DNA of 64,000 bases from a virus, in IMG/VR virus record IMGVR_UViG_3300003322_000872, positions 612 through 64,611 of that record. The stretch is one strand, 5' to 3'. The notes beneath the pieces were generated by a model. That model did not search any database. It worked only from the letters and a program-made list of their open reading frames with translations, and had not been told where the DNA came from. Below are positions 1-64,000 of the stretch, piece after piece. The position numbers and the translations under genes were made by a program. Position 1 is the first letter of the stretch, and the number at the start of each line of letters is the position of its first letter.

Positions 1-3000
1 GCGTAGTAAGTCAGATTGTTGTTGCGTGACCAATAGTCCCAGAAGGCTTTCCCAGCAAAAGCCAGAGGCAACAGATTGTCGGAGCCACACATAATACCGC
101 AGGGCTTGTTGACCTCAATAACATCTCCAACCGACGCAGAGAAGCTACCAGATGTTGCAGTTGCAGCCGATACCTGAACAACGCCATTCTTGGTGATAAC
201 GGTATCGATTTCAGTAGTGGCGTAGTAGACAGTGGCAGCATTCGTATTCCAGACCACCATTGGACCAAGAATAGCATTTGATAACTTATCTATCAGCCTA
301 TCACTAACACCCAGCGGTTTTGTAGCATCGTCAGTTAGCTTAGCAGCCGAGGTTACCGGCCCAGCAACAGAAGTGAAATTCCCGGAAGCATCTTGATGGG
401 CAATCCAGTAGTAATAGACAGTGCCCGCCGTAAGGTTATCATCGATGTAATAACCAGCTGTAACCTTCTTGAATGGAGTCGTCGTGCCCGGCACTGGCGT
501 AGTGTTAACAGTGTTGCGGTAGACGGCGGTGGCCGCATAGTCCGGATATGTCAGGTTATCGACATCGGTCCAATCCACCTTATTGCGCTTAGTATTGGCA
601 GCGATCGACAGACCCGACGGCGTCGGGATAGTATTGCCCTTCTTGGATCGGGTATACGCTACGGCTGAGGTATAAGAACCAACCTTGTAAAAGGTATTTA
701 TTGCAGCTACTTGATAATTATACGACTGTCCAGTCTTTACCTCCACAGAAATAGAAGTTCCATCGGCAGGAAACTCCCGAACTTTACCATTTGAGACTTG
801 GGTAACCTTCAGGATGTAGCCTTTAACAGGTACTCCGGCAGCTGGCGCAGTCCAAGAAACATCTGTGTGTGCCTGAACAGTGCCATCGGTAAGGACCTCG
901 ATGATGCCTGCGCCGACTGTTAAACCAGTTGGTGTATTCGGGGGTGTCGGGTCCGTCTTGCCGTCAACAATACCACCATCCTTAACCAGCTTCGACGCCT
1001 CAGGACGGCAGAACATATGGGACCAAAATACAGTTCCGGCCGTCTGGGTATAGATGTAGGGCTCCAACCTTCCCCAAACAATCGTCGAGGTAGATGGAAC
1101 GACTAGAGTGTCACCGTATTCGACCCAAGACGTTGTCAACGAACTATAGAAGTTTAGATCAACAGTCGTGATTTCTGTAAGACTTGCATCACAGAAGCTA
1201 AGACGATAACCCGCAGCGGCTGCAGCCAACGAGCTATCCTTCTTCATCATACCGCCAATATAGTATTCTTCACCAGCACGAACTGGGAATAACAATGTAT
1301 TGCGATTTGTATAGGACGACCCCCCGGTGCCGGCGCGCTTCATAACATAAGTGCCACGGTAAGCGTTCACAGCGTCGCTAACAATGGTCGAAGGGTCAGA
1401 AAAGCCAACATTAGGACCAAGGCTGAGGTCGCTATTTGCGGCCATGGCCGAAGGATCATTTATATCTTGATCACTAAGGCTGACATACTTGGCATACCCA
1501 CTAACCGGTCCAGCTATAGCTGTGAAATTACCAGAAGCATCCTTATGCGCAACCCAGTAATAATACGTTGTCAATGGAACCAGGTTCTCATCCAAGAACC
1601 GGCCAGACTTTGTCTTTTTATAGGGAGCGGTCACTCCGGGTGTGGGAGTCGTATTGACTGTGTTACGATAGACGAACGTGGTGTCGTAGTCCGGATAAGT
1701 ATCCGAATCAACATCGACCCAATCGATAAGATTAGTCTTCATCCCAGTCGAGATCGTAAGTCCCGATGGGGTGGGAATCGTGGTAGAAGCCTTCTTTACC
1801 AGAGTTAGCTGGACCGATGCTGATGCCGCGCTAAGTTGCTTCGAGAACGATGATGCCTGACAAGTTACGGTGTATTGTACACCAACCTCTCCTGGTATTT
1901 GGAACTTACCGTTCAACGAATGCTTGGTTACAGCTGGATTACTAGCATTGTCTGTGATGGTGAAGATGAAATCAGTCTTGGCCGAATACCCAGCTACCGA
2001 AATCGATCCTTTAAGATAGGTTTTTACCGGGCCGTCCCGATCGGTTTTTTGATACTGGCTAAGCGTGATCGTACCAGGAGTCGCGGGCGGTGTAGCATCG
2101 GTCGCCGCTTCCGTAACGGAGCCTGTTCCAAGGTCGCTTGAGCCGATAAGGGCTCCAGCACTGGATACAGGACCAGCGACAGCTGTGAAATTACCAGAAC
2201 TATCCTTATGAGCAACCCAATAGAAATAGGTCGTTGTCCCTGTATTCTGATCGACGAGCTTACCGGACTTGGTCTTTTTATAAGGTGTCGTTGAACCTGG
2301 CGTCGGTGTCGTATTAACCGTATTGCGATAGACAAAGGTCGTTTCGTAATCTGGATAAGTATCCGAGTCAACGTCTGTCCAATCCACCACATTATTTTTG
2401 ATACCAGACGTGATCGCCAATCCAGCCGGGGTGGGAATATCTGTGGACGCCTTCTTAACCGGAGTAAGCGGCGTGCTTGCGGACGCAGCGCTAAAGACAC
2501 CAGCAAAAGAGATCGCCTGTGCTGTTACTGTATAGGTCGTACCAACTTCGGCTGGGAACTGGAACTTACCGTTGGTGCTATGGATTGGGTAGGTGGCATT
2601 ACCCGCGTTATCAGCAACCAAGAACACATACCGCGTACGCGCCGAATACCCGCTCGTAGAGATCGAGCCCTTGATATAGGTGTGGATACCACCATGTTTA
2701 TCGCGTTTTTGATATTGCGCAAGTGTAATAGAGCCAGGAGTAGCGGGGGGATTGGTATCTGTGTCGTCCTCGACAATGCGGATCGTTGTACCCACGATCC
2801 CCCCGGTATTCGATGCCGGATACTTGGCCGACTCATTCCCTGACCGATCGACAAATGTGATCCAGTAATACCGCGTTGTGCCATTGCCCAGATTAGCATG
2901 CTCCATCCGCGTGCCAGTGATATCGTCTAGCAGCGTTGCGGTGGTAAAATCATTCGTCGCTGATGAATAGACATTGGTCTTTTTGTAATCGCTATCCGGG

Positions 3001-5927
3001 CTGGCCCCCCAGCGGATTACATTCTTGTCATGCCGTCCAACGACCGTGAGCGACGTCGGAGCTGTCGGTGTCGTTGCCTTCTTATTGGCAAGCAACGTTG
3101 CATTGGAGGTATAGTTACCAACTGTGCCGAGCGACGATACCGCTGCCACCGAAATAGAATAGTTTGTGCCGGATATGATACCCCGGATACGTTTGCGATG
3201 GGTTGTGGCCGTACCGTTACCAATGTCCTTGACCGTGTAATAATCAAAATCTACCCCGTCGTCCACACGGACAACGTAACTGACCTTCTTGTTCGCGAGG
3301 CCGGTAAATGTGACAACGTATTCCAACTCTACCTTGCCATCACCATTCAGGTAGGTGCGTTGGGCAAGGGTCGGAACTCCAGGAACTCCTGGTGCAGTGC
3401 CATCGGTATCTGCCTCGGTGATCGATTGTGTCGTGACGCTCAACCCAGCAGTATTTGATGCCGGATACTTCGCTGACTCATTCCCTGATCGATCGACAAA
3501 TGTAATCCAGTAGAAGTAAGTCGTCAGATTTGATTTATTACCGTCGCTCCAACCAGTACCATGCTTTTCATGGACTTGGGTAGCTGATGTAAAATCGTTC
3601 ACGGTCGCCCGGTAATACCGGGTCGTGAAATAGTCCTTATCCGGGGACTTATCATGGTCTAGGACAACGACCTTAAATCCACCGGACCCGGTTAGGGATG
3701 TCGGCGCGGTCGGAGCTATGGACTTTTTCGACACAGTGAGCGACGCCGAGGGCGACCAATCGCCTGCCTCGTTATCTCCATGCAAAGCCCGAACATAGAC
3801 TGTATAGGTTTTACCAGATGATACGTCGAATTTGTAGGTGTTATCAGGGCTGTGGCGATAGAACGTGTCGGTGCCATCATCGATCTTCAGCTGATATTCG
3901 ACCTTGCCAACAACATCGGTCCATGTAGCTTTCATGCGGAAATCGAGTGTGCCGTCATCCGCCAAATAGGAAGATGCCGACAGTGTTGGTGCGGCAGGCA
4001 CATCGACCACGAACATCGTAACCGTCTTCCATCCGGTCCAGTTCGCCTTACGGGAGGAGATTATTGGATCAGCAATAAAACGGATTTCATACGATTTATT
4101 AAATCGCAGGGCCGAGTGCGTTATTTTACGAGTGTTATCCTCGACGTTATGGAATACTCCGTGTGCGAATACGTCGGTCTTACCGGCGCGGCGCATTTCC
4201 CAACGGATTTGCTTAACATCGATATCGAACGCACCCCATGTCCAACTAACCGAGATTGCAGGCTTGTCACGACCATCACCACCGCCTTTGATGGTTGTAT
4301 CGACTTGGCTCGGCGTAACTGTGAAGTCACGATTATAGGGGCTGACAACTTGGTCGTCAAGTGGGCCGACCGATTGTTCCAACTCCATGGTTGTGTCCCA
4401 ATTGTAATCATCGGGATCAATCTCACGGAATGTAATAAACTGGTTACAATTGGGCAAATCTTCCTTCTGGATAATAACAAACTTCTTATTCACATACCCG
4501 TTGCGGTCCGAGTTCCAATTTATGACGTCGTAGACTTCGAGGATCGCAGTTTCGGGCGGAAATGTGGCTTGATGGATGCGCTGTTTGCGACTATCGCGGA
4601 CCGCCGCGCGCATAAGACGTTGGACTTGGTTACGCTCAGATACCATAGGGAATTCGAGAGGCACCGAATACTCATTGCCATCATCCTCGTCTATGTAGTC
4701 CTGTGCCCGATACACAGCAGCATCTTTGCTCTCCCAGCAGGCATTCGGTTCGGGATAAGTAGCATTGGCAGTATTGTAGGTGTCCTGAATAGATTTGAAC
4801 AGGTCATCGTTCTGTTCTTCCGATATCAGAATATCTTCATCAGTGAAGCTATAGACCGACGCACCTGGCCCGCCGACATACATCTTCCAGAAGCCACCAA
4901 ATTCGATTGTATAGCCAGAGCAAGAGTTATCGAATTCTTTGAGCGTATCCAGTGGCGGAATGTCCACAGACACTTCCGCACCAGCAGTATAACGTTTTAC
5001 AAAGCCTCCCGCGTTCAATGTTACATGCTCATCACACGTATTCATCGCCGCCATCCAAATATCAGATGGCATGGCTTCGGCCGGGGTGTCCTGGCCACCG
5101 TACATGTGTTTGTTGCCGTATTTAATCCCCATGACAACATTATACGCCATTACAGCCACGTTATCGGAGAACTCATAAGTGGATTGGTCACCACGACGAT
5201 GTGATCCCGAACCACCCGACACAGTGCTGTCTTTACGGATATCATATAGTGGGATACCTTCAACAACCCACTTAAACGTTGGGATACCAGACCAAACACC
5301 ATGAGTAGACGACCGCGCCCTTACGATAACATAGGCACAGCCCCGTCCAATCATGTCGGACGACCAAGGCTTTACAGGATCAGCACCAAAAGTGTCAATA
5401 AGCCACTGATCGGCTACTGTCTGGGTGCCATCATAGAATTTCGTCCAGAGATAATCCTGGTCATTCTGGTAGTATTGATCCGTTACAAAGAAACCATCAG
5501 CATCCGGACCATCACCAAACAAGTAATCGATGATCTTCCCGTTGACAACCTGCTTAGATGAATAGGCTGTGATTGGTAATTCCGATATCTCGATAACCAT
5601 AACGAGATATCGATTGTCCTCACCATAGGCATTCACATAATTTAACTTGCCGGAGGTCGCATATTTGCCTATCACGAATGACAACGGGTTATCGCCGCCG
5701 GTATCCATGCGTTGTTTGACACCCTGCGGCTTTGGCTCATCTGGCGCGAACAATTTTTGAAGCAGATAATTCGCACCGATGGATAGCGCTGTCCCCAAGA
5801 CGGCAGTGCCAAGCGTACCCAGCCCACCAACAAGACCCCCGATAAGAGGCGCAATCATCGGCATGGCCGCAGCCGGACCAGCCCACGAAAGGAACATTGC
5901 GGTAGTAGCGAATAGGATTTTCTTCAC
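1..5927 (-). CDS. Giant tail-tip/central-fibre (host-specificity J-like) protein with tandem FN3-like repeats and a CBM-like insert; 3' end lies outside the window
   Basis: GTG start at 5927 overlaps the TGA of the upstream ORF (GTGA). I translated the N-terminus (MKKILFATTAMFLSWAGPAAAMPMIAPLIGGLVGG...) and spot-checked the same frame as open at ~1560, ~1460 and 3-60, giving >=1975 codons. Absent from the ORF track, probably because it has no stop in the window. Position after TMP/Dit/hub genes fits a tail-tip protein. Confidence 0.85.
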   Translation of the reverse strand, partial: MKKILFATTAMFLSWAGPAAAMPMIAPLIGGLVGGLGTLGTAVLGTALSIGANYLLQKLFAPDEPKPQGVKQRMDTGGDNPLSFVIGKYATSGKLNYVNAYGEDNRYLVMVIEISELPITAYSSKQVVNGKIIDYLFGDGPDADGFFVTDQYYQNDQDYLWTKFYDGTQTVADQWLIDTFGADPVKPWSSDMIGRGCAYVIVRARSSTHGVWSGIPTFKWVVEGIPLYDIRKDSTVSGGSGSHRRGDQSTYEFSDNVAVMAYNVVMGIKYGNKHMYGGQDTPAEAMPSDIWMAAMNTCDEHVTLNAGGFVKRYTAGAEVSVDIPPLDTLKEFDNSCSGYTIEFGGFWKMYVGGPGASVYSFTDEDILISEEQNDDLFKSIQDTYNTANATYPEPNACWESKDAAVYRAQDYIDEDDGNEYSVPLEFPMVSERNQVQRLMRAAVRDSRKQRIHQATFPPETAILEVYDVINWNSDRNGYVNKKFVIIQKEDLPNCNQFITFREIDPDDYNWDTTMELEQSVGPLDDQVVSPYNRDFTVTPSQVDTTIKGGGDGRDKPAISVSWTWGAFDIDVKQIRWEMRRAGKTDVFAHGVFHNVEDNTRKITHSALRFNKSYEIRFIADPIISSRKANWTGWKTVTMFVVDVPAAPTLSASSYLADDGTLDFRMKATWTDVVGKVEYQLKIDDGTDTFYRHSPDNTYKFDVSSGKTYTVYVRALHGDNEAGDWSPSASLTVSKKSIAPTAPTSLTGSGGFKVVVLDHDKSPDKDYFTTRYYRATVNDFTSATQVHEKHGTGWSDGNKSNLTTYFYWITFVDRSGNESAKYPASNTAGLSVTTQSITEADTDGTAPGVPGVPTLAQRTYLNGDGKVELEYVVTFTGLANKKVSYVVRVDDGVDFDYYTVKDIGNGTATTHRKRIRGIISGTNYSISVAAVSSLGTVGNYTSNATLLANKKATTPTAPTSLTVVGRHDKNVIRWGASPDSDYKKTNVYSSATNDFTTATLLDDITGTRMEHANLGNGTTRYYWITFVDRSGNESAKYPASNTGGIVGTTIRIVEDDTDTNPPATPGSITLAQYQKRDKHGGIHTYIKGSISTSGYSARTRYVFLVADNAGNATYPIHSTNGKFQFPAEVGTTYTVTAQAISFAGVFSAASASTPLTPVKKASTDIPTPAGLAITSGIKNNVVDWTDVDSDTYPDYETTFVYRNTVNTTPTPGSTTPYKKTKSGKLVDQNTGTTTYFYWVAHKDSSGNFTAVAGPVSSAGALIGSSDLGTGSVTEAATDATPPATPGTITLSQYQKTDRDGPVKTYLKGSISVAGYSAKTDFIFTITDNASNPAVTKHSLNGKFQIPGEVGVQYTVTCQASSFSKQLSAASASVQLTLVKKASTTIPTPSGLTISTGMKTNLIDWVDVDSDTYPDYDTTFVYRNTVNTTPTPGVTAPYKKTKSGRFLDENLVPLTTYYYWVAHKDASGNFTAIAGPVSGYAKYVSLSDQDINDPSAMAANSDLSLGPNVGFSDPSTIVSDAVNAYRGTYVMKRAGTGGSSYTNRNTLLFPVRAGEEYYIGGMMKKDSSLAAAAAGYRLSFCDASLTEITTVDLNFYSSLTTSWVEYGDTLVVPSTSTIVWGRLEPYIYTQTAGTVFWSHMFCRPEASKLVKDGGIVDGKTDPTPPNTPTGLTVGAGIIEVLTDGTVQAHTDVSWTAPAAGVPVKGYILKVTQVSNGKVREFPADGTSISVEVKTGQSYNYQVAAINTFYKVGSYTSAVAYTRSKKGNTIPTPSGLSIAANTKRNKVDWTDVDNLTYPDYAATAVYRNTVNTTPVPGTTTPFKKVTAGYYIDDNLTAGTVYYYWIAHQDASGNFTSVAGPVTSAAKLTDDATKPLGVSDRLIDKLSNAILGPMVVWNTNAATVYYATTEIDTVITKNGVVQVSAATATSGSFSASVGDVIEVNKPCGIMCGSDNLLPLAFAGKAFWDYWSRNNNLTYY

Positions 5928-6361
5928 GGTGTACCGACCTTGAATATTGTGTGGGCCTTAGACAGGTTTACACTCCCCATTCCGCGAGTACCGGGGGAGG
6001 GCGAAAAAATCCTGTTCTTATAAATCACGCCGACGATATCCTCGTCACCGTATCTAAACGCTCCGAGATCACCAGAAAATCCTTTGCCCCACTCTGAGAC
6101 AGATGGAAACAGCGAGGAAATATAGTGCAGGGTATTCTCAAAGCCGTATTCATGAAGGATGGCCTTGGCCCCTTCTTCATCGGAGTAATGGCCTCGAAAT
6201 TGCGCTGCGAAATCGATGTGCGTAAAAGCCAATACAGCATCTGCACAATTAAGAGCGCAGTCGAACTTGCCCCACTCGCCGACTCGATCGGTTGCGGCGT
6301 TCATGTAATGGCTTAGCAGTATCTGCCAATTGGGATCACGAATTACTTTGGACGATACCAT
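5924..6361 (-). CDS. Tail-tip assembly protein, NlpC/P60-like (DUF6950-type)
   Basis: 145 aa; WGxFDCA...GDLG...GV motif; sits between the hub-like gene and the J-like gene. Confidence 0.65.
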   Translation of the reverse strand: MVSSKVIRDPNWQILLSHYMNAATDRVGEWGKFDCALNCADAVLAFTHIDFAAQFRGHYSDEEGAKAILHEYGFENTLHYISSLFPSVSEWGKGFSGDLGAFRYGDEDIVGVIYKNRIFSPSPGTRGMGSVNLSKAHTIFKVGTP

Positions 6362-7008
6362 TTCTCTGGCTTCTTTAGATGTTCATCGGCTGACTTTTCT
6401 TCTTCGCCCCAGAATATGCGCCAGATGCCCGAAACATCCAAGTAACGGCCAAATCGATCACCACTCCTGGTCTTAAGGAACTCGTCTGAATACTTTGCTC
6501 CGCCTATCTTGGTCATAAGGCGGGAATAGGAGGAGCATTCCAGCTCTACTGTACCTTCACCACCCGATTTTGGAACCTTGATTGGGGCTTTGTTGACAAA
6601 CCCAGCGAACAGGCAATAGGCCGGAGCTACAATATTGCCTGAGGCGGGATCGAACAATGCCCTGTGTATCTGCACATCCCCCCGTTTTGGATCATAGGTG
6701 CGGATGGCATTCACTACTGGGGCCGGAAGGCGCGAGAAGATAAGGCGGATGGATCGCGCTTCCAACTCGAGCTTTTGTGGGATGGAGGGAACCTTTAACG
6801 AGGGGACTGATTGATATGTCCTGGTCTTTACAGTAAAATCCTTTGGGTCCAAGAGCGGAATACCCTCAGTAAGATCGCCATTCCAGATATTTACTGCTTG
6901 TGTGGAGCCGTCGCCACGATCCTTCCCCTCAATGCGAAGCATATACCGAACCTCAAGCCGCCGCTGTTGTAGCGCAGCATAAGTATCAGTATCCACTGAC
7001 ATAACCAT
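6343..7008 (-). CDS. Tail-tip/hub protein
   Basis: ATG at 7008 overlaps the upstream TAA; RALFDP...LFAGFVNKAP...LECSS pattern typical of siphovirus tail-tip proteins; synteny. Confidence 0.6.
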   Translation of the reverse strand: MVMSVDTDTYAALQQRRLEVRYMLRIEGKDRGDGSTQAVNIWNGDLTEGIPLLDPKDFTVKTRTYQSVPSLKVPSIPQKLELEARSIRLIFSRLPAPVVNAIRTYDPKRGDVQIHRALFDPASGNIVAPAYCLFAGFVNKAPIKVPKSGGEGTVELECSSYSRLMTKIGGAKYSDEFLKTRSGDRFGRYLDVSGIWRIFWGEEEKSADEHLKKPEKWYRPK

Positions 7009-7676
7009 TAGATTACCTGCCGCCAATCAAAGCCAATGCCGGTTACAACCATACCTTGGCCAACGCCTTCGCGATAGCTCCCAGGTATAATTTTTACCTC
7101 TACACAGGGGTTGGCAAAGGTCAACACGTCATTTACAGCGGCACCGTTACGAATACGCGGCCGGACTTCGATCCAGTCTGTAACACCAAACCCATCAGCT
7201 ACTTCTTGATTAGACACTATTTGATGATAGGCCCGATGTACAGGATCAGTCCCGAAATCGAAATGGAAGAACACCCCACGTTGGAATTTAAATCCAACAG
7301 GAGCATTCTTAATTTGTATCCGGAGATTATCCGAAGAGATGTCATTGATCTTGATTGTTCCACCCATTCCATTCAGAATAGTCCCATCGGGATCATAGAA
7401 TGGGTAAGGCGCGCGGGGATCGCCAAGATAGAAAGAATTCTGACTTTCATCTAGCGAATTGATAAGAGCCTCCACTTCGGCGGCTTGCTGGAAAGTCATC
7501 ACTGTGGACTCTACCGAACCAGTCCAGGCACGTGGAGCGATATCGGCGACGATGATGTCGCCCGCCCCGGACGTGCTGATGTCTTGAAATCCAGTAAGCC
7601 GACGACGGTTACTTTCGATCATCAAACGATCAGATAGCTGGCTTTTATCCAGTGGGAAATTAAGAAGTCCTGCCAT
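7008..7676 (-). CDS. Distal tail protein (Dit)-like
   Basis: 222 aa directly downstream of the tape measure gene; IEVRPRIR motif. Confidence 0.6.
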   Translation of the reverse strand: MAGLLNFPLDKSQLSDRLMIESNRRRLTGFQDISTSGAGDIIVADIAPRAWTGSVESTVMTFQQAAEVEALINSLDESQNSFYLGDPRAPYPFYDPDGTILNGMGGTIKINDISSDNLRIQIKNAPVGFKFQRGVFFHFDFGTDPVHRAYHQIVSNQEVADGFGVTDWIEVRPRIRNGAAVNDVLTFANPCVEVKIIPGSYREGVGQGMVVTGIGFDWRQVI

Positions 7677-10600
7677 TTATCCTCTAGCCCATTTGTCATT
7701 CTTTATATCTCTCATCCGCTCTGGGAGAACTTCACGAGAGAAATGTCCCATACCTTGCTCTATCTGTTCATTGGTGTTCTTATGGATTTGTTCCAACAGT
7801 TCCTTATCGCGGACACCGTCCACACGAACATGGCTCTCGTAGGTGATATGGATATTGGTATTGCTCGGCGGACGATTGTCGTTGCCGTACGCCGAAATTC
7901 CAAGCCGCCCATTGCGACCTCGCATAAGTGGCATGATCGCTTCCGGCCCACGCTCACCCATAAGACCAATGCCGGATGCCATGGGGAACAAGGTCGGCCG
8001 GTCTACAACACCGCCAGTAGCGAAAGCCGTTACCTGACCATTGCTAAAGGCTGCACCGTTTGCGAACAATCCACCAAAGAGCGATCCAAAGATATTGCCA
8101 ATCCCAGAGCCGATGCTCTTGAACAAATTGCCAAGCGAAGATGTGAGTGTTCCGAGTAGACCTTGGGTTTGCTGTGGGACCTGTGCAGTCGTGGACGCGA
8201 GCGAGGTTGCCGAGCTAGCCACCGAACTCGTCGATGTTGTCAGTGCCTTACTCGTGTCCGTAGCGCTACTGGCAAGTTGACCAATATTGGTGTCGGTCTT
8301 CGCCGAGGTTGTAGACAACTTAGACAAGCTTTGATTAGCAGTCTGTGCTGCCGGAAGAAGATTGGTCTGTTGTCCAGCTGTCTGCGATCCCTGCAAATAC
8401 TGATTGGAATAATTAAGCCGGTTTGTGTACTGGCTCGCCCCCATCGGATTAGTCGCACTGTAGCCGGATGGACGCTCATATCCGAGCATTGCGTTATTGG
8501 CTTCGGTAACGTTCGTTGAGGACCGCAGCCGTGCCCATGACGCACTTTCCGAGGTGGCAAACTCATGATCCATAAAGGCGAGTTGGCCTTGCGGATTGGT
8601 CCGCCAATCTGCACCAACGAACCGTTGCATCGCAGGACCACGATCATTCCATTGAGCTAGACCCAACGCATTACCATTGTCTCCAACAATCCCAGGATTG
8701 AAGCTAGACTCAGCTTTGATATTCCCCATGATCGCGGAGATTTGATAGTTCGGGAGCCCCTGTGCCGCAAAATGCTGCCACACCAATTGCTCATTAGCCG
8801 ACAATCCGGCGGGCATGCCCGCAACAGTCGTTGTAGACAATTGGGAAGCTGTTCCATTTACAAGTTGTCCGGCTACATACTCCGGCCGTACTCCATTAAC
8901 AGCCGCAGCCGCCACTGGGTTATTTACAATTCCATTGTTCGTCAGGGTCGGCCGCACACCATTCGTAACAGCATTAGCCGCCGCCCCCGGCGCGGTCGGG
9001 AACATACCTGGCAATCCCCCGAGTCCTGGTACGGCACCATTAACGAACACAGTACCGGCAGTAACATTCATCGAAGCCGTAGTTTGTGCGCCAGCCAAAG
9101 CCGATAATGGCTTGCCACTAAACAAATCACTTATGGTCGGCAAGTTGGTGCCGAACAAGGCGTTCTTAATTGGATTGGCAATAGCGAGCTGGTTAAAGAA
9201 CTGGAGGAATTGCATCCCCATATTCTTGAGAGTATCCTTCCAGGACGATCCGACTGTTGTCATACCATTAACCAGCGTATCAACCATCGACGAGCCGGTT
9301 TGTTGCCACGACTGCCATGCCGCCTGCATCCGCTCATTCTCGAGCTTTGCCTGTGCAAGGGCTGCTGCATTATTCTTGATCGTTTGTGCATACTGTGAAT
9401 TCAGATCGATGCCCTTTTCGGTCATCGCCTGTTCAGCCTGCAAGATAGCCAAACCACGCGCGCGCTCTTCAGCCGAGGCATGGATAAGTTCACGCTCCCG
9501 AATCAACGTGTCCATCTGTTTGGACTGATCCTGAATCATCGTCTCGGCGGCTGTTATAGACTTAAGCCGCGCCATTTCCTCGCCCAATGCTTTAAGAGCA
9601 GCGGCCTGTTGCGGCGTTAGCGAAATATTCTGCGCCGCCGCCTGGTTAATAAGCTTCATCTGCTCTGCATAGACTGAGGCCTCATAACCAGTCATTTTTA
9701 ACTGCGTAGCAAGTGTCTGCTGTTCACGGATGTTATCCTGGGCCGACTTCACCAACGCTGTCAAAGCATCTGACATCTTTTGGGTATCGTCGGCGGCACC
9801 GGGGGTAGTCCCCGGTATGGTTGTGGTCGGCGTTGCTCCCGGTTTGGAAAGATCGCCTTTGTGGCCGAACATATCACCCAATGGGTCCGACGACATGATG
9901 TCCTTGATCCGCTTTTCGCGCTCATCCATCATGGTCTTGAGCTGTTCGAAATAAGGATTTTCCAAAGGTGGAAGTATATTCTCATCCAGATTTAGACGTT
10001 GTAAATTAACTCCTGGAATGTAGTTTGCAACAGCAATCATCTTGTCGATTGCAAAGCGGAATGCATTGATGAGGCTATTGAGGTTCTCGATGATAATATT
10101 CACCATCCCGATCATGGCTGCACCAATGATCGTGGGGAAATTTTGAACAACAGTCTTTACATCATCGAAAGCCGCTCGGAATGAATTGATGATCGTATTA
10201 CCAACTGTCTTGAGAATATCACCAACGTCGACCCCGATCGCTTTCTTGATCTCGTCCCGGAAATAATAGATCGCGGTAACAGCGAGGACAATACCCTCCA
10301 AGATCGCTGTGAAAGGATTTGACAACGTAAAGGTGATCATCGCGCTTGTGGCAGCGCCGATCGCCGACACGAATCCTTCGCCCATTAGGGTAACTATAGT
10401 CCCTAGCGACGTCGCCATCGCCGGACCGAAAGCGACAAGAAGCGCGGCACCAGCGGCGGTAGCGTATGGCGCGATCTTTTCCAAATTTTCGTTTATTAAC
10501 GAAATCACATTTACGACCTGTGTCGCTATGTCCACCACATTCTGTAACGCGGTAACAAACCCAGTACCGACAATCGTGACGAAACTTTGGAAAGCCGGAT

Positions 10601-11531
10601 TATTGAGCGCTGTGATCAGGCTTTCGATCGACGTGCGCAGGCCTTCGGTTGCACCCTTCCCGAGCTCGAAGAGATTGCCCCATGTGTTGCCGAGCGCATC
10701 CAAAGCCCCGCCGAGCTCTTGGCGCGCGGCTATAGCCGACCCACCAAATTCCCGTTGCAATTCATCAAGGATGACCGCCTGTGCTCGCGCCAATTGGTTG
10801 GAGTTGACAAAGCCGGTGATCATCTGCTTTTGAGTATCGGTGAATTGGATACCAACACGGCTCAGAGCCGAGATGCCTTGGATAGGATCATTGAGTGCCT
10901 TGCCAACCTGTATGGTAGCACCCTGTAGATCACCCCCCATCGCGGTAGCTAGATCAAGGATCGATTTCTGGGCGCGTTCGAACGTTGTCCCTTTAATCGA
11001 GGTGAACGTGAGCAATAGCGCTTGGGACTTTCCGATTGCATCATCCTCAAATGATGTAACAGCCTGCAGAGCAGCTGACATATTGTTCAGCGACTCTAAT
11101 GTTTGCCCCGCCGCCGCGCCTGTGCTTCGGATGACCGCAGCTAATTGGGCCTGGACCTTATTGGCTTCGATCGTATTGGTAACAAATTGCTTCATTGCGA
11201 TAATGGAGCCTAGGAAGGCCCCAAGCGCCGCGATCACCCCGCCCATGATGGCGATGAATCGACCAAATCCAGCTGTCACAATTGACAGATTACTCGCCAT
11301 GGCGTTGAAGCCATTAGACGTTCCATTGATCGAATTGCCAAGGTTCTTGAGATTGTCATTTGCTGCCCTACCAGCATCCCCAGCCTGACCCAGCGCACGC
11401 TTGGCTCGATCAACTTTCTGCTCGGTAGCGACAGCTGCATCACCAATCTCACCGAGAGTCCTTTTAACAACTGCCCCACCGGTCTGAGCTCCGGTGGGGT
11501 CAATACCAATCGCGATACTGCGGTCAACCAT
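7677..11531 (-). CDS. Tape measure protein with an embedded phage-tail lysozyme domain
   Basis: 1284 aa, Ala/Gly-rich helical; GATIQVGKALNDPIQG TMP motif; ISAIMGNIKAESSFNP...GLAQWND lysozyme motif; C-terminal FATGGVV...GERGPEAIMPL. Confidence 0.93.
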   Translation of the reverse strand: MVDRSIAIGIDPTGAQTGGAVVKRTLGEIGDAAVATEQKVDRAKRALGQAGDAGRAANDNLKNLGNSINGTSNGFNAMASNLSIVTAGFGRFIAIMGGVIAALGAFLGSIIAMKQFVTNTIEANKVQAQLAAVIRSTGAAAGQTLESLNNMSAALQAVTSFEDDAIGKSQALLLTFTSIKGTTFERAQKSILDLATAMGGDLQGATIQVGKALNDPIQGISALSRVGIQFTDTQKQMITGFVNSNQLARAQAVILDELQREFGGSAIAARQELGGALDALGNTWGNLFELGKGATEGLRTSIESLITALNNPAFQSFVTIVGTGFVTALQNVVDIATQVVNVISLINENLEKIAPYATAAGAALLVAFGPAMATSLGTIVTLMGEGFVSAIGAATSAMITFTLSNPFTAILEGIVLAVTAIYYFRDEIKKAIGVDVGDILKTVGNTIINSFRAAFDDVKTVVQNFPTIIGAAMIGMVNIIIENLNSLINAFRFAIDKMIAVANYIPGVNLQRLNLDENILPPLENPYFEQLKTMMDEREKRIKDIMSSDPLGDMFGHKGDLSKPGATPTTTIPGTTPGAADDTQKMSDALTALVKSAQDNIREQQTLATQLKMTGYEASVYAEQMKLINQAAAQNISLTPQQAAALKALGEEMARLKSITAAETMIQDQSKQMDTLIRERELIHASAEERARGLAILQAEQAMTEKGIDLNSQYAQTIKNNAAALAQAKLENERMQAAWQSWQQTGSSMVDTLVNGMTTVGSSWKDTLKNMGMQFLQFFNQLAIANPIKNALFGTNLPTISDLFSGKPLSALAGAQTTASMNVTAGTVFVNGAVPGLGGLPGMFPTAPGAAANAVTNGVRPTLTNNGIVNNPVAAAAVNGVRPEYVAGQLVNGTASQLSTTTVAGMPAGLSANEQLVWQHFAAQGLPNYQISAIMGNIKAESSFNPGIVGDNGNALGLAQWNDRGPAMQRFVGADWRTNPQGQLAFMDHEFATSESASWARLRSSTNVTEANNAMLGYERPSGYSATNPMGASQYTNRLNYSNQYLQGSQTAGQQTNLLPAAQTANQSLSKLSTTSAKTDTNIGQLASSATDTSKALTTSTSSVASSATSLASTTAQVPQQTQGLLGTLTSSLGNLFKSIGSGIGNIFGSLFGGLFANGAAFSNGQVTAFATGGVVDRPTLFPMASGIGLMGERGPEAIMPLMRGRNGRLGISAYGNDNRPPSNTNIHITYESHVRVDGVRDKELLEQIHKNTNEQIEQGMGHFSREVLPERMRDIKNDKWARG

Positions 11532-11852
11532 TTTCTTTCCTTGGTGCGCTTTTGATATTGTGGTCGTCTAAGCGTTTTATGATGTGGAGAAATTCGATCC
11601 TTTCATCAAGATCGTAAATCTGGTGGAAATCACAAAATGCTGCTATCTCCGATATTGTTATCCCCGAGGGGCCGGCAAAGCCCTGGCTTCGACCAGAGGC
11701 CAAGATGGTATACGACTCCAGGAACCATGTAAGATATTCTGGTAGAACCGGTCGCCGTAACCATGCTTTGGTCTCTATCCCTTTTGCTGCGAGGTTGGCA
11801 AACCAGTCGATATGATTGCCAAACTCACGATACCAGTCCAGGGCTGGTATCA
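11524..11852 (-). CDS. Tail assembly chaperone extension (GT-like), made by -1 frameshift
   Basis: Frame continues ...VGK-LIPALDWYREF... after slippage at GGGAAAC; overlaps the TMP start. Confidence 0.8.
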
Positions 11853-12272
11853 GTTTCCCACGACGTCCTCGATGACCGACTTGCGGAACAGAGATGCATC
11901 CTGTGCGGCCACCCGGATATCCTGCATGAGTACCGGAAGATCGAGTAGCAGCTGTTTCGCATTGTCGACCGTGAACTCCAACAGCTGGCCGTCCCGCCCA
12001 CGTATCTCCTCCCAACGGAGAAGGATTGTGCGGGCGAAGATGTCAGCTTCCAGATTGCGCGCCACCTCGTTGTCCAGAGTATTATTCTGGATTTGCCGAG
12101 TGTACGGCTTCATCTGGGCATTGTAATAGTTGATGAACTTCTGGTTCGCTCCCCCGGCGCGGGCGATCCAAATCTTGCCGACTGGACCATAGTCCAAGCA
12201 GATACCCTCATCTGCTTCAGCCTTGGGGGAGGTTTCGAACGCCTTGTAGATACTTGGTACTTCGTTAGACAC
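11850..12272 (-). CDS. Tail assembly chaperone (G-like)
   Basis: 140 aa; IARAGGANQKF...LLRWEEI motif; lies between tail tube and TMP. Confidence 0.85.
   Translation of the reverse strand: MSNEVPSIYKAFETSPKAEADEGICLDYGPVGKIWIARAGGANQKFINYYNAQMKPYTRQIQNNTLDNEVARNLEADIFARTILLRWEEIRGRDGQLLEFTVDNAKQLLLDLPVLMQDIRVAAQDASLFRKSVIEDVVGN
11853..11859 (-). other. Programmed -1 frameshift slippery site G GGA AAC
   Basis: X XXY YYZ heptamer immediately before the TGA of the chaperone gene; the -1 frame is open for ~110 codons (lambda G/GT arrangement). Confidence 0.85.
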
Positions 12273-12339
12273 TTCTTATTCCTTTCGCTGGTTGGTGGGC
12301 GGGGACACCAGCGATTGCCCCCGCCCGATGGCAGAGGGA

Positions 12340-12540
12340 TTACTCCTCGGAGGAGGTGGGTTCGCTCGCCGCTGGGCGAGCCCTCGAGGAAGAGCGTACC
12401 CGCTCAGCCAATCCTTTGGCTTCCCAATTGTCGGCGTCTTCCACCGACACCGACACTGTTGTATCGGGTTCAAAGAACTCTTCTTTCCCGGTCTCATCGT
12501 CCCTGGAAAAAGCTTGGAGAATTTTGACTTCTACACTCAT
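12340..12540 (-). CDS. Small hypothetical protein
   Basis: 66 aa, start overlaps the tail-tube stop. Confidence 0.55.
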   Translation of the reverse strand: MSVEVKILQAFSRDDETGKEEFFEPDTTVSVSVEDADNWEAKGLAERVRSSSRARPAASEPTSSEE

Positions 12541-13493
12541 GCGACGGCCCTATCGATCTGGAGGGAGGTGGCCTTGGACGTCAGGCGATCATAGATCGCG
12601 GTGAAGTTCATTTTGGCCATGACATCCTGGTCATTGCCGGCGGTTTCAATGCCGGGATCACCGGTAAGCTTGATCGTCGGAAGCCAGAAATGATATTTCT
12701 TGAGAGTCGTGCTCCCAAGGATGAAATCGAGTGCCACATCGCTGTGATTGAGATAGGCGTCCAGCAGATTGCCGGAATCGAAATAGGCCGTGAGCGAACC
12801 GGTAATTTCACACCGCCCCGGCGCGATGCCGATGTTGTCGAGGACACCGAGCTGACGCTGACCGCGCAAAGAGTTCTTGACCGATATGGAAAGCTCGGTC
12901 AAACGGGGGGCGGGGCTTCCCATGCCTGTTGCCGACAGCGTGCCGAACTCGGTGACAGCGGCCATGACCGGTTCACTTGATACGGCGGCATAGGTCGCGC
13001 CGGTGATCGCCGTGGTGGACCGACCGCCGAACTTGCCCATGAAATTCATGTTGCCTTTGATGATATCGTCGGCGGTGATATTCAAGGACAGCTCATCGAC
13101 CACAGCGCCGGTAAAGCGCTGGTAGTCCGGTGTGCCGGTGTTGATCTTGCGCTCAATGGTGAAGGACTGGCCCGCCCCCGCGCCGACCTTGATCGTATTG
13201 GACGACCATGAAGAAAACAGCAGGGACTCGATAAAGGAATCCAGCAGCCCGTAGGAGAGCTCGAACGAAAGCTGTCCATTGGTGTTGCGGCCGACCTGCA
13301 GCTCGTCCATCACATTGCGATTGGAATTGATTTCATCCGATCGCTTGGTGGTCTTTGCCGGCTTGAGATTTTCGCTTGTCAGCCGCATGGTATTGAACGC
13401 AGGCGTGGCAGGCGTTGTGCCCCATGCCGTCTCGATAATATGCGCGACACGGCTTTCGCTTGCACTCGCGCCAGCACGAATTCCTGTGGTCAT
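12537..13493 (-). CDS. Major tail tube protein
   Basis: 318 aa; E..WGTTPATP...RLTSENLK and GRCEITGSLTAYF motifs; highly expressed codon style; synteny. Confidence 0.88.
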   Translation of the reverse strand: MTTGIRAGASASESRVAHIIETAWGTTPATPAFNTMRLTSENLKPAKTTKRSDEINSNRNVMDELQVGRNTNGQLSFELSYGLLDSFIESLLFSSWSSNTIKVGAGAGQSFTIERKINTGTPDYQRFTGAVVDELSLNITADDIIKGNMNFMGKFGGRSTTAITGATYAAVSSEPVMAAVTEFGTLSATGMGSPAPRLTELSISVKNSLRGQRQLGVLDNIGIAPGRCEITGSLTAYFDSGNLLDAYLNHSDVALDFILGSTTLKKYHFWLPTIKLTGDPGIETAGNDQDVMAKMNFTAIYDRLTSKATSLQIDRAVA

Positions 13494-13505
13494 TGCTCGT
13501 ATCCT

Positions 13506-13913
13506 TTACCCGTTAAACTCGTCGCGCGTGAAGGGACACATCATCGTGCGAGATGTGAATGCACCCATCTCCTGCGGCGCACCACTAACGTAAGGCACCA
13601 GGAAACGGACGTTCTCGATGGTCCGGTTACGGAACGCAGCCTCGATCGCTTCGGCATACGTTGTGAACCCAACCTGCCCTGCCCCGGTTGGGACATGGAC
13701 CTGTATAGCCACGACACCCACGTGGCGAATGACATTGCTACCCGGTGCACCAACCGAACGGTTCTGGGCTTCTCCGTTAAGGATCGATACCCTGCACCAA
13801 ACTTGATCTTCTGGCGCGGTAAAATCCTCATCATCATATTGCACCGGAGTCAAGCTACCCCATGCGTTGACAAAAGCCGTTTGAACAATAACTCGCTCAG
13901 TTTCATAGCTCAT
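13506..13913 (-). CDS. Tail terminator protein (DUF4128-like)
   Basis: 135 aa; GVVAIQVHVPTGAG motif; directly upstream of the tube gene. Confidence 0.75.
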   Translation of the reverse strand: MSYETERVIVQTAFVNAWGSLTPVQYDDEDFTAPEDQVWCRVSILNGEAQNRSVGAPGSNVIRHVGVVAIQVHVPTGAGQVGFTTYAEAIEAAFRNRTIENVRFLVPYVSGAPQEMGAFTSRTMMCPFTRDEFNG

Positions 13914-14329
13914 TTGCTACCCTCCCTGGCTGGAGGGATAAGCATGGCCTGGAGTTCGGCATAGGTAACTGCCACTACCCCGGCGGGAGCCTGCTGGGAA
14001 TGTCCATTCTCCAACGCCGAAGCATAGGGCAGATGGTTGGACAGCCAAACGATTTGTTTTGCATCGGCCTTATCGATAACTGCGGAACCACGCGCGATTG
14101 TGGTGTCTCCAGTCTTGTCCGTGGTGTCTTCCCCGGCGATGGGGGACCCAAAGGATACCGACCAATTTCCGCGGAAGCGTCCGGTGTCTACAGGGGATTT
14201 CATGACAACCCGCTTAAGGGCCTCGAGCGCGAACTTGCGCACGACTATGTTGAGATACGGCTGTATCTCTTCATCGAAGGCGCTCAAAAGATCAAGTTTG
14301 AAGTCCCGGGCTGTATTGCTCGTGCTCAT
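13910..14329 (-). CDS. HK97 gp10-like neck protein
   Basis: SPVDTGRFRGNW and NHLPYASALENGHSQQAPAG motifs. Confidence 0.88.
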   Translation of the reverse strand: MSTSNTARDFKLDLLSAFDEEIQPYLNIVVRKFALEALKRVVMKSPVDTGRFRGNWSVSFGSPIAGEDTTDKTGDTTIARGSAVIDKADAKQIVWLSNHLPYASALENGHSQQAPAGVVAVTYAELQAMLIPPAREGSK

Positions 14330-14694
14330 ATCAACACCGCCCTGTAACCTTTGCCAGCGGCCAGGAGGTCTAACACCGCCCCTATCTTACGAGTCGTGAG
14401 TCCCTCCACAGCGACTGTGTCGCCCTCCTGTGGTGCCCATTGCAAACCTTCCAAGAGGACGAGGCGTTCGGTGCCGGTGACCACATAAGCAGGGAATACA
14501 TTGCGAATGGCCTGTTCATTTTCCACAACGGCACGGCCCGTTTGGGTGGTAGTCGATGCCGGAGTACGGACGCCTGTGGTCGGGTTGAAAGACCCAACAG
14601 TTGTGCGTGTGATGGTAACAGGCTTGATAACGCCTTCCAGCTTGGCGCTAACCCCGTCGTATGCCTTCTTGAGGATATCACCAACGTTCATCAC
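14326..14694 (-). CDS. Head-closure protein
   Basis: 122 aa; VTITR...G.FNP.TG motif; synteny. Confidence 0.7.
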   Translation of the reverse strand: MMNVGDILKKAYDGVSAKLEGVIKPVTITRTTVGSFNPTTGVRTPASTTTQTGRAVVENEQAIRNVFPAYVVTGTERLVLLEGLQWAPQEGDTVAVEGLTTRKIGAVLDLLAAGKGYRAVLI

Positions 14695-15185
14695 ACCCTC
14701 AACACATCGAGCTCGGCGACACCGAAGGCTTCTTCGAACAGTACCGAAATAAGATCGTTGATCTTGCGATAGGTCGTACCCGTCGACGCGCTATCCGCAT
14801 ATTCGGTTTCGACCTCAGCCGGACCAGCCTTAACCCGTTCGCGCTTTACCGCACCACCACGATCCAGGTTTGGACGGAGATCGATGCCTTGCACAAGGAG
14901 GAGCGCAGCCTCGTAGGTCGCAGCTTCAATCTCCCGAGGAACGATCGTATCGTCCAATTCCTCACCATCTAAATAGACACCAGTTGCGGGCCAATAGCGA
15001 ATTTGCGTTCGCCCCCCGGTCGGCTTGCCAGCAAACTGCTTGGCAAAAGAATCGATATACTCAGAGGCATTGATCAAGGCCTGTGTACGGATCGTGTCGT
15101 TGGCCGCCGCCCCCCAAGCAGCGTTACCGCGCTCAGTATGGTATGCAGCCGCATCGACCAATGTTCCGTAAAAAGGCGTTGTCAT
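14691..15185 (-). CDS. Head-tail adaptor (DnaT-like family)
   Basis: YGTLVDAAAYHTERG...ALINASEYID...WP...VPREIEAATYEAAL...KRERVKAGPAEVETEY. Confidence 0.8.
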   Translation of the reverse strand: MTTPFYGTLVDAAAYHTERGNAAWGAAANDTIRTQALINASEYIDSFAKQFAGKPTGGRTQIRYWPATGVYLDGEELDDTIVPREIEAATYEAALLLVQGIDLRPNLDRGGAVKRERVKAGPAEVETEYADSASTGTTYRKINDLISVLFEEAFGVAELDVLRV

Positions 15186-15628
15186 TTATTCAGCCTCTCC
15201 ACCTGTATTTCCCCACCACAGTTAACATCCATGATGATCGCTGCCTTTACAGCAGCTTCTGCGGATGCTCCGACTGCCATGGCACCAAGCGCGTACTCCG
15301 AGCCTGACCCAATCGCAAAGAAATCGGCCGCAACATCATAGTAGCCACTGCTATCAACAACACGGATACGACCAGAGGGAAATACCCAAAGACACTGACC
15401 ATCGGAATCACCTTCCTCTGTTTTATCTGGTTTGGGCATATCTTCTTCTGAGCCACCGCCCACGAACCATGCCATCCACCTTTGGGTAAAACTGGTCAAG
15501 CCAGCTGCTCCACCCAAAGAACCGTCAGTTCGCTTACCAATCTTTTTGCAAGTGCCATAGCGAGTAAAATCCGCAGTAATCTGCGAGTCCGACGCCATGG
15601 CACCATCCCGGTAAGCAATAACAGTCAT
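15182..15628 (-). CDS. Proteasome-beta/HslV-like Ntn-hydrolase
   Basis: Met-Thr start (TVIAY), DSQ, KK and FAIGSGS..ALGAM...D..CGG: the motif set of Thr-nucleophile proteases. Confidence 0.75.
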   Translation of the reverse strand: MTVIAYRDGAMASDSQITADFTRYGTCKKIGKRTDGSLGGAAGLTSFTQRWMAWFVGGGSEEDMPKPDKTEEGDSDGQCLWVFPSGRIRVVDSSGYYDVAADFFAIGSGSEYALGAMAVGASAEAAVKAAIIMDVNCGGEIQVERLNK

Positions 15629-16374
15629 TCGCCGCCCTTCTGACGTTCTTCGGCAGCTTCGTCGATCAGCTTCTGGAGATGCTCAACCGACCAGCGCTTG
15701 TTGGCGGGTTGGCCAGTTGCCATCTTATATTCTTCCCGCTTCTGGTCGATGTTGATCTCCGGCGCTTCGGCATCGCCGACGCGTTCGGCTTCCTGGGGCT
15801 TGTGGCCTTCGGGCTGGTCCAGGTTCTCATCGCCTTCGGAATCGACGAGATAACCGCCCTCGATTTCCTTGAGGCCCTTGGCCTTGCCTTCGGGATCGCG
15901 GCCCATCTGCACCGCCTGAACATTGCGGGACTCTTCCGGCGGCACACCACCATCGCCGGTTTCACCATGAAGCTGCAGGGCCTCATCGACACGATGACCG
16001 GGGGGCTGGCGGAGATGGTCCTGGACGTCCGGCCGGATTTTCACCAGATCGGGGTCTTCGCCCTTGCCGGGTTCGCCGGGTTCCTCGCCGTCATGACGCA
16101 CCGGAATGGGATTGTTGATCGGCGACGTCTGCTCGTCGAGGCGCGCGACTTCTGGCGCGAGTATCTCGACCTTGCGGTTGATAACCTCGGCGCGGGCCGC
16201 ACGGATTTCGTCGTAGGACATCGGTGCCGCCGTACCCGACGCATATCGTGCTGCGCGCTGAGCCAGCAGCTCGTTGCGCTGCTTTACCCGCTCGGCCGTT
16301 TCCTGCTCATTGCGGAAGTTGGCCTGTGCCTCGGTTTCCTCGACGACCGCCTGCTTCTTTGAATTCTCAGCCAT
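15625..16374 (-). CDS. Hypothetical virion-associated protein with a C-terminal HeH/LEM-like motif
   Basis: 249 aa, acidic/low complexity; ends YKMATGQPANKRWSVEHLQKLIDE; follows the capsid gene. Confidence 0.55.
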   Translation of the reverse strand: MAENSKKQAVVEETEAQANFRNEQETAERVKQRNELLAQRAARYASGTAAPMSYDEIRAARAEVINRKVEILAPEVARLDEQTSPINNPIPVRHDGEEPGEPGKGEDPDLVKIRPDVQDHLRQPPGHRVDEALQLHGETGDGGVPPEESRNVQAVQMGRDPEGKAKGLKEIEGGYLVDSEGDENLDQPEGHKPQEAERVGDAEAPEINIDQKREEYKMATGQPANKRWSVEHLQKLIDEAAEERQKGGE

Positions 16375-16433
16375 TGGCTTTCTCCATTATTCGCTAGAGA
16401 TCAGAGGGCCCTTCGGCCCCCTGATAATGGATA

Positions 16434-17408
16434 TTAGGCCAGCTTGTGCTTGAAGGCGACCATGCGGATTTGCTTGGCCTCGTACACGCGCGACCAGTTG
16501 CCGGCGGTTGCGAGCTCTGCATTGGTCGGCGTATCTGCGGCCGCCGTTCCGATCCACTTGATACCACGCGGATGCAGCGTGAAGTGCCGGCGCGAGATCA
16601 GATATTCTTCACCACCGCCGACGAGGCCGTTACGCTCGGTTTCGGTCGGCACCTTGGGAGTACCTTCGCCGAAGCCGATCGCGCCGGGGCCGAAGAAATA
16701 GGTGGTATAGACGCCAGAGGAAACCGGCATGCCGTCGTCGATGATCACACGCTTGCCCATGTACATGGCAACCGGCTTGTTGTCGGAATCCAGCACGTAG
16801 TCGATCAGGTTGAGCTTGCGGAACAGGCGCTCCGTGTTGGAGTGCATGGCGACGGCGGTGAGCACACCTTCAGCGTCGCCGAGCATGCCCATCGCGTCGA
16901 TGACTGCTTCCCCGTCGGCGACTGCCGCCGCGCCGGACAGACCCGAGATATCGTAGATGTTCACGTCCGGGGACTCGGCCGCGAGCGCGCCGAAGGCACC
17001 GGCCAGAACGGAGATCAGTGCGGCCTGCATCCGGCGGGACCATTTGGCAGCATAGAGGTCGCCGATAGCAGTCATCGGATCGGAACCAGCCAGCGGACCG
17101 ACGAGGTCCTTGGCGCCATAGACCAGCGCACGGGCATTCAGAACGGCGACGTCCTTGGCCGAGGTGATGTTGCCGACGGTCAGGTTGGTGTTGGTCGAGA
17201 GGATTTGATCATTGCCGGCCAGGTCGTTCCAGAAGGGCATCTGGATTTTGTTGCCGCCCTGCTGGGAATTGACATCACCCATGTCCAGCTCGGGAACCGG
17301 GGCAACGATGCCGGAGGTCCAGAGAGCGGAAAGCTCGGCGGTACGATTGATCACATAAGGGGTGAACACATCCGGAACGATTGCGTCCGAGAGAACTGTG
17401 GAAGCCAT
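16434..17408 (-). CDS. Major capsid protein
   Basis: 324 aa; LSDAIVPDVFTPYV...MPFWNDL...SRRHFTLHPRG motifs; strong codon bias; follows scaffold. Confidence 0.92.
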   Translation of the reverse strand: MASTVLSDAIVPDVFTPYVINRTAELSALWTSGIVAPVPELDMGDVNSQQGGNKIQMPFWNDLAGNDQILSTNTNLTVGNITSAKDVAVLNARALVYGAKDLVGPLAGSDPMTAIGDLYAAKWSRRMQAALISVLAGAFGALAAESPDVNIYDISGLSGAAAVADGEAVIDAMGMLGDAEGVLTAVAMHSNTERLFRKLNLIDYVLDSDNKPVAMYMGKRVIIDDGMPVSSGVYTTYFFGPGAIGFGEGTPKVPTETERNGLVGGGEEYLISRRHFTLHPRGIKWIGTAAADTPTNAELATAGNWSRVYEAKQIRMVAFKHKLA

Positions 17409-17462
17409 GGTGAAGCTACTCCTGTCGCATGACTTGGTTTCGATTTGGGGAAATTGTTACCA

Positions 17463-17598
17463 GATCAGGCACAGCGCTAATCAGGGCGAGGGCACAGCGC
17501 CTCAGGAGTTTTTCCCTTCCCGGCACAGCGCGGGCAGGGAGCTAGGGCCGACAGGCCCTAGTAGTCTACGACATCGGATAAGGCACAGCGCTTATCCG
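17463..17598 (-). promoter_or_regulatory. Four hairpins sharing the sequence GCGCUGUGCC in the scaffold-capsid intergenic leader
   Basis: GGCACAGCGC at 17468, 17491, 17522 and 17582 (plus strand), each closed by a different stem. Confidence 0.75.
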
Positions 17599-18455
17599 AG
17601 CGCATGCGTAGCAGCAAGGGCCGTAGCGCCATCCTTGAAACCAGCGGCCTGAGCCAGCCGGTTAAGCTTGACGGCATCCGAACGAAGCCTTGCCTGCTCC
17701 GTCTTGTTCCAATGCTCCTTGCTGAATGGGTTCGTGCCGCCGCCAGTATTCTGGTTGTTGCGCTTCCCACTCGGGTCGGGGCCGGTTGGCAGCGAGACAT
17801 AAATCTTGCCGTCGTCCGAATTGGACCAAGTGGAAATATAGTCCATAACCGACGCTTCGCCTAGATCGGTTTTAAAGAAAGTCCGAATATTTTTTTCATC
17901 ATCCATGTCGAACTGGATTTTGGCGCTGTGAAGCGCACGGACGGCGGGCCGGAACTTGGGGTCGATATTGGCCTTGTCCATCGCGGAATCCAGATCGATC
18001 TCGGCCTTGTCACGACCACGCGCCTTGTTGAGCTCGTCGATGGTGGCGTCCTTGGCGGCAATGTCCGTCGAATATTTGACCTTCAGATTGGCGATCTGGG
18101 TTTCATAGTTGGACTTGAGTGCGGCAAGTCGTTCGTTCTCCTTGTCATGCTTTTTCTTCTTGCCCTCGGGGTCGTTCGGGTCGATCTCGTCCTCCAGGGC
18201 CTTCAGCCGCAGCCATTCGTCCATGGACCAATCAGTGGGCAGATCGCCCCCGATCTTCTCCTTCAGAGCCGCGAGCTCCTGCTTGGCTGTATTGCGCTCG
18301 GCTTCCTTGCGGTCCATGGCAGTCTTCATCTGGACCACCTGCGGATGGTTGGCGACACCATCCAACTTGAGATAGAATTTGCCGTCCTTCTCCTCGTACA
18401 GGCCGCGATAGGCCTCCTCAACCTCATCGAGATTTGTAACCAGTACCTTAAGCAT
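17592..18455 (-). CDS. Capsid scaffolding protein
   Basis: 287 aa coiled-coil; YEEKDGKFYLKLDG start; C-terminal NPFSKEHWNKTEQARL; directly upstream of the capsid gene. Confidence 0.85.
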   Translation of the reverse strand: MLKVLVTNLDEVEEAYRGLYEEKDGKFYLKLDGVANHPQVVQMKTAMDRKEAERNTAKQELAALKEKIGGDLPTDWSMDEWLRLKALEDEIDPNDPEGKKKKHDKENERLAALKSNYETQIANLKVKYSTDIAAKDATIDELNKARGRDKAEIDLDSAMDKANIDPKFRPAVRALHSAKIQFDMDDEKNIRTFFKTDLGEASVMDYISTWSNSDDGKIYVSLPTGPDPSGKRNNQNTGGGTNPFSKEHWNKTEQARLRSDAVKLNRLAQAAGFKDGATALAATHALG

Positions 18456-19032
18456 GCTGTCCTTCCTTTAACCACGCCTCATCGGGCTGTCCAAAATATT
18501 CCTGAGTCCAACCCGACATCGATCGTACACGAGGAATTAGTTCATCGCGAGCCTTAATCCAGGCACCTCGATAATTATCTGCAAATTCCCAGGGCTTATC
18601 ACTAAAGAAGTGTGCCTCCTCAGCCAGTAGCGGTATTCCACATAACACAACGTTATCTCGCCATAGCTGTAAGGCAACCAAGGTAGCGAATAGCCCGGAA
18701 GAGCCCCCGCGCTCCATCCCTGCAGCCACGAGGCACCGGGGGTGATCGATACATCTGCGCTCATGGCTATTGAGGTCCCGGTGGAAATACATGCGATCGG
18801 GGTCTGGACGATCGTGCGCGCGGCGCTCGGCAAGCCAATTTATCAGTTTTTCGGGATGGAGCGATACCCAAACTGCAATCGGACCATTGTACACAACGCC
18901 TACATCATTGATGGCGACAACATTAGTTACAGAGCCGATCTGCTCCCATGCAAGAAAGTCGTCCCAGACGCATCGTGCGCCGCCAAGTATCACTGTTGCC
19001 ATGGGTTCGCTGGTCCATGTATCGATTTGCAT
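18448..19032 (-). CDS. MptE/Maf-like (DUF115-type) transferase-fold protein
   Basis: VILGGARCV...VVAIND...SLHPEKL...GGSSGLFA..VAL...VVLCGIP motif pattern. Confidence 0.55.
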   Translation of the reverse strand: MQIDTWTSEPMATVILGGARCVWDDFLAWEQIGSVTNVVAINDVGVVYNGPIAVWVSLHPEKLINWLAERRAHDRPDPDRMYFHRDLNSHERRCIDHPRCLVAAGMERGGSSGLFATLVALQLWRDNVVLCGIPLLAEEAHFFSDKPWEFADNYRGAWIKARDELIPRVRSMSGWTQEYFGQPDEAWLKEGQHA

Positions 19033-19067
19033 TCAACAATATACGTAATTCGAGTGGAAGTAAAGCA

Positions 19068-19301
19068 CTATGAAAGAACAGTGACCTTCCCGCGCATCAC
19101 ACAGTGTAGACAGACCAATACACAGGTCCCCCCGGTGATCTTGTTATCCTTTCTCATCGGAGACTGTATAGCCTTTACAGCTAATGAGGTGCCAAGTCCA
19201 ATATCTTCCTGACATACACGGCACTCTATCTGCTGATCTTTGCCACGTTTGTGATGGGACTTTGGCTTATTGCCGCCCTCGATGACTTCGAAGCGTTTCA
19301 T
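19068..19301 (-). CDS. Small putative zinc-binding protein
   Basis: 77 aa with CRVC and CLHC pairs. Confidence 0.55.
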   Translation of the reverse strand: MKRFEVIEGGNKPKSHHKRGKDQQIECRVCQEDIGLGTSLAVKAIQSPMRKDNKITGGTCVLVCLHCVMRGKVTVLS

Positions 19302-19492
19302 GCCAACCTAGCCATAACAGCTTTGCAAGCCAATTCTACAACTCTTGGAATGTAGACGGTCGACTGATTATCGAGCCGATAGCCACGTTCATAATTCTCT
19401 ATGCTCCCTTTGGACAAGCCAAGCGCTTCAGCTGCATCGGCTTGGGAATAACCGAGCTCCTTCCGCCATTTCTTGAACTCTTCGTTTGTCAC
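19298..19492 (-). CDS. XRE-family helix-turn-helix protein
   Basis: FKKWRKELGYSQADAAEALGLSKGSIENYERG. Confidence 0.85.
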   Translation of the reverse strand: MTNEEFKKWRKELGYSQADAAEALGLSKGSIENYERGYRLDNQSTVYIPRVVELACKAVMARLA

Positions 19493-20556
19493 AACCCCGC
19501 CTTTGCAAACGCCTCGGACTCACGCTTACGGAGTTCATCCAGCGTGTACTCCGCCCCATTGCGATCGATGAACTTGTCTAGGGTTAGCCCGCCATCCCGA
19601 AAGAGCTTGGCTTTCTCGACTCCCAGAACATCTTCTTGAAATGCTTGATCTTTGCCGCGTAGAAACTTCTCGTATGTTGTTGATGCAGCAACTTGCCCAT
19701 CCATGCTGGCGCGGGTGCCTTCCGGTGCCTCACTAAGATTGATCCCCAATTCTTTCCATGACTTCAACACAGGCGTTGTCGTTGATCGGCAATTAATATG
19801 AGCCGGTGGGCGTGGGCCGCTATCGACTGGGAACGTTTTACCATCGAGGCTAGCGCACAGGATCGTGGTCCGACTATCGAGGGTCGATACCCACTGTATC
19901 TCTTTTACGAGATCACTATTCGCGCCATACAGCTCGTTGCGTGCACTGTTAGCTGTGTGATTGACAGCCGTACGCACAAGCGCTTCCGCCCCCCGGCGCG
20001 ATACCTCCATCACCCCATCCTTGTACTGTAGCGCTTGGGTGCCAGTAATCCGGCGGACCATTTGGTCTATGGTCTGTCCCTCGACCACGCCGGAGCGAAT
20101 AACCGATCGGATGCGATCTTGGGCCGCACCTTCTAGCCCGGTGTACCATTCGGACAATATGCGACCCTGGAAGGGGCGGCTATCTACCGCCGCTTTAAGC
20201 TGGCTCGGAGTCGGTGTGACAATATCAAATTTGATGGGAATATTAGCGTTGAACAAATCAGTCTGGTATGTAACCTCATAATCGGCGAGTGCATAGAGAT
20301 CGGGGGAGAGCTCGTTCCGGACGCGATCGTATGCCTCAGCGTTGATGTCGCGCAAGGCCTGTAGCAATTTGTTAAGCCGCTTGGCTGTCCATGATCCGGC
20401 GTCATAGGTCGGCTTCTTCATCTCCTCGACAAGATCGAGTTCACATCTATTGATGAGGGCGATGATCTTGTTCACTGTGGCTGTGGACAGTCGCTGGATA
20501 CCGATCTGGTGCGATATCTGGGCATCAAGAATAGACTCGTTAACTGTTGCAGCCAT
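19489..20556 (-). CDS. Head morphogenesis protein (SPP1 gp7-like minor capsid)
   Basis: LVRTAVNH...WVSTLDSRTTILCASLDG...PPAHINCRS. Confidence 0.92.
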   Translation of the reverse strand: MAATVNESILDAQISHQIGIQRLSTATVNKIIALINRCELDLVEEMKKPTYDAGSWTAKRLNKLLQALRDINAEAYDRVRNELSPDLYALADYEVTYQTDLFNANIPIKFDIVTPTPSQLKAAVDSRPFQGRILSEWYTGLEGAAQDRIRSVIRSGVVEGQTIDQMVRRITGTQALQYKDGVMEVSRRGAEALVRTAVNHTANSARNELYGANSDLVKEIQWVSTLDSRTTILCASLDGKTFPVDSGPRPPAHINCRSTTTPVLKSWKELGINLSEAPEGTRASMDGQVAASTTYEKFLRGKDQAFQEDVLGVEKAKLFRDGGLTLDKFIDRNGAEYTLDELRKRESEAFAKAGL

Positions 20557-20744
20557 TAATGTACCAACGAGCCTTCATCATAATCGGCGAAGAAACAGTA
20601 GCTCCATTTGCCATCGGGCAGCATAAACACTGTGTAGACGGCATCCTCGATATCTGATACCTCGTCACCATCACTATCACACAGCGATACCATTGGCACC
20701 ACTGTGTCATCGTCCAAGAGCAACAGCCGCTTCGATTTGTTCAA
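20556..20744 (-). CDS. Small acidic hypothetical protein (start uncertain)
   Basis: Fills the gap between portal and gp7-like genes; TTG start assumed. Confidence 0.35.
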   Translation of the reverse strand: MNKSKRLLLLDDDTVVPMVSLCDSDGDEVSDIEDAVYTVFMLPDGKWSYCFFADYDEGSLVH

Positions 20745-20766
20745 AGCGACAACATTAACCAGACCA

Positions 20767-22242
20767 TCACTGCTGGTTTCCGTTCGGATTATTCGGGTCT
20801 GCATTTGGATCAGCCTGTTGCTGTTGCTTATTACCCGGTTGGCCCGGAGTCTGCTTTGGTGCCGGCGGAACTGCACTCAGCGGCGGAGTTTCTTCGCTGA
20901 TCAGGTCCTCTTCCTCCTCGAACGTACGCTCATTTGGGATCATCCCGGCACGCTGGATATTTTCGAACAGGGTCTTCTTCGAGTAAGCACCAGACTGCCA
21001 GCCACTAACCAAGGCGGTGAGCTCCTGGGCCGATAGGCTGTAATCGATAAAGTCCTGTGAGGGCCTTACGTTTATGGTGTCCGGGTTGATCCCTGACCAT
21101 ACTGCTATCTGTCGCAGAGCCTTTTCGATCCCGGCGCATGTATTCTTCGAGATTGTCTTGAGGATCGATTGCTGTGAGCGAAGCCGGAGCTTGCGGCTTT
21201 CGCCGCTTTCCGCCGCTCGGTTTTCTTCCGAGAGGATTTGCGCTCCAAAGAGGACAGCTCGCTCCAGCGAAGACCCGATCGCTTTAGCTTGCGCCTCAAT
21301 ACCGGGTCCAGTAAACTCGAGAAAACCCGCCTGACCGCCCTTCGGCAGTATCCAGATTTTCGAGGCTCCGATTGACCGGGGGACAATGCCATCTTGCACA
21401 GCCTTCGCAACGTTGTCATATCCTGCCACCCATGGTGTTGGCTCCGAGGTCATATGGAGCGAGTGCGTGTAATCGGCATCCATGCGATAGATGCGAGTGG
21501 ATATCTTGGCCAGTCCATATAGTGGCACGTCATCTGGATCAGCCCCAAGATCACCCACGTTGATGAACACGAACGGGATTTCCTTCAAGGCTTGGCGAGA
21601 TGGCGTCCGGGCCTCAGTGGCCTCGGTTACTGGCTGTCCTTCCTCATATCGCTTGGCTGTGTAGATGCCGTCGGCGAGGCTAAGCTCCAAATGGCGCTTC
21701 TTCTCGGACCAGAGATTAGATGATGGATCACGTACCTTACGGCTTTCGTCCAGCACCACATAATTCGTGATCCCATCGTCTGTGTCCCAGTTGATGATTG
21801 CCTCGGCACTGTATCCGGCCATATAGAAGGTGCCGTCAGTCAGGACACCTGGAAGGATACCAAACCGGCCTGTGGTCAGTATCTCTGTAGTAACCTCTTC
21901 ATGGAAGGATTCGAGTGTGCGACCATCCTTGGTGGCCCGCTCAAGGATATAGGACAGCTTGTCTGGTATCTCATAGGTAGCTGGCATAGAATGCACTAGC
22001 CCCCGCGATCCAGTGATGGTCGGTGCGACAAGCTCGGGGAATTCGGCCCGAAGTTGATAAGCTGCATATGCCGCAGCTCGCAGCTCTAGATCATCGATCA
22101 CCATCATACCCGATTTCATGGGCAAGTAGGTCAAGCCACGATCTTTGATCGTTTCCTCCCCAGCAACACAGTCTCGGAGCAAATGCCATGAGTCGACGAA
22201 GCTGTCGTACACTGGATTGTGGCTGTCGATATTGAACGCCAT
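20767..22242 (-). CDS. Portal protein (DUF4055-type)
   Basis: 491 aa; TYLPM...AYQLRAEF...IPFVFIN...AAESGESRKLR; directly after terminase. Confidence 0.9.
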   Translation of the reverse strand: MAFNIDSHNPVYDSFVDSWHLLRDCVAGEETIKDRGLTYLPMKSGMMVIDDLELRAAAYAAYQLRAEFPELVAPTITGSRGLVHSMPATYEIPDKLSYILERATKDGRTLESFHEEVTTEILTTGRFGILPGVLTDGTFYMAGYSAEAIINWDTDDGITNYVVLDESRKVRDPSSNLWSEKKRHLELSLADGIYTAKRYEEGQPVTEATEARTPSRQALKEIPFVFINVGDLGADPDDVPLYGLAKISTRIYRMDADYTHSLHMTSEPTPWVAGYDNVAKAVQDGIVPRSIGASKIWILPKGGQAGFLEFTGPGIEAQAKAIGSSLERAVLFGAQILSEENRAAESGESRKLRLRSQQSILKTISKNTCAGIEKALRQIAVWSGINPDTINVRPSQDFIDYSLSAQELTALVSGWQSGAYSKKTLFENIQRAGMIPNERTFEEEEDLISEETPPLSAVPPAPKQTPGQPGNKQQQQADPNADPNNPNGNQQ

Positions 22243-23621
22243 CAGTAGAGCCCTCTTACTTCGGCCGATGTAGCCACAGCCTCGATATCACCAACCAACA
22301 TGTCTGTGATTGCCCAGACCATGGCATCCAGCCGGTCTGGTGATCCTAGACCCTGATACCCAGCGCGGGTAAGAAGGGTCATCTGATCTTCTAGCTCGGA
22401 AAACGTTCCAAGGTGATGGATACGTCCCTGCTCGTACAAGGCCGACACCGGCTCAGCTCGGATAAACTTTCCTCTAGAGGCGTGAACAACTCGTACCGGC
22501 ACGTTGCTGTTAATCGTTCGGATCGTGTGCTCGACCATAGCGCCACCGAAATTGACCTCTGCGATGATTGCATCTGCTCCCCAGCGGTGATAGGCATCGA
22601 CACACCGCTTCGCCCATTCAGCAGGCCCTTCGCGACAAGTGAGGTCTTCGAGAATATACCCATGATCTCCTGCCTTCCCGGCCACGATTATACCGATGCT
22701 GTCGCCCTCGTCGTCGTCATCCGAAATGCCCGACGGATCGAGCGACACGACAATCTGCTCCATTGGCGGACACTTGTCTATCGTCAGGTACGCCTTCTCG
22801 AGCATCGCCCGAGTCCAAAGCGCTCCTGGCATATCATCAAGGATTTCCGCCTCAAGCTCCTGCCGACCAAGGCGTGTGCCCTCGTATCTCTTGATGATCT
22901 TATTAAGGAAGGTCTTCGCCAGATTGGCCGCATTGTCCATTGTGCGGCCTTTGGTGATATGAACATTCTCGTCTTTTACCAACTCACGAATGAGCGGGAT
23001 GGGGCGGGGGGTTGTCGTTACAACCTGCCTCGGGTACTCTCCCAGGCGCAAGCCGAACTGGAGCATGTCCCAGGTCTCCTGGGCATAGCGCCACTTAGCC
23101 GCTTCATCACACCACGCGAAGTCGTGTTGTGGACCACGTAGCTGGTCCGGCTCTGTCGCATTGTAGGTGTGAGCTACCGCCCCATTCGGGAACGTTACTT
23201 TCCTCTTGGAGGGCTCGTATGTGGGTTTAAAGTCCCTCGGCGCATTAGCAAGGATACCACTGTCCCCCTCGATGAGGACGTCACGCGCGTCGGCGGCGGT
23301 TTCCGCCACAAGAGCGATACGACCCGATCGGCCCGCCCGCGCCTCGGCTAGAATGGTCTCTGCCCCAACGCGGGTTTTGCCAAAACCACGGCCTGCAAGG
23401 ATGAGCCATGTGTGACAAGAGCCTCCGGGCATAACCTCTGGAGGCATCAATTGGTTTGGGCGAGCATTAAAAGCCCAGCTCTCGATTAGGGCAACCTGTT
23501 CCTCGATCGGTGCACGCGACAGCTCCCTGTAGAAGTAATCGCGGTCCTGCCTACTCCGCCGGAGGATTGTCTGCCGTAAGGAGAGATTTGAACCGCTCAA
23601 GGGCTGCACTCTCGTATCCAT
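22242..23621 (-). CDS. terL: Terminase large subunit
   Basis: Walker A LAGRGFGKT; LRGPQHDFAWCDE; TTTP; RuvC-like VSLDPS...D..DAMVWA. Confidence 0.95.
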   Translation of the reverse strand: MDTRVQPLSGSNLSLRQTILRRSRQDRDYFYRELSRAPIEEQVALIESWAFNARPNQLMPPEVMPGGSCHTWLILAGRGFGKTRVGAETILAEARAGRSGRIALVAETAADARDVLIEGDSGILANAPRDFKPTYEPSKRKVTFPNGAVAHTYNATEPDQLRGPQHDFAWCDEAAKWRYAQETWDMLQFGLRLGEYPRQVVTTTPRPIPLIRELVKDENVHITKGRTMDNAANLAKTFLNKIIKRYEGTRLGRQELEAEILDDMPGALWTRAMLEKAYLTIDKCPPMEQIVVSLDPSGISDDDDEGDSIGIIVAGKAGDHGYILEDLTCREGPAEWAKRCVDAYHRWGADAIIAEVNFGGAMVEHTIRTINSNVPVRVVHASRGKFIRAEPVSALYEQGRIHHLGTFSELEDQMTLLTRAGYQGLGSPDRLDAMVWAITDMLVGDIEAVATSAEVRGLY

Positions 23622-24102
23622 GATTTACTTCAGCCTGCACCTTGTCGCCATAGATTTCTCGCTTGTTGCCCTTGAGGAGGAACTCCATGAGCCGATCGCT
23701 GTACACACGGACCTGTAGCGGCTTGGTCGCGTCCCGTGGGTCCATGACAACCCGCCCGTTGGAAACAACCGGCTCCATCACGCCATCGCGGGCTCTGCGG
23801 ATGGCTTCACGCTCGAGCGACTCGATCACGTTCGAACGGGCCTGTTGCCATGCCTTGTTGAATTCGGGATCGTCGTTGAGCCATTCGTTGATATAGACCG
23901 TAGAGATACCCATGGCACCAGCGATCATGATGATGTCGAAGTTGAGCTCGCGCATCTGTACGGCATACGCCTTGTATAGCTCTTTCTTGACATCATCGCG
24001 CAGCTTACCGATGTTGGCTGCCCCCGCTTCATCCTTGTACTGCCGTACAAAGTCATCGAACGGGATCATCTCATCAGTATGCTTTAGTGGAATTTTACCC
24101 AT
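23551..24102 (-). CDS. terS: Terminase small subunit (the ORF extends upstream to 24261; ATG 24102 preferred)
   Basis: LEREAIRRARDG...YSDRLMEFLLKG motif; immediately upstream of terL. Confidence 0.8.
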   Translation of the reverse strand: MGKIPLKHTDEMIPFDDFVRQYKDEAGAANIGKLRDDVKKELYKAYAVQMRELNFDIIMIAGAMGISTVYINEWLNDDPEFNKAWQQARSNVIESLEREAIRRARDGVMEPVVSNGRVVMDPRDATKPLQVRVYSDRLMEFLLKGNKREIYGDKVQAEVNHGYESAALERFKSLLTADNPPAE

Positions 24103-24261
24103 TGCAAGAATCGCGCCGCATTGATCGAATGCATAGAAGATAAATCTCCTGTACCACAAAGTAAAGCTCTTTCTTCTATCACCGGGGGATAGTCTATCCA
24201 CAGAAGTGTCTTTCCAATACGTACGTACGTGCGTAGTAATACTTCGCGTACGTTGAGTCAC

Positions 24262-24600
24262 TCGCCCTCACCCAGTAGTTAACAGAAATATCTACTATTT
24301 ACGGTTTAATATGACTTCTAATACATTGATTGTTTAATGTTATCAATGACTTTATTAGAATATTAGAACTATTACTACTTTTTCCATTTTCAAAAATTGA
24401 ATTGTCTTACGCACGTTACGTATAGGGCGCGCGTACGCGTGAAGACCATCAGTTCTTTGCTAACCCCCGGTGTATACAGGAAAATCAATATATTACTAGG
24501 GGGTATCGCAACTACACACGAAAACAGAAAAATGGCTATTTGGACAAAAATGGAGTGTAAGGAAAAACTTACATAAGACTTGCTTTATGCGATTTTTGTC
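24262..24600. other. AT-rich divergent intergenic region with ACGT/CGCG-rich palindromes (candidate promoter, pac or origin region)
   Basis: AT-rich run ~24285-24405; TACGTACGTACG, GCGCGCGTACGCGT and the TGTAAG-N6-CTTACA inverted repeat. Confidence 0.4.
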
Positions 24601-24777
24601 GATCTGCTCGCGCAAATCAGCTACCGGCAGGTAGTATCAGTGTCTGTGGGATGGTGTCCTCTTGCCAAGGAAATAGTCGCGAGGAAAGTGGTTCTTGGGC
24701 CGAGAATAGGTGGTTTACGAATAGCTTATACAGGCGTAAGGTGTGTGGTTAGCGTCCCCCACACCGAGGCCAAAGCC

Positions 24778-25269
24778 ATGCAGCCAGAGTTTACCCCCTC
24801 CCCGTTCCAACAAGCCATGTCCGCAACCCTAGAGCAACTGCCGGCGCTCGCCCGCCCGATCATACTCCAACAGATGATCCTTCAATACCGGGCTGATCCC
24901 AAATCATACGAGAAAGACCTCCATTGGTCCGACCGCCCTCAGGCCGCAAAATACTTCGAAGAGGCCGAACTGATGGTTGTCGAAATGTGCAAGCTGGCCT
25001 TTGTAATCATCCTTAAATCAGATTTCACACAAATTACCAGAATTTCAAACACTGCACATACAATTACCGAGAGACGAGAATCAATGAAATCACTCGTAGG
25101 ACCAGACTTCACTGACAAGCAACTCGACATGCTTTTCGCCTTTGTCCTTGAATGGTCGAAAGACCCAGAAGGATCGCCGTACACGGCCCGTTACTACCAG
25201 CTCATCAAGGATGGAACTCTTATCATTCTCGATGAGTCCCCCGATATCCCCACAGGAATGGTGCAGTAA
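24778..25269 (+). CDS. Hypothetical protein (ORF track extends it to 24580)
   Basis: Open frame; ATG 24778 (MQPEFTP) preferred. Confidence 0.55.
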   Translation: MQPEFTPSPFQQAMSATLEQLPALARPIILQQMILQYRADPKSYEKDLHWSDRPQAAKYFEEAELMVVEMCKLAFVIILKSDFTQITRISNTAHTITERRESMKSLVGPDFTDKQLDMLFAFVLEWSKDPEGSPYTARYYQLIKDGTLIILDESPDIPTGMVQ

Positions 25270-25315
25270 TAGTCTTTGAATAGGTGCAGTAATAGTCTTT
25301 GAATAGGTGCAGTAA
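25260..25315 (+). repeat. 23-bp direct tandem repeat (2.4 copies)
   Basis: GGTGCAGTAATAGTCTTTGAATA twice plus GGTGCAGTAA, ending at the next ATG. Confidence 0.9.
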
Positions 25316-25696
25316 ATGATCTACAAATACCAGTATGCGTTCCAGATAGACGAGAACGCAGAGCCAATTGCATGGGCAGATGCGACCTCGTATACAGAGC
25401 CCAAGCCTTCTCGCTACATACGCAACATGCGCGTTTTCGACGAGGAAACGACAGAGGCCGTCTACAATCGCAATGTTGAGATCGACAATCTGGGTAAACA
25501 ACTCGACGAAAATGACAAAACGATCAAAGCTCTAGACGAAGAGATTAATCGACTACGAGCCAAGATCATCGATCTCGAGACTATCAACAAACGCCAGCGT
25601 GATCTGCTCGAAGATGTTGATGCCATCTTTAATTGGTCCGCCTTGCGTACTAGGATCATTGAACTAGTAAGGCAGCAGCAGCAGCCAGGAGAATAG
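25316..25696 (+). CDS. Coiled-coil hypothetical protein
   Basis: 126 aa, heptad-rich C-terminal half. Confidence 0.6.
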   Translation: MIYKYQYAFQIDENAEPIAWADATSYTEPKPSRYIRNMRVFDEETTEAVYNRNVEIDNLGKQLDENDKTIKALDEEINRLRAKIIDLETINKRQRDLLEDVDAIFNWSALRTRIIELVRQQQQPGE

Positions 25697-25703
25697 CGTT
25701 ACT

Positions 25704-26351
25704 ATGCACCAGCGTCACCAAGCAGTCTATGATACCCTTACACAGCCAGAATTCGAATACTTAGCCCAGAACCTCGTAAACAAGCGCCTCCTCCCCGGTC
25801 TACCGACCTCGCGCAAGGAGCTAATCGGCTGGCTGTCGCAGTACTCACATGCCGAGGTAGTGTTAAGTCTTGCCAATGATCCTTCCGAAATTGGCATCGA
25901 CATTGTCGAAAAACTCATAGCCAAGCCGATCTATATGTGTGCTCGCGGGGAAACATCGGAGCAGCTTACCGATATCCAGGGCAATCCAATCTTAACCCCG
26001 TTGGGCCACCGCCGGCACGAGCCACCCTATACGTCCGAGGGCCTAACGATCAAGATCAAGAACCATATCAAGGGAGTGCAGCGGCGGATCGATACCCGTA
26101 TCGTGACTAAGGTCATCCCCAATCCCAAAAGGCCGGGTAGCGCAGCATACGCGCGCTTTAACGAGTATGTGGTGGGCAAATCGGTGGCATGGCACTTGGG
26201 CAACACCAATCTTATCCGCCCAGATATCAACTGGGACTCTAAGCATGACTTCATAACGCTGGAGTCGGCCGTGCATATGTCACAGGATCGCCGCGACGCT
26301 TTTGGGCTGGTCGATCACACTGGTCGATATGGGCCGCACAATGGCAATTGA
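25704..26351 (+). CDS. Hypothetical protein with the 'PKRxGS...DxxWD' domain (paralogue 1)
   Basis: NPKRPGSAAYARFNEY...DINWDSKHDFITL. Confidence 0.7.
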   Translation: MHQRHQAVYDTLTQPEFEYLAQNLVNKRLLPGLPTSRKELIGWLSQYSHAEVVLSLANDPSEIGIDIVEKLIAKPIYMCARGETSEQLTDIQGNPILTPLGHRRHEPPYTSEGLTIKIKNHIKGVQRRIDTRIVTKVIPNPKRPGSAAYARFNEYVVGKSVAWHLGNTNLIRPDINWDSKHDFITLESAVHMSQDRRDAFGLVDHTGRYGPHNGN

Positions 26352-26509
26352 CGATCTGTCTCTATAAGACAGATTGCCAATCACCAGTGCTTTCGCCATT
26401 GTGTAAGTACAGCAGCAAGGATAGCCACCGACTCCGTTCTATGCTATCTTCAATCAACTAAAAGAGGATACGAGTATTGGTTATCCTCTTTCAAGAAAGA
26501 GAATAACTG

Positions 26510-26917
26510 ATGTTCGACAATCAAACCGAAACAGAACTTACCGAAATCGGATGGTCGCTGGCCAACGTCGGCTACACAGGCCGCACATGCGATGAGATCA
26601 TGGCGGCGATACGCTTCCGCCTCGATCATGAGCTCGCAGCCAATCCCGATCTCGACATCACAAATACTGCCCGCGCCTTTATGCTTGGCACACTAGCAAC
26701 TCTAGCGAATGATCCCTTACTAGGGCCGACGCGCGCGGTCGCATCCTTGACAAACGTGGACACACCGCTAAGCGTCCCAACCGGTAAGCTTCCCCCCGTT
26801 CCAGTTATAAATCGCCATCGACGCACAATGACAGAAGCTGATCGAGCGCGGATGCTAGCGGCAGAAGTCAAACGAGCACGCAAGGCCGCCAAATGGCGGG
26901 AACGGGGGGCTCTGTGA
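26510..26917 (+). CDS. Hypothetical protein
   Basis: 135 aa, SD-like GAGAA upstream. Confidence 0.6.
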   Translation: MFDNQTETELTEIGWSLANVGYTGRTCDEIMAAIRFRLDHELAANPDLDITNTARAFMLGTLATLANDPLLGPTRAVASLTNVDTPLSVPTGKLPPVPVINRHRRTMTEADRARMLAAEVKRARKAAKWRERGAL

Positions 26918-27063
26918 GGCAATCCACCCTCTCTTCCGTTGCGATATCGTTCATCATAATTGCCGTTCTCCACCTCATGCATTGGGTGGGGTTTGTAGCT
27001 GATGTTGATCGAAGCATCATGGTCGCCATCCTGTTCTTTGCTGTATTGGGAGCCAACAGATGA
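26914..27063 (+). CDS. Small two-TM membrane protein
   Basis: 49 aa, GTGA/ATGA overlaps with both neighbours; two hydrophobic stretches. Confidence 0.55.
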   Translation: MRQSTLSSVAISFIIIAVLHLMHWVGFVADVDRSIMVAILFFAVLGANR

Positions 27064-27248
27064 CAAAGTTCAAAGACCTGGATAAGGACCAACGTGAGCG
27101 TTTAACATGCCACAATTGTATCTATAGGTCTGATGACGCCTACGCTGCAGTGTGCCGTCGGTTCCCTCCCATCTGGACTAATGTCGGAGCACGCTATCCA
27201 ACATTAGAGAGGAACGTTTGCGGCGAATATGAGGATGAGCAATCATGA
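27060..27248 (+). CDS. Small Cys-rich protein
   Basis: CHNCIY...CRRFPP...CGEY. Confidence 0.65.
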   Translation: MTKFKDLDKDQRERLTCHNCIYRSDDAYAAVCRRFPPIWTNVGARYPTLERNVCGEYEDEQS

Positions 27249-27637
27249 CCGTCTATGTTGACAATGCCATGATCCCCTTCGGCCGGATGCTGATGTGTCA
27301 TATGTGGGCGGACTCAGACGTCGAACTTCTGGCTATGGCTCAGAAGATAGGCGTCGCGTCAAAATGGATACAGGGCCACCCCACCCTATCCATTGGCAAG
27401 CACCGCAAAGCCTCTTGGGTGCACTTCGATGTGTGCAAGGATAAGCAGAAAAAGGCGATCCACTACGGGGCCAAGTTGACGGACGTGTTTGGACCAGTCG
27501 AGCACACCGCTAAGTTGATGCTGGCCAAAGGAAAGATCGAGGGTAACCAGCTCTTGATTGACAATGCGAAAGAGCAGTTGAGGCGAGTAACAGATGCTCG
27601 TGCTCGAAGACAAACACAAGGAGAATTACAGCTATGA
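27245..27637 (+). CDS. DUF4031-family protein
   Basis: TVYVD...GRMLMCHMWADS..EL...KIG...WIQ...HFDV. Confidence 0.85.
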   Translation: MTVYVDNAMIPFGRMLMCHMWADSDVELLAMAQKIGVASKWIQGHPTLSIGKHRKASWVHFDVCKDKQKKAIHYGAKLTDVFGPVEHTAKLMLAKGKIEGNQLLIDNAKEQLRRVTDARARRQTQGELQL

Positions 27638-28080
27638 AATCGTATCGGCAACTCGACATCAACGACGGCTCCCAGCCGGATAAAGCCTCCTGGTCTATCG
27701 CTTATCTGATCGACGCACCGTGGGCGCACCCGATCTGGAGCCAATATATTCTTCTCGGCTATCCATTGGATGCGCCGAAGGTTATCCGCTATCGGGACGA
27801 CGTCAACCACGAGGTCATGCTATTCGCCCTCGATCCGGAGTATCCGGTAAAGCCGGAACAGCTTCGCGATCAAAAGATCAGCCTCCTGCAACCGGCCAAC
27901 TGCGGGTATCAGCTCAATATTCAAAAGGATGATTTCATCATTCTTTTGGATAGGATTATAGAAGACATCGACGCACGGCGGCTATCTCCCGATACTGACT
28001 TCCGATTCATGTGGAATGACATCTTTGTCAGGGAGCATGGTGGCGTGTCATTGCTGAAGAGTGCCTTCGATGCAAAATGA
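27634..28080 (+). CDS. Hypothetical protein
   Basis: 148 aa, translationally coupled; HPIWSQY and LSPDTDFR motifs. Confidence 0.6.
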   Translation: MKSYRQLDINDGSQPDKASWSIAYLIDAPWAHPIWSQYILLGYPLDAPKVIRYRDDVNHEVMLFALDPEYPVKPEQLRDQKISLLQPANCGYQLNIQKDDFIILLDRIIEDIDARRLSPDTDFRFMWNDIFVREHGGVSLLKSAFDAK

Positions 28081-28279
28081 AATCGCACGATTCCACGCCC
28101 TTGAGCGCACCTCGCCCAAAGGCGAGCGCTTCATCGGCACATGCTGGCAGTGTGGCCGATCAGGTCTTACGCTGGATGACACATTCAGCCGTTGCGAAAA
28201 CATCGCACAACTGACAGAGGGGGAGTCCCTCATCATGGCGATCAAGGGACCAGACAAGGAGAACGACAATGAAAAATAA
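28061..28279 (+). CDS. Hypothetical protein (Cys pairs)
   Basis: LERTSPKGERFIGTCWQCG. Confidence 0.55.
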   Translation: MPSMQNEIARFHALERTSPKGERFIGTCWQCGRSGLTLDDTFSRCENIAQLTEGESLIMAIKGPDKENDNEK

Positions 28280-28445
28280 CCAACCCGAAGTAGTCATGGT
28301 CGCTCGCGATTCTACCGTACAACAGCTCGTGGACGACTACGCCTCCGGCAAATTAAGCTATAGCCAACTCGAGGCTGAGTTCTTAAAGCGCGGCTGGTCT
28401 ACATTATCGTTGTACGAGAACGTGAGGCATCTGCGCCATGACTGA
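28269..28445 (+). CDS. Small hypothetical protein
   Basis: 58-aa open frame filling the gap and overlapping both neighbours. Confidence 0.45.
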   Translation: MKNNQPEVVMVARDSTVQQLVDDYASGKLSYSQLEAEFLKRGWSTLSLYENVRHLRHD

Positions 28446-28746
28446 CCATTTCAACGGCCTCACACCCAAGGACGCCGAGCTATTAGCCATGCTCTCTGAA
28501 GAAGCGGCCGAGATCATACAGATCAAGGAAAAGATCATGCGGCATGGTTTTGATAGTCATCATCCAGCAAAGAGATACGGTCCAAATAACCGAATAGAGC
28601 TATCAAGGGAAATTGGTGATCTCCTCGGAGTATATGATCGGCTTGTAATGTTGGGGATTATTGATCCGCATGAAGTCGACATATATCGAGCCTCTAAGAT
28701 GGATCGCGCCAAGCCCTATCTACACCATCAAGACGATCCGGGGTAG
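28438..28746 (+). CDS. MazG-like nucleotide pyrophosphohydrolase-fold protein
   Basis: EEAAEIIQ..EK..RHG...REIGDLL acidic helical motif. Confidence 0.65.
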   Translation: MTDHFNGLTPKDAELLAMLSEEAAEIIQIKEKIMRHGFDSHHPAKRYGPNNRIELSREIGDLLGVYDRLVMLGIIDPHEVDIYRASKMDRAKPYLHHQDDPG

Positions 28747-28826
28747 TAGCTCAATGGTAGAGCACTTGCGTGTAGTGGCCACCCTGGACGCAAGGGTTGG
28801 AGGTTCGATTCCTCCCTATTCCACCA
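28740..28826 (+). tRNA. Atypical tRNA-like gene with a 20-nt anticodon loop; G3:U70 and A73 (Ala-type acceptor)
   Basis: Acceptor GGGGTAG/CTATTCC+ACCA; D arm GCTC-AATGGTA-GAGC; stem CTTGC/GCAAG; T arm GGAGG-TTCGATT-CCTCC. Confidence 0.8.
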
Positions 28827-28928
28827 ATAAAGGATCAACTAAATGCGCACCGCCACGCGTCACCTCATGGGCTGGGCAATTGTTATCACAGTTGTCGTAG
28901 CTCTCATCTTTCTATTCGGAGTCTAACC

Positions 28929-29520
28929 ATGCGTCTTACCAACGAACTTCGTACCAAGATCATCCGCTCGCTCATCGTCGATACGATGCAGGCCGAGTAC
29001 AACCGGATATGCAACGACAGCGCCAAATTTGCCGAGGAAGTGTACAATCTCGAAATCCCGGAATTTATCCGCGATTGTAGGGAGCAGGGCTGGTTCCCCA
29101 TAGCCAACAAGATGTACGTCTACAGCCGCGTCGAGCACGACTACCTGCATATGAATGGGGAGTTCATCATCTATCACACGGAGCCAACGCTTAACCGCGA
29201 GCGGATACAATGGCTCAAAGACCCACCGAACGTATCGCGGCAAGTGCCACACAAGCATTACAGCGACTTCCGAGTGTCTTTTAGCGGTGAACTTGCCGAC
29301 CGTTATGAGATTATCCGCGATCGGCGAAGAGTCGAGCAAGGTCAACGAGGCTATCCTCAAGGCCAAAACGATCGTCGAGAACTGCACCACGACCGAGCGA
29401 CTGTTGGATGCATGGCCTGAGATCGAGGCATATATCCCCATCCCCCCGGTCAAATCCCTCCCGATGCTGCCAATCAAGGAAGCGAACGCAATCTTCGGCC
29501 TTCCAAAAGTCGAGGCATGA
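28929..29520 (+). pseudogene. Nmad5-like (nucleotide-modification-associated domain 5) gene interrupted by a +1 frameshift near 29322
   Basis: N-terminal MRLTNELRTKII is in one frame; the family-typical C-terminus (CTTTERLLDAWPEIEAYIP...LP) is in the +1 frame. Confidence 0.65.
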
Positions 29521-29523
29521 CAC

Positions 29524-29553
29524 TTTACTGCGATAGCAGAATCGATGTATCCT
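29524..29553 (+). promoter_or_regulatory. Phage early promoter cassette (variant)
   Basis: TTTACT-N18-TATCCT-GAG with CAGAA in the spacer. Confidence 0.5.
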
Positions 29554-29583
29554 GAGTCTACTTAAAGTCGGAAAGGTAGACTC

Positions 29584-29877
29584 ATGCCCTTCAAGCGTTA
29601 TAATATTGATCCCGATAGTCAGCACGGCCAAGCCGTGTCCCATGGGTTGCGCACCGGTATGCGGGCGATAGAACGGGGGGAGGGGCATGAATTCGCTGTG
29701 GTAGAGGCGATACTCGCCTATGCCGCGATCATGGTTGTGCAAGCTGGTAATATCCAAGAGCAATGGATACAGCTGGCGCGCCGCAATGCTTATTGGCTGA
29801 TAGCATCGGTCATTCTCAATGTGGCTTTCGCAACCACAATCTTTATCTTGTTACTCTGGAGGTATATGGGTGTCTGA
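29584..29877 (+). CDS. Hypothetical protein with a C-terminal TM helix
   Basis: 97 aa; hydrophobic C-terminus. Confidence 0.5.
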   Translation: MPFKRYNIDPDSQHGQAVSHGLRTGMRAIERGEGHEFAVVEAILAYAAIMVVQAGNIQEQWIQLARRNAYWLIASVILNVAFATTIFILLLWRYMGV

Positions 29878-30058
29878 TGCTAAAACTTAGGACGTTAGAG
29901 CGGACAACGATGGTGGAGTTGCTTGATGCTGTATACAGATATCATGGTTGGAAACGCAACTTTGGAGAGAGCCGAGTTCAACGAGTAAAAGAGAAATACA
30001 AATTGAGCGTTGACTATTCCAAAAATAGATTTATCGCAACACCCAAGAAAGATGTCCA

Positions 30059-31045
30059 ATGAGCGAAGAATTCACACCGGAACAGTTGAAGGCCCTCGAC
30101 AAGATCGAGAAGCTTATGCGGCTTGCGGCCAAGAACACATCGGCCGAGGAAGCTGCTTCCGCCATGGCGCGCGCCCAAGAACTACTTGCGGCTTATAACT
30201 TATCCGAGGAGTCGGTGGGTAAGACTGGCGCAACCGCCGACCAAGCGCGGGAACAGAAGGTTATCAAGGGCGGTTTTTATCAGTTTCAGCGCGATCTATG
30301 GCGCGCGATTGCCGAGCTCAACTTTTGCATGTATTGGACGATAGAACATAAGTTCCCGCGCATGCGGCGTCGCCGGCAAAGCGACGGTTCGCTCCGCGAG
30401 GTATGGTCCAATGGCAAAGAACATCGGCATACAGTCGTCGGTAAGCGGATCAACGTCAAAGCCACCATGTTCATGGCCGAGTACCTCCAGAGCACGATCG
30501 AGCGCCTCGTAAAGGACCGCTATCCGCTTAGTAGCCAGCGCTTTATGAGCGAGGCAATCGCCTTCCGAGAGGGAATCGCAGACGAAGTTGCATCTCGATT
30601 GCGGACCAAGCGGCGCGATAAAATCAAGGAAGAAGAGCGTCGTCGCGAGGAAGAACTTAAGCGGAACGGGGTCTCAACGAGCCAAGCGTTAACGCTTGGA
30701 TCACTGGCACAGCAGGAAGCCGATGCCAACGCCGATTTCGTTATGGGCGAAGAGGGCTATAGCGCGCGTAAGCGGGCGGAGCGCGCCGAACAGGCACGGC
30801 GACAGAAGGAAGCCGAAGAGGCCTATACCCGTTGGGCTGCTGCCAACCCGGAGGAGGCGGCTAAGCTCGAGAAAGAGCAGGCCAAGGCACGTAAAGGGCG
30901 TAGCCGCAGTTATGGTAGCTATCGCCAGACCGGATCGGACCGTCGCTATAATATGTCCACCTATTGGCAGGGCCGAGATGAGGGCAAGAACATCGGCCTT
31001 GATCCGCAGACCAAGGAGGCGGCTAAGCCGTTGGCGATTAAATGA
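30059..31045 (+). CDS. DUF2786-family protein
   Basis: LDKIEKLMRLA...EEAASAMARAQELLAAYNLS. Confidence 0.85.
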   Translation: MSEEFTPEQLKALDKIEKLMRLAAKNTSAEEAASAMARAQELLAAYNLSEESVGKTGATADQAREQKVIKGGFYQFQRDLWRAIAELNFCMYWTIEHKFPRMRRRRQSDGSLREVWSNGKEHRHTVVGKRINVKATMFMAEYLQSTIERLVKDRYPLSSQRFMSEAIAFREGIADEVASRLRTKRRDKIKEEERRREEELKRNGVSTSQALTLGSLAQQEADANADFVMGEEGYSARKRAERAEQARRQKEAEEAYTRWAAANPEEAAKLEKEQAKARKGRSRSYGSYRQTGSDRRYNMSTYWQGRDEGKNIGLDPQTKEAAKPLAIK

Positions 31046-31227
31046 CACTCCAAGAGCACATCGAGAAGATCATCATCCCAACCATCATTAAAGGCAAGAC
31101 GGATCACTCTGTAGCGATCCTTACCGCCATGATTGTTGGTGCCTACAAGGCTGGGTATGGTGCACCACACAACCCTAAGCTAGACGATCGGGTTAGACGG
31201 TATCTGGAAGAGGACTGGTGCAAATGA
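31042..31227 (+). CDS. Small hypothetical protein
   Basis: ATGA-coupled 61-aa ORF. Confidence 0.5.
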   Translation: MTLQEHIEKIIIPTIIKGKTDHSVAILTAMIVGAYKAGYGAPHNPKLDDRVRRYLEEDWCK

Positions 31228-31445
31228 GCAACCTCCTTCTCATCCTATTCTTTTGGTATCTGTGCGGCCTGGCTGGATCGATGCTGTTTTATACAGCGCT
31301 AAATCGCTGGTGGTATATTAGCACTGGCGAACGACGTCCGTTTTGGTGGATGGACATACCCTTTGCCCTATGGGCGGCATGCAGTGGGCCGATCGGATTG
31401 CTTTTTTGCCTTATCGTCCTATCCAACACCAGACTAGAGCGCTAG
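31218..31445 (+). CDS. Small membrane protein
   Basis: Two hydrophobic segments. Confidence 0.5.
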   Translation: MQMSNLLLILFFWYLCGLAGSMLFYTALNRWWYISTGERRPFWWMDIPFALWAACSGPIGLLFCLIVLSNTRLER

Positions 31446-31490
31446 TCGGCGGCCACTAGCCGACTTATAATGTGATCAGAGGAACCGGAT

Positions 31491-32390
31491 ATGGTTGACA
31501 AAGGCACCTACCGCGCATATGGACCCGAGAAGCGACTGGGTAAAGATACTCTCGCTATCATCGATCGATGCAACACAATCATCGAGGAGTTCGAGTCTCA
31601 GGGTTACTCGGTCACTGTCCGACAAATTTATTACCAGATGGTAGCGCGCGGCTATACCGGGGGAGAAAACTCCTTGCGCATGTACAGCCGTATCCAGTCG
31701 GCCCTTAACGAGGGCCGGATGCAAGGTATTGTGTCGTGGACAGCGTTAGAGGACCGGGGCCGTAACTTACGCGGCCTAAATACCTATGAGACAGTGGCGG
31801 ACCTCCTAGCATCCGCAAAGGCCGACTATCGCATCGATCTATGGAAAGACCAAGCATGGCGACCCGAGGTTTGGGTGGAGAAGGAAGCGCTGGTTGGGGT
31901 GATCTCGGGCATTTGTAACCGGCTGCGCGTAAACTTCTTCGCGTCGAAAGGCTACAACAGTCAATCCGAGCAATGGCGCGCGGGCCGACGCTTCGCCTCC
32001 TATATCCAGCGGGGGCAGAGGCCTATCGTATTTCATCTGGGCGACCACGACCCTTCCGGCATCGATATGACGCGCGATAATCAGGAGCGTCTGAGTCTTT
32101 TTGCGGGCACACCGGTTATCGTACAGCGGCTGGCCCTTAACATGGATCAAATCGAGGAGTTCAATCCTCCACCCAATCCGGCTAAATTAACTGACAGTCG
32201 GGCCGCAGGCTACACCGCCATGTTCGGCGACGAGTCCTGGGAATTGGACGCGTTATCCCCCCGCTACATCGAGTCGATAATCGAGAGCGCTATCCTCAAG
32301 ATACGCGATCCCGATATCTGGCAACAATCATTAGAAGAAGAGAATGCCGATCTTGAGCGATTAGACCTCATCCTGGAGGATTTGAAATGA
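31491..32390 (+). CDS. Topoisomerase VI-A/Spo11/JetD-like TOPRIM protein
   Basis: Winged-helix VRQIYYQMV (candidate catalytic Tyr); TOPRIM VWVEKEA, SKGYNS and GDHDPSG; ELDAL. Confidence 0.8.
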   Translation: MVDKGTYRAYGPEKRLGKDTLAIIDRCNTIIEEFESQGYSVTVRQIYYQMVARGYTGGENSLRMYSRIQSALNEGRMQGIVSWTALEDRGRNLRGLNTYETVADLLASAKADYRIDLWKDQAWRPEVWVEKEALVGVISGICNRLRVNFFASKGYNSQSEQWRAGRRFASYIQRGQRPIVFHLGDHDPSGIDMTRDNQERLSLFAGTPVIVQRLALNMDQIEEFNPPPNPAKLTDSRAAGYTAMFGDESWELDALSPRYIESIIESAILKIRDPDIWQQSLEEENADLERLDLILEDLK

Positions 32391-32486
32391 GCTGGGTAGA
32401 TGATCTGGCTCTTGGGTGTATATTTATCTTGCCAGGGGCTCTCGGTATTGTAGCGTTGATTTTGGCAACAAGGAGAATCCGAAACA

Positions 32487-32801
32487 ATGGGCGAGAAAAT
32501 GATTAAACAATTTCTCACCTGTGAAGGCCGATGGTGTGACTTTCGAGGTTGGAACTGGAATGCTGTGCCAAACGATGAACGGAGATATCGAAGGATGACT
32601 AGCAATGACAGACCCTATTACATGTGCGACCTCGCTCGAGGAACAATACGTACAACAGCTTGGATTGATGCCTCCGGCGCTCGCATCGGTGCCACTGTCC
32701 GCATGGAAGACGGTGATCTTTGGATGGTTGTACAAGTCAGCGATATAGCGCGGCCGAAATCCGAGATCGATAGCCGCAGTTCTTTCGGATCACTAGCATG
32801 A
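32487..32801 (+). CDS. Hypothetical protein
   Basis: SD GGAG; TTGCCA-N16-TAGCGT promoter-like sequence at 32429-32456. Confidence 0.55.
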   Translation: MGEKMIKQFLTCEGRWCDFRGWNWNAVPNDERRYRRMTSNDRPYYMCDLARGTIRTTAWIDASGARIGATVRMEDGDLWMVVQVSDIARPKSEIDSRSSFGSLA

Positions 32802-33121
32802 CACAGTTCCAATTCTGGCTATTCGTAGCGGCTGTATTTTTCCTTGGGTTCGTATGCGGCGTTTCCATCACACACGCCCACGACGCCCCCACTGGTTGGC
32901 ACTACGATCTACAGTGTTGCAGCGGGATCGACTGTGCTCCGATCGCGGCTAGCCGAGTAAAGGAAGGCCCCACCGGCTATACAATGCCGAACGGGGAGGT
33001 CGTCCTTTATGGTGACCGCCGCATCCATGAAAGCAAGGATGGCAGTTATCATTGGTGTACTCCCGGCGGCAACCAAGCCGGGTACACGATCTGCCTCTAT
33101 GTTCCGTTTAGGGGATACTGA
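32798..33121 (+). CDS. Exported small Cys-rich protein
   Basis: Hydrophobic signal-like N-terminus, then AHD...W.Y...CCS..DC...HWC...ICLYVP. Confidence 0.65.
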   Translation: MTQFQFWLFVAAVFFLGFVCGVSITHAHDAPTGWHYDLQCCSGIDCAPIAASRVKEGPTGYTMPNGEVVLYGDRRIHESKDGSYHWCTPGGNQAGYTICLYVPFRGY

Positions 33122-33486
33122 TGTCAATAGTCATGTGGTTTGTCAAAGACTTCGCCGATGGCTGGATAGCCTTTGATAATGAGGAAGAAGCCCGCCACGA
33201 AGTTGCCCAAACCGGAGCGATCATGCTCGTCGGATACCGACCAAAGGAGAGTACTATGATCAAGCCAGAAATCGAACAAGCATTCCTCGACATGGTCGAG
33301 TCCCATGGTGCGGATCGCGTCGGATTGGGAATGAAGCAGCTAACGACCCGACGAGCCTATGCGGAAACCACTGTCCTGGTAAAGCAGACAGAGCGTCTTT
33401 TAGAGGCGCTCATAGAAGCCGGATTCGGCGAGCTTACACTCACCGAGCTCTATAATGAAATCGCAGGTGAGGCACATAGGCGATGA
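33121..33486 (+). CDS. Hypothetical protein
   Basis: Coupled 121-aa ORF. Confidence 0.55.
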   Translation: MSIVMWFVKDFADGWIAFDNEEEARHEVAQTGAIMLVGYRPKESTMIKPEIEQAFLDMVESHGADRVGLGMKQLTTRRAYAETTVLVKQTERLLEALIEAGFGELTLTELYNEIAGEAHRR

Positions 33487-33752
33487 AGACCGTATACAAA
33501 TACCCGTTGGAGACCATCGAAAGACAGAAGATCGATATTCACAGGAACGCCATGTTTCTTAGCGCGGGCATCGATCCCAGCGGCGGTCTTTGCCTATGGG
33601 CCCTCGTCGACACTGCGGAGCCTATGGCAACAAGAACGATCTTCATTGTCGGCACCGGCTTCCCGATCGCTGATAACATTCCCATGTTCTTCCTGGATAC
33701 CGTTAAGAACGGGCCGTTCATGTGGCATGTTTTCTATATGAGTGATGAATGA
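33483..33752 (+). CDS. DUF7352-like phage protein
   Basis: KTVYKYPL...LCLWALVD...IFIVGTG...FMWHVF. Confidence 0.75.
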   Translation: MKTVYKYPLETIERQKIDIHRNAMFLSAGIDPSGGLCLWALVDTAEPMATRTIFIVGTGFPIADNIPMFFLDTVKNGPFMWHVFYMSDE

Positions 33753-34009
33753 GCAAGCGCCCAAAGCCCGAGCTGTCCGAGCGTGCCCGTAAGGGACGCC
33801 TTACCGCACAGCACTCGTTTATCAACAAGATGTTCCCTGGTTATAATGTCTGGGTAACAGATGCCAAGCTGTTCGTCTATCGCCGCAAGGCAATGACACC
33901 AATCGCCACATTCCTCCGTAAGGGTCCGGACTACGTTCACGATGGCAGCAACACAAAGGTCAAATCTGTAAAGGAGGCCGTGGAATGGGTCAAGAACAAT
34001 ATTGGGTGA
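33749..34009 (+). CDS. Hypothetical basic protein
   Basis: ATGA-coupled 86-aa ORF. Confidence 0.55.
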   Translation: MSKRPKPELSERARKGRLTAQHSFINKMFPGYNVWVTDAKLFVYRRKAMTPIATFLRKGPDYVHDGSNTKVKSVKEAVEWVKNNIG

Positions 34010-34018
34010 GCAAGGCCA

Positions 34019-34246
34019 ATGAGTGATGTCATCGACCTTGCCGACCGCCGTGCGCCGGTATGCTTCAGCATCGACTTCGAGGTCCGATGGGACGGGAGTA
34101 TGGTATTCGGAGTGAACGATGTAGCCTTCGAGCCGCGCTCCATGCGATCGGTGGCCGATGCTTTACTCCGGGCCGCGTGCTGCATAGAGCAACAAGCCGC
34201 CAAAGAGGAAGGGAATTGGCATGATCCTGACAGCAACCCCAGCTGA
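34019..34246 (+). CDS. Hypothetical protein
   Basis: 75 aa; VIDLADRR start. Confidence 0.55.
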   Translation: MSDVIDLADRRAPVCFSIDFEVRWDGSMVFGVNDVAFEPRSMRSVADALLRAACCIEQQAAKEEGNWHDPDSNPS

Positions 34247-34667
34247 CATAAAGCGCTTCATGTTGTTTGTCGAGTTCCTACCCAATGGATGTTGGTTTTG
34301 GACCGGGGGGCGTAGCCGGGGCAAGGGCAATAAGAAGTGGTACGGCTCGTTCTCATATGGAGGAAAGGTCGTTAGAGCCCATCGCTTCGCCTGCGAGCAG
34401 ATTAAAGGCATCGCGCTACCCGACGACCATCATCGCGATCACCTCTGCCGCTTCAGCCTCTGCGTAAACCCAGATCATATCGACGTTGTCCATAAGGATG
34501 TCAATCAGGCCCGCCGTCACAAACCCCATCCCCCGGTCACCCTGCATTATGCCTATGTCGAGGGCGAGCTTGTCTTGTCCCTGAAAATAATCGACCCTTC
34601 TGTTGCTTATGACTTTACATTACCGCAGAATACCTTTATCCCTGAGATCATAAACGAACCGGAGTAA
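34221..34667 (+). CDS. HNH endonuclease (HNH_3-like)
   Basis: GCWFWTG...YG.F...RAHR...DHLC...CVNPDH. Confidence 0.88.
   Translation: MILTATPADIKRFMLFVEFLPNGCWFWTGGRSRGKGNKKWYGSFSYGGKVVRAHRFACEQIKGIALPDDHHRDHLCRFSLCVNPDHIDVVHKDVNQARRHKPHPPVTLHYAYVEGELVLSLKIIDPSVAYDFTLPQNTFIPEIINEPE
34614..34664 (+). promoter_or_regulatory. Phage early promoter cassette inside the 3' end of the HNH gene
   Basis: GACTTTACAT...CAGAA...TATCCCTGAG...GAACCGGAG. Confidence 0.65.
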
Positions 34668-34957
34668 TGCAGATGCCTCGTAAGCCCCCAACCTATACCC
34701 CGCGCGAAGTTACCGCCCTTAAGGCAGCCGACCGCGTTGTTGCCCGTACCGTTATCACAGGTACAGGCCGTTGGGCCGAGCAGGAGTTCTATCCTGCCCC
34801 CGGCCAATCGATCCGCGATAAACTGGCCGAGATACAGGCCGAGATTGCCGCTAACCCGGCCCTTAAGCGGGTAGCGCTCTATGTCGGCGGTATCGTTAAT
34901 AACGAGCGCATGATCGCGAACGTACCGCATAATTTTATCCCGGAGGAGCTAGCATGA
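34667..34957 (+). CDS. Hypothetical protein
   Basis: Follows the promoter cassette and its GGAG SD. Confidence 0.65.
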   Translation: MQMPRKPPTYTPREVTALKAADRVVARTVITGTGRWAEQEFYPAPGQSIRDKLAEIQAEIAANPALKRVALYVGGIVNNERMIANVPHNFIPEELA

Positions 34958-35175
34958 CCGAAGATCGCGTCGCATTCCTGCGCCGACAGGTACAGTTGGA
35001 AGTGAATAATTTCACAGCCCAAACCGGCCTCAAATCAGTCGATGGCGATAGCATCCTCGAGCTCATGCTCGATATGTACGAGGATGATGCCGATCAACAG
35101 ATACTGCATTATCTCTGCGATGGCACGCTGTATGCGAAGCCGGTAGCGATTCTACCAGGAGATTACGACCGATGA
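34954..35175 (+). CDS. Hypothetical protein
   Basis: Coupled 73-aa ORF. Confidence 0.55.
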   Translation: MTEDRVAFLRRQVQLEVNNFTAQTGLKSVDGDSILELMLDMYEDDADQQILHYLCDGTLYAKPVAILPGDYDR

Positions 35176-35462
35176 ACAAGCGCATTCTCAAGGCGATTAT
35201 CGCCAATCTCATGGATGCTCTGGATGATGAGCCGGAATCAATCCTTACGGCTAACCAGCTAGATGTGGTTCGACAAGTCGTAAGGGATGTTGAGCAACGA
35301 GGAGATTTCCTCTTCGACGATCCCTCCGAGGAATACGAGCTCGGCGTCGTGCGCGCCTTTATCCGACGCAAATCAAAGTTGCAAGGTGGTTGGCGTCTGG
35401 ATATACCACCAGAAAAACATGAAGAATTTATCCAAGATGTTTACGAACAGCTGGTTAAATGA
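35172..35462 (+). CDS. Hypothetical protein
   Basis: Coupled 96-aa ORF. Confidence 0.55.
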   Translation: MNKRILKAIIANLMDALDDEPESILTANQLDVVRQVVRDVEQRGDFLFDDPSEEYELGVVRAFIRRKSKLQGGWRLDIPPEKHEEFIQDVYEQLVK

Positions 35463-35515
35463 TCGCTAGCCTGTCCATGGGGGACAGGTAACGATCTTGA
35501 AAGGAGAATGGTCAA

Positions 35516-36409
35516 ATGGCGAGAATTTCCATATCGAATGCCGAGCGCGGGCTGGGCATTTACCTGAATAGCGACGCTGCTTCGCACTTGGGCGGCATCA
35601 GCACGCGGGTTGTCATCCATGTAAAGCGTATCGACGACAAGGTCGATATGTTCCTGGTGACTTTGCGCGCCAACATGAACGGCCGCAATAAGATCACCAA
35701 TCAGGCCAACTCGAAGAAAACGCCTTTCAGGGTATTCTTCACCGAGGTCGATGGTTGGCTTAAGCGCTGGCCGCGAACCCCGGTCAACAAGCCGGTTGAA
35801 GTCTCATATAACAGCGAGCAAAAGGCAGCCATCCAATTCTATATCACCAAGCAGGAGCTACAGGGTTTTTCCGATATGCAGGAAAAGCCGCCGTATCCGA
35901 AATCATCACTCAGCGAGCAAGTTCGTACCGGTATGGGCAAGCCTGCAGAGCCGATCAAATCGTTCGAGGAGCTCAAGGCCGCTCTGCAACCCGAGATCGA
36001 TACAGTCGCGACCGCGATGGCGTCGGCATACGAAAAAGCTGGGCAATATGAGGATCGGTCAAGGCGCGATTTCAAAGCGCCAGAAGTCAAGATGCTATCC
36101 CAACAAGACATCGAAGATCGCATCCAAGCCCAAATCGAGGGCAAGGCCAAGGCTCCAGCTTATCCAGATCAAGCGAAAGCCGTACAGGCTGCGCGATCGG
36201 TCGCCATCTTCCAGTCTGCCACCCCGCACGATGATCTCAATACGGCGCTGAAGAGTTTGAATACGGCGCTTATCCCAGAGGTCAACGATGTCGAGCTCTT
36301 TATCGAGGAGATCGACAGTCTTGGTAATGTTACCAAGACCATTAATCTCCCGCCGCCGGGAAACATCCGCATCCGGGGCCGCATCATAAGGGAGGAAATC
36401 CTTGGATAG
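35516..36409 (+). CDS. Hypothetical protein
   Basis: 297 aa, SD AAGGAG. Confidence 0.7.
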   Translation: MARISISNAERGLGIYLNSDAASHLGGISTRVVIHVKRIDDKVDMFLVTLRANMNGRNKITNQANSKKTPFRVFFTEVDGWLKRWPRTPVNKPVEVSYNSEQKAAIQFYITKQELQGFSDMQEKPPYPKSSLSEQVRTGMGKPAEPIKSFEELKAALQPEIDTVATAMASAYEKAGQYEDRSRRDFKAPEVKMLSQQDIEDRIQAQIEGKAKAPAYPDQAKAVQAARSVAIFQSATPHDDLNTALKSLNTALIPEVNDVELFIEEIDSLGNVTKTINLPPPGNIRIRGRIIREEILG

Positions 36410-36443
36410 CGCTCTGAACATTGTTCTAAGCTGAGGATAACCC

Positions 36444-36848
36444 ATGGAAGCAGCTCCCACTATCGACGCCTTTGTCCGTGGCCCCACGCTGTTTAGGCGT
36501 GGGGTTATCTACCACGGCGAAATGCTCTACGGCGATCCTGTTCTATTGGTACGCGAACCCAATAATCCCAAGGACTCCAATGCTGTCTTAGTGACAGACC
36601 AAGACGATCGCCCCATCGGATATATTCAACGGGATAAGGCCGCTGTCCTGGCTGTCTGGATGGACAAGGGATGGGTGTATACGGGTCGGGTTATAGTACC
36701 AGCTAAGATTACACAGCAAGGGAATAAACGGTTCGTTCACCCAGATACTCTTGTTGTACGATGCACCCCAATCGCGCCGCTTAACCAGTCGGTAACTACA
36801 AAGAGAACCGAAACTTTACCAAAGGTCAAGGAAGAGATATCCTGGTAG
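36444..36848 (+). CDS. HIRAN-domain protein
   Basis: LVREPNNPKDSNAV.V......IGYI. Confidence 0.88.
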   Translation: MEAAPTIDAFVRGPTLFRRGVIYHGEMLYGDPVLLVREPNNPKDSNAVLVTDQDDRPIGYIQRDKAAVLAVWMDKGWVYTGRVIVPAKITQQGNKRFVHPDTLVVRCTPIAPLNQSVTTKRTETLPKVKEEISW

Positions 36849-36868
36849 CAGTAAACCGGAGATGAACC

Positions 36869-37051
36869 ATGATCAAAGTTATCGCCATCGCTGTCGCCTA
36901 TTATCTACTGGGTCTTGCTGCCATCCTTCCGACGGAGCAGAACCTTAAGGCGGCATGCCATCCTACGTTCACAGATCGCCAAGCGCTGGTTGCACCTATC
37001 GTTTGGCCCATCACGTACCTTTCATCATTGGAGCTCGAAAACAAATGCTGA
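36869..37051 (+). CDS. Small membrane/exported protein
   Basis: SD GGAG; hydrophobic N-terminus. Confidence 0.5.
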   Translation: MIKVIAIAVAYYLLGLAAILPTEQNLKAACHPTFTDRQALVAPIVWPITYLSSLELENKC

Positions 37052-37296
37052 CAGCTATCATCTTTCTTCTCGTCATCACCATCTATATCCTCATCGCATG
37101 TATCGCTTTCGGGATTTTAGAGGCGTATGAACTGGCACCCTATAACGATAGGCCAGTTGTAGCTGCCTTCTGGTTTCTAATCCCGATTTCCTATCTAACG
37201 ATGAAGATCACAGATGCAGCCGCGATTCCAATCGGTTGGTTGGCCAATCGTTCTTTTGAATTGGTCAGAGCTTACCGTTTAAGGGCGAATGGATGA
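37045..37296 (+). CDS. Small membrane protein
   Basis: ATG 37045 (MLTAIIFLLV...); hydrophobic. Confidence 0.5.
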   Translation: MLTAIIFLLVITIYILIACIAFGILEAYELAPYNDRPVVAAFWFLIPISYLTMKITDAAAIPIGWLANRSFELVRAYRLRANG

Positions 37297-37540
37297 CTTG
37301 GCCCCTCGTAATACTGCGTGTGCCTTTAGCCGCCTATCTTTTGATAGAAGCGGCTTTGGCCAAATCTGGCGACGAGGGATTACTCCGGATAGACAGTCCC
37401 TCTCCAGGCCATCTAAACTTGGATGGCGTGGTTTTGGAGCCAGACCCCTCGACGCTCGACATAAAAGTGTGGCCTTGCTGTGGCCACCCTATTGCCGAGG
37501 GCCACAACAGTTCCTGCACTTTCTATGGATTGGACAAATC

Positions 37541-38140
37541 ATGAGCAACACTTTCTTCATCGGATGCACCCACTTCGGCCACGAGAATATCATCCGGTTG
37601 GCCAATCGGCCTTTCGCCTCTGTCCAAGAAATGGACGAGACGATGATCGAGCGGTGGAATGCTGTCGTTAAGCCCAATGACGAGGTTTTCCATCTGGGTG
37701 ATTTTGCATGGCATCACCATCAAGAATACAGAGATCGCCTTAACGGCAAAATCGTCGTCATTATCGGTAACCATGACCCAGATTACCTTTTTGGCATCCA
37801 TGGTATCCAGGATTTTTACAACTACAATGTCATCGAGCGCAAGGATCACAAGTTCGTCCTGTTCCACTATCCGATCGAGGACTGGGACATGCGCTATCGC
37901 GGCTCGATCCATCTACACTGCCATACCCATCAGTCGGCCTTGGAACGTCCCGCACTTCCATACATCATCGGGTCGGGACTTACCCGGTCAAATGAAGGAA
38001 GCTCTCCCTTGGAGCTCCCAAGTAATTATCCAGAGGGACTCATCTGCAACCGCTTCAACGTAACCGTCGAAGCCACAAATTACACCCCCGTATCCATCGA
38101 CGAGTTGCTTGACCGGGGGTATGGGAGATGGCAGGGATGA
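37541..38140 (+). CDS. Calcineurin-like metallophosphoesterase
   Basis: ATG 37541: FFIGCTHFGH...HLGDF...GNHD...LFHYP...HLHCHTH. Confidence 0.88.
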   Translation: MSNTFFIGCTHFGHENIIRLANRPFASVQEMDETMIERWNAVVKPNDEVFHLGDFAWHHHQEYRDRLNGKIVVIIGNHDPDYLFGIHGIQDFYNYNVIERKDHKFVLFHYPIEDWDMRYRGSIHLHCHTHQSALERPALPYIIGSGLTRSNEGSSPLELPSNYPEGLICNRFNVTVEATNYTPVSIDELLDRGYGRWQG

Positions 38141-38282
38141 AGGTTCTCCAAACTCTGATATTAATCATCCCAGCATCGATCTGCCTTATCTTTGCTGGTA
38201 TGCTCGCATTACATGGTGGTATCTTTTTTCCGATCGTCTTTTTGATTGTCGGCGTTATGGCACTCAAGATTGAAGTTAGGTA

Positions 38283-38570
38283 TTGGTGATGAATGCAATC
38301 CCCATAATGACCGATCCCCTCGGCAAATATTGGAAGCAGCCCCTCGACATCCGATCGGCCCCGATGGACGGCACCCATGTGCTGTTGTCTATGCGACAGT
38401 TCAAGGAGCTCCTCGAGTATTCGGAATCATTCCCTTCGGGTGTTTACGAGGGTAAATGCTGGAGACGACAGGAACCATCTACCTGGTTTCTTTGTTGGTA
38501 TGAAAATAAATCCGAGGATCGGTGCGCCATTAAAGCACGCAAAATCCTTATCGGGAGGTTACGGCAATGA
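38283..38570 (+). CDS. Hypothetical protein
   Basis: IPIMTDPLGKYWKQP...YSESFPSGVYEGKCW. Confidence 0.6.
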   Translation: MVMNAIPIMTDPLGKYWKQPLDIRSAPMDGTHVLLSMRQFKELLEYSESFPSGVYEGKCWRRQEPSTWFLCWYENKSEDRCAIKARKILIGRLRQ

Positions 38571-38770
38571 TCAGAGTTTGGTGGTATACTGTAGATAAGA
38601 TTGATGACTTCTTACGATGGCTGGCAACTCCACGTATCTATATGCGCTGGGATACAAATGCCTATTTCGTATCCGGTTGGCTAATCGGCGAAGGTAAGCT
38701 ATGGCAAGCCATTGCGGCCTTTATCATTATCGCAGCGATCGGAGTTTTTCTGGAGAAAGTTTATGAGTGA
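38567..38770 (+). CDS. Small membrane protein
   Basis: 67 aa, hydrophobic C-terminus. Confidence 0.5.
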   Translation: MIRVWWYTVDKIDDFLRWLATPRIYMRWDTNAYFVSGWLIGEGKLWQAIAAFIIIAAIGVFLEKVYE

Positions 38771-39089
38771 ATGCCCCTTCGATACAATCCTTTACCGGAC
38801 ACCCTATCTGGTGTTGCCCAAGCTCGCAATCCAGTCCATGCCGATGGAATGGCGCAATCGTCTAGCCACGCTGCTCGATGAGGCGCGGGATGTTGGTATG
38901 GTAACACCAAGCTATTATGTCCTACGGCAGGATAAGAGCTACACCATCACCTCCAATTACGACGAGTCAGACCCCTACAGTCGTCAATATGAGTTCACCT
39001 CAATTAACGAAGACCCCTGGGCAAATTATCGCCGAGGCGATATTAACGAGCTCTGCCCGACATTTAAAAATCCCCAGCAGAAGGACTAG
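38763..39089 (+). CDS. Hypothetical protein
   Basis: MSECPFD...YLVLPKLAIQSMPMEW...DPWANYRRG. Confidence 0.6.
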   Translation: MSECPFDTILYRTPYLVLPKLAIQSMPMEWRNRLATLLDEARDVGMVTPSYYVLRQDKSYTITSNYDESDPYSRQYEFTSINEDPWANYRRGDINELCPTFKNPQQKD

Positions 39090-39623
39090 CGCGACTCTGC
39101 GATCCGGGTTATGCTGTGTTTGTTAGTAAGTCGCTAACTGCTCCAACCCCGGAAGGATTTTCTCCGATGAAAAAGGTAAAGCCCCAGCATGTACGGGCTC
39201 CTCGTAAACCGACGACCAAGATCGTCGATGTCTGTGTCCGTGTGATCACGGGCATCAAAACGTGCTTCGCGACTTCTTCCATGTGATGGAGGTCCCAATG
39301 GTCTTCCATCCTCACCCGGTCCTCCACAGAAGGATCAAGCATACAATCGAAGTCTGCCATATCGGTTACTTCGGCTCTCTGTCCATGGGCTTTCATGAGT
39401 TCTACACCATGGTCGGCGGTCTGCTTTGCATCCTTACGATCGCCACCTGTTTGATGGGGAACGACGAATGAAGTGCCACCGTATTTGGCAGATTGTTCTA
39501 ACTGCTGGATCGGTACTAGCTTATAGATACACTCTGCATGATCCCGAAATGTCGGCGTTGATTAGTTTGGGTTTAACGCTTTTTTGGGTGTGGGAGCCGC
39601 AAGATATTCCACACCTGTAACCG

Positions 39624-39667
39624 GATGGTGGGTCGGAGCTACGCGCTCCGGCCCGCCATCATTTTTC
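39624..39667 (+). terminator. Rho-independent terminator
   Basis: GATGGTGGGTCGGAGC-TACGC-GCTCCGGCCCGCCATC followed by ATTTTT. Confidence 0.75.
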
Positions 39668-39706
39668 AAGCTTGCAAGAATTTTTTCGTTCATTGTCTAA
39701 ACTCAG

Positions 39707-39768
39707 TTTACATCTCTGCGGAATGCCTTATAGTGTCATTCATGGCGAACGGCCATACGAACCGGAGA
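39707..39768 (+). promoter_or_regulatory. Phage early promoter cassette
   Basis: TTTACA-N16-TATAGT...GAACCGGAG. Confidence 0.7.
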
Positions 39769-39773
39769 TAGTC

Positions 39774-39914
39774 ATGGACCAAGCTACCAGATACCAACTG
39801 GAGACCAAACTCGGCCTAGCCGAGTTCTCCCTCTCCAACTCCAAGGACCCTGTCCTTACCCAAAAACTCATCCACATCATCAACAACCTCAAAATCGCCC
39901 TCGGGTATTACTAA
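39774..39914 (+). CDS. Small hypothetical protein
   Basis: ATG after the cassette SD (MDQATRYQLE...). Confidence 0.5.
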   Translation: MDQATRYQLETKLGLAEFSLSNSKDPVLTQKLIHIINNLKIALGYY

Positions 39915-39977
39915 TCACTAGGTATACGGCTTCAGCCGTATATCTGGCAATTAGGCCAAATCGGAAAGGATACACAA

Positions 39978-40913
39978 ATGTCTCACGCTGTAGAAACAAT
40001 GGCATTCGCCCACGAAGTCCCCTGGCATGGTCTGGGCAACAACATCGATCCCGCAGCCTCGATCGATACATGGCTGGAAGTGTCCGGCCTTAACTGGGAA
40101 GTCGAGCGTATCCCGGTCTATACCGGCGACAACAAGGACCCCATCCCGAATCACCTCGCCGTCCGCCGCGCTACCGATAAGCTGGTGTACGACATCGTCT
40201 CGCCCCGCTGGAAGCCGGTGCAGAACCGCGAAATCCTGGAATTCTTCCGCGAATGGACCGAGGCGGGCGACGCCACCCTCGAAACTGCCGGCTCGCTTCA
40301 CAACGGCAAGGAAGTCTGGGCACTCGCCAATCTGAAGACCGGCTTTACCCTCCCCGGCGGCGACGCGGTTAAGGCATACGTGTTACTGCGTGGCTCCCAC
40401 GAGTCCGGCAAGGCAACGATCGCCCGCGATACATCGATCCGCGTGGTTTGCGCCAACACCATGGCGATGGCTTTCGACGAGGCCGCCACCAAGGAGCTCC
40501 GCTGGTCACATGCCAAGGAGTTCGATCGCGAAGCTGCCAAGAAGGCGTTCGGCTTGTCCCGCGACAATGCCAAGAATTTCGAGAAGGCGACCCGCACCTT
40601 GGCCAAGATGAAACTCGATATGGACAAGACGCTCGAAACGCTTGCTCCGATCTTCATGCCGAATGTCGAGGCCGACGATATCTACGACGAAGCCAACTGG
40701 GGTCCGACGATGGACAACATCATGTGGGCGATCAACAAGGCCCCCGGCGCGGTCGGCCTTACTGGCTGGGGTGTGCTCAATGGCGTAACCTACGCCCTCG
40801 ATCACAAGGCCCCGACCAAGACTCCGGACGGTAAGTTCTATGCCGCCCAGTTCGGCCATCAGGCCAAGAATAAGGAGAAAACCTTTAAAGCCCTCATGGC
40901 GCTTGCGGATTGA
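39978..40913 (+). CDS. DUF932-family phage/plasmid protein
   Basis: MSHAVETMAF...PWHGLG...PVQN.E...ETAGSL..GK.VWALA...IRVVCANT. Confidence 0.9.
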   Translation: MSHAVETMAFAHEVPWHGLGNNIDPAASIDTWLEVSGLNWEVERIPVYTGDNKDPIPNHLAVRRATDKLVYDIVSPRWKPVQNREILEFFREWTEAGDATLETAGSLHNGKEVWALANLKTGFTLPGGDAVKAYVLLRGSHESGKATIARDTSIRVVCANTMAMAFDEAATKELRWSHAKEFDREAAKKAFGLSRDNAKNFEKATRTLAKMKLDMDKTLETLAPIFMPNVEADDIYDEANWGPTMDNIMWAINKAPGAVGLTGWGVLNGVTYALDHKAPTKTPDGKFYAAQFGHQAKNKEKTFKALMALAD

Positions 40914-41159
40914 TCCCTTTATATAGATATAGAAGTATTGCCCCCGGTCCGGCGCGACCGGGGGATAGCTCTAGAAGGAGAACCGGAATGATTAACCTCA
41001 CCCCATCCCTTCCCGATATGATGGTGTCGCTCGCCTGCATCATCGGGCTCATATTCTGCGTCCGGCAGATACCCAAGCGGTCTCCGCCCCCGAAATCTAT
41101 CCGTATGGTCGCTCGGCACAACGACCGTATTACCCGGCTATCGTGCCTCAACAAGGAGA

Positions 41160-41555
41160 ATGGCAATGCGCCATAAAAAGCACCCCCTGACCGAAAAAGA
41201 ACTCGAGCATATCAAGTCCGTCGGCAATTCGGTCGCAATCGGCACCGACGCATTCGTCCACAAGGGCGAGCTCACCGGCAACCGACCAACGCTCGACGAC
41301 GGCCAGACCCCGGATGACTCGGCCGAGCATATCCAGCTCCGCGTCTGGATCGGCAATCCGACCATCGTCCAACCAGCGCTCGTTTCTGGCAAGGACTACG
41401 GCGACCCCTACAAGTACAACGGCGAGTACGACAAGGACTTCAACAACGAGGACCTGCGTGTCGATTATCGGAACGAGAACTTGCCGGCCGACGATGACGA
41501 TGACGACGCGCCTGATGTGTCCCAGGACAGTCCCGCGCCGGAACCCGCATCCTAA
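41160..41555 (+). CDS. Acidic hypothetical protein
   Basis: SD AAGGAG; strong codon bias; Asp-rich C-terminus. Confidence 0.65.
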   Translation: MAMRHKKHPLTEKELEHIKSVGNSVAIGTDAFVHKGELTGNRPTLDDGQTPDDSAEHIQLRVWIGNPTIVQPALVSGKDYGDPYKYNGEYDKDFNNEDLRVDYRNENLPADDDDDDAPDVSQDSPAPEPAS

Positions 41556-41729
41556 TAACCCATCGGCCCCGGCGGTGTCGGGTGCCAGAATTGGAGACAC
41601 TGGCATGCTTGCTAATTTCTTTACATGCAACGTATATGGCTGGTTAGAAGTCGTTGTTCCCTTTGATCGTTTCGGGAAGAGGTACGAGAAATCATACCTT
41701 GTGCGAACGATCGGATTGGATGGTGTAAT

Positions 41730-41909
41730 GTGATTACTATCAGCAAAATCCGATCCATCCTTTACGGGTCGGCCAAGGTTCTTGGCGATGTCCAGGCGAT
41801 CGACAAGGCTGTGGAAACGCAGTCGCCCAAGCCGGTGGTCAAGCGTATCGGTCGACGGCTAGCTGGAAAATTTACGTCGCGCCTGCTCGGTCAAATGTTC
41901 CGATGGTAA
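41730..41909 (+). CDS. Small conserved basic protein
   Basis: 59 aa: ISKIRSILYGSAKVLGDVQA...KRIGRRLAGK (not in the ORF track). Confidence 0.65.
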   Translation: MITISKIRSILYGSAKVLGDVQAIDKAVETQSPKPVVKRIGRRLAGKFTSRLLGQMFRW

Positions 41910-41983
41910 GCCCAGAATAAGCCCTAGTCAGGTAGGGCTTCTTCCCCTATATTGATCTTGCATCTAACCCAAAGGAGACATGC

Positions 41984-42112
41984 ATGCTCGAAGACCCGAA
42001 CGATCCCAAGACCAATACCGATACCAATGCTGATGACCAAACCACCAACGACGATGTCGGCAACAGCGGCGACGATGCGAGCGGCGGCGACGGCAACAGC
42101 GGCGACGACTGA
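41984..42112 (+). CDS. 42-aa highly acidic peptide
   Basis: SD AAGGAG 6 nt upstream; MLEDPNDPKTNTDTNADDQTTNDDVGNSGDDASGGDGNSGDD; hairpins on both sides. Confidence 0.55.
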   Translation: MLEDPNDPKTNTDTNADDQTTNDDVGNSGDDASGGDGNSGDD

Positions 42113-42133
42113 TCGACGCGGACCTGATCGGCC

Positions 42134-42168
42134 GAGCCCTGGGGTAATTCCCAGGGCTTTTTATTTGA
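42134..42168 (+). terminator. Rho-independent terminator
   Basis: AGCCCTGGG-GTAATT-CCCAGGGCT followed by TTTTATTT. Confidence 0.8.
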
Positions 42169-42224
42169 GTCTTCCATTAGCAAATGGCGATATAACATTC
42201 GTGAGCCGACTCTCATTTTTCTGC

Positions 42225-42252
42225 TTTACATCCCTCAGAATATCTTTATACT
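42225..42252 (+). promoter_or_regulatory. Phage early promoter cassette
   Basis: TTTACA-N16-TATACT with CAGAA in the spacer. Confidence 0.7.
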
Positions 42253-42301
42253 GGTCATCGTGAGGTCGGGATGGTCCCGCCTCCTAGAACCGGAAAGTAG
42301 C

Positions 42302-42544
42302 ATGATGACAAAAGAGGAATGCTGGCAATCCGCCGTGACCCAGATGGAGGACGAAGGCTTATTAGAGCCGGAGGGCTATCTGGTCGGTGGTATTATGAAG
42401 GCCGCTATATCGGCTAAGCCAACGCATGCCTTGGCCTTTGTCCAGCTGTTGGGAATGCGCTTGTTCGATGCCGGGTATTACGACCCCATCGACCTTGGCA
42501 TGATCCCATATAGTAACGACGAGGTCATCGTCTACATGAACTAA
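42302..42544 (+). CDS. Hypothetical protein
   Basis: MMTKEECWQ... downstream of the promoter. Confidence 0.5.
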   Translation: MMTKEECWQSAVTQMEDEGLLEPEGYLVGGIMKAAISAKPTHALAFVQLLGMRLFDAGYYDPIDLGMIPYSNDEVIVYMN

Positions 42545-42616
42545 CCAGTTCATGGCGCTCCTCCCCTACGGGGGAGGGGTTGCCAAAACAACCCCTAAAC
42601 CGGAGAATACATCATC

Positions 42617-42844
42617 ATGACAGACATGCTCGAAGCCGCCCTCGCGGAAACGATTGCTACTATCAAGACTTTCGATGTCGACAGCAAGGGCTATGCCCTG
42701 ACCTCGTCCGGCTACGTTACGCTCGACGAATATGGCACCATCGGCTATACGCGCGACATTACCCATGCCGCGCCCATGCACATCGACTTGTACACCTCAT
42801 GCCGCAAGCCGAGCTGGGTTTGGGTGCCGCGCGTCGACGGCTAA
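42617..42844 (+). CDS. Hypothetical protein
   Basis: SD CCGGAG; biased codons. Confidence 0.55.
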   Translation: MTDMLEAALAETIATIKTFDVDSKGYALTSSGYVTLDEYGTIGYTRDITHAAPMHIDLYTSCRKPSWVWVPRVDG

Positions 42845-43263
42845 CTGAGTAGCAACTCGTTAACCGCACCCCAATCCCACTTGCTACTCCCCCCGGTATA
42901 GAAGAGGACCGGGGGGTTTGTCTTTAGGCCGTCCGTAGCGACCATGCGGATACGATCGGCCCGGTATATCCATAATTCGTCCGCGCTCTCCCTGCGTACT
43001 CCAGCGACACAGTGGCGTCGCACAAAAAGGAATACTTTACCACCATGTCGCGCGCGGCGCTCTGCCCATGCGATCTGTTCTGGGCGGATAAACGGTTTCC
43101 AACCATCTGTTGCCTTGAGCTCAATCCAGACGTCGTGGCCCAACTTGCAGCCATTAACATCCGGGACACCGAGGCCGGTGAGTCCAGTTTCTATACGTTG
43201 AAAATCCCATCCGACTAGATGGGATTTTACAACTGGCCACAGTCCGCCATCGATCTTTGTCAT
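42841..43263 (-). CDS. PD-(D/E)XK / VRR-NUC-like nuclease (resolvase-like)
   Basis: RIET...GVPDV...VWIELK...RPEQIAW...GG. Confidence 0.85.
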   Translation of the reverse strand: MTKIDGGLWPVVKSHLVGWDFQRIETGLTGLGVPDVNGCKLGHDVWIELKATDGWKPFIRPEQIAWAERRARHGGKVFLFVRRHCVAGVRRESADELWIYRADRIRMVATDGLKTNPPVLFYTGGSSKWDWGAVNELLLS

Positions 43264-45074
43264 TAGCTTACGGCGGGAAGACCATAGGTCGGTGCGACCG
43301 ACTTATAGGGGTGGCTCGCCCGGAGCAGCGAGGTAAGCCCCATCTGCGAGGCCAACCATCCAGATAGCCTGTCAGCAACCTTCTGGCTGATCCGGTAATT
43401 GATCCGCATGAAGTGCTGCGCCGTCCACGGGCAGTAATTGCCTACCCCGCCGGAGTTGGTGGCGTCTGCGCCGTAGACAATGCGCGTCGGCGTCGTGGTG
43501 ACACTGCACCGCCGTCTGTTGTTGGTCGTGAACCACGAGCCGTTAACGGACACTTGAACAGTCTGGTTATAGGCGGTGTCTTGTGCAGGCCCGATTGCCA
43601 CGATGACGGATGCGTCGTCGCCGCGTAAATCGGTATCGACAACCGGTTGTGTGCTGACTGGGAAATCCACGCCATTGACATTCGATCCTGACACAGAGGC
43701 AGACGTTTGTGTCCGCAAGATGCCGCCATGCACACCGATTGCGTGACGACTAACGGTCGCACCACTATCCGCTTCCGCCGTGATGTATTGAAAGCCACTC
43801 GACCCGGCGTTGAGAAAGCCCTGCAAGACTATCGTCTCTTCTTCGTTCATGTTCGGCATGAAGGAAGACATCACCGTCTGTGACAACGTGTCATTGCCGC
43901 CGTCGAAAACAGCAGAGCCTTTGCCATTGCGCGTGCCGACCGTTGGGCGTGCACCCGCACTGCCGTTGGCGGCCGCACCCGGAGACCCAGCGCCCTTGTT
44001 GGTGATCGAGGCGACTTCCCCGCCGGTATTGGTGATCGTGGCCGCATCGGTAAAATCGAGCCAGCCATACAGGTTCTGGCCAAATTCGAGCGTCGGTGTC
44101 CAGGCTACGGGCGAGCCTTTGAATGCTGGCCGGTATGCCGCCTCTGCCTGGACTTTAGAACCATCCGAAATGCGACAGGAGAAGCTCGGGGAGTTTTTGT
44201 CCCAGTAGGCAAAGAACATCACAGGGTTTTCATCGGCCCACTCATATACTCGGTTAATGAACCCTGACAGGCGATCGTCGTCAATCCCCCATTCGGAAAA
44301 GCCGATGGGTAGCGCTAGCTCCGCCCCCCATTTCGTATAGAAATTGACACCAAAAGGCGCAGTGAACATGTAGTCGATAGCTTGGGGAACGGTCCTTCCA
44401 GTACCGGTTACGACGTTGCCATATTGCATGTAGCAGTCGGGCATGATGGCGTCGACATAGCCTGTCCCAGGGAACCATGGACGCGGATCGATGTCTACAT
44501 TACCATCCCCTGTCACATTCCAATTTGGACAATGCGCCCACTTGAATCTGTTCGAGATCGCCCGAGCTCGATCCTTGACATATTGGTCCAAGGCGACATA
44601 TTGCTGCGGCGTAAGATACGCAGCGCCCCACGGATACGCGCTGTAGAAATTGTGCTCATGGCCGACCCGGACCCAGATATCACCTGTTGGAACCGCTGCT
44701 GCAAGCGCTGTAAAGATCGTGTTGATATAGCTGTCGTGCAGCCCTGCGAGCACATCAAGGCCGCTTTCGCCTGCTGTTTCTGTGCAGGGAAAAAATGTCC
44801 ACAGCACAAAGCGATTGAGCGCCGCGTAAGTCGTAATCTCCGCCAGTGCGCCGGTAATGACATTGGCCATGGTGTCAGCAGCGCCGCCGCTTCCACCAAG
44901 GAAGGCCAATAGCCCACCGGCCTGGCCGCCAAGCCACGTCTCGTAAGCGGACAGTCCGGCGGAACTGGAAGCGTTCAACCGGACAGCGGCGCGCTTGACA
45001 ACGCTCGGGATCGCCCGTGGACTGGTCATGCGGGCGATATCGTCACCGGAAAGAATGTTGTCATCTGTGCCCAT
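43263..45074 (-). CDS. GH26-like glycoside hydrolase fused to a LamG-like virion domain
   Basis: RVGHEHN (acid/base), PWFPG..YVD....DCY and IGFSEWG (nucleophile); C-terminal WLDFTD...RPT..NG..VFDG.ND and GWLASQMGL...HPYK. Confidence 0.82.
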   Translation of the reverse strand: MGTDDNILSGDDIARMTSPRAIPSVVKRAAVRLNASSSAGLSAYETWLGGQAGGLLAFLGGSGGAADTMANVITGALAEITTYAALNRFVLWTFFPCTETAGESGLDVLAGLHDSYINTIFTALAAAVPTGDIWVRVGHEHNFYSAYPWGAAYLTPQQYVALDQYVKDRARAISNRFKWAHCPNWNVTGDGNVDIDPRPWFPGTGYVDAIMPDCYMQYGNVVTGTGRTVPQAIDYMFTAPFGVNFYTKWGAELALPIGFSEWGIDDDRLSGFINRVYEWADENPVMFFAYWDKNSPSFSCRISDGSKVQAEAAYRPAFKGSPVAWTPTLEFGQNLYGWLDFTDAATITNTGGEVASITNKGAGSPGAAANGSAGARPTVGTRNGKGSAVFDGGNDTLSQTVMSSFMPNMNEEETIVLQGFLNAGSSGFQYITAEADSGATVSRHAIGVHGGILRTQTSASVSGSNVNGVDFPVSTQPVVDTDLRGDDASVIVAIGPAQDTAYNQTVQVSVNGSWFTTNNRRRCSVTTTPTRIVYGADATNSGGVGNYCPWTAQHFMRINYRISQKVADRLSGWLASQMGLTSLLRASHPYKSVAPTYGLPAVS

Positions 45075-45075
45075 G

Positions 45076-45201
45076 TTATGCCGCCTTTAGCCAGAATTTA
45101 CCGTCAGGTTTACGCCAAGGAGTGCCATCAGGCTTTCTCCAGACGTTAACGGGAACTGCCCCCTTTAATAGAGTGACAGTATGGATTGGTGCACCCCACA
45201 T
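45076..45201 (-). CDS. 41-aa peptide with a duplicated WRKPDG motif
   Basis: MWGAPIHTVTLLKGAVPVNVWRKPDGTPWRKPDGKFWLKAA; SD GGGGG; fills the gap between two genes. Confidence 0.55.
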   Translation of the reverse strand: MWGAPIHTVTLLKGAVPVNVWRKPDGTPWRKPDGKFWLKAA

Positions 45202-45212
45202 ATCCGCCCCCG

Positions 45213-45722
45213 TTAATTCTGCATAACTTCTAGGGCGAAGTTAAATTGCTCAGCCGAAACCGGTGCATAAGCCGCGCGCGCCTCGACCAGACCATAGTAG
45301 ATATCAGTTGTGAAGATGAGCTCGCTGCCTACAACAGGCAGGCCATATCCAACGACCCCATCTGAAAAGGCGCGATCGAGTGAGAAATCGATCGCACCAG
45401 CATATTTGTCGGATTGGTTACAAGCAAGCGCCACCCCGTCCCCGCTGGTAATGGTCGGCAAAGCCGCGAATAGGTGGAGCCGGAAAAGCGCATTGGTTAC
45501 GGACAACCCGGTCTTGCGCATAAACCCACGTCGGATCATACCGCCGAACCATGGCTTGCGCGCCAGATTAAACGTGATCGGCACCACGTTAGCTGCCACT
45601 GTATCGTTGGCCACGAGCTGGCCAGTAGCATATGCCGTGGTGTTCGCCGGGCGAGTAAAGCTAGCTGCGCCTTTAACGCGTGCCACGTACCCCCCGACCT
45701 GTTCCCTTACGCTATCAGCCAT
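45213..45722 (-). CDS. Putative beta-rich virion protein
   Basis: 169 aa; FTRPANTTAYATGQLV start; SD AGGAG. Confidence 0.6.
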   Translation of the reverse strand: MADSVREQVGGYVARVKGAASFTRPANTTAYATGQLVANDTVAANVVPITFNLARKPWFGGMIRRGFMRKTGLSVTNALFRLHLFAALPTITSGDGVALACNQSDKYAGAIDFSLDRAFSDGVVGYGLPVVGSELIFTTDIYYGLVEARAAYAPVSAEQFNFALEVMQN

Positions 45723-45794
45723 TTGCGCATCTCCTTATAAATCCCGGCGATCATACGCGATAAAAGGATTCTGGTAAAATCTTTTAAATCTGAC

Positions 45795-45845
45795 TTTACA
45801 TACGCCGAGAATCGACTATACTGAGCTGCATAGACGAACCGGAGA
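45795..45845 (+). promoter_or_regulatory. Phage early promoter cassette
   Basis: TGACTTTACA-N16-TATACTGAG-CTGCATAG-ACGAACCGGAG. Confidence 0.75.
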
Positions 45846-46010
45846 TACGAAAATACCAAGTTTCGCAAAGTATGAAAATACCCAGGAAAACTCCATCAAG
45901 TATGGTTGGGCCTATTTTCCTGAATATGTTTTCGGCGACAAAAGTTTGCCTTACATTATCCACAACCATATCAAAGGGATATGGACATACAGCAACTAAG
46001 GAGAACGAGT

Positions 46011-46199
46011 ATGGAAAAAAGATATATCGGCGACGGAGTTACCGCCTCGTTTGATGGCTACCAGATTTGGCTTACCACACAAGAAGGCCACCGAATCGCA
46101 CTCGATGATAGCACCTATCACGCTCTGGTCGACTACTGGACCGCGATCCAGGTCTATCGCCGAGAAATTATGGCAGGGAAGATCAGGACGAATGGCTAA
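46011..46199 (+). CDS. Conserved small phage protein
   Basis: YIGDGVTASFDGYQIWL...IALD; SD AAGGAG. Confidence 0.65.
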   Translation: MEKRYIGDGVTASFDGYQIWLTTQEGHRIALDDSTYHALVDYWTAIQVYRREIMAGKIRTNG

Positions 46200-46395
46200 G
46201 TTCTATTACATCAAGAGTAAGGACCAGGAGGGCCTCTTCCTGGTCGAGAATAACAATCAGCTCATGATTGGACAGCGACCGACCTTATTCCCGTTCGGGG
46301 GTGATGCGTTTACTGCCTATGAAAGCTGGCGTACACTGACAAAATTGGCCGGCAAAGAAACCGGCCAATGGGAAATCAAGGATGTAGAACTATAG
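46192..46395 (+). CDS. Small hypothetical protein
   Basis: MAKFYYIKSKDQEG..., coupled; stop abuts the convergent RNR stop. Confidence 0.5.
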   Translation: MAKFYYIKSKDQEGLFLVENNNQLMIGQRPTLFPFGGDAFTAYESWRTLTKLAGKETGQWEIKDVEL

Positions 46396-48177
46396 CTATT
46401 CACAGCTCTTCTGGCCAGTCGTTGGATCGAAGGTGCATGCCATACCCAACGACATTTCCAACTCACGATCCAACGACGGAAACGTTTGTACTGGCGTTTC
46501 CGTCTTGGCTTTTTTCAACAGCCCCATTCGCCGCCCTTCCGGATTGAAGGTCGTAATGCCCTTGCACCCGAGCTCATGTGCCTTGCGATAAACCCCCTTA
46601 AACTCATCCCAGGGCATCGCCGGGTTAACATTGCAGGTTTTGGATACCGCGCTGTCCACATAGCGCTGGGCCGTCGACAAGACAGCAATATGCTCGTCGA
46701 TCGTAACTTGTTCGGCAAGCTTAGGGATCGTGCCGAACTGCGAATAAGCATAATCGGGGAGTCGCGCCATGACAACACCATCAGGGGTGTTAATGGGTCG
46801 CTCAGTTTCCAGGGCGAACACCGGCTCCGCACCAGATGAGATGTTATCAGCCGCCATTGATATGGTGCCGGTTGGTGCGATCGATGTAAGGTGCGAGTTG
46901 CGAATGCCAAAGCGCTTGATAAGCTCGAAAACATCCTGATCCAAATTGCGAAGGAAGGAGCTCTTCAGATAACGGTCGTCGTAGAGCGGGAAAGCGCTCT
47001 TAGTCGCCGCCAGCATGGCAGATGCCCGGTAAGACTCGTTCATTAAGGTCGATCCGATCGCGGCCTGGAAGTCGAGGAACTTCTTGCTGCCATAAGGCAT
47101 CCCCAACGTCTCCGCCGCGTTCGCTAGACCGGTATATCCTAGCCCCATGCGACGCTTGTTCTTGGCCTCCCTCTCCTGTTCCGGCAACGGATAGATCGCA
47201 ACATCGATAACGTTATCCATCGCCTCCACCACGACCGGGATATCCTCGATAAAGGTATCCCAATCAAATTCGTATTGGCCGAGAGCATTGACCTCGATGT
47301 AACGGACCAAATTGAACGAGCCGAGCAGGCAAGCCCCAAAGGGCGGTAACGGCTGCTCGCCGCATGGATTGGTAGCGGCAAGTTTTTCACAGTACCAGAG
47401 ATTGTTCATCCGGTTGATCTGATCGATGAACAGGACTCCTGGCTCGCCCCAATCCCACGTAGAGCGCATGATCTGTTCCCATAGCATCAGAGGGTCGATC
47501 TCTCCAAAAGACCGACCCTCGAACCGTAACGTAAATGATTTGCCGCTGTCCAAATGCTCCATGAATTCATCGGTAACAGCTGTCGATATATTGAACCCTG
47601 ATAGGGTGTCCTGATCATGCTTGGCATTCACGAATTCAAGGATGTCTGGATGATCGATCCGAAGCACACCCATCTGTGCCCCTCGCCGATGCCCTGCCGA
47701 CGCTACGGCTTTGCCGACCGCATTGTAAATCTTCATAAACGCGATGACACCGGATGAGCTCGACTGGAGAGTCTTGATCATCGCCCCATTCGGCCGCAGA
47801 GTAGAGAAATCATAACCAATCCCCCCGCCCACGCGCATGGTCGCCGCCGCTTGTTCGGCACGATGCATGATCGATGAATTGTGCTCGTTGTCTCTATCAA
47901 CAAAACTGTCGGGAATGGTGCCCGACACGAAGCAGTTATACGGAGTAGTTTGGCGGGTTGCCCCGATCGCGGCCTGAATACGGCCCGCCGGGATAAACCG
48001 CATAGACAGCAAAATTTCGCGAAGATCGTGATAAGCCTCACGCGTATCAGTAAGTACAGCCGACACTCTGTTCATTGCATCCCTAAATGTTTCACCGTGC
48101 TGGCGGTATTTCATGGCGTGCAGATCGTCGCAAAATTGCAATGCTGGCCCAAACATAGTTATTCTCCTGGGAATCAA
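46396..48177 (-). CDS. nrdJ: Class II (adenosylcobalamin-dependent) ribonucleotide reductase
   Basis: FIPAGR, TPYNCFV, GHRRGAQM, TNPCGEQPL, SIAPTGTIS; C-terminal Cys pair; no ATP cone; no NrdB gene nearby. Confidence 0.92.
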   Translation of the reverse strand: MIPRRITMFGPALQFCDDLHAMKYRQHGETFRDAMNRVSAVLTDTREAYHDLREILLSMRFIPAGRIQAAIGATRQTTPYNCFVSGTIPDSFVDRDNEHNSSIMHRAEQAAATMRVGGGIGYDFSTLRPNGAMIKTLQSSSSGVIAFMKIYNAVGKAVASAGHRRGAQMGVLRIDHPDILEFVNAKHDQDTLSGFNISTAVTDEFMEHLDSGKSFTLRFEGRSFGEIDPLMLWEQIMRSTWDWGEPGVLFIDQINRMNNLWYCEKLAATNPCGEQPLPPFGACLLGSFNLVRYIEVNALGQYEFDWDTFIEDIPVVVEAMDNVIDVAIYPLPEQEREAKNKRRMGLGYTGLANAAETLGMPYGSKKFLDFQAAIGSTLMNESYRASAMLAATKSAFPLYDDRYLKSSFLRNLDQDVFELIKRFGIRNSHLTSIAPTGTISMAADNISSGAEPVFALETERPINTPDGVVMARLPDYAYSQFGTIPKLAEQVTIDEHIAVLSTAQRYVDSAVSKTCNVNPAMPWDEFKGVYRKAHELGCKGITTFNPEGRRMGLLKKAKTETPVQTFPSLDRELEMSLGMACTFDPTTGQKSCE

Positions 48178-48222
48178 TGGGTTGTGGAACCCCCTTACTT
48201 TATATCGGCAAGTAACTGCTAT

Positions 48223-48996
48223 CTATAGCTTTAATTCGCCTTGCGAACGTAGCCAATGTGCAGCAGTATGTCTTGCATCGACATCGACCTTATCTGGATT
48301 CTTTACGACCCATTCAAGATAATCCTTTGGAACTACACGCCACTCCATATCCCTATACTTCTTTAGCCGACAAATACGCTGAAGTACAGGCAAATTTGGA
48401 TCGGATAATCTTGCAAGCTCTTCGATTGGCTTGAGTTCTAGCATCTTCAACAAGATTTCAGTCGTGATGATAACGTCGAACAATGCCCGATGCGGCGCGA
48501 CAGCTTCCGCCGGTAGGTCCGGGGGGACGTAGAAGTTGCGGCCAATGCCCAGGTAATAGCGGAGCTTCTGGTTGCCATAACCGGGTGCGTCGGGATAGAG
48601 GTGGGCCGCGATCCGGTATGTGTCCAACCACCGCGCCGGGTCAGCATAGCGCGTGCCGAGTCGGCACAAGAACCCCCGGTCAAACACAGCATTGTGTGCC
48701 ACCCAATAGTCGGGATCACCGCCGAGCTCTTCATGGGCGGTTTTGATCATCTCAGCTGGTGATGGACAATCGGCTACATCCTCGTCCATGATATGATGAG
48801 TCGCCATTGCATCCACCGGGATTGGCTTGCCGGGGTTACACATCCAACTGTGATATCGCTCATGGCACCAACCGATATCTTTGTCATGGACAATATCGTG
48901 GCAGGCGTATTCAACCAGAGACTCTTGCTCGGGCTCGGTGCCGGTGGTTTCCGTATCGATAATTCTAAGTCGCATCTGCTTTCCTCTCCAGATCAT
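48223..48996 (-). CDS. DEDDh 3'-5' exonuclease (ExoX-like)
   Basis: IIDTETTG, HNAVFD, LDT and HRALFDV; C-terminal KYRD..W..VPKDYLEW. Confidence 0.9.
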   Translation of the reverse strand: MIWRGKQMRLRIIDTETTGTEPEQESLVEYACHDIVHDKDIGWCHERYHSWMCNPGKPIPVDAMATHHIMDEDVADCPSPAEMIKTAHEELGGDPDYWVAHNAVFDRGFLCRLGTRYADPARWLDTYRIAAHLYPDAPGYGNQKLRYYLGIGRNFYVPPDLPAEAVAPHRALFDVIITTEILLKMLELKPIEELARLSDPNLPVLQRICRLKKYRDMEWRVVPKDYLEWVVKNPDKVDVDARHTAAHWLRSQGELKL

Positions 48997-49133
48997 CTGC
49001 CGCGCGCCGCAGCATAGCCGCCCAGTCGCGCATTTGGTTACGGGATGCCTTGCGGCGCTCTAGAGCCAGGGACATCATTTGAACGACCCGGCATAGTATC
49101 TGAAAAATATTTTCCGCCTCTGTTGATTTTGAC

Positions 49134-49207
49134 TTTACATCCATCAGAGCTGGCCTTATGTTGAGTTCAGAAGCGAGGGCATCACCGCCTAGCTCTTAAA
49201 CCGGAGA
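49134..49207 (+). promoter_or_regulatory. Phage early promoter cassette
   Basis: GACTTTACA-N17-TATGTTGAG...AACCGGAG. Confidence 0.75.
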
Positions 49208-49213
49208 ACTAAA

Positions 49214-49783
49214 ATGACCATCGACCTTAACACCCTTTCGCCCAAGACCATCGTCGAGCTGTTTAACCTTGTTGCCGAAAAGCCGACCAAGAAGTTCGAG
49301 TCCAAGACTGTCGGCATCAAGCGCCTTACCGCCGCTCTCGCCGCCGCGAACAGCGAAGTTTTCGAGACCTCCGGCGAATACGATGTTCGGCCGATCCCCG
49401 CGCCGGAGCCGGTAAAGATCGAGGTAGACCATTCGGCATCTAACGCCCTTATCGCCAATGCGATCGCCAACAATCCGGAGCTCGCCGCCATGGTTAAGGT
49501 CGATGAGCCAAAGAAGGCCAGGAAGGCCAAGGCCACCAAGACCGAAGGCAAAAAGCGCACGGGCCGCGTAACCCACCTTACTGGCAAGAAGCTCACGATC
49601 CTGCGGGAAGCCAATCCGAAGCGTCCCGGCAGCAAGTGCAACATCCGTTACGAAGTCTACCGCGAGTCCAAGACCTCTGACGACTTCATCAGGCTCTGCA
49701 CTGAGCGCAATCTCGGCAGCCGCCGCGAAATCCTCGGCGATCTGTCCTGGGACAGCAAGATGCAGTTCATCAAGTTGTCCTAA
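49214..49783 (+). CDS. Basic protein with the 'PKRxGS...DxxWD' domain (paralogue 2)
   Basis: NPKRPGSKCNIRYEVY...DLSWDSKMQFIKLS; highly biased codons. Confidence 0.8.
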   Translation: MTIDLNTLSPKTIVELFNLVAEKPTKKFESKTVGIKRLTAALAAANSEVFETSGEYDVRPIPAPEPVKIEVDHSASNALIANAIANNPELAAMVKVDEPKKARKAKATKTEGKKRTGRVTHLTGKKLTILREANPKRPGSKCNIRYEVYRESKTSDDFIRLCTERNLGSRREILGDLSWDSKMQFIKLS

Positions 49784-49785
49784 CA

Positions 49786-51801
49786 TCATGCAGCCTTCCG
49801 CATCTCAAAAATCTCGCGGTTGCCCTTGCCTCTGTTACGCCGGACCTCTTCGAAAGATAGGGGTTCGGCTTTTTTGTATTCCTCGATCTCTTGGGATGCC
49901 TGACCCCAATTCCATCCATATTGAAGATCAACCTTCATCGGCACCTTAAGGTGCACGACATCGCGCATTATCTCGGCAAACAACGTACCTGTCTTGGCGT
50001 CCCCGATTGGTGCGCATAGCTCATCGTGCATCTGTAGAGCTGGTAGGATACCTGCGCGATAGCACGCTAGCATGGCTAGTTTTGTCTGCCGCGCGGCGGA
50101 GCCTTGGATAAGCCGGTTCATAGCCTTATGCGTAAATGCGCGCCGTAGTCGCTGCCCTGGCCATTGAACACGGGCCTGCTCTATCGGCATGGGTGGCTTG
50201 TATTCGGACTCCTCATCGCGCCATGCCAGCTCATACATATCGAACCGGCAGCGCGCACCATCCAGCAACCGGATATAGCCACGGTTATTAGCCCGCCGCG
50301 AGCAGAACTCGGCCAGCTTCTTAACGAACGGCATACGGATATGATACTGGGCAACGATCTCCTTAGCCTCATCGATCGGAATACCCAGCGACACAGCCAA
50401 CTTAAACAGGCCCATGCCGTACATCAGGCCGAGGTTGATGATCTTGGCCTTCTTACGCTCAATCCCGGTAAGCTCGGCCACCATCGTATGGAAGTCAGCA
50501 TCGGGATTGTTCATGTAGTAATCAACCGCCGCCGTAGACCCCTCCAATTCACACAGGGCGGAGAAGTGAACAGCGAGGCGTGGCTCTTGCTGGCTATAGT
50601 CGCCCGAAGCCCAAAGTGTGTCGAGCTCCGGAAGGAATATCCCCCGGACCAGCGGCGATAGAACCGGATCGCGCCCAGGCATTTGCTGCAACGGGGGATT
50701 GCTGTAGCTAAATCGGAACGATCGAGTGCCACCATCATCGTCCCTAAGCTGATGCACTTCGGCGTGAATGCGACCAAAATGCGTGGAGCCTAGCAGGTAG
50801 CCTCCAATGAACTTTTCAGACATGTTGTTGTATTCACGAGCCGATGCCACCAATCGCGGTAGCCAGTGCTCATGCTTTTCCATCCAGTCCGACTGGAAGC
50901 TACCCTTCTGGGTCTTCGGTGTCTTGGTGTACGGCACCTGCTCTTGCTGGAATGCGCGTTCGAGCGATCCGGGCGAGTTCGCATGCTCCATCGTAAACTG
51001 GCCCCATCCAAGGTTACGGGCCAGCTCATTTAATATCTCATCGCGTTTGGCACGTAGCTGCGCCATGGTGCCGTCAGCCGCGTTTTCATCGATCGGGATG
51101 CCCCGCTTACGCATAGCGAGGACCATGGGGACCAGATCGCATTCCAACCGGTATGCGGCTGTTAAATCCTGCGCATGGATTTCCCCGAGCATGTCTTCCG
51201 CCGCAAGTAGCGTGGAGACCGCGTCTTGTTCGGCATATCCACCGACATGACGAGCCGGGAGTTTGTACATTTCAGCTTTTGGATCGATGCCAAAAGCCGC
51301 CGCTGCTTCGCGAAGAGCATCCTCATCCTTACCGGGGACACCACGCCAACGGCAGATAGCATCCAAGGAATAGGACAATCGATTTTCATCGAGTAATACC
51401 GCCATTGCATGTGTGTCATCTGCCTTGTCGGATGGTATTTGGACGTCTTCGGTTGATAAGCCGCCTTCGTCGTACGAGCGATTTTGAAAGTATACCCGTT
51501 TAGCATTATCGAGGACAGACTGGAGCCAACGGAAGGCTTCGTCGGACGGAAAATTACGGGAGTCAGGATGTCGGACAGGAATGTATGTTGATTTGACTTC
51601 ATTGTTAACCTTCCATGCCAGCGAAAAACCGGCGACATAAAAGTCTTCGTCATTAAATACCCAGCCCGGACCCCTCTTCTTTAGCAGGACGTCCTTGGTT
51701 TCAGTATCCAACGCCACGGGTATCCCACGCGGGATCGTGGGATAATCCTTGGGTTCCTGCCACTTTGTTTCCGGTTCAAATAGGATAAGTTGATCAGACA
51801 A
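49786..51801 (-). CDS. polA: Family A DNA polymerase with 3'-5' exonuclease (Leu762 type)
   Basis: ALDTETK exo I; motif A SGDYSQQEPRL; motif B RKKAKIINLGLMYG; motif C QMHDEL. Confidence 0.95.
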   Translation of the reverse strand: MSDQLILFEPETKWQEPKDYPTIPRGIPVALDTETKDVLLKKRGPGWVFNDEDFYVAGFSLAWKVNNEVKSTYIPVRHPDSRNFPSDEAFRWLQSVLDNAKRVYFQNRSYDEGGLSTEDVQIPSDKADDTHAMAVLLDENRLSYSLDAICRWRGVPGKDEDALREAAAAFGIDPKAEMYKLPARHVGGYAEQDAVSTLLAAEDMLGEIHAQDLTAAYRLECDLVPMVLAMRKRGIPIDENAADGTMAQLRAKRDEILNELARNLGWGQFTMEHANSPGSLERAFQQEQVPYTKTPKTQKGSFQSDWMEKHEHWLPRLVASAREYNNMSEKFIGGYLLGSTHFGRIHAEVHQLRDDDGGTRSFRFSYSNPPLQQMPGRDPVLSPLVRGIFLPELDTLWASGDYSQQEPRLAVHFSALCELEGSTAAVDYYMNNPDADFHTMVAELTGIERKKAKIINLGLMYGMGLFKLAVSLGIPIDEAKEIVAQYHIRMPFVKKLAEFCSRRANNRGYIRLLDGARCRFDMYELAWRDEESEYKPPMPIEQARVQWPGQRLRRAFTHKAMNRLIQGSAARQTKLAMLACYRAGILPALQMHDELCAPIGDAKTGTLFAEIMRDVVHLKVPMKVDLQYGWNWGQASQEIEEYKKAEPLSFEEVRRNRGKGNREIFEMRKAA

Positions 51802-52528
51802 TTTCCATTTCCCCGGCTTCTATAGCAGCAGGAGTCCCGTAAGAATGCATAGGTGTCCAGCCACTATAGCCATCCAGCCGTTCTGGTAAAAGATTGAGCG
51901 CGCCGGAAAGATAGAACTCGCCGTTGGTATGGCGAATATCGGAGCGTATCTGTTCGGCGATGGCTTTGTGGATCGATCCTGCACGATTAAACCGCCAGAA
52001 ACCAGATTGTGCCCAGCTGCCAATACGGTTCTTCTCGGCCACCTCTAAAACTCTATTAACGTCGTCTTTATCCAGACGAACATAGCTATAGATCGGATCA
52101 CCTTGTGGGTGATGATGGACCATGGTAAGGTTGGCATTAGTCGACAAGAACTTAGCCACGGTGTTCGGATGAAACTCCACGTCGCAGTCTGTAATCGCCA
52201 CCGGCTTAGCCGCATTAAGCCCCAACAACCCTCGCAGGACAGTGTGCGATTGACCTTCAGTTTCCCCGGCGATCGATAAAATCTCAACCCGGCCGAGGTC
52301 TTCTTTGAAAATATCAGCAAACCGGTGGTAAAGTTCCTGGGGAACGATGATCCGAATTTGCCAGTCCAACGGAATAGACCATGCAATCCGCTTGATAATT
52401 GGAGCCGAGCTATCCCGCCCGCGCTCCCTTACGTTGATAAGAGCCTTATGTTCTTGATAGCCAGCAGCCTTAAACCGTTCCGACCGACCCATCGCCGGAA
52501 TGATTACCGTACCAGAATAGCTGTCCAT
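51794..52528 (-). CDS. Sugar-phosphate nucleotidyltransferase (NTP_transferase, GT-A fold)
   Basis: IIPAMGRSERF..AGY..HK.LI, GQSHT, DCD, YSYV...VAEK.RI, EFYLS, GTP. Confidence 0.85.
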   Translation of the reverse strand: MDSYSGTVIIPAMGRSERFKAAGYQEHKALINVRERGRDSSAPIIKRIAWSIPLDWQIRIIVPQELYHRFADIFKEDLGRVEILSIAGETEGQSHTVLRGLLGLNAAKPVAITDCDVEFHPNTVAKFLSTNANLTMVHHHPQGDPIYSYVRLDKDDVNRVLEVAEKNRIGSWAQSGFWRFNRAGSIHKAIAEQIRSDIRHTNGEFYLSGALNLLPERLDGYSGWTPMHSYGTPAAIEAGEMEIV

Positions 52529-52971
52529 TTTGTATCTTCCCTTACTCGCTGGATTGTTCTAAGGCTGTCATCAAAATAACAGCCTGGTTCTTCTTGGCCG
52601 TTAAGCCAGTCGATTTTATCTTGGAGTGTTTTACCCCAACGGATATCGGCCGAACCTAACACAGGAAAAGTGTCACGAACAGCATTAACAGTGGCTTCCG
52701 ACGCTGATGTTAGAATCGTCCCACCATTGTTTATCCAGAGCTGCATAACTGGTCCTGGCTTACCTAGCATGCGAATATAATGAGCTGTTATCCAACCTTT
52801 ACGCTGATGGACAGATTCATCGGTCCATTCGCTCCAATGTCGCTCATAGAAATCCTTTGGAGGCTTTACACCGAGAGACTCATAAGCCCACTCGTTAGCG
52901 GCCTTTGTATCAACGATGGTCCCATCCAAGTCCCAAACGAGCTTCATTTTCCAGCCCCAGTACCTTTCCAA
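52504..52971 (-). CDS. HAD-superfamily phosphatase
   Basis: WDLDGT motif I; ILTSAS motif II; K; YFDDS motif IV. Confidence 0.85.
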   Translation of the reverse strand: MERYWGWKMKLVWDLDGTIVDTKAANEWAYESLGVKPPKDFYERHWSEWTDESVHQRKGWITAHYIRMLGKPGPVMQLWINNGGTILTSASEATVNAVRDTFPVLGSADIRWGKTLQDKIDWLNGQEEPGCYFDDSLRTIQRVREDTKWTAILVR

Positions 52972-53656
52972 TCTCGATAGCGACTAACGACGCCCATTTA
53001 CCGAGCGCTGTTACACGGTTATTGTAAGTAGACTCCCGGTATACGATCCGAATAAAATGCATCATACACCAGAACATAGTCCGCCGCAGGGTATTCTCGT
53101 TCATCCCATGGAAGGGATTAAACTGCACATACCCATTGTACAGGAAATCCTCCTTATGTTCATTGGGCGATCCCGCCATGTAGTAGAGCGCTTGCTCCCA
53201 TCCAAGAAACGACTGCATTACCTTCCCTCGGTCCACCGAGGGGTACGGGGGGATGCCGTTTCCGGCTGGCCAAGGATCGATAAAGCGCATGAGTCGCCCA
53301 TTCCAGCGCATGTTGGCTAGTGTCGGGTCGCCGTGGGTAAGGCATGGCTCTTCGTCGATCCACTGCGGCACATTAAAGCTAAATCGTTGCAGAAACCGTT
53401 TGCGCCATTCTCGATGATCGAAAGGGTAGGGATTTGACCGCACCCAGACATGATCTTCGAGGGTCTCCATGCCACGGCACAACAGATCGTGCTCCACCCT
53501 TAAGGGCAGATACTCCATGACGATGAAGCCCTGATCCGAGTTGAATTCGCATCGACCCGTGTGGTAGACATTGGGCGCGATCGACCCCAACAGCTTATTG
53601 TGGGCAACCTCAGTCTCGATCTCCTGATATGGGCCTTCCTTGAGCATCACGGGCAT
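52910..53656 (-). CDS. APH/choline-kinase-like small-molecule phosphotransferase (ORF extends to 53884)
   Basis: IVMEYLP hinge; Brenner-type HGDPTLAN; RFIDP. Confidence 0.78.
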   Translation of the reverse strand: MPVMLKEGPYQEIETEVAHNKLLGSIAPNVYHTGRCEFNSDQGFIVMEYLPLRVEHDLLCRGMETLEDHVWVRSNPYPFDHREWRKRFLQRFSFNVPQWIDEEPCLTHGDPTLANMRWNGRLMRFIDPWPAGNGIPPYPSVDRGKVMQSFLGWEQALYYMAGSPNEHKEDFLYNGYVQFNPFHGMNENTLRRTMFWCMMHFIRIVYRESTYNNRVTALGKWASLVAIEIGKVLGLENEARLGLGWDHR

Positions 53657-54512
53657 CACGGTCGACTTTGACCGGCCGAGGATGTCCGCTGGAGATGAGT
53701 GCTTTCTGCCAGTAGACAACGACTTCTTTACGGGGATGTCCTTTATAAGCTCGATCGACGACGCGCACAAGGCCGGGATGGAGTCTTGCAAGTTTTTCTG
53801 CGTCAGCATCGCTGCTCTCCGTTGTGCGCTCGTCGCTAGCCCCGCCGGGGGCGGCATAGGATTTTTGGCCGACGGCGAAATCATTGGTAAGGACGTTCGG
53901 ATGGCCGCGCTTTAAGAGCTGGAGCGCGACATCCATATCTTCGCGGGTATCGATGCGATCGAACTCTGCGTCTGCCATCACAGTAGGAACATGATAGGCC
54001 AGCGCAAGCATCATCCGATTGCCGCCGGTAAGCCATCCGCCATGGCACTTGTCGTTGCCCTGTCGAGGGCCGAAGCCACCATGCGGAACCTCCGGAGTGA
54101 TCCGCTCCATGAGCTCGTTGATCCAGAAGTTGGTGTGATCGGGATCGGAGTCCAGAAGCCGCCAGTCACCCTTTACCTCCTTGTGCTTCCAGAACCGCGA
54201 CGTCTCCGACCAATAACGATAATAGAAGAACAAATCATCGTCGAGCATCAAGATTTTTTCGAAGCCGTTATCGACTGCGTACCGCATCATCCAAGCACGC
54301 TTGGCAGCAATCCGCATGTTGTCATCTGGTTGAGGAACAACCCAGAGATTACTGTAACCGCGATCGTTAGCCAGCCGGACAAGGTGATCAGCTTCCGATC
54401 TCGGACAAAACATGAACGTCCTGGTCCGCAGCTCCGGCGACAGCGACATAAGCGTCTGCTGGTTTAGCACTCGCCCGCGCGTTGGGATAAAAATTTTGAA
54501 GTTGTCCATCAT
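53610..54512 (-). CDS. GREB1/TAGT-like (base-J glucosyltransferase-related) GT-A glycosyltransferase
   Basis: IFIPTRGR, KRAW, LMLDDDL, REDMD..LQ.L..G, APGG, HPG.V, WQKA. Confidence 0.8.
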   Translation of the reverse strand: MMDNFKIFIPTRGRVLNQQTLMSLSPELRTRTFMFCPRSEADHLVRLANDRGYSNLWVVPQPDDNMRIAAKRAWMMRYAVDNGFEKILMLDDDLFFYYRYWSETSRFWKHKEVKGDWRLLDSDPDHTNFWINELMERITPEVPHGGFGPRQGNDKCHGGWLTGGNRMMLALAYHVPTVMADAEFDRIDTREDMDVALQLLKRGHPNVLTNDFAVGQKSYAAPGGASDERTTESSDADAEKLARLHPGLVRVVDRAYKGHPRKEVVVYWQKALISSGHPRPVKVDRDARDAQGRPISGDRD

Positions 54513-55348
54513 CAGTCCTTCGGCTTGAAGCGGGTGCCGGATGTTTCGCCCGAAGCATACCGACAATATTTGTCCCACTCACACAAGTTATGTTCGATTT
54601 CGAACATGGTCATCTGCGGGCCTAAGCGATCCCTCGCTTTGGCCAACAGATCATTAAGAGTAACCTGTAAATTCGGCGGAATTTCGATACCGACCGTTAC
54701 AGCGTTATCCCGACGTTCCTGGTTGGTCATAGGCTTGTAATTGCCCGCCATACGGGACAGTCCGCGTAGCGCGCCGGGGCCGATATAGGCCCACGACAAT
54801 TCGTCCTCGTACGGTCCCCATAGCCAACGCAGGTCTTGCATCGTTTGATAAGCGACGAATGGGCCGAGGCCTTGTTTCTTGAGAAGCAGAACCATTTCCT
54901 TGGCCGACGATCGCTTTGTTGGCTCCCAATCGATAATTCGCATTGTGAACCCGAAAAGCTTCTCAATCAAGGTCGCTACACCCGGACGATTGTAAAGTCC
55001 CCCCGGCACCATGATCCGATATGCATTAGAGAACAATGGTTTGGTATCCTCAAGGATTTTGAGAACATCCTTCTCGTTGAACCACTCTCCCTCTACAACC
55101 GCCTTTAACGAAGTGGTGCGGTTGAGTAGGCGAAAAAACAAAGCGGCATGAAGCTGTTTCAGACCATTTCCGCCAAGACCTAGAATATAATTCTTGGCCT
55201 CGACAGATGTCCTGTCATCATCGCGAATGACCGAACAGAACTTGTAGGTGTTGATCACCTGATCATCCGACCATGGCCGGGGGGAGCCTTCCTTCCGGCG
55301 GTCAGTCGCGGCCTGTCGCCGCACCATGTATTCTACAATGTCGATCAT
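54512..55348 (-). CDS. aGPT-Pplase / amino acid:DNA transferase-like protein (paralogue 2)
   Basis: PWSDDQVINTYKFCSV.RDDDRT...FRLLN...GPF.AYQ...DL...GPGALRGL...EH.LCEWDKY. Confidence 0.85.
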   Translation of the reverse strand: MIDIVEYMVRRQAATDRRKEGSPRPWSDDQVINTYKFCSVIRDDDRTSVEAKNYILGLGGNGLKQLHAALFFRLLNRTTSLKAVVEGEWFNEKDVLKILEDTKPLFSNAYRIMVPGGLYNRPGVATLIEKLFGFTMRIIDWEPTKRSSAKEMVLLLKKQGLGPFVAYQTMQDLRWLWGPYEDELSWAYIGPGALRGLSRMAGNYKPMTNQERRDNAVTVGIEIPPNLQVTLNDLLAKARDRLGPQMTMFEIEHNLCEWDKYCRYASGETSGTRFKPKD

Positions 55349-55863
55349 GCTCGATTTCCATCACCGCCAAGGATATTGGCTTCCGGCGGCTCGCTCCACT
55401 TCTTCATGAACTCTGGCATATCCGACTCCGGTGCTGGCTCTTCAAGGTTAATTGCCTCGACGATTGCTTTGTCCAAATCCTGATCCCGCTTGGACTCGGC
55501 GATCTTGGCAAACCGAACCACTGCCTCCCGCCGCGATATATTCCAGGCCACTGCCAAGGCGGCGAAGACATCCTTGGTGATGTCGAGAGGATAGACCGGC
55601 TCGGTACAACGATCGGATGCCAATGTGGCATATCCGGCGATATCGTTCCAGTGGTCGGGCTCATTCGGATTGCCGGCGAGAATACGCGACAACTTGTGGA
55701 CGATCATATAGCAGGCATGGCGCTTGGTGTCGTCCAAGATCGGCCAGTTCGATTGGCCCATCAGGATACGCATCATATCCCATGTCGCCGCCGAGTTCTC
55801 GCTGTATTCACCATGCGTACCGGCGCGCGTATTGATCAGTTCTTGTGGGGTTACAGTTCCCAT
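55345..55863 (-). CDS. DUF6378-family protein
   Basis: RAGTHGEY...HKLSRI..GNP...DHW.DIAGYA. Confidence 0.8.
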   Translation of the reverse strand: MGTVTPQELINTRAGTHGEYSENSAATWDMMRILMGQSNWPILDDTKRHACYMIVHKLSRILAGNPNEPDHWNDIAGYATLASDRCTEPVYPLDITKDVFAALAVAWNISRREAVVRFAKIAESKRDQDLDKAIVEAINLEEPAPESDMPEFMKKWSEPPEANILGGDGNRA

Positions 55864-56435
55864 AATGCGATCCTCTTCTTTACATATTGCGATGCTCGTG
55901 CGGCAATCGCTACTTTGAATTGCTCCTCATCGGTCGGGGTTATTTTGGTCCCCACTAACCAACATTGTTCAAGTCGCTCCTCTACCACCTTCCGGCAGCG
56001 GAGAGCGACAAGCCGGGCAAATACGTTGCCCAGCAATTTCTCTTCCTCGCCCCATTCCCACATCTCGATGAATTCGGCGAGCTTAACAGCCCATTTTTCG
56101 TCGGCTGTTACGTCGGGGCCAAGATGCAGGAAGCCCTGCATCCATTGCTCTTGAAGTGACTCCTCCTCCACCCGGTTCATGCCGCCCGCGATATCCGGGT
56201 TATTAGCCTTTACAGGATAGGGTGCGTCGCCGGTCTTAATCTCGCCGCAGTCGTGGCGCACAACGTATGCCATCACATGCGCCGGAACGTCCGGCCAAAT
56301 GCAGAGTAGGATGCGAAGGAGCTGCCAGCTGTGCTCGGCGACAGACTGCTCCTTGATATGTGGCCATGTGTGGTAACGAGAAACCCGTCCGGCCAAGCGG
56401 GCATCATCACGGACTTGTGGAACAATATCGGTCAT
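55851..56435 (-). CDS. HD-domain (YfbR/DatZ-like) deoxynucleotide phosphohydrolase
   Basis: RYHT...QSVAEHS...HD.GE..TGD.P.P.K. Confidence 0.85.
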   Translation of the reverse strand: MTDIVPQVRDDARLAGRVSRYHTWPHIKEQSVAEHSWQLLRILLCIWPDVPAHVMAYVVRHDCGEIKTGDAPYPVKANNPDIAGGMNRVEEESLQEQWMQGFLHLGPDVTADEKWAVKLAEFIEMWEWGEEEKLLGNVFARLVALRCRKVVEERLEQCWLVGTKITPTDEEQFKVAIAARASQYVKKRIALWEL

Positions 56436-56800
56436 TTGACCTCCTCATAGGTCGCCGCGAAAATATCAGGCTTGCACGGATAATGCTCACCCTTCATTCC
56501 GGTGATGATCCAGTCGCCGGGGCAGACAATATGTCCGCCCTCCAGCGTGTCGATCCAGCCGTGATAATGCATTCGAATCCCGCAATATTTACAGGCCCAC
56601 TCACAATCGACTGCAGGGGAGCGATAATATCGAACAATCTCGCCCTCCCAGCCAAGAACCTTGGCTTCAGCACCCGATATTGTGGTGGGTTGATCATCTT
56701 CGATGGCAGGACGATCGTTGGCATAATCGAGTGGGTGGTCGCCGTTCTTAAACCACTGGGTGGCCTCGATCTCAACAGGCTTCTTGCGATATTTGGTCAT
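56432..56800 (-). CDS. Conserved phage protein (KKPVEIEA...GDWII..GE.YPCKPDIF family)
   Basis: Family-typical N- and C-terminal motifs. Confidence 0.8.
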   Translation of the reverse strand: MTKYRKKPVEIEATQWFKNGDHPLDYANDRPAIEDDQPTTISGAEAKVLGWEGEIVRYYRSPAVDCEWACKYCGIRMHYHGWIDTLEGGHIVCPGDWIITGMKGEHYPCKPDIFAATYEEVK

Positions 56801-57930
56801 TTCATCCTCACATCGTCAAAGCGACGAAGCTCCTTGTTCATGCGGCGCGTTATCCACTGGGACGCTGCGATCTTCCAATCAGTCCATTCGCCCTCCTTCA
56901 GCATGGAGAGCGCCTTGCGGTGGTCTTCGCGCCATGCATCGTGCAAGTGTAGCATTGGCTTGGCGATATCATGGAACCAGCCTGAATAGGCCGTTTCCTT
57001 GCCCTCGATGAATTCCTCGCACTGAACGATAAAGTCTTTCGCCGCATCCCGCACTCGCTTGCGGCCGTCGACAGACTTGTAATAATAGTCAGAGTCCATA
57101 CCAAGCAGCGATCGGGGCTGTGCCATTCCATATGTGTACGGGTCCATTGTATCAACCGGCGGCCACACCTGATCGAGGACGTTGAGATAGACGTGGAAAT
57201 TGTTGGAGACTTGATAATATTTACCAAGTCGCATCCCGGCGAGCCCCGCCACTACTTCGGCCATAACCGACATGTGGACAGCATTAGCCCCGTATGTCCC
57301 CCATACTACATCATTCGACCGGCACGACACCGTAGTGTCTAGTTCCCACACAGAGTCCATAGCATTCCATCGACCCCGGAACATAACAAGGTCATTACAG
57401 GGGATATCCTTCTTCTTGGCCCCAAGGTCTATCGCCGGGTCCCACATAGCCATGACCGCTTGGCGCGACAAGGGATCGTTGAAGAGGATTTCACCGCACA
57501 ACGAAATCTGGTCGACCGGGGGGAATTCCCACATTGCGATCTCGTTGCCTTGAGAGTCAGACGTGCTTTCGCCGACACGAACAGCCTCCCCCCGGAAATG
57601 CTTCCGCCAACGATAGCCATATGCACCGTGGGCTTCACCATTGTCCTCGGCGAACCGCGAGGAGAAGTCCTTGACGAACCGATCGAGGTAGGTGGCATCG
57701 CGCCGCCCCGCCAGCATCCAGATCGACTCGAACAAATGAAAGAACGGATTGGCATCCCGATTCGGCTCGAACAATACCCGCTCGTTCGGCCGATAGTAAA
57801 CAGTTGTAACCGGCTCGGACGAAACCAATACATCCCCTGCTCTTGAGGAGCTACGCGATCCACTATGGATGAGGTGCTCCATACCTGCTTTGTATGCGTC
57901 GTTCACATTCCGAGCTTTGATTACATGCAT
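56797..57930 (-). CDS. Thymidylate-synthase homologue, probable dUMP hydroxymethyltransferase
   Basis: ANPFFHLFE..WMLAG, GAYGYRW, catalytic DIPCN, RSNDVVWGTYGAN (Asn implies dUMP specificity), NNFHVY. Confidence 0.88.
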   Translation of the reverse strand: MHVIKARNVNDAYKAGMEHLIHSGSRSSSRAGDVLVSSEPVTTVYYRPNERVLFEPNRDANPFFHLFESIWMLAGRRDATYLDRFVKDFSSRFAEDNGEAHGAYGYRWRKHFRGEAVRVGESTSDSQGNEIAMWEFPPVDQISLCGEILFNDPLSRQAVMAMWDPAIDLGAKKKDIPCNDLVMFRGRWNAMDSVWELDTTVSCRSNDVVWGTYGANAVHMSVMAEVVAGLAGMRLGKYYQVSNNFHVYLNVLDQVWPPVDTMDPYTYGMAQPRSLLGMDSDYYYKSVDGRKRVRDAAKDFIVQCEEFIEGKETAYSGWFHDIAKPMLHLHDAWREDHRKALSMLKEGEWTDWKIAASQWITRRMNKELRRFDDVRMK

Positions 57931-57948
57931 CTGCTATCTCCTTCTTTG

Positions 57949-58554
57949 CTATCGTCGGGCAGCTCTCTGCCAATACTTACGTCGTATCAGTGTTAATGGT
58001 ATCTCAATTTCGTGCCCGTCGATCAACGCAATTACACTGTCCGATTTGGTTTCTAATACTAATGCGACGAGGTCATCATGCGTAAGGTAGTCTCCTGGAT
58101 TTGGAGTAGGTCCGGGCCAGATTACTGTAATATGTGGCGTTTCCTTCCAACAAAATTGGTGATACCACTCCCAATCCTGATCAAGTAAGAACTGCCTATG
58201 TGAAGCATGTAGTTGATCCCAACCCAACCATGGTGGTGGCCTATACGGGCCAAGAACAAGCTGGGGATCGCTATATCCCATTTCTTTCGCCAACTTCTCC
58301 GTCTGTGGCACATAGTAGTTATCGAGGAATCCTCGACGTAACCATTCTGTATTAAGACACTTCATATATTTGAGTAGAGCAGGTTCATACCCGCGCCACA
58401 TCTGGGATACAATGTTATAGGAGGCTTTGGTCTCCTTCTCTGGCGATAACACCATGAGATAGTACATGCAAATCGTACGCTGCCGGGATAGCTCTGGTGA
58501 ACTAAAACAATGCGCCGACATAGCGAAGTTTGGATAAGGCAACAGAGTAATCAT
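57949..58554 (-). CDS. Pyrimidine-dimer-glycosylase-like protein (MSMEG_6728 type)
   Basis: TLLPYP.F..SA...L..QR, MWRGYE.AL..Y....EW..RG, PPWLG...HASHR..L. Confidence 0.72.
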   Translation of the reverse strand: MITLLPYPNFAMSAHCFSSPELSRQRTICMYYLMVLSPEKETKASYNIVSQMWRGYEPALLKYMKCLNTEWLRRGFLDNYYVPQTEKLAKEMGYSDPQLVLGPYRPPPWLGWDQLHASHRQFLLDQDWEWYHQFCWKETPHITVIWPGPTPNPGDYLTHDDLVALVLETKSDSVIALIDGHEIEIPLTLIRRKYWQRAARR

Positions 58555-58967
58555 TCTGTCGCCCTGTAATACAACTCCTCCATCAAAATCTCGGCTGCAG
58601 CCTGATTATATTTGTTGTCGTAGAACGACGTGTATTTACCAGGTGCGGGTATCATCCCGATCGGGCCACGCAAACACAGCTTGGGGAACGTATCCAAACC
58701 AGTCGCGCGGCGACAACCCTCCCCTACAAGAACGAGGATATCACATTCATGTAATATCTCGCCCTCGATTTCTTGCCAACGATCGACAGCCTCTACCGGC
58801 TGCCAAGCGCCATAAAATAGGCATTTGCGCTTGAACACGCGTAAATAATCCTCCTCGCTAACATCTACCCTCTCCCGCAACAGCGAAAGAAGGTCTATAT
58901 CTATCGGAGTAAGGGCCTCACCCTCCTCCGGTGCGATATCTCCGAGGATCATCACTCGTTCAACCAT
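58551..58967 (-). CDS. Hypothetical protein, possibly UDG-like fold
   Basis: VMILGDIAP...ILVLVGE...IPAPG...Y pattern loosely resembles UDG-superfamily motifs. Confidence 0.4.
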   Translation of the reverse strand: MVERVMILGDIAPEEGEALTPIDIDLLSLLRERVDVSEEDYLRVFKRKCLFYGAWQPVEAVDRWQEIEGEILHECDILVLVGEGCRRATGLDTFPKLCLRGPIGMIPAPGKYTSFYDNKYNQAAAEILMEELYYRATE

Positions 58968-59478
58968 GGCCGACGCCGCTCTTAGCGGCTACCGGGCCGC
59001 GCTCTTGATTTTGATACTTTCCAGTATCGGGATAAGCCTGTTCGGTCGGCTCGTCCAGACGATGGAAGATTACTTGAGCGATCGGGGTGCCGGCGACCAG
59101 TTTTGTCCTCGTGTACTCGGTTCCGGGCCAAAACTTTTCCCACATCTGCCGATTAACTGGGATATTGCATGATATCTCCAGTGTAAGAAATCCGGACCAC
59201 CCAGGCTCTGCCACTGTATTCTGTACTGCGATCCCGCGCCGCGCCCATGTAGACTTGTCGTGGATGATCCCAACCACATCTGTCGGCATGTGGAAGCGTT
59301 CCATCGTCGAGGCCAGTGTAAAGCCGCCCGGTTCGATGACGATATCCTGATCCAGCCGCAGATCATATCCACAGGCCGATAGGCCAAAACTGCAGCCAGA
59401 CTCCGGATGTTGCTGGCGCTCAACCATGGGATCGAGCAGCTTAAGGCGACGGATAGTTTGTGCAGAAAGAATGGTCAT
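58960..59478 (-). CDS. dcd: dCTP deaminase
   Basis: GLSACGYDLRL, DKSTWARRG, AEPGWSGFLTLE, IAQVIF, KYQNQ. Confidence 0.9.
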   Translation of the reverse strand: MTILSAQTIRRLKLLDPMVERQQHPESGCSFGLSACGYDLRLDQDIVIEPGGFTLASTMERFHMPTDVVGIIHDKSTWARRGIAVQNTVAEPGWSGFLTLEISCNIPVNRQMWEKFWPGTEYTRTKLVAGTPIAQVIFHRLDEPTEQAYPDTGKYQNQERGPVAAKSGVGHG

Positions 59479-60395
59479 TTGAACCTCTGTCTCGGGGCAC
59501 CTTCCCCGGTTTTCACCCGCATATATTTATCGAGTTCGCAAAGCGAATGCTCGATATCCCGCATTTCCAGGGACGGCCACTCAGCGGGCCAGAGCTCACG
59601 ATCTTCGGACAAGAATAACAGCTGCCGCATTTCCTCGATAAATTTGGCCTTGGGTTGCTTGAACTTAAGATCGCGGCCGAGTAGCCGGTTAAGACCACGC
59701 ATCGCGCCGGGGCCAGGATTGGCCCACGTCATGATGTCGGGAGCCTTGTTAAGCAGAGGCGTATGGCGGAGATCGGTTACGATCTCATAGGCCATGAAGT
59801 CACCGAGGTAGGGAAACTGACGGAGCCAATACCATACATCTTCAAGCTTCATATTGTCTTCAATAAGCATACGAACAGTGGCCCCCTTCCAATCATATGC
59901 TTCGCTCATGGGAAAATGCCTATAGAACGTATAAAATTGCTCAACGCACCACAGTACACCATCCAACTTAGATTTCCCATCCGGGGTCTTGATAATATAC
60001 GACCCTGTCACATACGGACCCTTACCGCAGTAACTGACAAGAGCCGATCGGATCGCGCCGGTATTCCCCCCGGACCCGACAAATTCGTCCCACGCGGTGG
60101 CACCGGGGGGAGACGTGTCCATGCGAGTTTGATCAAAGATGGCTTCTCCGGCTGCGATCCGGTTAAACCAGCGAAAGAGGACAGTGGCAAGCAATACATT
60201 ATCCACTGGCACTCTTTTGCGGACATGTTCGCGCAGCCAGATCGTGGTGCGATCTAACTCACGGAACACATTACAGAAGCGATATTCCTGGAAAATCGGA
60301 TCGTTGGTCCATTGCCCGCGCGGCAACCCGGCCTGCCGATTTAGATAAATCTGGTGGCGAGCGCGCATGTAGTCAAAGAGGGGCGAGGCGTCCAT
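59475..60395 (-). CDS. aGPT-Pplase / amino acid:DNA transferase-like protein (paralogue 1)
   Basis: ATG 60395 with SD AGGAG; RHQIY..R..G.P...WT.DPI...YRFCNVFRELDRTT...FRWFN...TG.YII...G.FMAYEIVTDL...GPGA.RGL...EH.LCE.DKY. Confidence 0.9.
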   Translation of the reverse strand: MDASPLFDYMRARHQIYLNRQAGLPRGQWTNDPIFQEYRFCNVFRELDRTTIWLREHVRKRVPVDNVLLATVLFRWFNRIAAGEAIFDQTRMDTSPPGATAWDEFVGSGGNTGAIRSALVSYCGKGPYVTGSYIIKTPDGKSKLDGVLWCVEQFYTFYRHFPMSEAYDWKGATVRMLIEDNMKLEDVWYWLRQFPYLGDFMAYEIVTDLRHTPLLNKAPDIMTWANPGPGAMRGLNRLLGRDLKFKQPKAKFIEEMRQLLFLSEDRELWPAEWPSLEMRDIEHSLCELDKYMRVKTGEGAPRQRFK

Positions 60396-60437
60396 CGGTG
60401 ATCTCCTGTTTAGATCGTTTATGCCGTATGAGGTCAT

Positions 60438-60477
60438 AAAAGAAAAGGGCCAGCACCATCTCTGGTTACTGACCCTT
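60438..60477 (-). terminator. Rho-independent terminator closing the ncRNA locus
   Basis: AAGGGTCAGTAACCA-GAGA-TGGTGCTGGCCCTT followed by TTCTTTT. Confidence 0.75.
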
Positions 60478-60542
60478 CCGGATACTTCGAGGCGCTCTGC
60501 CCGGTCATGGAGCCCGGCTGTACATTACCTCCCTCTTGTACC

Positions 60543-60630
60543 CACAGCGACGAAATCTAAGCAGATTCCTCGGATGCTTAATCCGAAGCTTTGGTTTGGA
60601 AAGCTGTAATCCGCTCAAGCATTCGCTGTA
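60543..60630 (-). ncRNA. Second Y RNA-like RNA (no tRNA module; YrlB/Yrn-like)
   Basis: UACAGCGA-AUGCU-UGAGCGGAUU ... AAUCUGCUUA-GAUUUCG-UCGCUGUG long stem; two apical hairpins (AGCUUU/AAAGCU, UCGGAU/AUCCGA); shares GCGAAUGCUUG and UCGUCGCUG with the first Y RNA. Confidence 0.75.
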
Positions 60631-60635
60631 TTCTT

Positions 60636-60712
60636 TGGTGGGGTTCGATAGTTCCAACAGGAGAGCCCAACGAGCGTCCCTCGATCTGGTACAAAACCTT
60701 TAACACCACCCC
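60636..60712 (-). ncRNA. 77-nt structured element ending in ACCA
   Basis: 5' GGGGU pairs with ACCCC followed by A-CCA; bulged long stem with two inner hairpins; no canonical T arm. Confidence 0.4.
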
Positions 60713-60785
60713 GACGATGATCAATCGCCGGTATAGAACTTTAGGAGAACCGAACGACTAAGGCTATTAGTCCGATCCTCCACAT

Positions 60786-60924
60786 ACCCATCAGCGACGA
60801 GTAGTGTATAGACGTTTACCGCGTCCTAACCACTAGACGATCACTCTTGGCAGAGCGAGTCGGACTCGAACCGACGTTTCGGGCTAGCAAAGCCTGTAGT
60901 CCATACAAGCATTCGCCAATGGGT
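60786..60924 (-). ncRNA. yrlA: YrlA-type Y RNA (circularly permuted tRNA mimic on a Ro60-binding-type stem)
   Basis: Outer stem ACCCAUUGGCGA/UCGCUGAUGGGU with GGCGAAUG (GNCGAAN0-1G); inner stem UGUAUGGAC/GUCUAUACA; T arm GUCGG-UUCGAGU-CCGAC, acceptor UCGCUCU-GCCA-AGAGUGA and D arm GUCU-AGUGGUUA-GGAC in T-AS-D order. Confidence 0.88.
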
Positions 60925-60979
60925 GACACAGGGCTTACGCCCAGTGTTTCGCTCTTGTGCGGTAGAGCTCATCAGACCC
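60921..60979 (-). ncRNA. Type I hammerhead ribozyme, predicted cleavage GUC/ between 60925 and 60924
   Basis: GGGU-CUGAUGA-GCUCU(ACCGCACA)AGAGC-GAA-ACAC(U)GGGC(GUAA)GCCC(U)GUGU-C/ACCC: intact core and three stems. Confidence 0.92.
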
Positions 60980-61270
60980 GTATTCGGTGCCCGCTACGCT
61001 CTTCGTCCTATGTTACACTCGGACTCCGGGTACGTAGCGGGCGGTCGGCGTTGTTCATTTCCCCGATATTTTTACAGCCTTAACCCTCGGGGTGAGCGGG
61101 GTATTAACTCGATTTTAGTTTTCCCCGGCTCTGCAGTCCTGAGCTTGGGGAGGGACGTATCCCAGATTTATCCTATCTCTAGAGGCCTTCTAAGCGGACT
61201 TGCAGGTTTGCGGTCGGCTAGTGCTGCGGCCTAGGTTCAAGATAAGGCAAGAGGAATCACAAGTAAAGGC

Positions 61271-61714
61271 TCATTTCTGGGCTTGTTTCATCCACTCATC
61301 GAAGCGCGCCATTCGTTCGTTGAGATTATCCTCACCATACTTACGAACGAGCTCCTTAACCCGCGTCCAATCGGGTACGGATTTAGGATTGGTTTCCACC
61401 TTGGAATAGGACAGCCCTCGAAGGAATCCGTAGGCGATTAGGGCCGATCGCGCTTCGGACCGCACTTCACCGGTGCGATGGTAACGGAGGCCCCAGAAAA
61501 TCTGGAGGTTACGATCGGAAGGCGCGATCAACTTACGGGTAAGTTTTTGGCGCTCGGTATCGGTAAGGTCGTTGGACCGGGCAAGCATGCGGCGAGCACG
61601 CACTCGGCCCCGATGCCCCACGTTATGTCGGCGCTCCTCACGATGAATCATCGTGGCTTCAGCAGCGAGGGACATGATTTTGATTTTCAGATAGGTATGC
61701 ATGATTTTCTCCAT
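61271..61714 (-). CDS. Conserved phage hypothetical protein
   Basis: YLKIKIMSLAAEA..I..EERR...HR..EVR.EAR...IAYGFLRG..Y..VE. Confidence 0.7.
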   Translation of the reverse strand: MEKIMHTYLKIKIMSLAAEATMIHREERRHNVGHRGRVRARRMLARSNDLTDTERQKLTRKLIAPSDRNLQIFWGLRYHRTGEVRSEARSALIAYGFLRGLSYSKVETNPKSVPDWTRVKELVRKYGEDNLNERMARFDEWMKQAQK

Positions 61715-61774
61715 TGTGTTATATGATGATGGGGAGGAGAAAATCTAGGTGGTGATCGGGCAGTCTACATGGAA

Positions 61775-61849
61775 TGGTATCCTATGAGGGAATCGAACCC
61801 TCCCACTGGGTTTTAGAGGCCCTGCTTCAACCACCGAAGCTCATAGGAC
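61775..61849 (-). tRNA. tRNA with CUA anticodon (amber-suppressor type)
   Basis: Acceptor GTCCTAT/ATAGGAT+ACCA; D arm GCTTC..GAAGC; loop CT-CTA-AA on a weak stem (3 G-C pairs); T arm GAGGG-TTCGATT-CCCTC. Confidence 0.8.
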
Positions 61850-61949
61850 TTAAATTTGTTCCCTCACCCAAGAGCAACTTGATCTATAACCGTCCGGCCC
61901 TTACTATCGGATACCGGCTGAGAGCACATGTTTTATAAACCGATCACGG

Positions 61950-61989
61950 TAAAAAAGAAAACCCACCTCTTCTCGAAAAAGAGATGGGT
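61950..61989 (-). terminator. Rho-independent terminator
   Basis: ACCCATCTCTTT-TTCG-AGAAGAGGTGGGT-type hairpin followed by TTTCTTTTTT on the minus strand. Confidence 0.65.
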
Positions 61990-62039
61990 CATCGATCTGC
62001 ACTTGCTTACCCAGGATCGCACCCCCTGGAGGCGACCGA

Positions 62040-62834
62040 TTACTTGATGTTGATGAAGCCCTGCTTGGTATCCCAGTTAAGGTCGGCGCGGACGATACCG
62101 GCTTCCATGGCTTCCTTCACGGTCATGCCGGATTTGTACTTGAGAAACCGGTTGCCGGCGGCGGAGCCCGCGCGCTTCGGGCTGTAGAACGTGCCGTCGG
62201 ACTGCGGGCCGTAGGTCTTGTTCTCGTTGTCCTTGCCGAACGTGATCACGCCAGTTTCCGGGAACTTAGCGGTCTTGGGTCCGGTGGTGGTGGCTTCGCC
62301 ATTTGCGGCGGCCTTCTTGGTTTTGGTGGTTGCGGCGGCTTCGTCGGCCATTTTGGTACTCTCTTCTGTTGGGTGGCGACGCTGTATAACGCCCTCCACG
62401 CGGGTTTTCTGTCGATCAAGGGCTATGAGACGCAGTACCTCTGCTGGGTCCGAAGGAGGCCGCTGGGCATGGGATACTAGAAGGTTCCACAACCGTTCCA
62501 GGTACTCCGTCACTCGCTTCTTGCCATCTAATTCGAGCGCCAACCTCTCTTCACCGAGACGATAGGCGATCCGAACCAGTTCTAAATTCGACCAGAGCTT
62601 TGGGATATCCGAGGGACCTCGGCATAGGGCATCACCATATTGGATAAGGGCATGCTCGTCCGCTTTTTCGAGGCTATCAAATAACCATAAATCGCCCAAG
62701 CCTCCTCGAGTAACTGCGATGCACTGCATTCTCATATCCTTACCTGACTGATCTATATTCGGTGAGTACAGATATAAAAAGCCCCTGTTCTCGACATTTG
62801 TAAGCCATGTATCAGATATTATAGCATAATCCAC
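62040..62834 (-). CDS. Hypothetical protein whose C-terminal 103 aa (ATG 62351) carry the 'PKRxGS...DxxWD' domain (paralogue 3)
   Basis: SPKRAGSAAGNRFLKY...DLNWDTKQGFINIK; codon style changes at MADEAAAT. Confidence 0.7.
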   Translation of the reverse strand: MDYAIISDTWLTNVENRGFLYLYSPNIDQSGKDMRMQCIAVTRGGLGDLWLFDSLEKADEHALIQYGDALCRGPSDIPKLWSNLELVRIAYRLGEERLALELDGKKRVTEYLERLWNLLVSHAQRPPSDPAEVLRLIALDRQKTRVEGVIQRRHPTEESTKMADEAAATTKTKKAAANGEATTTGPKTAKFPETGVITFGKDNENKTYGPQSDGTFYSPKRAGSAAGNRFLKYKSGMTVKEAMEAGIVRADLNWDTKQGFINIK

Positions 62835-62881
62835 AGAAATAGCTAGTCAGCTGAAAATCGGACGTTTCTGTCGATTCTGAC

Positions 62882-62947
62882 TTTACATTCGATCAGAGGC
62901 ATTATAGCCTGAGTTGCATAGGGCGATCCCGCCCGCTGAACCGGAGA
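62882..62947 (+). promoter_or_regulatory. Phage early promoter cassette
   Basis: GACTTTACA-N17-TAGCCTGAG-TTGCATAGGGCG...GAACCGGAG. Confidence 0.75.
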
Positions 62948-62953
62948 AAGACT

Positions 62954-63115
62954 ATGCGCTATCTTGTTGAACTCGCAATGCACTACAAAGGCCGCTTTGC
63001 AGGCTGGCAGGAATTTGGCCCATTCGAATCTAAGCGTGCAGCCTGGGAATTCATCCAGTCCAAAGGATACACAGCATCAGACAAAGGCGAAGAATGGATG
63101 GTTTCAGAAGTCTAA
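62954..63115 (+). CDS. Small early protein (53 aa)
   Basis: ATG directly after the cassette SD; MRYLVELAMHYKGRF... Confidence 0.6.
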   Translation: MRYLVELAMHYKGRFAGWQEFGPFESKRAAWEFIQSKGYTASDKGEEWMVSEV

Positions 63116-63187
63116 ATCTATAGTGATAACGGAGTATCGGCCTTCGGGCCGATATTCGGCAATCACGCCGACAAAGGAGAACCGGAA

Positions 63188-63469
63188 ATGCAACAGATAT
63201 CAATTCGCGAGATCGTTCGCGCGGGCCGTCTCAAGGCGCGCCAACGGCGAGTCGCCATCAAGGTCCAGGATCGAGCATTCGTCCGGCCGGATGGAACCTG
63301 GATCACCCATCACACCAAGGGTATCCTGCACCGGATGCTTTCCTCAGCAATCATCGATCTTCGCACGCAGGGCAAGGCCAGCCCGGATGATGCCCGCTCC
63401 ATCATCGATACGGCACGCCGCTACCTCGCTGGGCAGCTGCCGGAATATCGGCAAATACCGCTGCCATAA
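63188..63469 (+). CDS. Hypothetical early protein
   Basis: SD AAGGAG; biased codons. Confidence 0.65.
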   Translation: MQQISIREIVRAGRLKARQRRVAIKVQDRAFVRPDGTWITHHTKGILHRMLSSAIIDLRTQGKASPDDARSIIDTARRYLAGQLPEYRQIPLP

Positions 63470-63495
63470 AATCATCAGAGGTCTCTTTTTCTGAC

Positions 63496-63560
63496 TTTAC
63501 ATTTGATCAGAAGCGCCTTATGTTGAGATGCATAGGGCGCTTTTGCCCATGAACCGGAGA
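63496..63560 (+). promoter_or_regulatory. Phage early promoter cassette
   Basis: GACTTTACA-N17-TATGTTGAG-ATGCATAGGGCG...GAACCGGAG. Confidence 0.78.
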
Positions 63561-63567
63561 AACAAAA

Positions 63568-63846
63568 ATGGCTATCATCAATCGCGCTTCCTTCATCGCC
63601 ACCGATTCCGAAGGTAACGGTACTGTAGAAGTTACCCTCCGCAATGAAACCCGCCGCGTAAAGGCCCGTCTAAATGAGAAGTATGGTTGGATGTACGCTT
63701 ATGAGATGACCGGACGCTATCAAACCGGCGGTAAGGCTTGGCCCGCCATGGTCCGTTCATATGAAGATGGTAGTGAAACCGTTGATTTTGGTCGCGATGA
63801 TCGCAACCCGAAGTTCAACAAGATGAACGCCATCTTCTTCGCCTAA
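63568..63846 (+). CDS. Hypothetical early protein
   Basis: ATG after the cassette SD; followed by a GGCCCCC/GGGGGCC hairpin. Confidence 0.7.
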   Translation: MAIINRASFIATDSEGNGTVEVTLRNETRRVKARLNEKYGWMYAYEMTGRYQTGGKAWPAMVRSYEDGSETVDFGRDDRNPKFNKMNAIFFA

Positions 63847-64000
63847 TCGCAACCGGCCCCCGTTAGGGGGCCACCAATCTCAAGAGCTGGAGAAAGATCA
63901 TGTCTCAACCTTCTGAAACAAAATCCTATATGCTGTTTGCCAACAATGCAGTTGAATCCAAAAGTCTTAGTATTCTACTACCTCAAGACAATCCTCTAGA

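What the first reader, a model, noticed from the sequence alone, without database searches (positions are those of the whole stretch)
60786..60979. Hammerhead ribozyme fused to, and predicted to generate the 5' end of, a phage Y RNA
Seen: a complete type I hammerhead (CUGAUGA, 5-bp stem II, GAAA, stem III with GUAA tetraloop, GUC cleavage triplet). Its 3' stem-I strand (ACCC) is also the first four nucleotides of the Y RNA outer stem. Cleavage between 60925 and 60924 would release an RNA starting ACCCAU, which pairs with AUGGGU at the Y RNA 3' end, so the same strand switches from ribozyme stem I to the Y RNA stem. Established: hammerheads leave a 5'-OH and a 2',3'-cyclic phosphate, and bacterial Y RNA/Rsr operons are often linked to RtcB, which joins such ends. 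Inference: the phage matures a Y RNA by self-cleavage, giving a 5'-OH end that might resist 5'-monophosphate-dependent decay or feed RNA ligation. I do not know of a described ribozyme-processed Y RNA.
Basis: partly seen in the sequence, partly recalled or inferred. Interest (0 to 1): 0.95.

Follow-up and report, generated by a model that had tools for sequence, protein, structure and literature searches.

The report
Hammerhead ribozyme fused to phage Y RNA
An uncultured soil phage carries a self-cutting hammerhead RNA joined directly to the front of a Y RNA, and the same joint recurs in several other phages, so these ribozymes probably trim the Y RNA's front end, a role not described before.

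Summary
A complete type I hammerhead lies at 60921-60979 on the minus strand, with predicted cleavage between 60925 and 60924. It is the only hammerhead core in the 77-kb phage genome. It abuts a YrlA-like Y RNA (60786-60924). The ribozyme's stem I 3' strand forms the first four bases of the Y RNA's 12-bp terminal helix.

The arrangement is not a one-off. Pattern scans of viral and metagenome contigs found the same fusion in about eight lineages. In all of them the catalytic core is invariant, all three stems covary, and the cleavage site lies 0-2 nt from the base of the Y RNA helix. About 5 of 50 non-redundant phage Y-like RNAs carry it, against 2 of 2703 control windows.

A model built only from the other loci recovers the window's copy (E about 1e-4). 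Phage Y RNAs that directly follow a tRNA lack the ribozyme.

No Ro60 or RtcB gene is present in the phage, and no RNA reads were available. Cleavage, the 5'-OH end and any RtcB link therefore remain inferred. No paper in the library describes this fusion. I rate it a new variant of known kinds, well supported by comparison and untested at the bench.

The parts
60921..60979 (-). Type I hammerhead ribozyme, minimal form. Stem I is GGGU/ACCC. The core is CUGAUGA...GAAA. Stem II is 5 bp with an 8-nt loop. Stem III is 8 bp plus a U.U mismatch, with a GUAA loop. The cleavage triplet is GUC, with predicted cleavage between 60925 and 60924.
   Evidence: Sequence read. Unique core match in the window and in the whole phage. 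Weak Rfam HH9 hit. Recovered by model R1, built from other loci only. Covariation of all three stems among 11 hammerhead-Y sequences.
60786..60924 (-). YrlA-like Y RNA. It has a 12-bp terminal helix (60924-60913 with 60797-60786) that carries the Ro60-type motif GGCGAAUG. It also has an inner 9-bp helix and a tRNA-like module: T arm 60875-60859, closed acceptor-like hairpin 60858-60841, D arm about 60840-60821.
   Evidence: Rfam YrlA, 33.4 bits, E 7.5e-5. Minimum-energy fold with z -3.4. Shared architecture and covariation with 10 other phage YrlA-like RNAs, including L047, which passes Rfam's gathering score.
60921..60924 (-). Shared strand ACCC. It is the 3' strand of hammerhead stem I before cleavage and the first four bases of the Y RNA terminal helix after cleavage.
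   Evidence: Sequence read. Pairing tables. The same dual use is seen in L047, L112, L126, L149, L224, L258, L275, L288 and L306.
60993..61042 (-). Stable hairpin (11 base pairs in the predicted fold) immediately 5' of the hammerhead. It may insulate the ribozyme or protect the end of the upstream fragment.
   Evidence: Fold. Comparable hairpins sit just upstream of the hammerhead in L126, L149, L224 and L112.
60543..60630 (-). Second, shorter Y-like RNA (YrlB-like) in the same non-coding island. It has the same GCGAAUGC...UCGUCGC docking helix but no hammerhead.
   Evidence: Sequence read. Fold with z -3.7.
60438..60476 (-). Terminator-like hairpin followed by a U run. It is the probable end of the non-coding transcript, just before the next gene.
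   Evidence: Sequence read. Weak ctRNA-like terminator alignment. The simple terminator scan did not call it.

Best explanation
The 830-nt gene-free island (60438-61270, minus strand) is transcribed as one non-coding RNA that holds a hammerhead, a YrlA-like Y RNA and a second Y-like RNA.

As the RNA is made, the hammerhead folds first. It uses the first bases of the Y RNA (ACCC, perhaps more) as the 3' strand of its stem I. It then cuts itself after C60925. This removes everything upstream and leaves a Y RNA that starts at A60924 with a 5'-hydroxyl.

About 130 nt later the Y RNA's 3' strand is transcribed. The freed 5' strand pairs with it to form the 12-bp terminal helix that carries the Ro60 docking site. 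This strand swap makes the cut irreversible.

The ribozyme does for a Y RNA what RNase P does for a tRNA, or what tRNA 3' processing does for an RNA that follows a tRNA. It gives an exact 5' end at the base of the terminal helix, independent of host nucleases and of the position of the transcription start.

The mature Y RNA presumably binds the host's Ro60/Rsr, because the phage has none.

Shown: the motifs, their uniqueness, the recurrence, the covariation and the junction geometry. Inferred: the cleavage, the end chemistry, Ro60 binding and the benefit to the phage.
For: **Motifs in the window.**
- All defining hammerhead core bases and three helices are present.
- It is the only core match in the 77-kb genome.

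**Recurrence, without selecting for a hammerhead.**
- A scan for Y RNAs alone found 64 phage Y-like RNAs, about 50 non-redundant.
- Six of them (five non-redundant) have a complete hammerhead directly 5'. One more (L230) has a hammerhead wrapped round the Y RNA.
- The same detector hit 2 of 2703 control windows.

**More lineages.** Metagenome contigs add L250, L258, L275, L288 and L306.

**Covariation across 11 sequences.**
- The core is invariant while stems I, II and III change sequence and stay paired.
- 95.6% of cells are paired, against 74.5% in shuffles and 27-38% when partners are slid.
- 7 of 13 pairs show compensatory changes.

**Independent recovery.** A covariance model built without the window, L047 or L250 recovers all three over its full length.

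**Junction geometry.** In every lineage except L250 (where the script found no clear partner) the cleavage site lies 0-2 nt from the base of the Y RNA terminal helix, and the stem I 3' strand is the helix's 5' strand.

**Genuine Y RNA partner.** L047's Y RNA passes Rfam's YrlA gathering score. It sits in the order tRNA-Asp, hammerhead, YrlA, tRNA-Thr.

**Alternative routes look mutually exclusive.** Y RNAs with a tRNA 14 nt or less upstream have no hammerhead, and hammerhead carriers have no tRNA within 40 nt upstream.

**Folding.** The isolated hammerhead regions of L112 and L047 fold close to the three-way junction as their minimum-energy structure.
Against: - No experiment or RNA read shows cleavage or a 5' end at 60924.
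- The window's own copy is one of the weaker ones. Stem I is 4 bp and stem III has a U.U mismatch. The hammerhead fold (-31.2 kcal/mol with an extended stem I) is 1.4 kcal/mol above a competing fold that hides GGGU and part of the core.
- In the full-length RNA the 12-bp Y helix beats stem I, so cleavage must happen during transcription.
- Rfam hammerhead and YrlA scores are below the gathering thresholds.
- Most phage Y RNAs (about 90%), including the second one in this same island, have no ribozyme. The ribozyme is therefore not needed for Y RNA biogenesis in general.
- Cultured phages with YrlA-like RNAs lack it.
- No Ro60 gene is present, so the RNA's partner is assumed.
Confidence: 0.65

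Rival explanations
1. The hammerhead is active, but its job is general transcript segmentation. It detaches the non-coding island from the upstream mRNA (ORF 61271-61714), like the hammerheads that flank genes in prophages. Its position next to the Y RNA would then be incidental to Y RNA biogenesis.
For: Phage and prophage hammerheads often flank genes or gene blocks, and mRNA processing has been proposed for them (PMC3088659). True hammerheads that precede ordinary genes turned up in my own scans, for example the L141/L154 group and L155. In L230 the cut also separates the Y RNA from a downstream gene.
Against: The cleavage site is fixed at 0-2 nt from the base of the Y RNA helix in about eight lineages with otherwise different sequences, and stem I is built from the Y RNA's own strand. 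It is the only hammerhead in this genome. In L047 only the Y RNA, and none of the four flanking tRNAs, has a hammerhead.
Confidence: 0.15
2. The window's hammerhead is a decaying or very slow copy. The Y RNA's 5' end in this phage would then be made by host nucleases or by a transcription start.
For: Stem I is short (4 bp), stem III has a U.U mismatch, a competing upstream hairpin is present, and the hammerhead fold is not the minimum-energy fold. It has the lowest model score among the carriers apart from L250.
Against: Every catalytic core base is intact. The helix-base geometry is the most exact of all copies, giving a blunt 12-bp helix. Tertiary contacts and co-transcriptional folding are not captured by the energy model. 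No sigma-70-like promoter is found near the Y RNA.
Confidence: 0.12
3. The hammerhead-like motif next to a Y-like RNA is a chance match.
For: Both Rfam scores are below gathering. The bare core pattern has 0.13 chance matches per window.
Against: Three stems, exact abutment, recurrence in independent contigs, covariation and the control rate of 2 in 2703 all argue against chance.
Confidence: 0.02

Closest known systems
Type I hammerhead ribozymes of bacteria and phages (Perreault et al. 2011, PMC3088659; Rfam clan CL00010)
   Same: Identical catalytic core, a three-way junction with stem I open, and a location in phage intergenic DNA.
   Different: Known phage hammerheads flank protein genes and have no assigned substrate. 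Here stem I is made from the 5' strand of a defined non-coding RNA, and the cut coincides with that RNA's helix base. Rfam hammerhead models score the window's copy only at 17.6 bits (E 0.63) and report nothing at E 0.5 or better for the other carriers.
YrlA/YrlB bacterial and phage Y RNAs (Chen et al. 2014, PMC4201824; Rfam RF02553) and phage phiLo Yrl1/Yrl2 with phiRo60 (PMC12135203)
   Same: Terminal helix with the GNCGAA(N)G Ro60 motif, a tRNA-like T, D and acceptor module, and a tandem long and short pair of Y RNAs.
   Different: Described YrlA genes lie within 4 kb of a Ro60 gene, and no ribozyme is mentioned. Here there is no Ro60 gene in the phage, and the 5' end is set by a hammerhead.
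Theta (minimal HDV-like) ribozymes next to phage tRNAs (Kienbeck et al. 2024, PMC10879173)
   Same: A small self-cleaving ribozyme fused in cis to a tRNA or tRNA-like gene in a phage, proposed to replace host nucleases in end maturation. The setting includes tRNA arrays and a suppressor tRNA nearby.
   Different: It is a different ribozyme class and acts on the opposite end. Theta ribozymes are proposed to cut tRNA 3' trailers. The hammerhead here cuts at its own 3' side and so makes the 5' end of the downstream RNA. The cargo is a Y RNA, not a tRNA.
Synthetic ribozyme-flanked RNA cassettes (a 5' hammerhead whose stem I is designed from the cargo's first bases; own knowledge, not tested here)
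   Same: The same design logic. Stem I borrows the first bases of the cargo, so the cut leaves an exact 5' end.
   Different: This would be a natural version, with the added strand swap into the cargo's own terminal helix.

Membership tests
Hammerhead ribozyme, type I | Conserved core: C3 U4 G5 A6 N7 G8 A9, G12 A13 A14, the A15.1-U16.1 pair, and H17 before the cleavage site | tested here: met
   CUGAUGA 60975-60969, GAA 60950-60948, A60947-U60926, C60925.
Hammerhead ribozyme, type I | Three helices round the core, with stems II and III closed by loops and stem I open | tested here: met
   Stem I has 4 bp, stem II 5 bp, stem III 8 bp plus one mismatch. The fold is the minimum-energy structure once sequence upstream of 60990 is left out.
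Hammerhead ribozyme, type I | Helices supported by covariation among homologues while the core stays invariant | tested here: met
   Among 11 hammerhead-Y sequences, 7 of 13 pairs show compensatory changes and 95.6% of cells are paired, against 74.5% in shuffles.
Hammerhead ribozyme, type I | Score at or above the Rfam gathering threshold of a hammerhead model | tested here: not met
   Best hit is Hammerhead_HH9 at 17.6 bits against a gathering score of 52. The other carriers are also missed at E 0.5.
Hammerhead ribozyme, type I | Stem I to loop II tertiary contact that gives fast cleavage at physiological Mg | tested here: inconclusive
   A weak extended stem I with internal loops is possible. 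No contact could be assigned.
Hammerhead ribozyme, type I | Site-specific self-cleavage giving 2',3'-cyclic phosphate and 5'-OH ends | not testable with these tools
   No RNA runs hold the locus.
YrlA-type Y RNA (RF02553) | 5' and 3' ends paired in a long helix that carries the GNCGAA(N)G motif | tested here: met
   GGCGAAUG lies in a 12-bp terminal helix. The motif definition is from PMC4201824.
YrlA-type Y RNA (RF02553) | tRNA-like module (T arm, D arm, acceptor-like stem) | tested here: met
   The Rfam alignment covers all model positions. The arms are shared and covary with 10 other phage RNAs.
YrlA-type Y RNA (RF02553) | Score at or above the Rfam gathering threshold | tested here: not met
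   33.4 bits against 69. The homologous L047 RNA reaches 69.7.
YrlA-type Y RNA (RF02553) | Encoded beside a Ro60/Rsr (TROVE) gene | tested here: not met
   No TROVE match in the 77-kb phage or in five other carrier records.
YrlA-type Y RNA (RF02553) | Binds Ro60/Rsr | not testable with these tools
   The host is unknown and no binding data exist.
Theta / HDV-like ribozyme-tRNA cassettes | HDV-like nested double-pseudoknot ribozyme abutting a tRNA | tested here: not met
   No HDV-like Rfam match at E up to 10 in 59800-62200. The ribozyme here is a hammerhead. The resemblance is functional only.

The most novel reading that the evidence does not exclude
The ribozyme may be kept for the end chemistry it produces, not only for cutting at the right place. 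It would give the Y RNA a 5'-hydroxyl on a blunt helix, invisible to 5'-phosphate- or triphosphate-dependent nucleases and sensors. It would also leave a leader fragment ending in a 2',3'-cyclic phosphate. Such a fragment could act on host RNA-repair signalling, for example the RtcR sensor that switches on the rsr-yrlBA-rtcBA operon. In that case the phage would both trigger and then load the host Ro60 system. One hint is that in L126, L149 and L224 the hammerhead sits right after a hairpin or terminator. That suggests it lies at the very start of a transcript, where a promoter alone could have set the 5' end.
Probability: 0.12. Interest if true: 0.85.

Novelty: new variant of a known kind. 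Interest (0 to 1): 0.7.

Why it matters
Hundreds of hammerhead ribozymes are known in bacteria and phages, but almost none has an assigned substrate or purpose. This finding gives a subset of them a concrete cargo and a testable job: making the exact 5' end of a Y RNA by a strand swap between ribozyme and cargo.

It also shows that phages carry Ro60-type Y RNAs without a Ro60 gene of their own, often inside tRNA arrays. That points to manipulation of the host's RNA quality-control machinery.

Together with the theta ribozymes next to phage tRNAs, it suggests that phages use small ribozymes as built-in processing tools for their non-coding RNAs. Standard Rfam hammerhead models miss these copies, so the class is probably under-counted.

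Tried and rejected
- **Related phages through flanking proteins.** Fifteen relatives of the 5-hmdU kinase-like gene were found, but none has a YrlA or the non-coding island. The upstream ORF has no relatives.
- **BLAST against 50,697 phage records.** The window's island gave no match. The L126 and L112 fusions gave none either. The L047 query matched only tRNA-like parts.
- **Bacterial and archaeal genome contigs.** The strict hammerhead-Y pattern gave 53 hits, none a true fusion.
- **Expression data.** The only holder of the window's stretch is a DNA root metagenome. I therefore did not lay reads.
- **More wrapped-round copies like L230.** Only L230 itself was genuine among 29 hits.
- **Other ribozymes in the island.** I looked for another ribozyme at the YrlA 3' end or upstream of the second Y RNA. 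No Rfam match appeared at E up to 10, and the folds are not informative.
- **Promoters.** Sigma-70-type promoters upstream of the hammerhead: none found in the window, L224, L126 or L112.
- **Alignment quality.** The MAFFT alignment of all 11 fusions (A1) misaligned stem III and the window's stem I. I used my own parse and a model-based realignment instead.
- **Y-likeness filter.** My crude filter wrongly flags long YrlA-type RNAs, the window's included. I use it only to count non-redundant clusters.

Full report
**Setting**

The window is bases 612-64611 of a 77,484-bp IMG/VR virus record rated complete. Its sequence is held by a root metagenome. Genes around the finding are on the minus strand and include a 5-hmdU DNA kinase-family gene, a dCTP deaminase-like gene, a thymidylate-synthase homologue, family A DNA polymerase and ribonucleotide reductase. 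This is a phage with hypermodified thymidine.

An 830-nt stretch without a convincing ORF lies between ORF 61271-61714 and the next gene (annotated start 60437, likelier 60395). A tRNA with a CUA anticodon lies upstream at 61775-61849.

**The observation**

On the minus strand the sequence reads as follows.

- Stem I: GGGU (60979-60976) pairs with ACCC (60924-60921).
- Core: CUGAUGA (60975-60969).
- Stem II: GCUCU/AGAGC with an 8-nt loop.
- GAA, then A60947 opening stem III.
- Stem III: 8 pairs and one U.U mismatch, capped by GUAA.
- Cleavage triplet: U60926 and C60925.

Every defining hammerhead core base is present, and the topology is type I. The core pattern alone is found once in the window (0.13 expected) and once in the whole phage.

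The base after the predicted cut, A60924, starts a 12-bp helix: ACCCAUUGGCGA pairs with UCGCUGAUGGGU (60797-60786). This helix closes a 139-nt RNA. Rfam aligns that RNA over the full YrlA model (33.4 bits, E 7.5e-5, below the gathering score of 69). It folds with z -3.4.

The RNA has the Ro60 motif GNCGAA(N)G defined by Chen et al. 2014 (PMC4201824). It also has a T arm, a D arm and a closed acceptor-like hairpin.

A second, shorter Y-like RNA lies at 60543-60630. It has the same docking helix and no ribozyme.

**Is the fusion more than a coincidence in one genome?**

Relatives found through the neighbouring kinase-family gene lack the non-coding island altogether. I therefore searched by pattern.

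A scan of IMG/VR for a hammerhead core followed by GCGAATGC gave three further independent fusions among chance hits: L047, L112 and L126.

To avoid selecting for the ribozyme, I then scanned for Y RNAs alone, using GCGAATGC, CTACA and the 3' GTCGC strand.

- This gave 64 Y-like RNAs, about 50 non-redundant.
- Six (five non-redundant) have a complete hammerhead directly 5': the window, L047, L112, L126, L149 and L224.
- One, L230, has a hammerhead whose stem III is the Y RNA itself.
- The same detector found a hammerhead in 2 of 2703 random 600-nt control windows from the same loci.

A metagenome scan added L250, L258, L275, L288 and L306. A scan of one genome per prokaryotic species added none.

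**Conservation and covariation**

Across the 11 sequences the core strands are invariant, and each stem has different sequences that stay paired.

- Stem I variants: GGGU/ACCC, GUUAGC/GCUAGC, GCCAA/UUGGC, CGUCAC/GUGGCG, CCUC/GGGG, CGCCAA/UUGGCG, GCCGA/UCGGC and GCCCA/UGGGC.
- Stem II 5' strands: GCUCU, GGCC, GCCGG, GGUU, GCCCG, GCCG, GCUGC and GUCCG.

I built a covariance model from eight of them, leaving out the window, L047 and L250 (A2, R1). It recovers all three left-out sequences over the full model. The window scores 24.8 bits, with E 4e-4 in 615 kb and 9e-5 in 140 kb.

On the model-based alignment:

- 95.6% of cells are standard pairs, against 74.5% in shuffles (0 of 500 reach the observed value).
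- When partners are slid, 27-38% of cells pair.
- 7 of 13 pairs show changes on both sides.

That alignment is fitted to the structure, so it leans towards it. My independent parse gives the same picture.

**Junction geometry**

In every lineage except L250 (where my script found no clear partner strand) the 3' strand of stem I is the 5' strand of the Y RNA's terminal helix. The cut falls 0-2 nt from the base of that helix.

- In the short Y RNAs it is always 3 nt before GCGAAUGC.
- In L047 the helix continues, with one bulged U, to the second base after the cut.
- In the window it is exactly blunt.

L047's Y RNA reaches Rfam's gathering score (69.7 bits). It sits in the order tRNA-Asp, hammerhead, YrlA, tRNA-Thr, tRNA-Gly, and only the Y RNA has a ribozyme. 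In L126, L149 and L224 a tRNA starts 4-8 nt after the Y RNA, so RNase P would set the Y RNA's 3' side.

Of the 64 phage Y-like RNAs, 24 have a same-strand tRNA within 300 nt. The six with a tRNA 14 nt or less upstream have no hammerhead. The hammerhead carriers have no tRNA within 40 nt upstream. This suggests two alternative ways of making the 5' end. The numbers are small.

**Mechanism**

The most likely course has five steps.

1. The hammerhead folds during transcription.
2. It borrows the Y RNA's first bases for stem I.
3. It cuts after C60925.
4. The freed 5' strand later pairs with the Y RNA's 3' strand.
5. The longer Y helix (12 bp against 4) makes the cut irreversible.

A hammerhead cuts near its own 3' side. 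That suits it to making the 5' end of a downstream RNA. HDV-like theta ribozymes do the opposite and are proposed to cut tRNA 3' trailers in gut phages (PMC10879173).

All of this is inference from anatomy and comparison. No RNA data exist for the locus.

**Weak points of the window's own copy**

- Stem I is only 4 bp.
- Stem III has a U.U mismatch.
- A competing hairpin pairs upstream sequence with GGGU and part of the core. The hammerhead fold with a weak extended stem I is -31.2 kcal/mol, against -32.6 for the alternative. It becomes the minimum-energy fold once sequence upstream of 60990 is left out.
- In the full-length RNA the Y helix wins, so the cut would have to be co-transcriptional.

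In L112 and L047 the isolated region folds into or close to the hammerhead three-way junction as its minimum-energy structure.

**Partners**

There is no TROVE (Ro60/Rsr) or RtcB gene in the phage. There is no TROVE gene in the records of L047, L112, L126, L224 and L230, two of which are complete. The Y RNAs would have to use a host Ro60.

Phage Y-like RNAs with a phage Ro60 can bind and damp host PNPase in vitro (PMC12135203). This gives a plausible purpose but is no evidence for this phage.

**What is known**

Full-text searches found no paper that links hammerheads with Y RNAs or YrlA.

- Chen et al. 2014 report YrlA genes only next to Ro60 genes, in 254 bacteria and 22 phages, and mention no ribozyme.
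- Perreault et al. 2011 describe phage and prophage hammerheads that flank genes, with function unknown.

Rfam's hammerhead models score the window's copy only at 17.6 bits (E 0.63) and report nothing at E 0.5 or better for the other carriers. That may explain why the association went unnoticed.

Cultured phages with unannotated YrlA-like RNAs have no hammerhead. These are Xanthomonas phage 10KY502B, Erwinia phage Ea35-70, and Microbacterium phage FuzzBuster, which has a Ro-like gene.

Earlier notes of this scan had already reported phage Y RNAs in tRNA arrays and in phages without Ro60 on other DNA. None reported a ribozyme fusion.

**Verdict**

The reading that the ribozyme makes the Y RNA's 5' end is well supported by comparison, and I give it confidence 0.65. 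The end-chemistry extension is unsupported. This is a new variant of known kinds: a hammerhead with a defined non-coding cargo, and a Y RNA with a ribozyme-made end.

Noticed in passing
L230:135-242 (+): A different layout of the same pair. The Y RNA forms stem III of a type I hammerhead, so the predicted cut (GGGUA|AACGAG) is at the Y RNA's 3' end, about 20 nt before the next gene. The three-way junction is the minimum-energy fold (z -5.2). It has one extra U between the core and stem II and one A.C mismatch. A dedicated scan found no second example.
   Followed up: partly
L112, L288, L258, L275, L306, L224 (and, more loosely, L126/L149): apical loop of hammerhead stem III: Most hammerhead-Y fusions share a conserved 11-nt loop of the form AGUGAUYMACA at the tip of stem III (alignment A2). 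The window, L047 and L250 lack it. Its role is unknown; it could be a tertiary contact or a protein site.
   Followed up: no
window 60993-61042 (-); L126:9104-9125; L224:3028-3050: A stable hairpin sits directly upstream of the hammerhead in several carriers. In L126 and L149 it looks like an intrinsic terminator with a U run. It may insulate the ribozyme's folding, or it may mean the ribozyme lies at the very start of a transcript.
   Followed up: partly
window 60543-60630 (-): A second, YrlB-like Y RNA with the same docking helix (8-bp terminal stem, 10-bp inner stem, two small hairpins) but no ribozyme. How its ends are made is unknown.
   Followed up: partly
window 60628-60785 (-): A 155-nt structured spacer between the two Y RNAs. 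It begins with a long hairpin 6 nt after the YrlA 3' end. There is no Rfam match, and what sets the YrlA 3' end in this phage is unexplained.
   Followed up: partly
window 61775-61849 (-): A tRNA with a CUA anticodon (amber-reading; ARAGORN calls it Pyl, Rfam tRNA scores 31.3 bits). It lies just upstream of the non-coding island, after a strong terminator at 61960-61990. I did not check whether the phage recodes TAG.
   Followed up: no
window 28740-28826 (+): A tRNA-His-like gene with about 13 extra bases in the anticodon loop (Rfam tRNA 56.9 bits, with an 18-nt insert where the model has 5).
   Followed up: no
L381:375-483 and 613-718 (Xanthomonas phage 10KY502B); L380:398-461 (Erwinia phage Ea35-70); L382:406-468 (Microbacterium phage FuzzBuster): Unannotated YrlA-like RNAs in cultured phages (55.9, 25.0, 44.5 and 33.3 bits). 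The FuzzBuster one lies next to a Ro-like protein gene. None has a hammerhead. They could serve as cultured comparison systems.
   Followed up: partly
L047, L112, L126, L149: Rfam 15 hammerhead models give no hit at E 0.5 or better for these canonical hammerheads, probably because of their long stem III. Routine annotation would miss this class.
   Followed up: partly
L126:7361-7484 (+): A Betaproteobacteria-1 RNA (RF02932, 73.4 bits, above gathering) lies 1.7 kb upstream of the hammerhead-Y-tRNA unit in this provirus. It hints at a betaproteobacterial host.
   Followed up: no

What the first reader, a model, noticed from the sequence alone, without database searches (positions are those of the whole stretch)
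60786..60924. YrlA-type tRNA-mimic Y RNA whose closed acceptor stem is capped by GCCA
Seen: T arm, then 7-bp acceptor stem (UCGCUCU/AGAGUGA), then D arm with GG. This is a circularly permuted tRNA mounted on a long stem bearing GGCGAAUG. The 4-nt acceptor loop reads discriminator G + CCA exactly. An extra hairpin (GGCU-UUGCU-AGCC) precedes the T arm. Established: YrlA RNAs have this T-AS-D architecture and a GNCGAAN(0-1)G motif. Inference: one cut 3' of the CCA (RNase P-like, as in permuted tRNA/tmRNA genes) would give a two-piece RNA with a true 3'-CCA end. That product could be aminoacylated or act as a decoy for tRNA-sensing or tRNA-cleaving defences while lacking an anticodon.
Basis: partly seen in the sequence, partly recalled or inferred. 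Interest (0 to 1): 0.8.

Follow-up and report, generated by a model that had tools for sequence, protein, structure and literature searches.

The report
Phage Y RNA with CCA-capped stem
A phage from a plant-root metagenome encodes a tRNA-shaped "Y RNA" whose closed acceptor stem is capped by exactly the G-CCA that ends a real tRNA; the same design recurs in other phage Y RNAs and probably lets host RNase P open it into a two-piece RNA with a tRNA-like CCA tail, as was shown experimentally for one mycobacterial Y RNA.

Summary
Window 60924-60786 (minus strand) is a YrlA-type Y RNA. A covariance model built from 16 other YrlA RNAs hits it over its full length (65.8 bits, E 8e-13). Its acceptor-like stem has exactly 7 bp and its loop is only G73-CCA.

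M. smegmatis YrlA (7-bp stem) is cut by RNase P and gains a CCA tail (Chen 2014). The "extra hairpin" is the known V arm.

What I add: in-register N73-CCA is not conserved across the family, but it recurs. It occurs in 4 of 25 modules that were not selected for CCA (P about 6e-4 to 0.03, depending on the null). With pattern-selected cases, that is eight other phage Y RNAs, including mycobacteriophage Myrna. All have 7-position stems, and most have a short spacer ending in U.

This phage has the only zero-spacer case. It also has no Ro60 gene, and a canonical hammerhead would cut exactly at the RNA's first base.

No RNA data exist, so cleavage here is inferred. Aminoacylation and decoy roles remain speculative.

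Earlier scan notes reported CCA in the capping loops of a related, DUF7873-linked tRNA-mimic family on other DNA.

The parts
60786..60924 (-). YrlA-type Y RNA, 139 nt: Ro-type basal stem plus a V-T-AS-D tRNA-like module
   Evidence: R1 covariance model 65.8 bits, E 8.3e-13, full length. Rfam RF02553 33.4 bits, E 9.3e-5. Fold z = -3.4.
60910..60917 (-). GGCGAAUG, the GNCGAAN0-1G Ro60-binding motif in the 5' strand of the basal stem
   Evidence: Read from the sequence. CGAAUG is invariant in 16 other YrlA RNAs. The motif is defined in PMC4201824.
60882..60894 (-). V hairpin GGCU-UUGCU-AGCC, preceded by CUAC (the YUAY element)
   Evidence: Sequence and minimum-free-energy fold. The V arm is described in PMC4201824.
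60859..60875 (-). T arm: 5-bp stem and UUCGAGU loop
   Evidence: Sequence. Aligned to the T arm of both models.
60852..60858 (-). Acceptor-stem strand equivalent to tRNA positions 66-72 (UCGCUCU)
   Evidence: Pairs 7 of 7 with 60847-60841.
60848..60851 (-). Loop GCCA = discriminator G73 plus C74 C75 A76. The predicted RNase P cut lies between 60848 and 60847.
   Evidence: Sequence. A cut here gives 77 + 62 nt. In-register CCA recurs in other phage YrlA RNAs.
60841..60847 (-). Acceptor-stem strand equivalent to tRNA positions 1-7 (AGAGUGA), followed by U8 C9
   Evidence: Sequence. Pairing shown.
60823..60838 (-). D arm GUCU-AGUGGUUA-GGAC with A14, G15, G18, G19, A21. This is a tRNA-Glu-type D arm.
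   Evidence: Sequence. The same D arm occurs in tRNA-Glu genes of 16 phage tRNA dimers and in phage Lacusarx.
60925..60992 (-). Type I hammerhead ribozyme. Stem I GGGU/ACCC, CUGAUGA, stem II GCUC/GAGC, GAAA, stem III closed by GUAA, then UC with the cut between 60925 and 60924.
   Evidence: The only site in the 77-kb genome, with none in 200 dinucleotide-preserving shuffles. Rfam HH9 gives only 17.6 bits, E 0.79. The same hammerhead-Y RNA junction occurs in L024, L029 and L033/L035.
60537..60635 (-). Second, short Y RNA (YrlB-like). It has the same Ro-type stem (GCGAAUGCUUG / UCGUCGCUG), with two hairpins in place of the tRNA module.
   Evidence: R1 29.1 bits, E 7.4e-5. Fold z = -3.7.

Best explanation
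The feature is a phage-encoded YrlA-type Y RNA. It lies on a non-coding stretch of one strand, between two terminator-like hairpins, that also holds a suppressor tRNA, a small ORF and a second, short Y RNA.

Proposed steps:
1. A type I hammerhead cuts itself off at the RNA's first base. Its stem I uses the same ACCC that later forms the Y RNA's basal stem.
2. The GGCGAAUG stem docks the host's Ro60/Rsr, because the phage has no Ro gene of its own.
3. The tRNA-like module has a tRNA-grade acceptor end: 7 bp stacked on a 5-bp T stem, then G73-CCA.
4. Host RNase P most likely cuts 5' of position +1 (between 60848 and 60847). This would give a nicked two-piece RNA of 77 + 62 nt whose 5' piece already ends in CCA-3'OH. 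No trimming or CCA addition would be needed.
5. The two pieces would stay together through the Ro stem, the acceptor stem and the D/T elbow.

Shown here: family membership, geometry, recurrence of in-register CCA, the hammerhead motif and the absence of a Ro gene. Inferred: the RNase P cut, Ro binding and hammerhead activity. The confidence value refers to the cut; identity as a YrlA-type RNA is about 0.95.
For: Family membership:
- R1 hit at E 8.3e-13 and Rfam YrlA full-model match.
- The family's helices covary.

Acceptor geometry:
- Exactly 7 bp, then U8.
- Chen 2014 names the 7-bp stem as the reason why only M. smegmatis YrlA is cut by RNase P. It is found as 82 + 65-nt halves carrying a CCA tail.

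Recurrence of in-register N73-CCA:
- 4 of 25 modules with 7-position stems that were retrieved without reference to CCA carry it. These are G002_Y2, L369:4853-4998, L356:4484-4629 and mycobacteriophage Myrna.
- P = 6e-4 under a uniform null, 1.5e-3 under pooled loop composition and 0.027 under a position-specific null.
- A CCA-anchored pattern found four more, all confirmed by R1 at E 1e-12 to 5e-18.
- In the 8-sequence alignment of these CCA-chosen RNAs, CCA is invariant by construction, while the stems differ completely and still pair.
- The spacer after the CCA ends in U in 5 of the 8 cases that have a spacer. By established knowledge, U at -1 is what bacterial RNase P prefers.

Other support:
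- Zero-spacer tRNA-CCA-tRNA junctions are common in phage arrays, at least 125 hits. RNase P therefore routinely cuts directly after an encoded CCA.
- ARAGORN calls the RNA, opened at the predicted cut, as a tRNA spanning 1-139 when introns are allowed.
- Hammerhead: one site in the genome and none in 200 shuffles, cutting at 60924.
- No TROVE or vWA_Ro60 domain in the 100%-complete genome.
Against: - No RNA data exist. Only one DNA run, a root metagenome, holds the sequence.
- No close relative with a tRNA module was found, so conservation of CCA within this lineage could not be tested.
- Most YrlA RNAs have no CCA in the loop, and 5-bp stems capped by GNRA or UUCG loops are common.
- This is the only case with no spacer. 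A closed 4-nt loop cannot both offer its CCA to the P15 loop of RNase P RNA and serve as the leader, so cleavage may be poor.
- The statistics weaken to P = 0.027 under the most conservative null. CUU is as frequent as CCA at the same loop positions.
- The Rfam score is below the curated threshold.
- Which host it infects, and whether that host has Rsr, is unknown.
Confidence: 0.55

Rival explanations
1. The acceptor hairpin stays closed, as in Salmonella YrlA. On this view the GCCA is a relic, or chance. The tRNA-like module was copied from a zero-spacer tRNA-CCA-tRNA junction in a phage tRNA array, and the CCA has no role of its own. The RNA acts as an intact Ro60-tethering tRNA mimic.
For: - S. 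Typhimurium YrlA and D. radiodurans Yrn1 are not cut, and most YrlA RNAs are regarded as closed, permuted tRNA mimics.
- Zero-spacer tRNA-CCA-tRNA junctions are abundant in phages.
- The D arm is a tRNA-Glu type, unlike the D arm of most YrlA RNAs, which suggests module exchange with tRNA genes.
- Phage Lacusarx carries T-AS-D modules with the same D arm inside its tRNA cluster.
- 21 of 25 unselected modules lack CCA.
- A 4-nt closed loop is a sterically poor RNase P substrate (inference).
Against: - In-register CCA is enriched over all three nulls.
- It always sits on 7-position stems, and the stems diverge around it.
- GCCA is not a stable tetraloop class, whereas closed 5-bp family members use GNRA or UUCG loops.
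- The M. smegmatis precedent shows that 7-bp members are cut in vivo.
Confidence: 0.33
2. After RNase P cleavage, the CCA end is used as a tRNA end. Either the nicked Y RNA is aminoacylated, or it titrates factors that read or attack tRNA 3' ends or acceptor stems. Candidates are CCA-modifying or acceptor-cleaving toxins, the CCA-adding enzyme and exonucleases. This role might be connected with the neighbouring suppressor tRNA.
For: - A complete G73-CCA on a 7-bp stem with a full D/T elbow.
- Chen 2014 raised possible aminoacylation of the cut M. smegmatis RNA.
- The RNA lies in a cassette with a suppressor tRNA and a conserved small ORF. That tRNA-ORF pair recurs in 11 of 12 loci, and four of the loci, the window included, also carry Y-like RNAs.
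- A V hairpin sits where a class II variable arm would be.
Against: - There is no anticodon.
- The acceptor stem lacks the known anticodon-independent identity marks: A3-U70 rather than G3.U70, and no G-1 (sequence plus established identity rules).
- The phage encodes no CCA-adding enzyme and no RtcB.
- I saw no sign of stop-codon recoding.
- No defence or toxin link was found.
Confidence: 0.08
3. It is not a Y RNA but a circularly permuted tRNA gene that is rearranged into a working tRNA.
For: - It has the T-AS-D order, an encoded CCA and flush paired ends.
- The hammerhead would leave a 5'-OH that an RtcB-type ligase could join (inference).
- Permuted tRNA genes mature through circular intermediates (discussion of Soma 2007).
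Against: - There is no anticodon loop. The 'anticodon arm' is a 12-bp plus 9-bp Ro-type stem carrying GGCGAAUG.
- No second ribozyme or cyclic-phosphate-forming element was found at the 3' end.
- ARAGORN detects the permuted form only when a large intron is allowed.
Confidence: 0.02

Closest known systems
Mycobacterium smegmatis YrlA (Chen et al. 2014, PMC4201824; Wang et al. 2018, 10.1101/312249)
   Same: It is a Y RNA with a GNCGAAN0-1G stem and a V-T-AS-D tRNA-like module. Its acceptor-like stem is 7 bp. It is cut by RNase P at the tRNA +1 position and exists as two Ro-bound halves, the 5' half ending in CCA.
   Different: In M. smegmatis the CCA is completed after cleavage, by nibbling and addition of CA. 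Here G73-CCA is fully encoded and is the whole loop. The mycobacterial RNA lies next to rsr, whereas this phage has no Ro gene. Here the 5' end is set by a hammerhead. Cleavage is shown there and only inferred here.
Salmonella Typhimurium YrlA (Rfam RF02553; crystal structure in 10.1101/312249)
   Same: Same family, same order of arms, same tRNA tertiary-pair nucleotides and a closed acceptor hairpin.
   Different: The Salmonella stem is 6 bp with a CCG loop and is not cut by RNase P. It lies in the rsr-yrlBA-rtcBA operon. The window's RNA scores below Rfam's gathering cut-off.
YrlA of Ro60-encoding phages: mycobacteriophage Myrna (NC_011273, just upstream of gp227 Ro) and IMG/VR records G002 and G005-G008
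   Same: They have a 7-position acceptor stem followed by in-register N73-CCA (loops ACCACAA, ACCAC, GCCAAUUU, GCCACUAU, GCCAAAAU, ACCACUAU, UCCAACUUAU, ACCAUAA). They are phage-borne and usually have several Y RNA paralogues.
   Different: All have a 1-6-nt spacer after the CCA. All these genomes have a match to the Ro60 (TROVE) domain; the matches in G005 and G006 are below Pfam's cut-off. None of the examples I inspected showed a hammerhead.
Two-piece tmRNA from permuted ssrA genes, and permuted tRNA genes of Cyanidioschyzon (from my own knowledge; the latter is also discussed in 10.1101/312249)
   Same: The 3' acceptor strand with its CCA is encoded upstream of the 5' acceptor strand. The hairpin is opened by tRNA-processing endonucleases.
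   Different: Those products are aminoacylated and act in translation. This RNA has a Ro-type stem and no anticodon or tag-reading frame.
Zero-spacer tRNA-CCA-tRNA junctions in phage tRNA arrays
   Same: Locally the same string: T arm, 7-nt strand, N73, CCA, 7-nt strand, U8, D arm. RNase P cuts directly after the CCA.
   Different: In the dimers the two acceptor strands belong to different tRNAs and do not pair with each other. None of 125 pairs 7 of 7.
DUF7873-linked double tRNA-mimic RNA
   Same: These are circularly permuted T-AS-D modules. Some were reported with CCA in the capping loop, and they also occur in phage tRNA clusters.
   Different: Those are two modules in one RNA of about 360-400 nt, without a Ro motif, lying next to a DUF7873 gene. 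Here there is a single module on a Ro-type stem, and the flanking ORFs match no Pfam family.

Membership tests
YrlA / bacterial Y RNA (Rfam RF02553; Chen 2014) | Score at or above Rfam's curated gathering cut-off (69 bits) | tested here: not met
   33.4 bits, E 9.3e-5, full model 1-114. No hit in gathering mode.
YrlA / bacterial Y RNA (Rfam RF02553; Chen 2014) | Sequence-and-structure match to independent family members | tested here: met
   R1 was built from 16 YrlA RNAs. Some of these lie next to Ro60 and RtcB genes. With the window left out, R1 scores 65.8 bits, E 8.3e-13, positions 1-142 of 142.
YrlA / bacterial Y RNA (Rfam RF02553; Chen 2014) | GNCGAAN0-1G motif in the 5' strand of a long terminal stem | tested here: met
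   GGCGAAUG at 60917-60910 within a 12-bp terminal stem.
YrlA / bacterial Y RNA (Rfam RF02553; Chen 2014) | V (YUAY), T, acceptor-like and D stem-loops in that order, with tRNA-invariant nucleotides | tested here: met
   CUAC plus V hairpin, T loop UUCGAGU with G53-C61, U8, A14, G15/C48, G18 G19 and A21, all read from the sequence. The four family helices modelled in R1 (basal, T, acceptor, D) covary.
YrlA / bacterial Y RNA (Rfam RF02553; Chen 2014) | Encoded next to a Ro60/Rsr (TROVE) gene | tested here: not met
   No PF05731 or PF25045 match anywhere in the 77,484-bp genome, which CheckV rates 100% complete. Another complete phage record with a YrlA (G003) also lacks Ro.
YrlA / bacterial Y RNA (Rfam RF02553; Chen 2014) | Bound by Ro60; modified by TruB and DusA | not testable with these tools
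   Needs immunoprecipitation and modification mapping.
RNase P-cleaved, CCA-tailed YrlA (M. smegmatis type) | Seven-base-pair acceptor-like stem | tested here: met
   UCGCUCU / AGAGUGA, 7 of 7 pairs, followed by U8.
RNase P-cleaved, CCA-tailed YrlA (M. smegmatis type) | Cleavage by RNase P at +1, giving two stable halves | not testable with these tools
   No RNA run holds the sequence.
RNase P-cleaved, CCA-tailed YrlA (M. smegmatis type) | CCA at the 3' end of the 5' half | tested here: inconclusive
   G73-CCA is encoded in register, so the cut alone would give it. The product has not been observed.
Hammerhead ribozyme, type I | Conserved core (CUGAUGA, GAAA, U-H cleavage site) with three helices, stem I open | tested here: met
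   All core positions are present. Stem II is 4-5 bp, stem III is 8 bp with one U.U mismatch, and stem I is at least 4 bp. It is the only site in the genome, with none in 200 shuffles.
Hammerhead ribozyme, type I | Rfam gathering score; self-cleavage | tested here: not met
   HH9 scores 17.6 bits against a cut-off of 52, E 0.79. Self-cleavage cannot be tested here.
Circularly permuted tRNA gene | Anticodon stem-loop restored after processing | tested here: not met
   There is no anticodon loop. A Ro-type stem takes its place.
DUF7873-linked double tRNA-mimic RNA (earlier scan notes) | Two tandem T-AS-D modules directly after a DUF7873 gene | tested here: not met
   There is a single module. 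The upstream ORFs 62040-62834 and 61271-61714 match no Pfam family. The rest of the genome was not scanned for DUF7873.

The most novel reading that the evidence does not exclude
A subclass of phage Y RNAs, of which this is the most extreme member (zero spacer, Ro-less genome, ribozyme-released), would be built to become nicked tRNA look-alikes with a genuine CCA-3' end. That end would then be used: charged, or offered to enzymes and toxins that read tRNA 3' ends. This would work together with the neighbouring suppressor tRNA and the small protein that recurs beside such tRNAs, giving phages a Ro-linked way to manipulate the host's tRNA surveillance or translation.
Probability: 0.1. Interest if true: 0.85.

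Novelty: new variant of a known kind. Interest (0 to 1): 0.55.

Why it matters
What the tRNA-like domain of bacterial and phage Y RNAs is for remains unknown. The one documented case of RNase P opening and CCA tailing (M. smegmatis) has been treated as an exception.

A recurring set of phage YrlA RNAs combines a 7-position stem with an encoded, in-register CCA. This suggests that a free CCA end is a selected feature of a subclass rather than an accident. It also gives simple constructs to test the idea: the wild-type loop, a GAAA loop and a 6-bp stem.

This window adds three further twists.
- The CCA is the entire loop.
- The phage has no Ro60 gene, so the RNA must work through the host's protein or without Ro60.
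- A hammerhead defines the 5' end. I found no report of a hammerhead joined to a Y RNA in the searched paper library.

If the cut does not happen, the RNA is an ordinary closed tRNA-mimic Y RNA.

Tried and rejected
- **Close relatives, to test CCA conservation in this lineage: none found.** blastn against 50,697 phage records gave only a 62-nt match to phage Lacusarx. Relatives of the neighbouring gene at 59475-60437 (best Pfam match the helical domain of 5-hmdU DNA kinase, PF18723), at 30-56% identity, have no YrlA nearby. A pattern built on the T loop and D loop returned only tRNA dimers. A metagenome pattern gave seven loci, most holding distant YrlA RNAs. Homologues of ORF147 sit in other phages that have at most short Y-like RNAs.
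- **Parent tRNA with the same D and T arms:** no hit.
- **M. smegmatis YrlA through a published primer sequence:** no hit in genome contigs, so its loop could not be compared directly.
- **CCA-anchored pattern in bacterial genomes:** I inspected only the two best-pairing hits, both ordinary tRNAs; none of the 118 had acceptor strands that pair with each other.
- **RNA evidence:** a single DNA run holds the locus.
- **Other ribozymes or a defined 3'-end element:** Rfam in E-value mode found nothing else in 59500-62500. The 149-nt spacer folds weakly, z = -1.7.
- **Stop-codon recoding by the amber suppressor tRNA:** rejected for the one candidate. The in-frame TAG between 48996-48223 and the ribonucleotide reductase gene separates two genes.
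- **Phage-encoded RtcB or CCA-adding enzyme:** absent.
- **Function of ORF147:** confident all-helical model (pLDDT 94), but no informative match by fold, Pfam or PHROG.
- **Host:** the nearest isolates reach at most 41% identity in DNA polymerase A.
- **GCCA pairing with UGGC in the basal stem:** considered and set aside. It is a 4-nt complement expected by chance, and the two sites lie at opposite ends of the L shape.
Full report
**Setting**

The window is bases 612-64611 of a 77,484-bp IMG/VR phage record that CheckV rates 100% complete. The only public run that holds the locus is a root-metagenome DNA run. The neighbouring genes point to a hydroxymethyl-uracil DNA-modification cluster: a protein matching the helical domain of 5-hmdU DNA kinase, a dCTP deaminase-like protein and a thymidylate synthase homologue. 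The nearest isolated phages share at most 41% identity in DNA polymerase A, so the host is unknown.

**The observation**

On the minus strand, 60924-60786 reads in this order:
- a 12-bp terminal stem whose 5' strand carries GGCGAAUG;
- CUAC and a small hairpin (GGCU-UUGCU-AGCC);
- a T arm (GUCGG-UUCGAGU-CCGAC);
- a 7-bp stem UCGCUCU/AGAGUGA closed by the four bases GCCA;
- U8 C9;
- a D arm (GUCU-AGUGGUUA-GGAC).

The nucleotides that build the tRNA elbow and core are in place: U8, A14, G15 with C48, G18 G19, the T loop and G53-C61. The T stem (5 bp) plus the acceptor-like stem (7 bp) gives the 12-bp stack of a tRNA. The loop reads G73 C74 C75 A76 in exact tRNA register. A cut after the A gives 77 + 62 nt.

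RNAfold recovers this architecture, z = -3.4.

**Is it a YrlA?**

Rfam's YrlA model matches end to end, but at 33.4 bits against a gathering score of 69 (E 9.3e-5 in a 3-kb search).

I therefore collected YrlA-type RNAs from viral and metagenomic contigs by DNA patterns. Some of them lie in the classical Ro60-YrlA-RtcB arrangement. I aligned 16 of them without the window and built covariance model R1.

R1 hits 60925-60784 at 65.8 bits, E 8.3e-13, over all 142 model positions. It also finds a second, shorter Y RNA at 60635-60537 (29.1 bits, E 7.4e-5) in which the T, acceptor and D arms are replaced by two hairpins.

Across 39 family matches, 94.9% of cells in the four helices are paired and 18 of 21 pairs show compensatory changes. 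The covariation score is 0.434, against at most 0.063 when partners are slid. That alignment was fitted to the model.

Membership in the YrlA kind is therefore solid, although two formal criteria fail: the Rfam threshold and adjacency to a Ro60 gene. Neither the TROVE domain nor the Ro60 vWA domain is encoded anywhere in the genome.

**What was already known**

They also showed that M. smegmatis YrlA, the one studied RNA with a 7-bp acceptor-like stem, behaves as follows:
- M1 RNA cuts it at the tRNA +1 position in vitro.
- In cells it exists as 82- and 65-nt halves bound to Rsr.
- It has CA added, so that the 5' half ends in CCA.

The 6-bp Salmonella RNA and D. radiodurans Yrn1 are not cut. 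Wang et al. 2018 (10.1101/312249) restate this and compare YrlA with permuted tRNA genes. What is particular here is that the discriminator and CCA are fully encoded and make up the whole loop.

**Is the CCA conserved?**

Across the family it is not. Acceptor-like stems range from 4 to 10 bp. Many 5-bp stems carry GNRA or UUCG loops, and most loops hold no CCA.

No close relative of this RNA could be found, so conservation within the lineage is untestable.

In-register N73-CCA does recur, however. I took the modules that have a 7-position stem and were retrieved without any reference to CCA. Four of 25 carry it:
- the second Y RNA of phage record G002 (loop ACCAC);
- L369:4853-4998 (loop GCCAAUUU);
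- L356:4484-4629 (loop GCCACUAU);
- the YrlA just upstream of the Ro gene of mycobacteriophage Myrna (loop ACCACAA).

The binomial tail is 6e-4 against 1/64, 1.5e-3 against pooled loop composition, and 0.027 against a position-specific null that itself contains the CCA cases. As a caution, CUU is about as frequent as CCA at the same positions.

A CCA-anchored pattern then found four more (L355:2688-2835, L356:4335-4478, L364:351-503, L369:8178-8323). All have stems that pair 7 of 7, and R1 confirms all of them at E 1e-12 to 5e-18.

Further points from these cases:
- All the phage records concerned have a match to the Ro60 TROVE domain. Two of the matches are below Pfam's cut-off.
- In the eight-sequence alignment of these CCA-chosen RNAs, CCA is invariant by construction, while the flanking stem strands differ completely and still pair.
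- The CCA is followed by 1-6 nt, and that spacer ends in U in five of eight cases. From established knowledge, U at -1 is the nucleotide bacterial RNase P prefers.
- Position 74 is C in 13 of 25 unselected loops, P 0.015. This fits the partly encoded CCA of M. smegmatis.

The window's RNA is the only case with no spacer.

**Mechanistic reading**

In phage tRNA arrays, junctions of the form T arm, acceptor strand, N73-CCA and then directly the next tRNA are very common. I found at least 125 in a truncated scan, and none has acceptor strands that pair with each other 7 of 7. RNase P therefore routinely cuts directly 3' of an encoded CCA. The YrlA acceptor hairpin has the same topology as such a junction folded back on itself.

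Taken with the M. smegmatis data, the most likely fate is a single RNase P cut between 60848 and 60847. This would give a nicked RNA whose 77-nt piece ends in CCA-3'OH.

The main doubt is steric. In a 4-nt closed loop the CCA is also the leader. It cannot pair with the P15 loop of RNase P RNA as a free tail does.

Aminoacylation looks unlikely on known identity rules. There is no anticodon, position 3:70 is A-U rather than G.U, and there is no G-1. The phage encodes no CCA-adding enzyme and no RtcB.

**Context that changes the picture**

A canonical type I hammerhead lies directly 5' of the RNA, at 60992-60925. It has CUGAUGA, stem II GCUC/GAGC, GAAA, an 8-bp stem III closed by GUAA, and a UC cleavage site.
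- Its cut falls exactly before A60924, the first paired base of the Y RNA.
- Its stem I (GGGU/ACCC) uses the bases that later form the Y RNA's terminal stem.
- A purpose-written scanner finds this one site in the whole genome and none in 200 dinucleotide-preserving shuffles. Rfam's HH9 model gives only 17.6 bits.
- The same junction, with the hammerhead cut at or one base before the Y RNA stem, occurs in other viral contigs. These are L024 (a full YrlA inside a tRNA array), L029 and L033/L035 (short Y RNAs).

I found no paper linking hammerheads with Y RNAs. The first-stage reader logged this hammerhead as a separate finding.

The non-coding stretch lies between two terminator-like hairpins, at about 61990-61960 and about 60479-60436 (read from the sequence; weak ctRNA-like match). 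It also holds an amber-suppressor tRNA (61849-61775) and a 147-aa ORF.

**Earlier notes of this scan**

Earlier notes describe a related DUF7873-linked RNA with two permuted tRNA-like modules. Some were reported with CCA in the capping loop. I did not test those claims. The window's RNA differs in having one module, a Ro-type stem and flanking ORFs that match no Pfam family.

**Verdict**

The proposed cut is a plausible instance of a published behaviour, and it now has comparative support as a recurrent subclass. It is unproven for this RNA. The decoy and charging ideas remain speculation.

Noticed in passing
window 60925-60992 (-); also L024:6030-6232, L029:6198-6333(-), L033:9144-9260, L035:1240-1364(-): A type I hammerhead is fused to the 5' end of Y RNAs, cutting at or one base before the first paired base. 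In L024 it sits between a tRNA and a full YrlA in a tRNA array. I found no paper describing a hammerhead-Y RNA link.
   Followed up: partly
window 60537-60635 (-): A second, short Y RNA shares GCGAAUGCUUG / UCGUCGCUG with the first. Two hairpins replace the tRNA module (R1 E 7e-5, fold z -3.7). This resembles a YrlA/YrlB pair in a phage without a Ro60 gene.
   Followed up: partly
window 61775-61849 (-) and 61271-61714 (-); loci L304-L319: The 147-aa ORF has about 20 homologues at 51-65% identity. In 11 of 12 assessable loci a suppressor tRNA (anticodon CUA or UCA) lies 50-200 nt upstream of it. Short Y-like RNAs precede the tRNA in L305-L307, L310 and L317/L318. The protein model is confident and all-helical (pLDDT 94), with no informative match by fold, Pfam or PHROG.
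   Followed up: partly
window 60988-61104 (-); L305:2250-2366: A non-coding element of about 115 nt is 80.5% identical between two otherwise different phages. The stem CCCGCUACG/CGUAGCGGG becomes CCCGUUGUG/CGCAACGGG through compensatory changes, and the loop GAGUGUAACAUAGG is invariant. It abuts the hammerhead here and follows a short Y RNA in L305. It has no Rfam match and the pattern was not found in IMG/VR.
   Followed up: partly
L065:1420-1562 (Sphingobium phage Lacusarx, KY629563 about 67080-67225): Two tandem, unannotated T-AS-D modules lie between tRNA genes, with a D arm identical to the window's. The first module has CCCA in register (6 of 7 stem pairs). I saw no Ro-type motif. It may belong to the double tRNA-mimic family noted earlier in this scan.
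   Followed up: no
L380:2263-2323 (Mycobacterium phage Myrna, NC_011273 about 131176-131236): The YrlA just upstream of the Ro gene gp227 has a 7-bp acceptor-like stem capped by ACCACAA, which is an in-register A73-CCA. A further T-arm-bearing RNA seems to lie about 100 nt upstream.
   Followed up: partly
window 28740-28826 (+): A tRNA-like gene with an enlarged anticodon loop. Rfam shows 18 nt where 5 are expected, and ARAGORN calls it tRNA-His (GUG) at position 36. It scores 56.9 bits.
   Followed up: no
window 46396-48996 (-): A DnaQ-like exonuclease gene ends in TAG and is followed in the same frame by the ribonucleotide reductase gene. Read through, the two parts look like separate proteins, so this is no evidence of amber recoding.
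   Followed up: yes
loci L066-L184 (viral contigs): Zero-spacer tRNA-CCA-tRNA junctions are very common in phage tRNA arrays. A truncated scan gave at least 125.
   Followed up: partly
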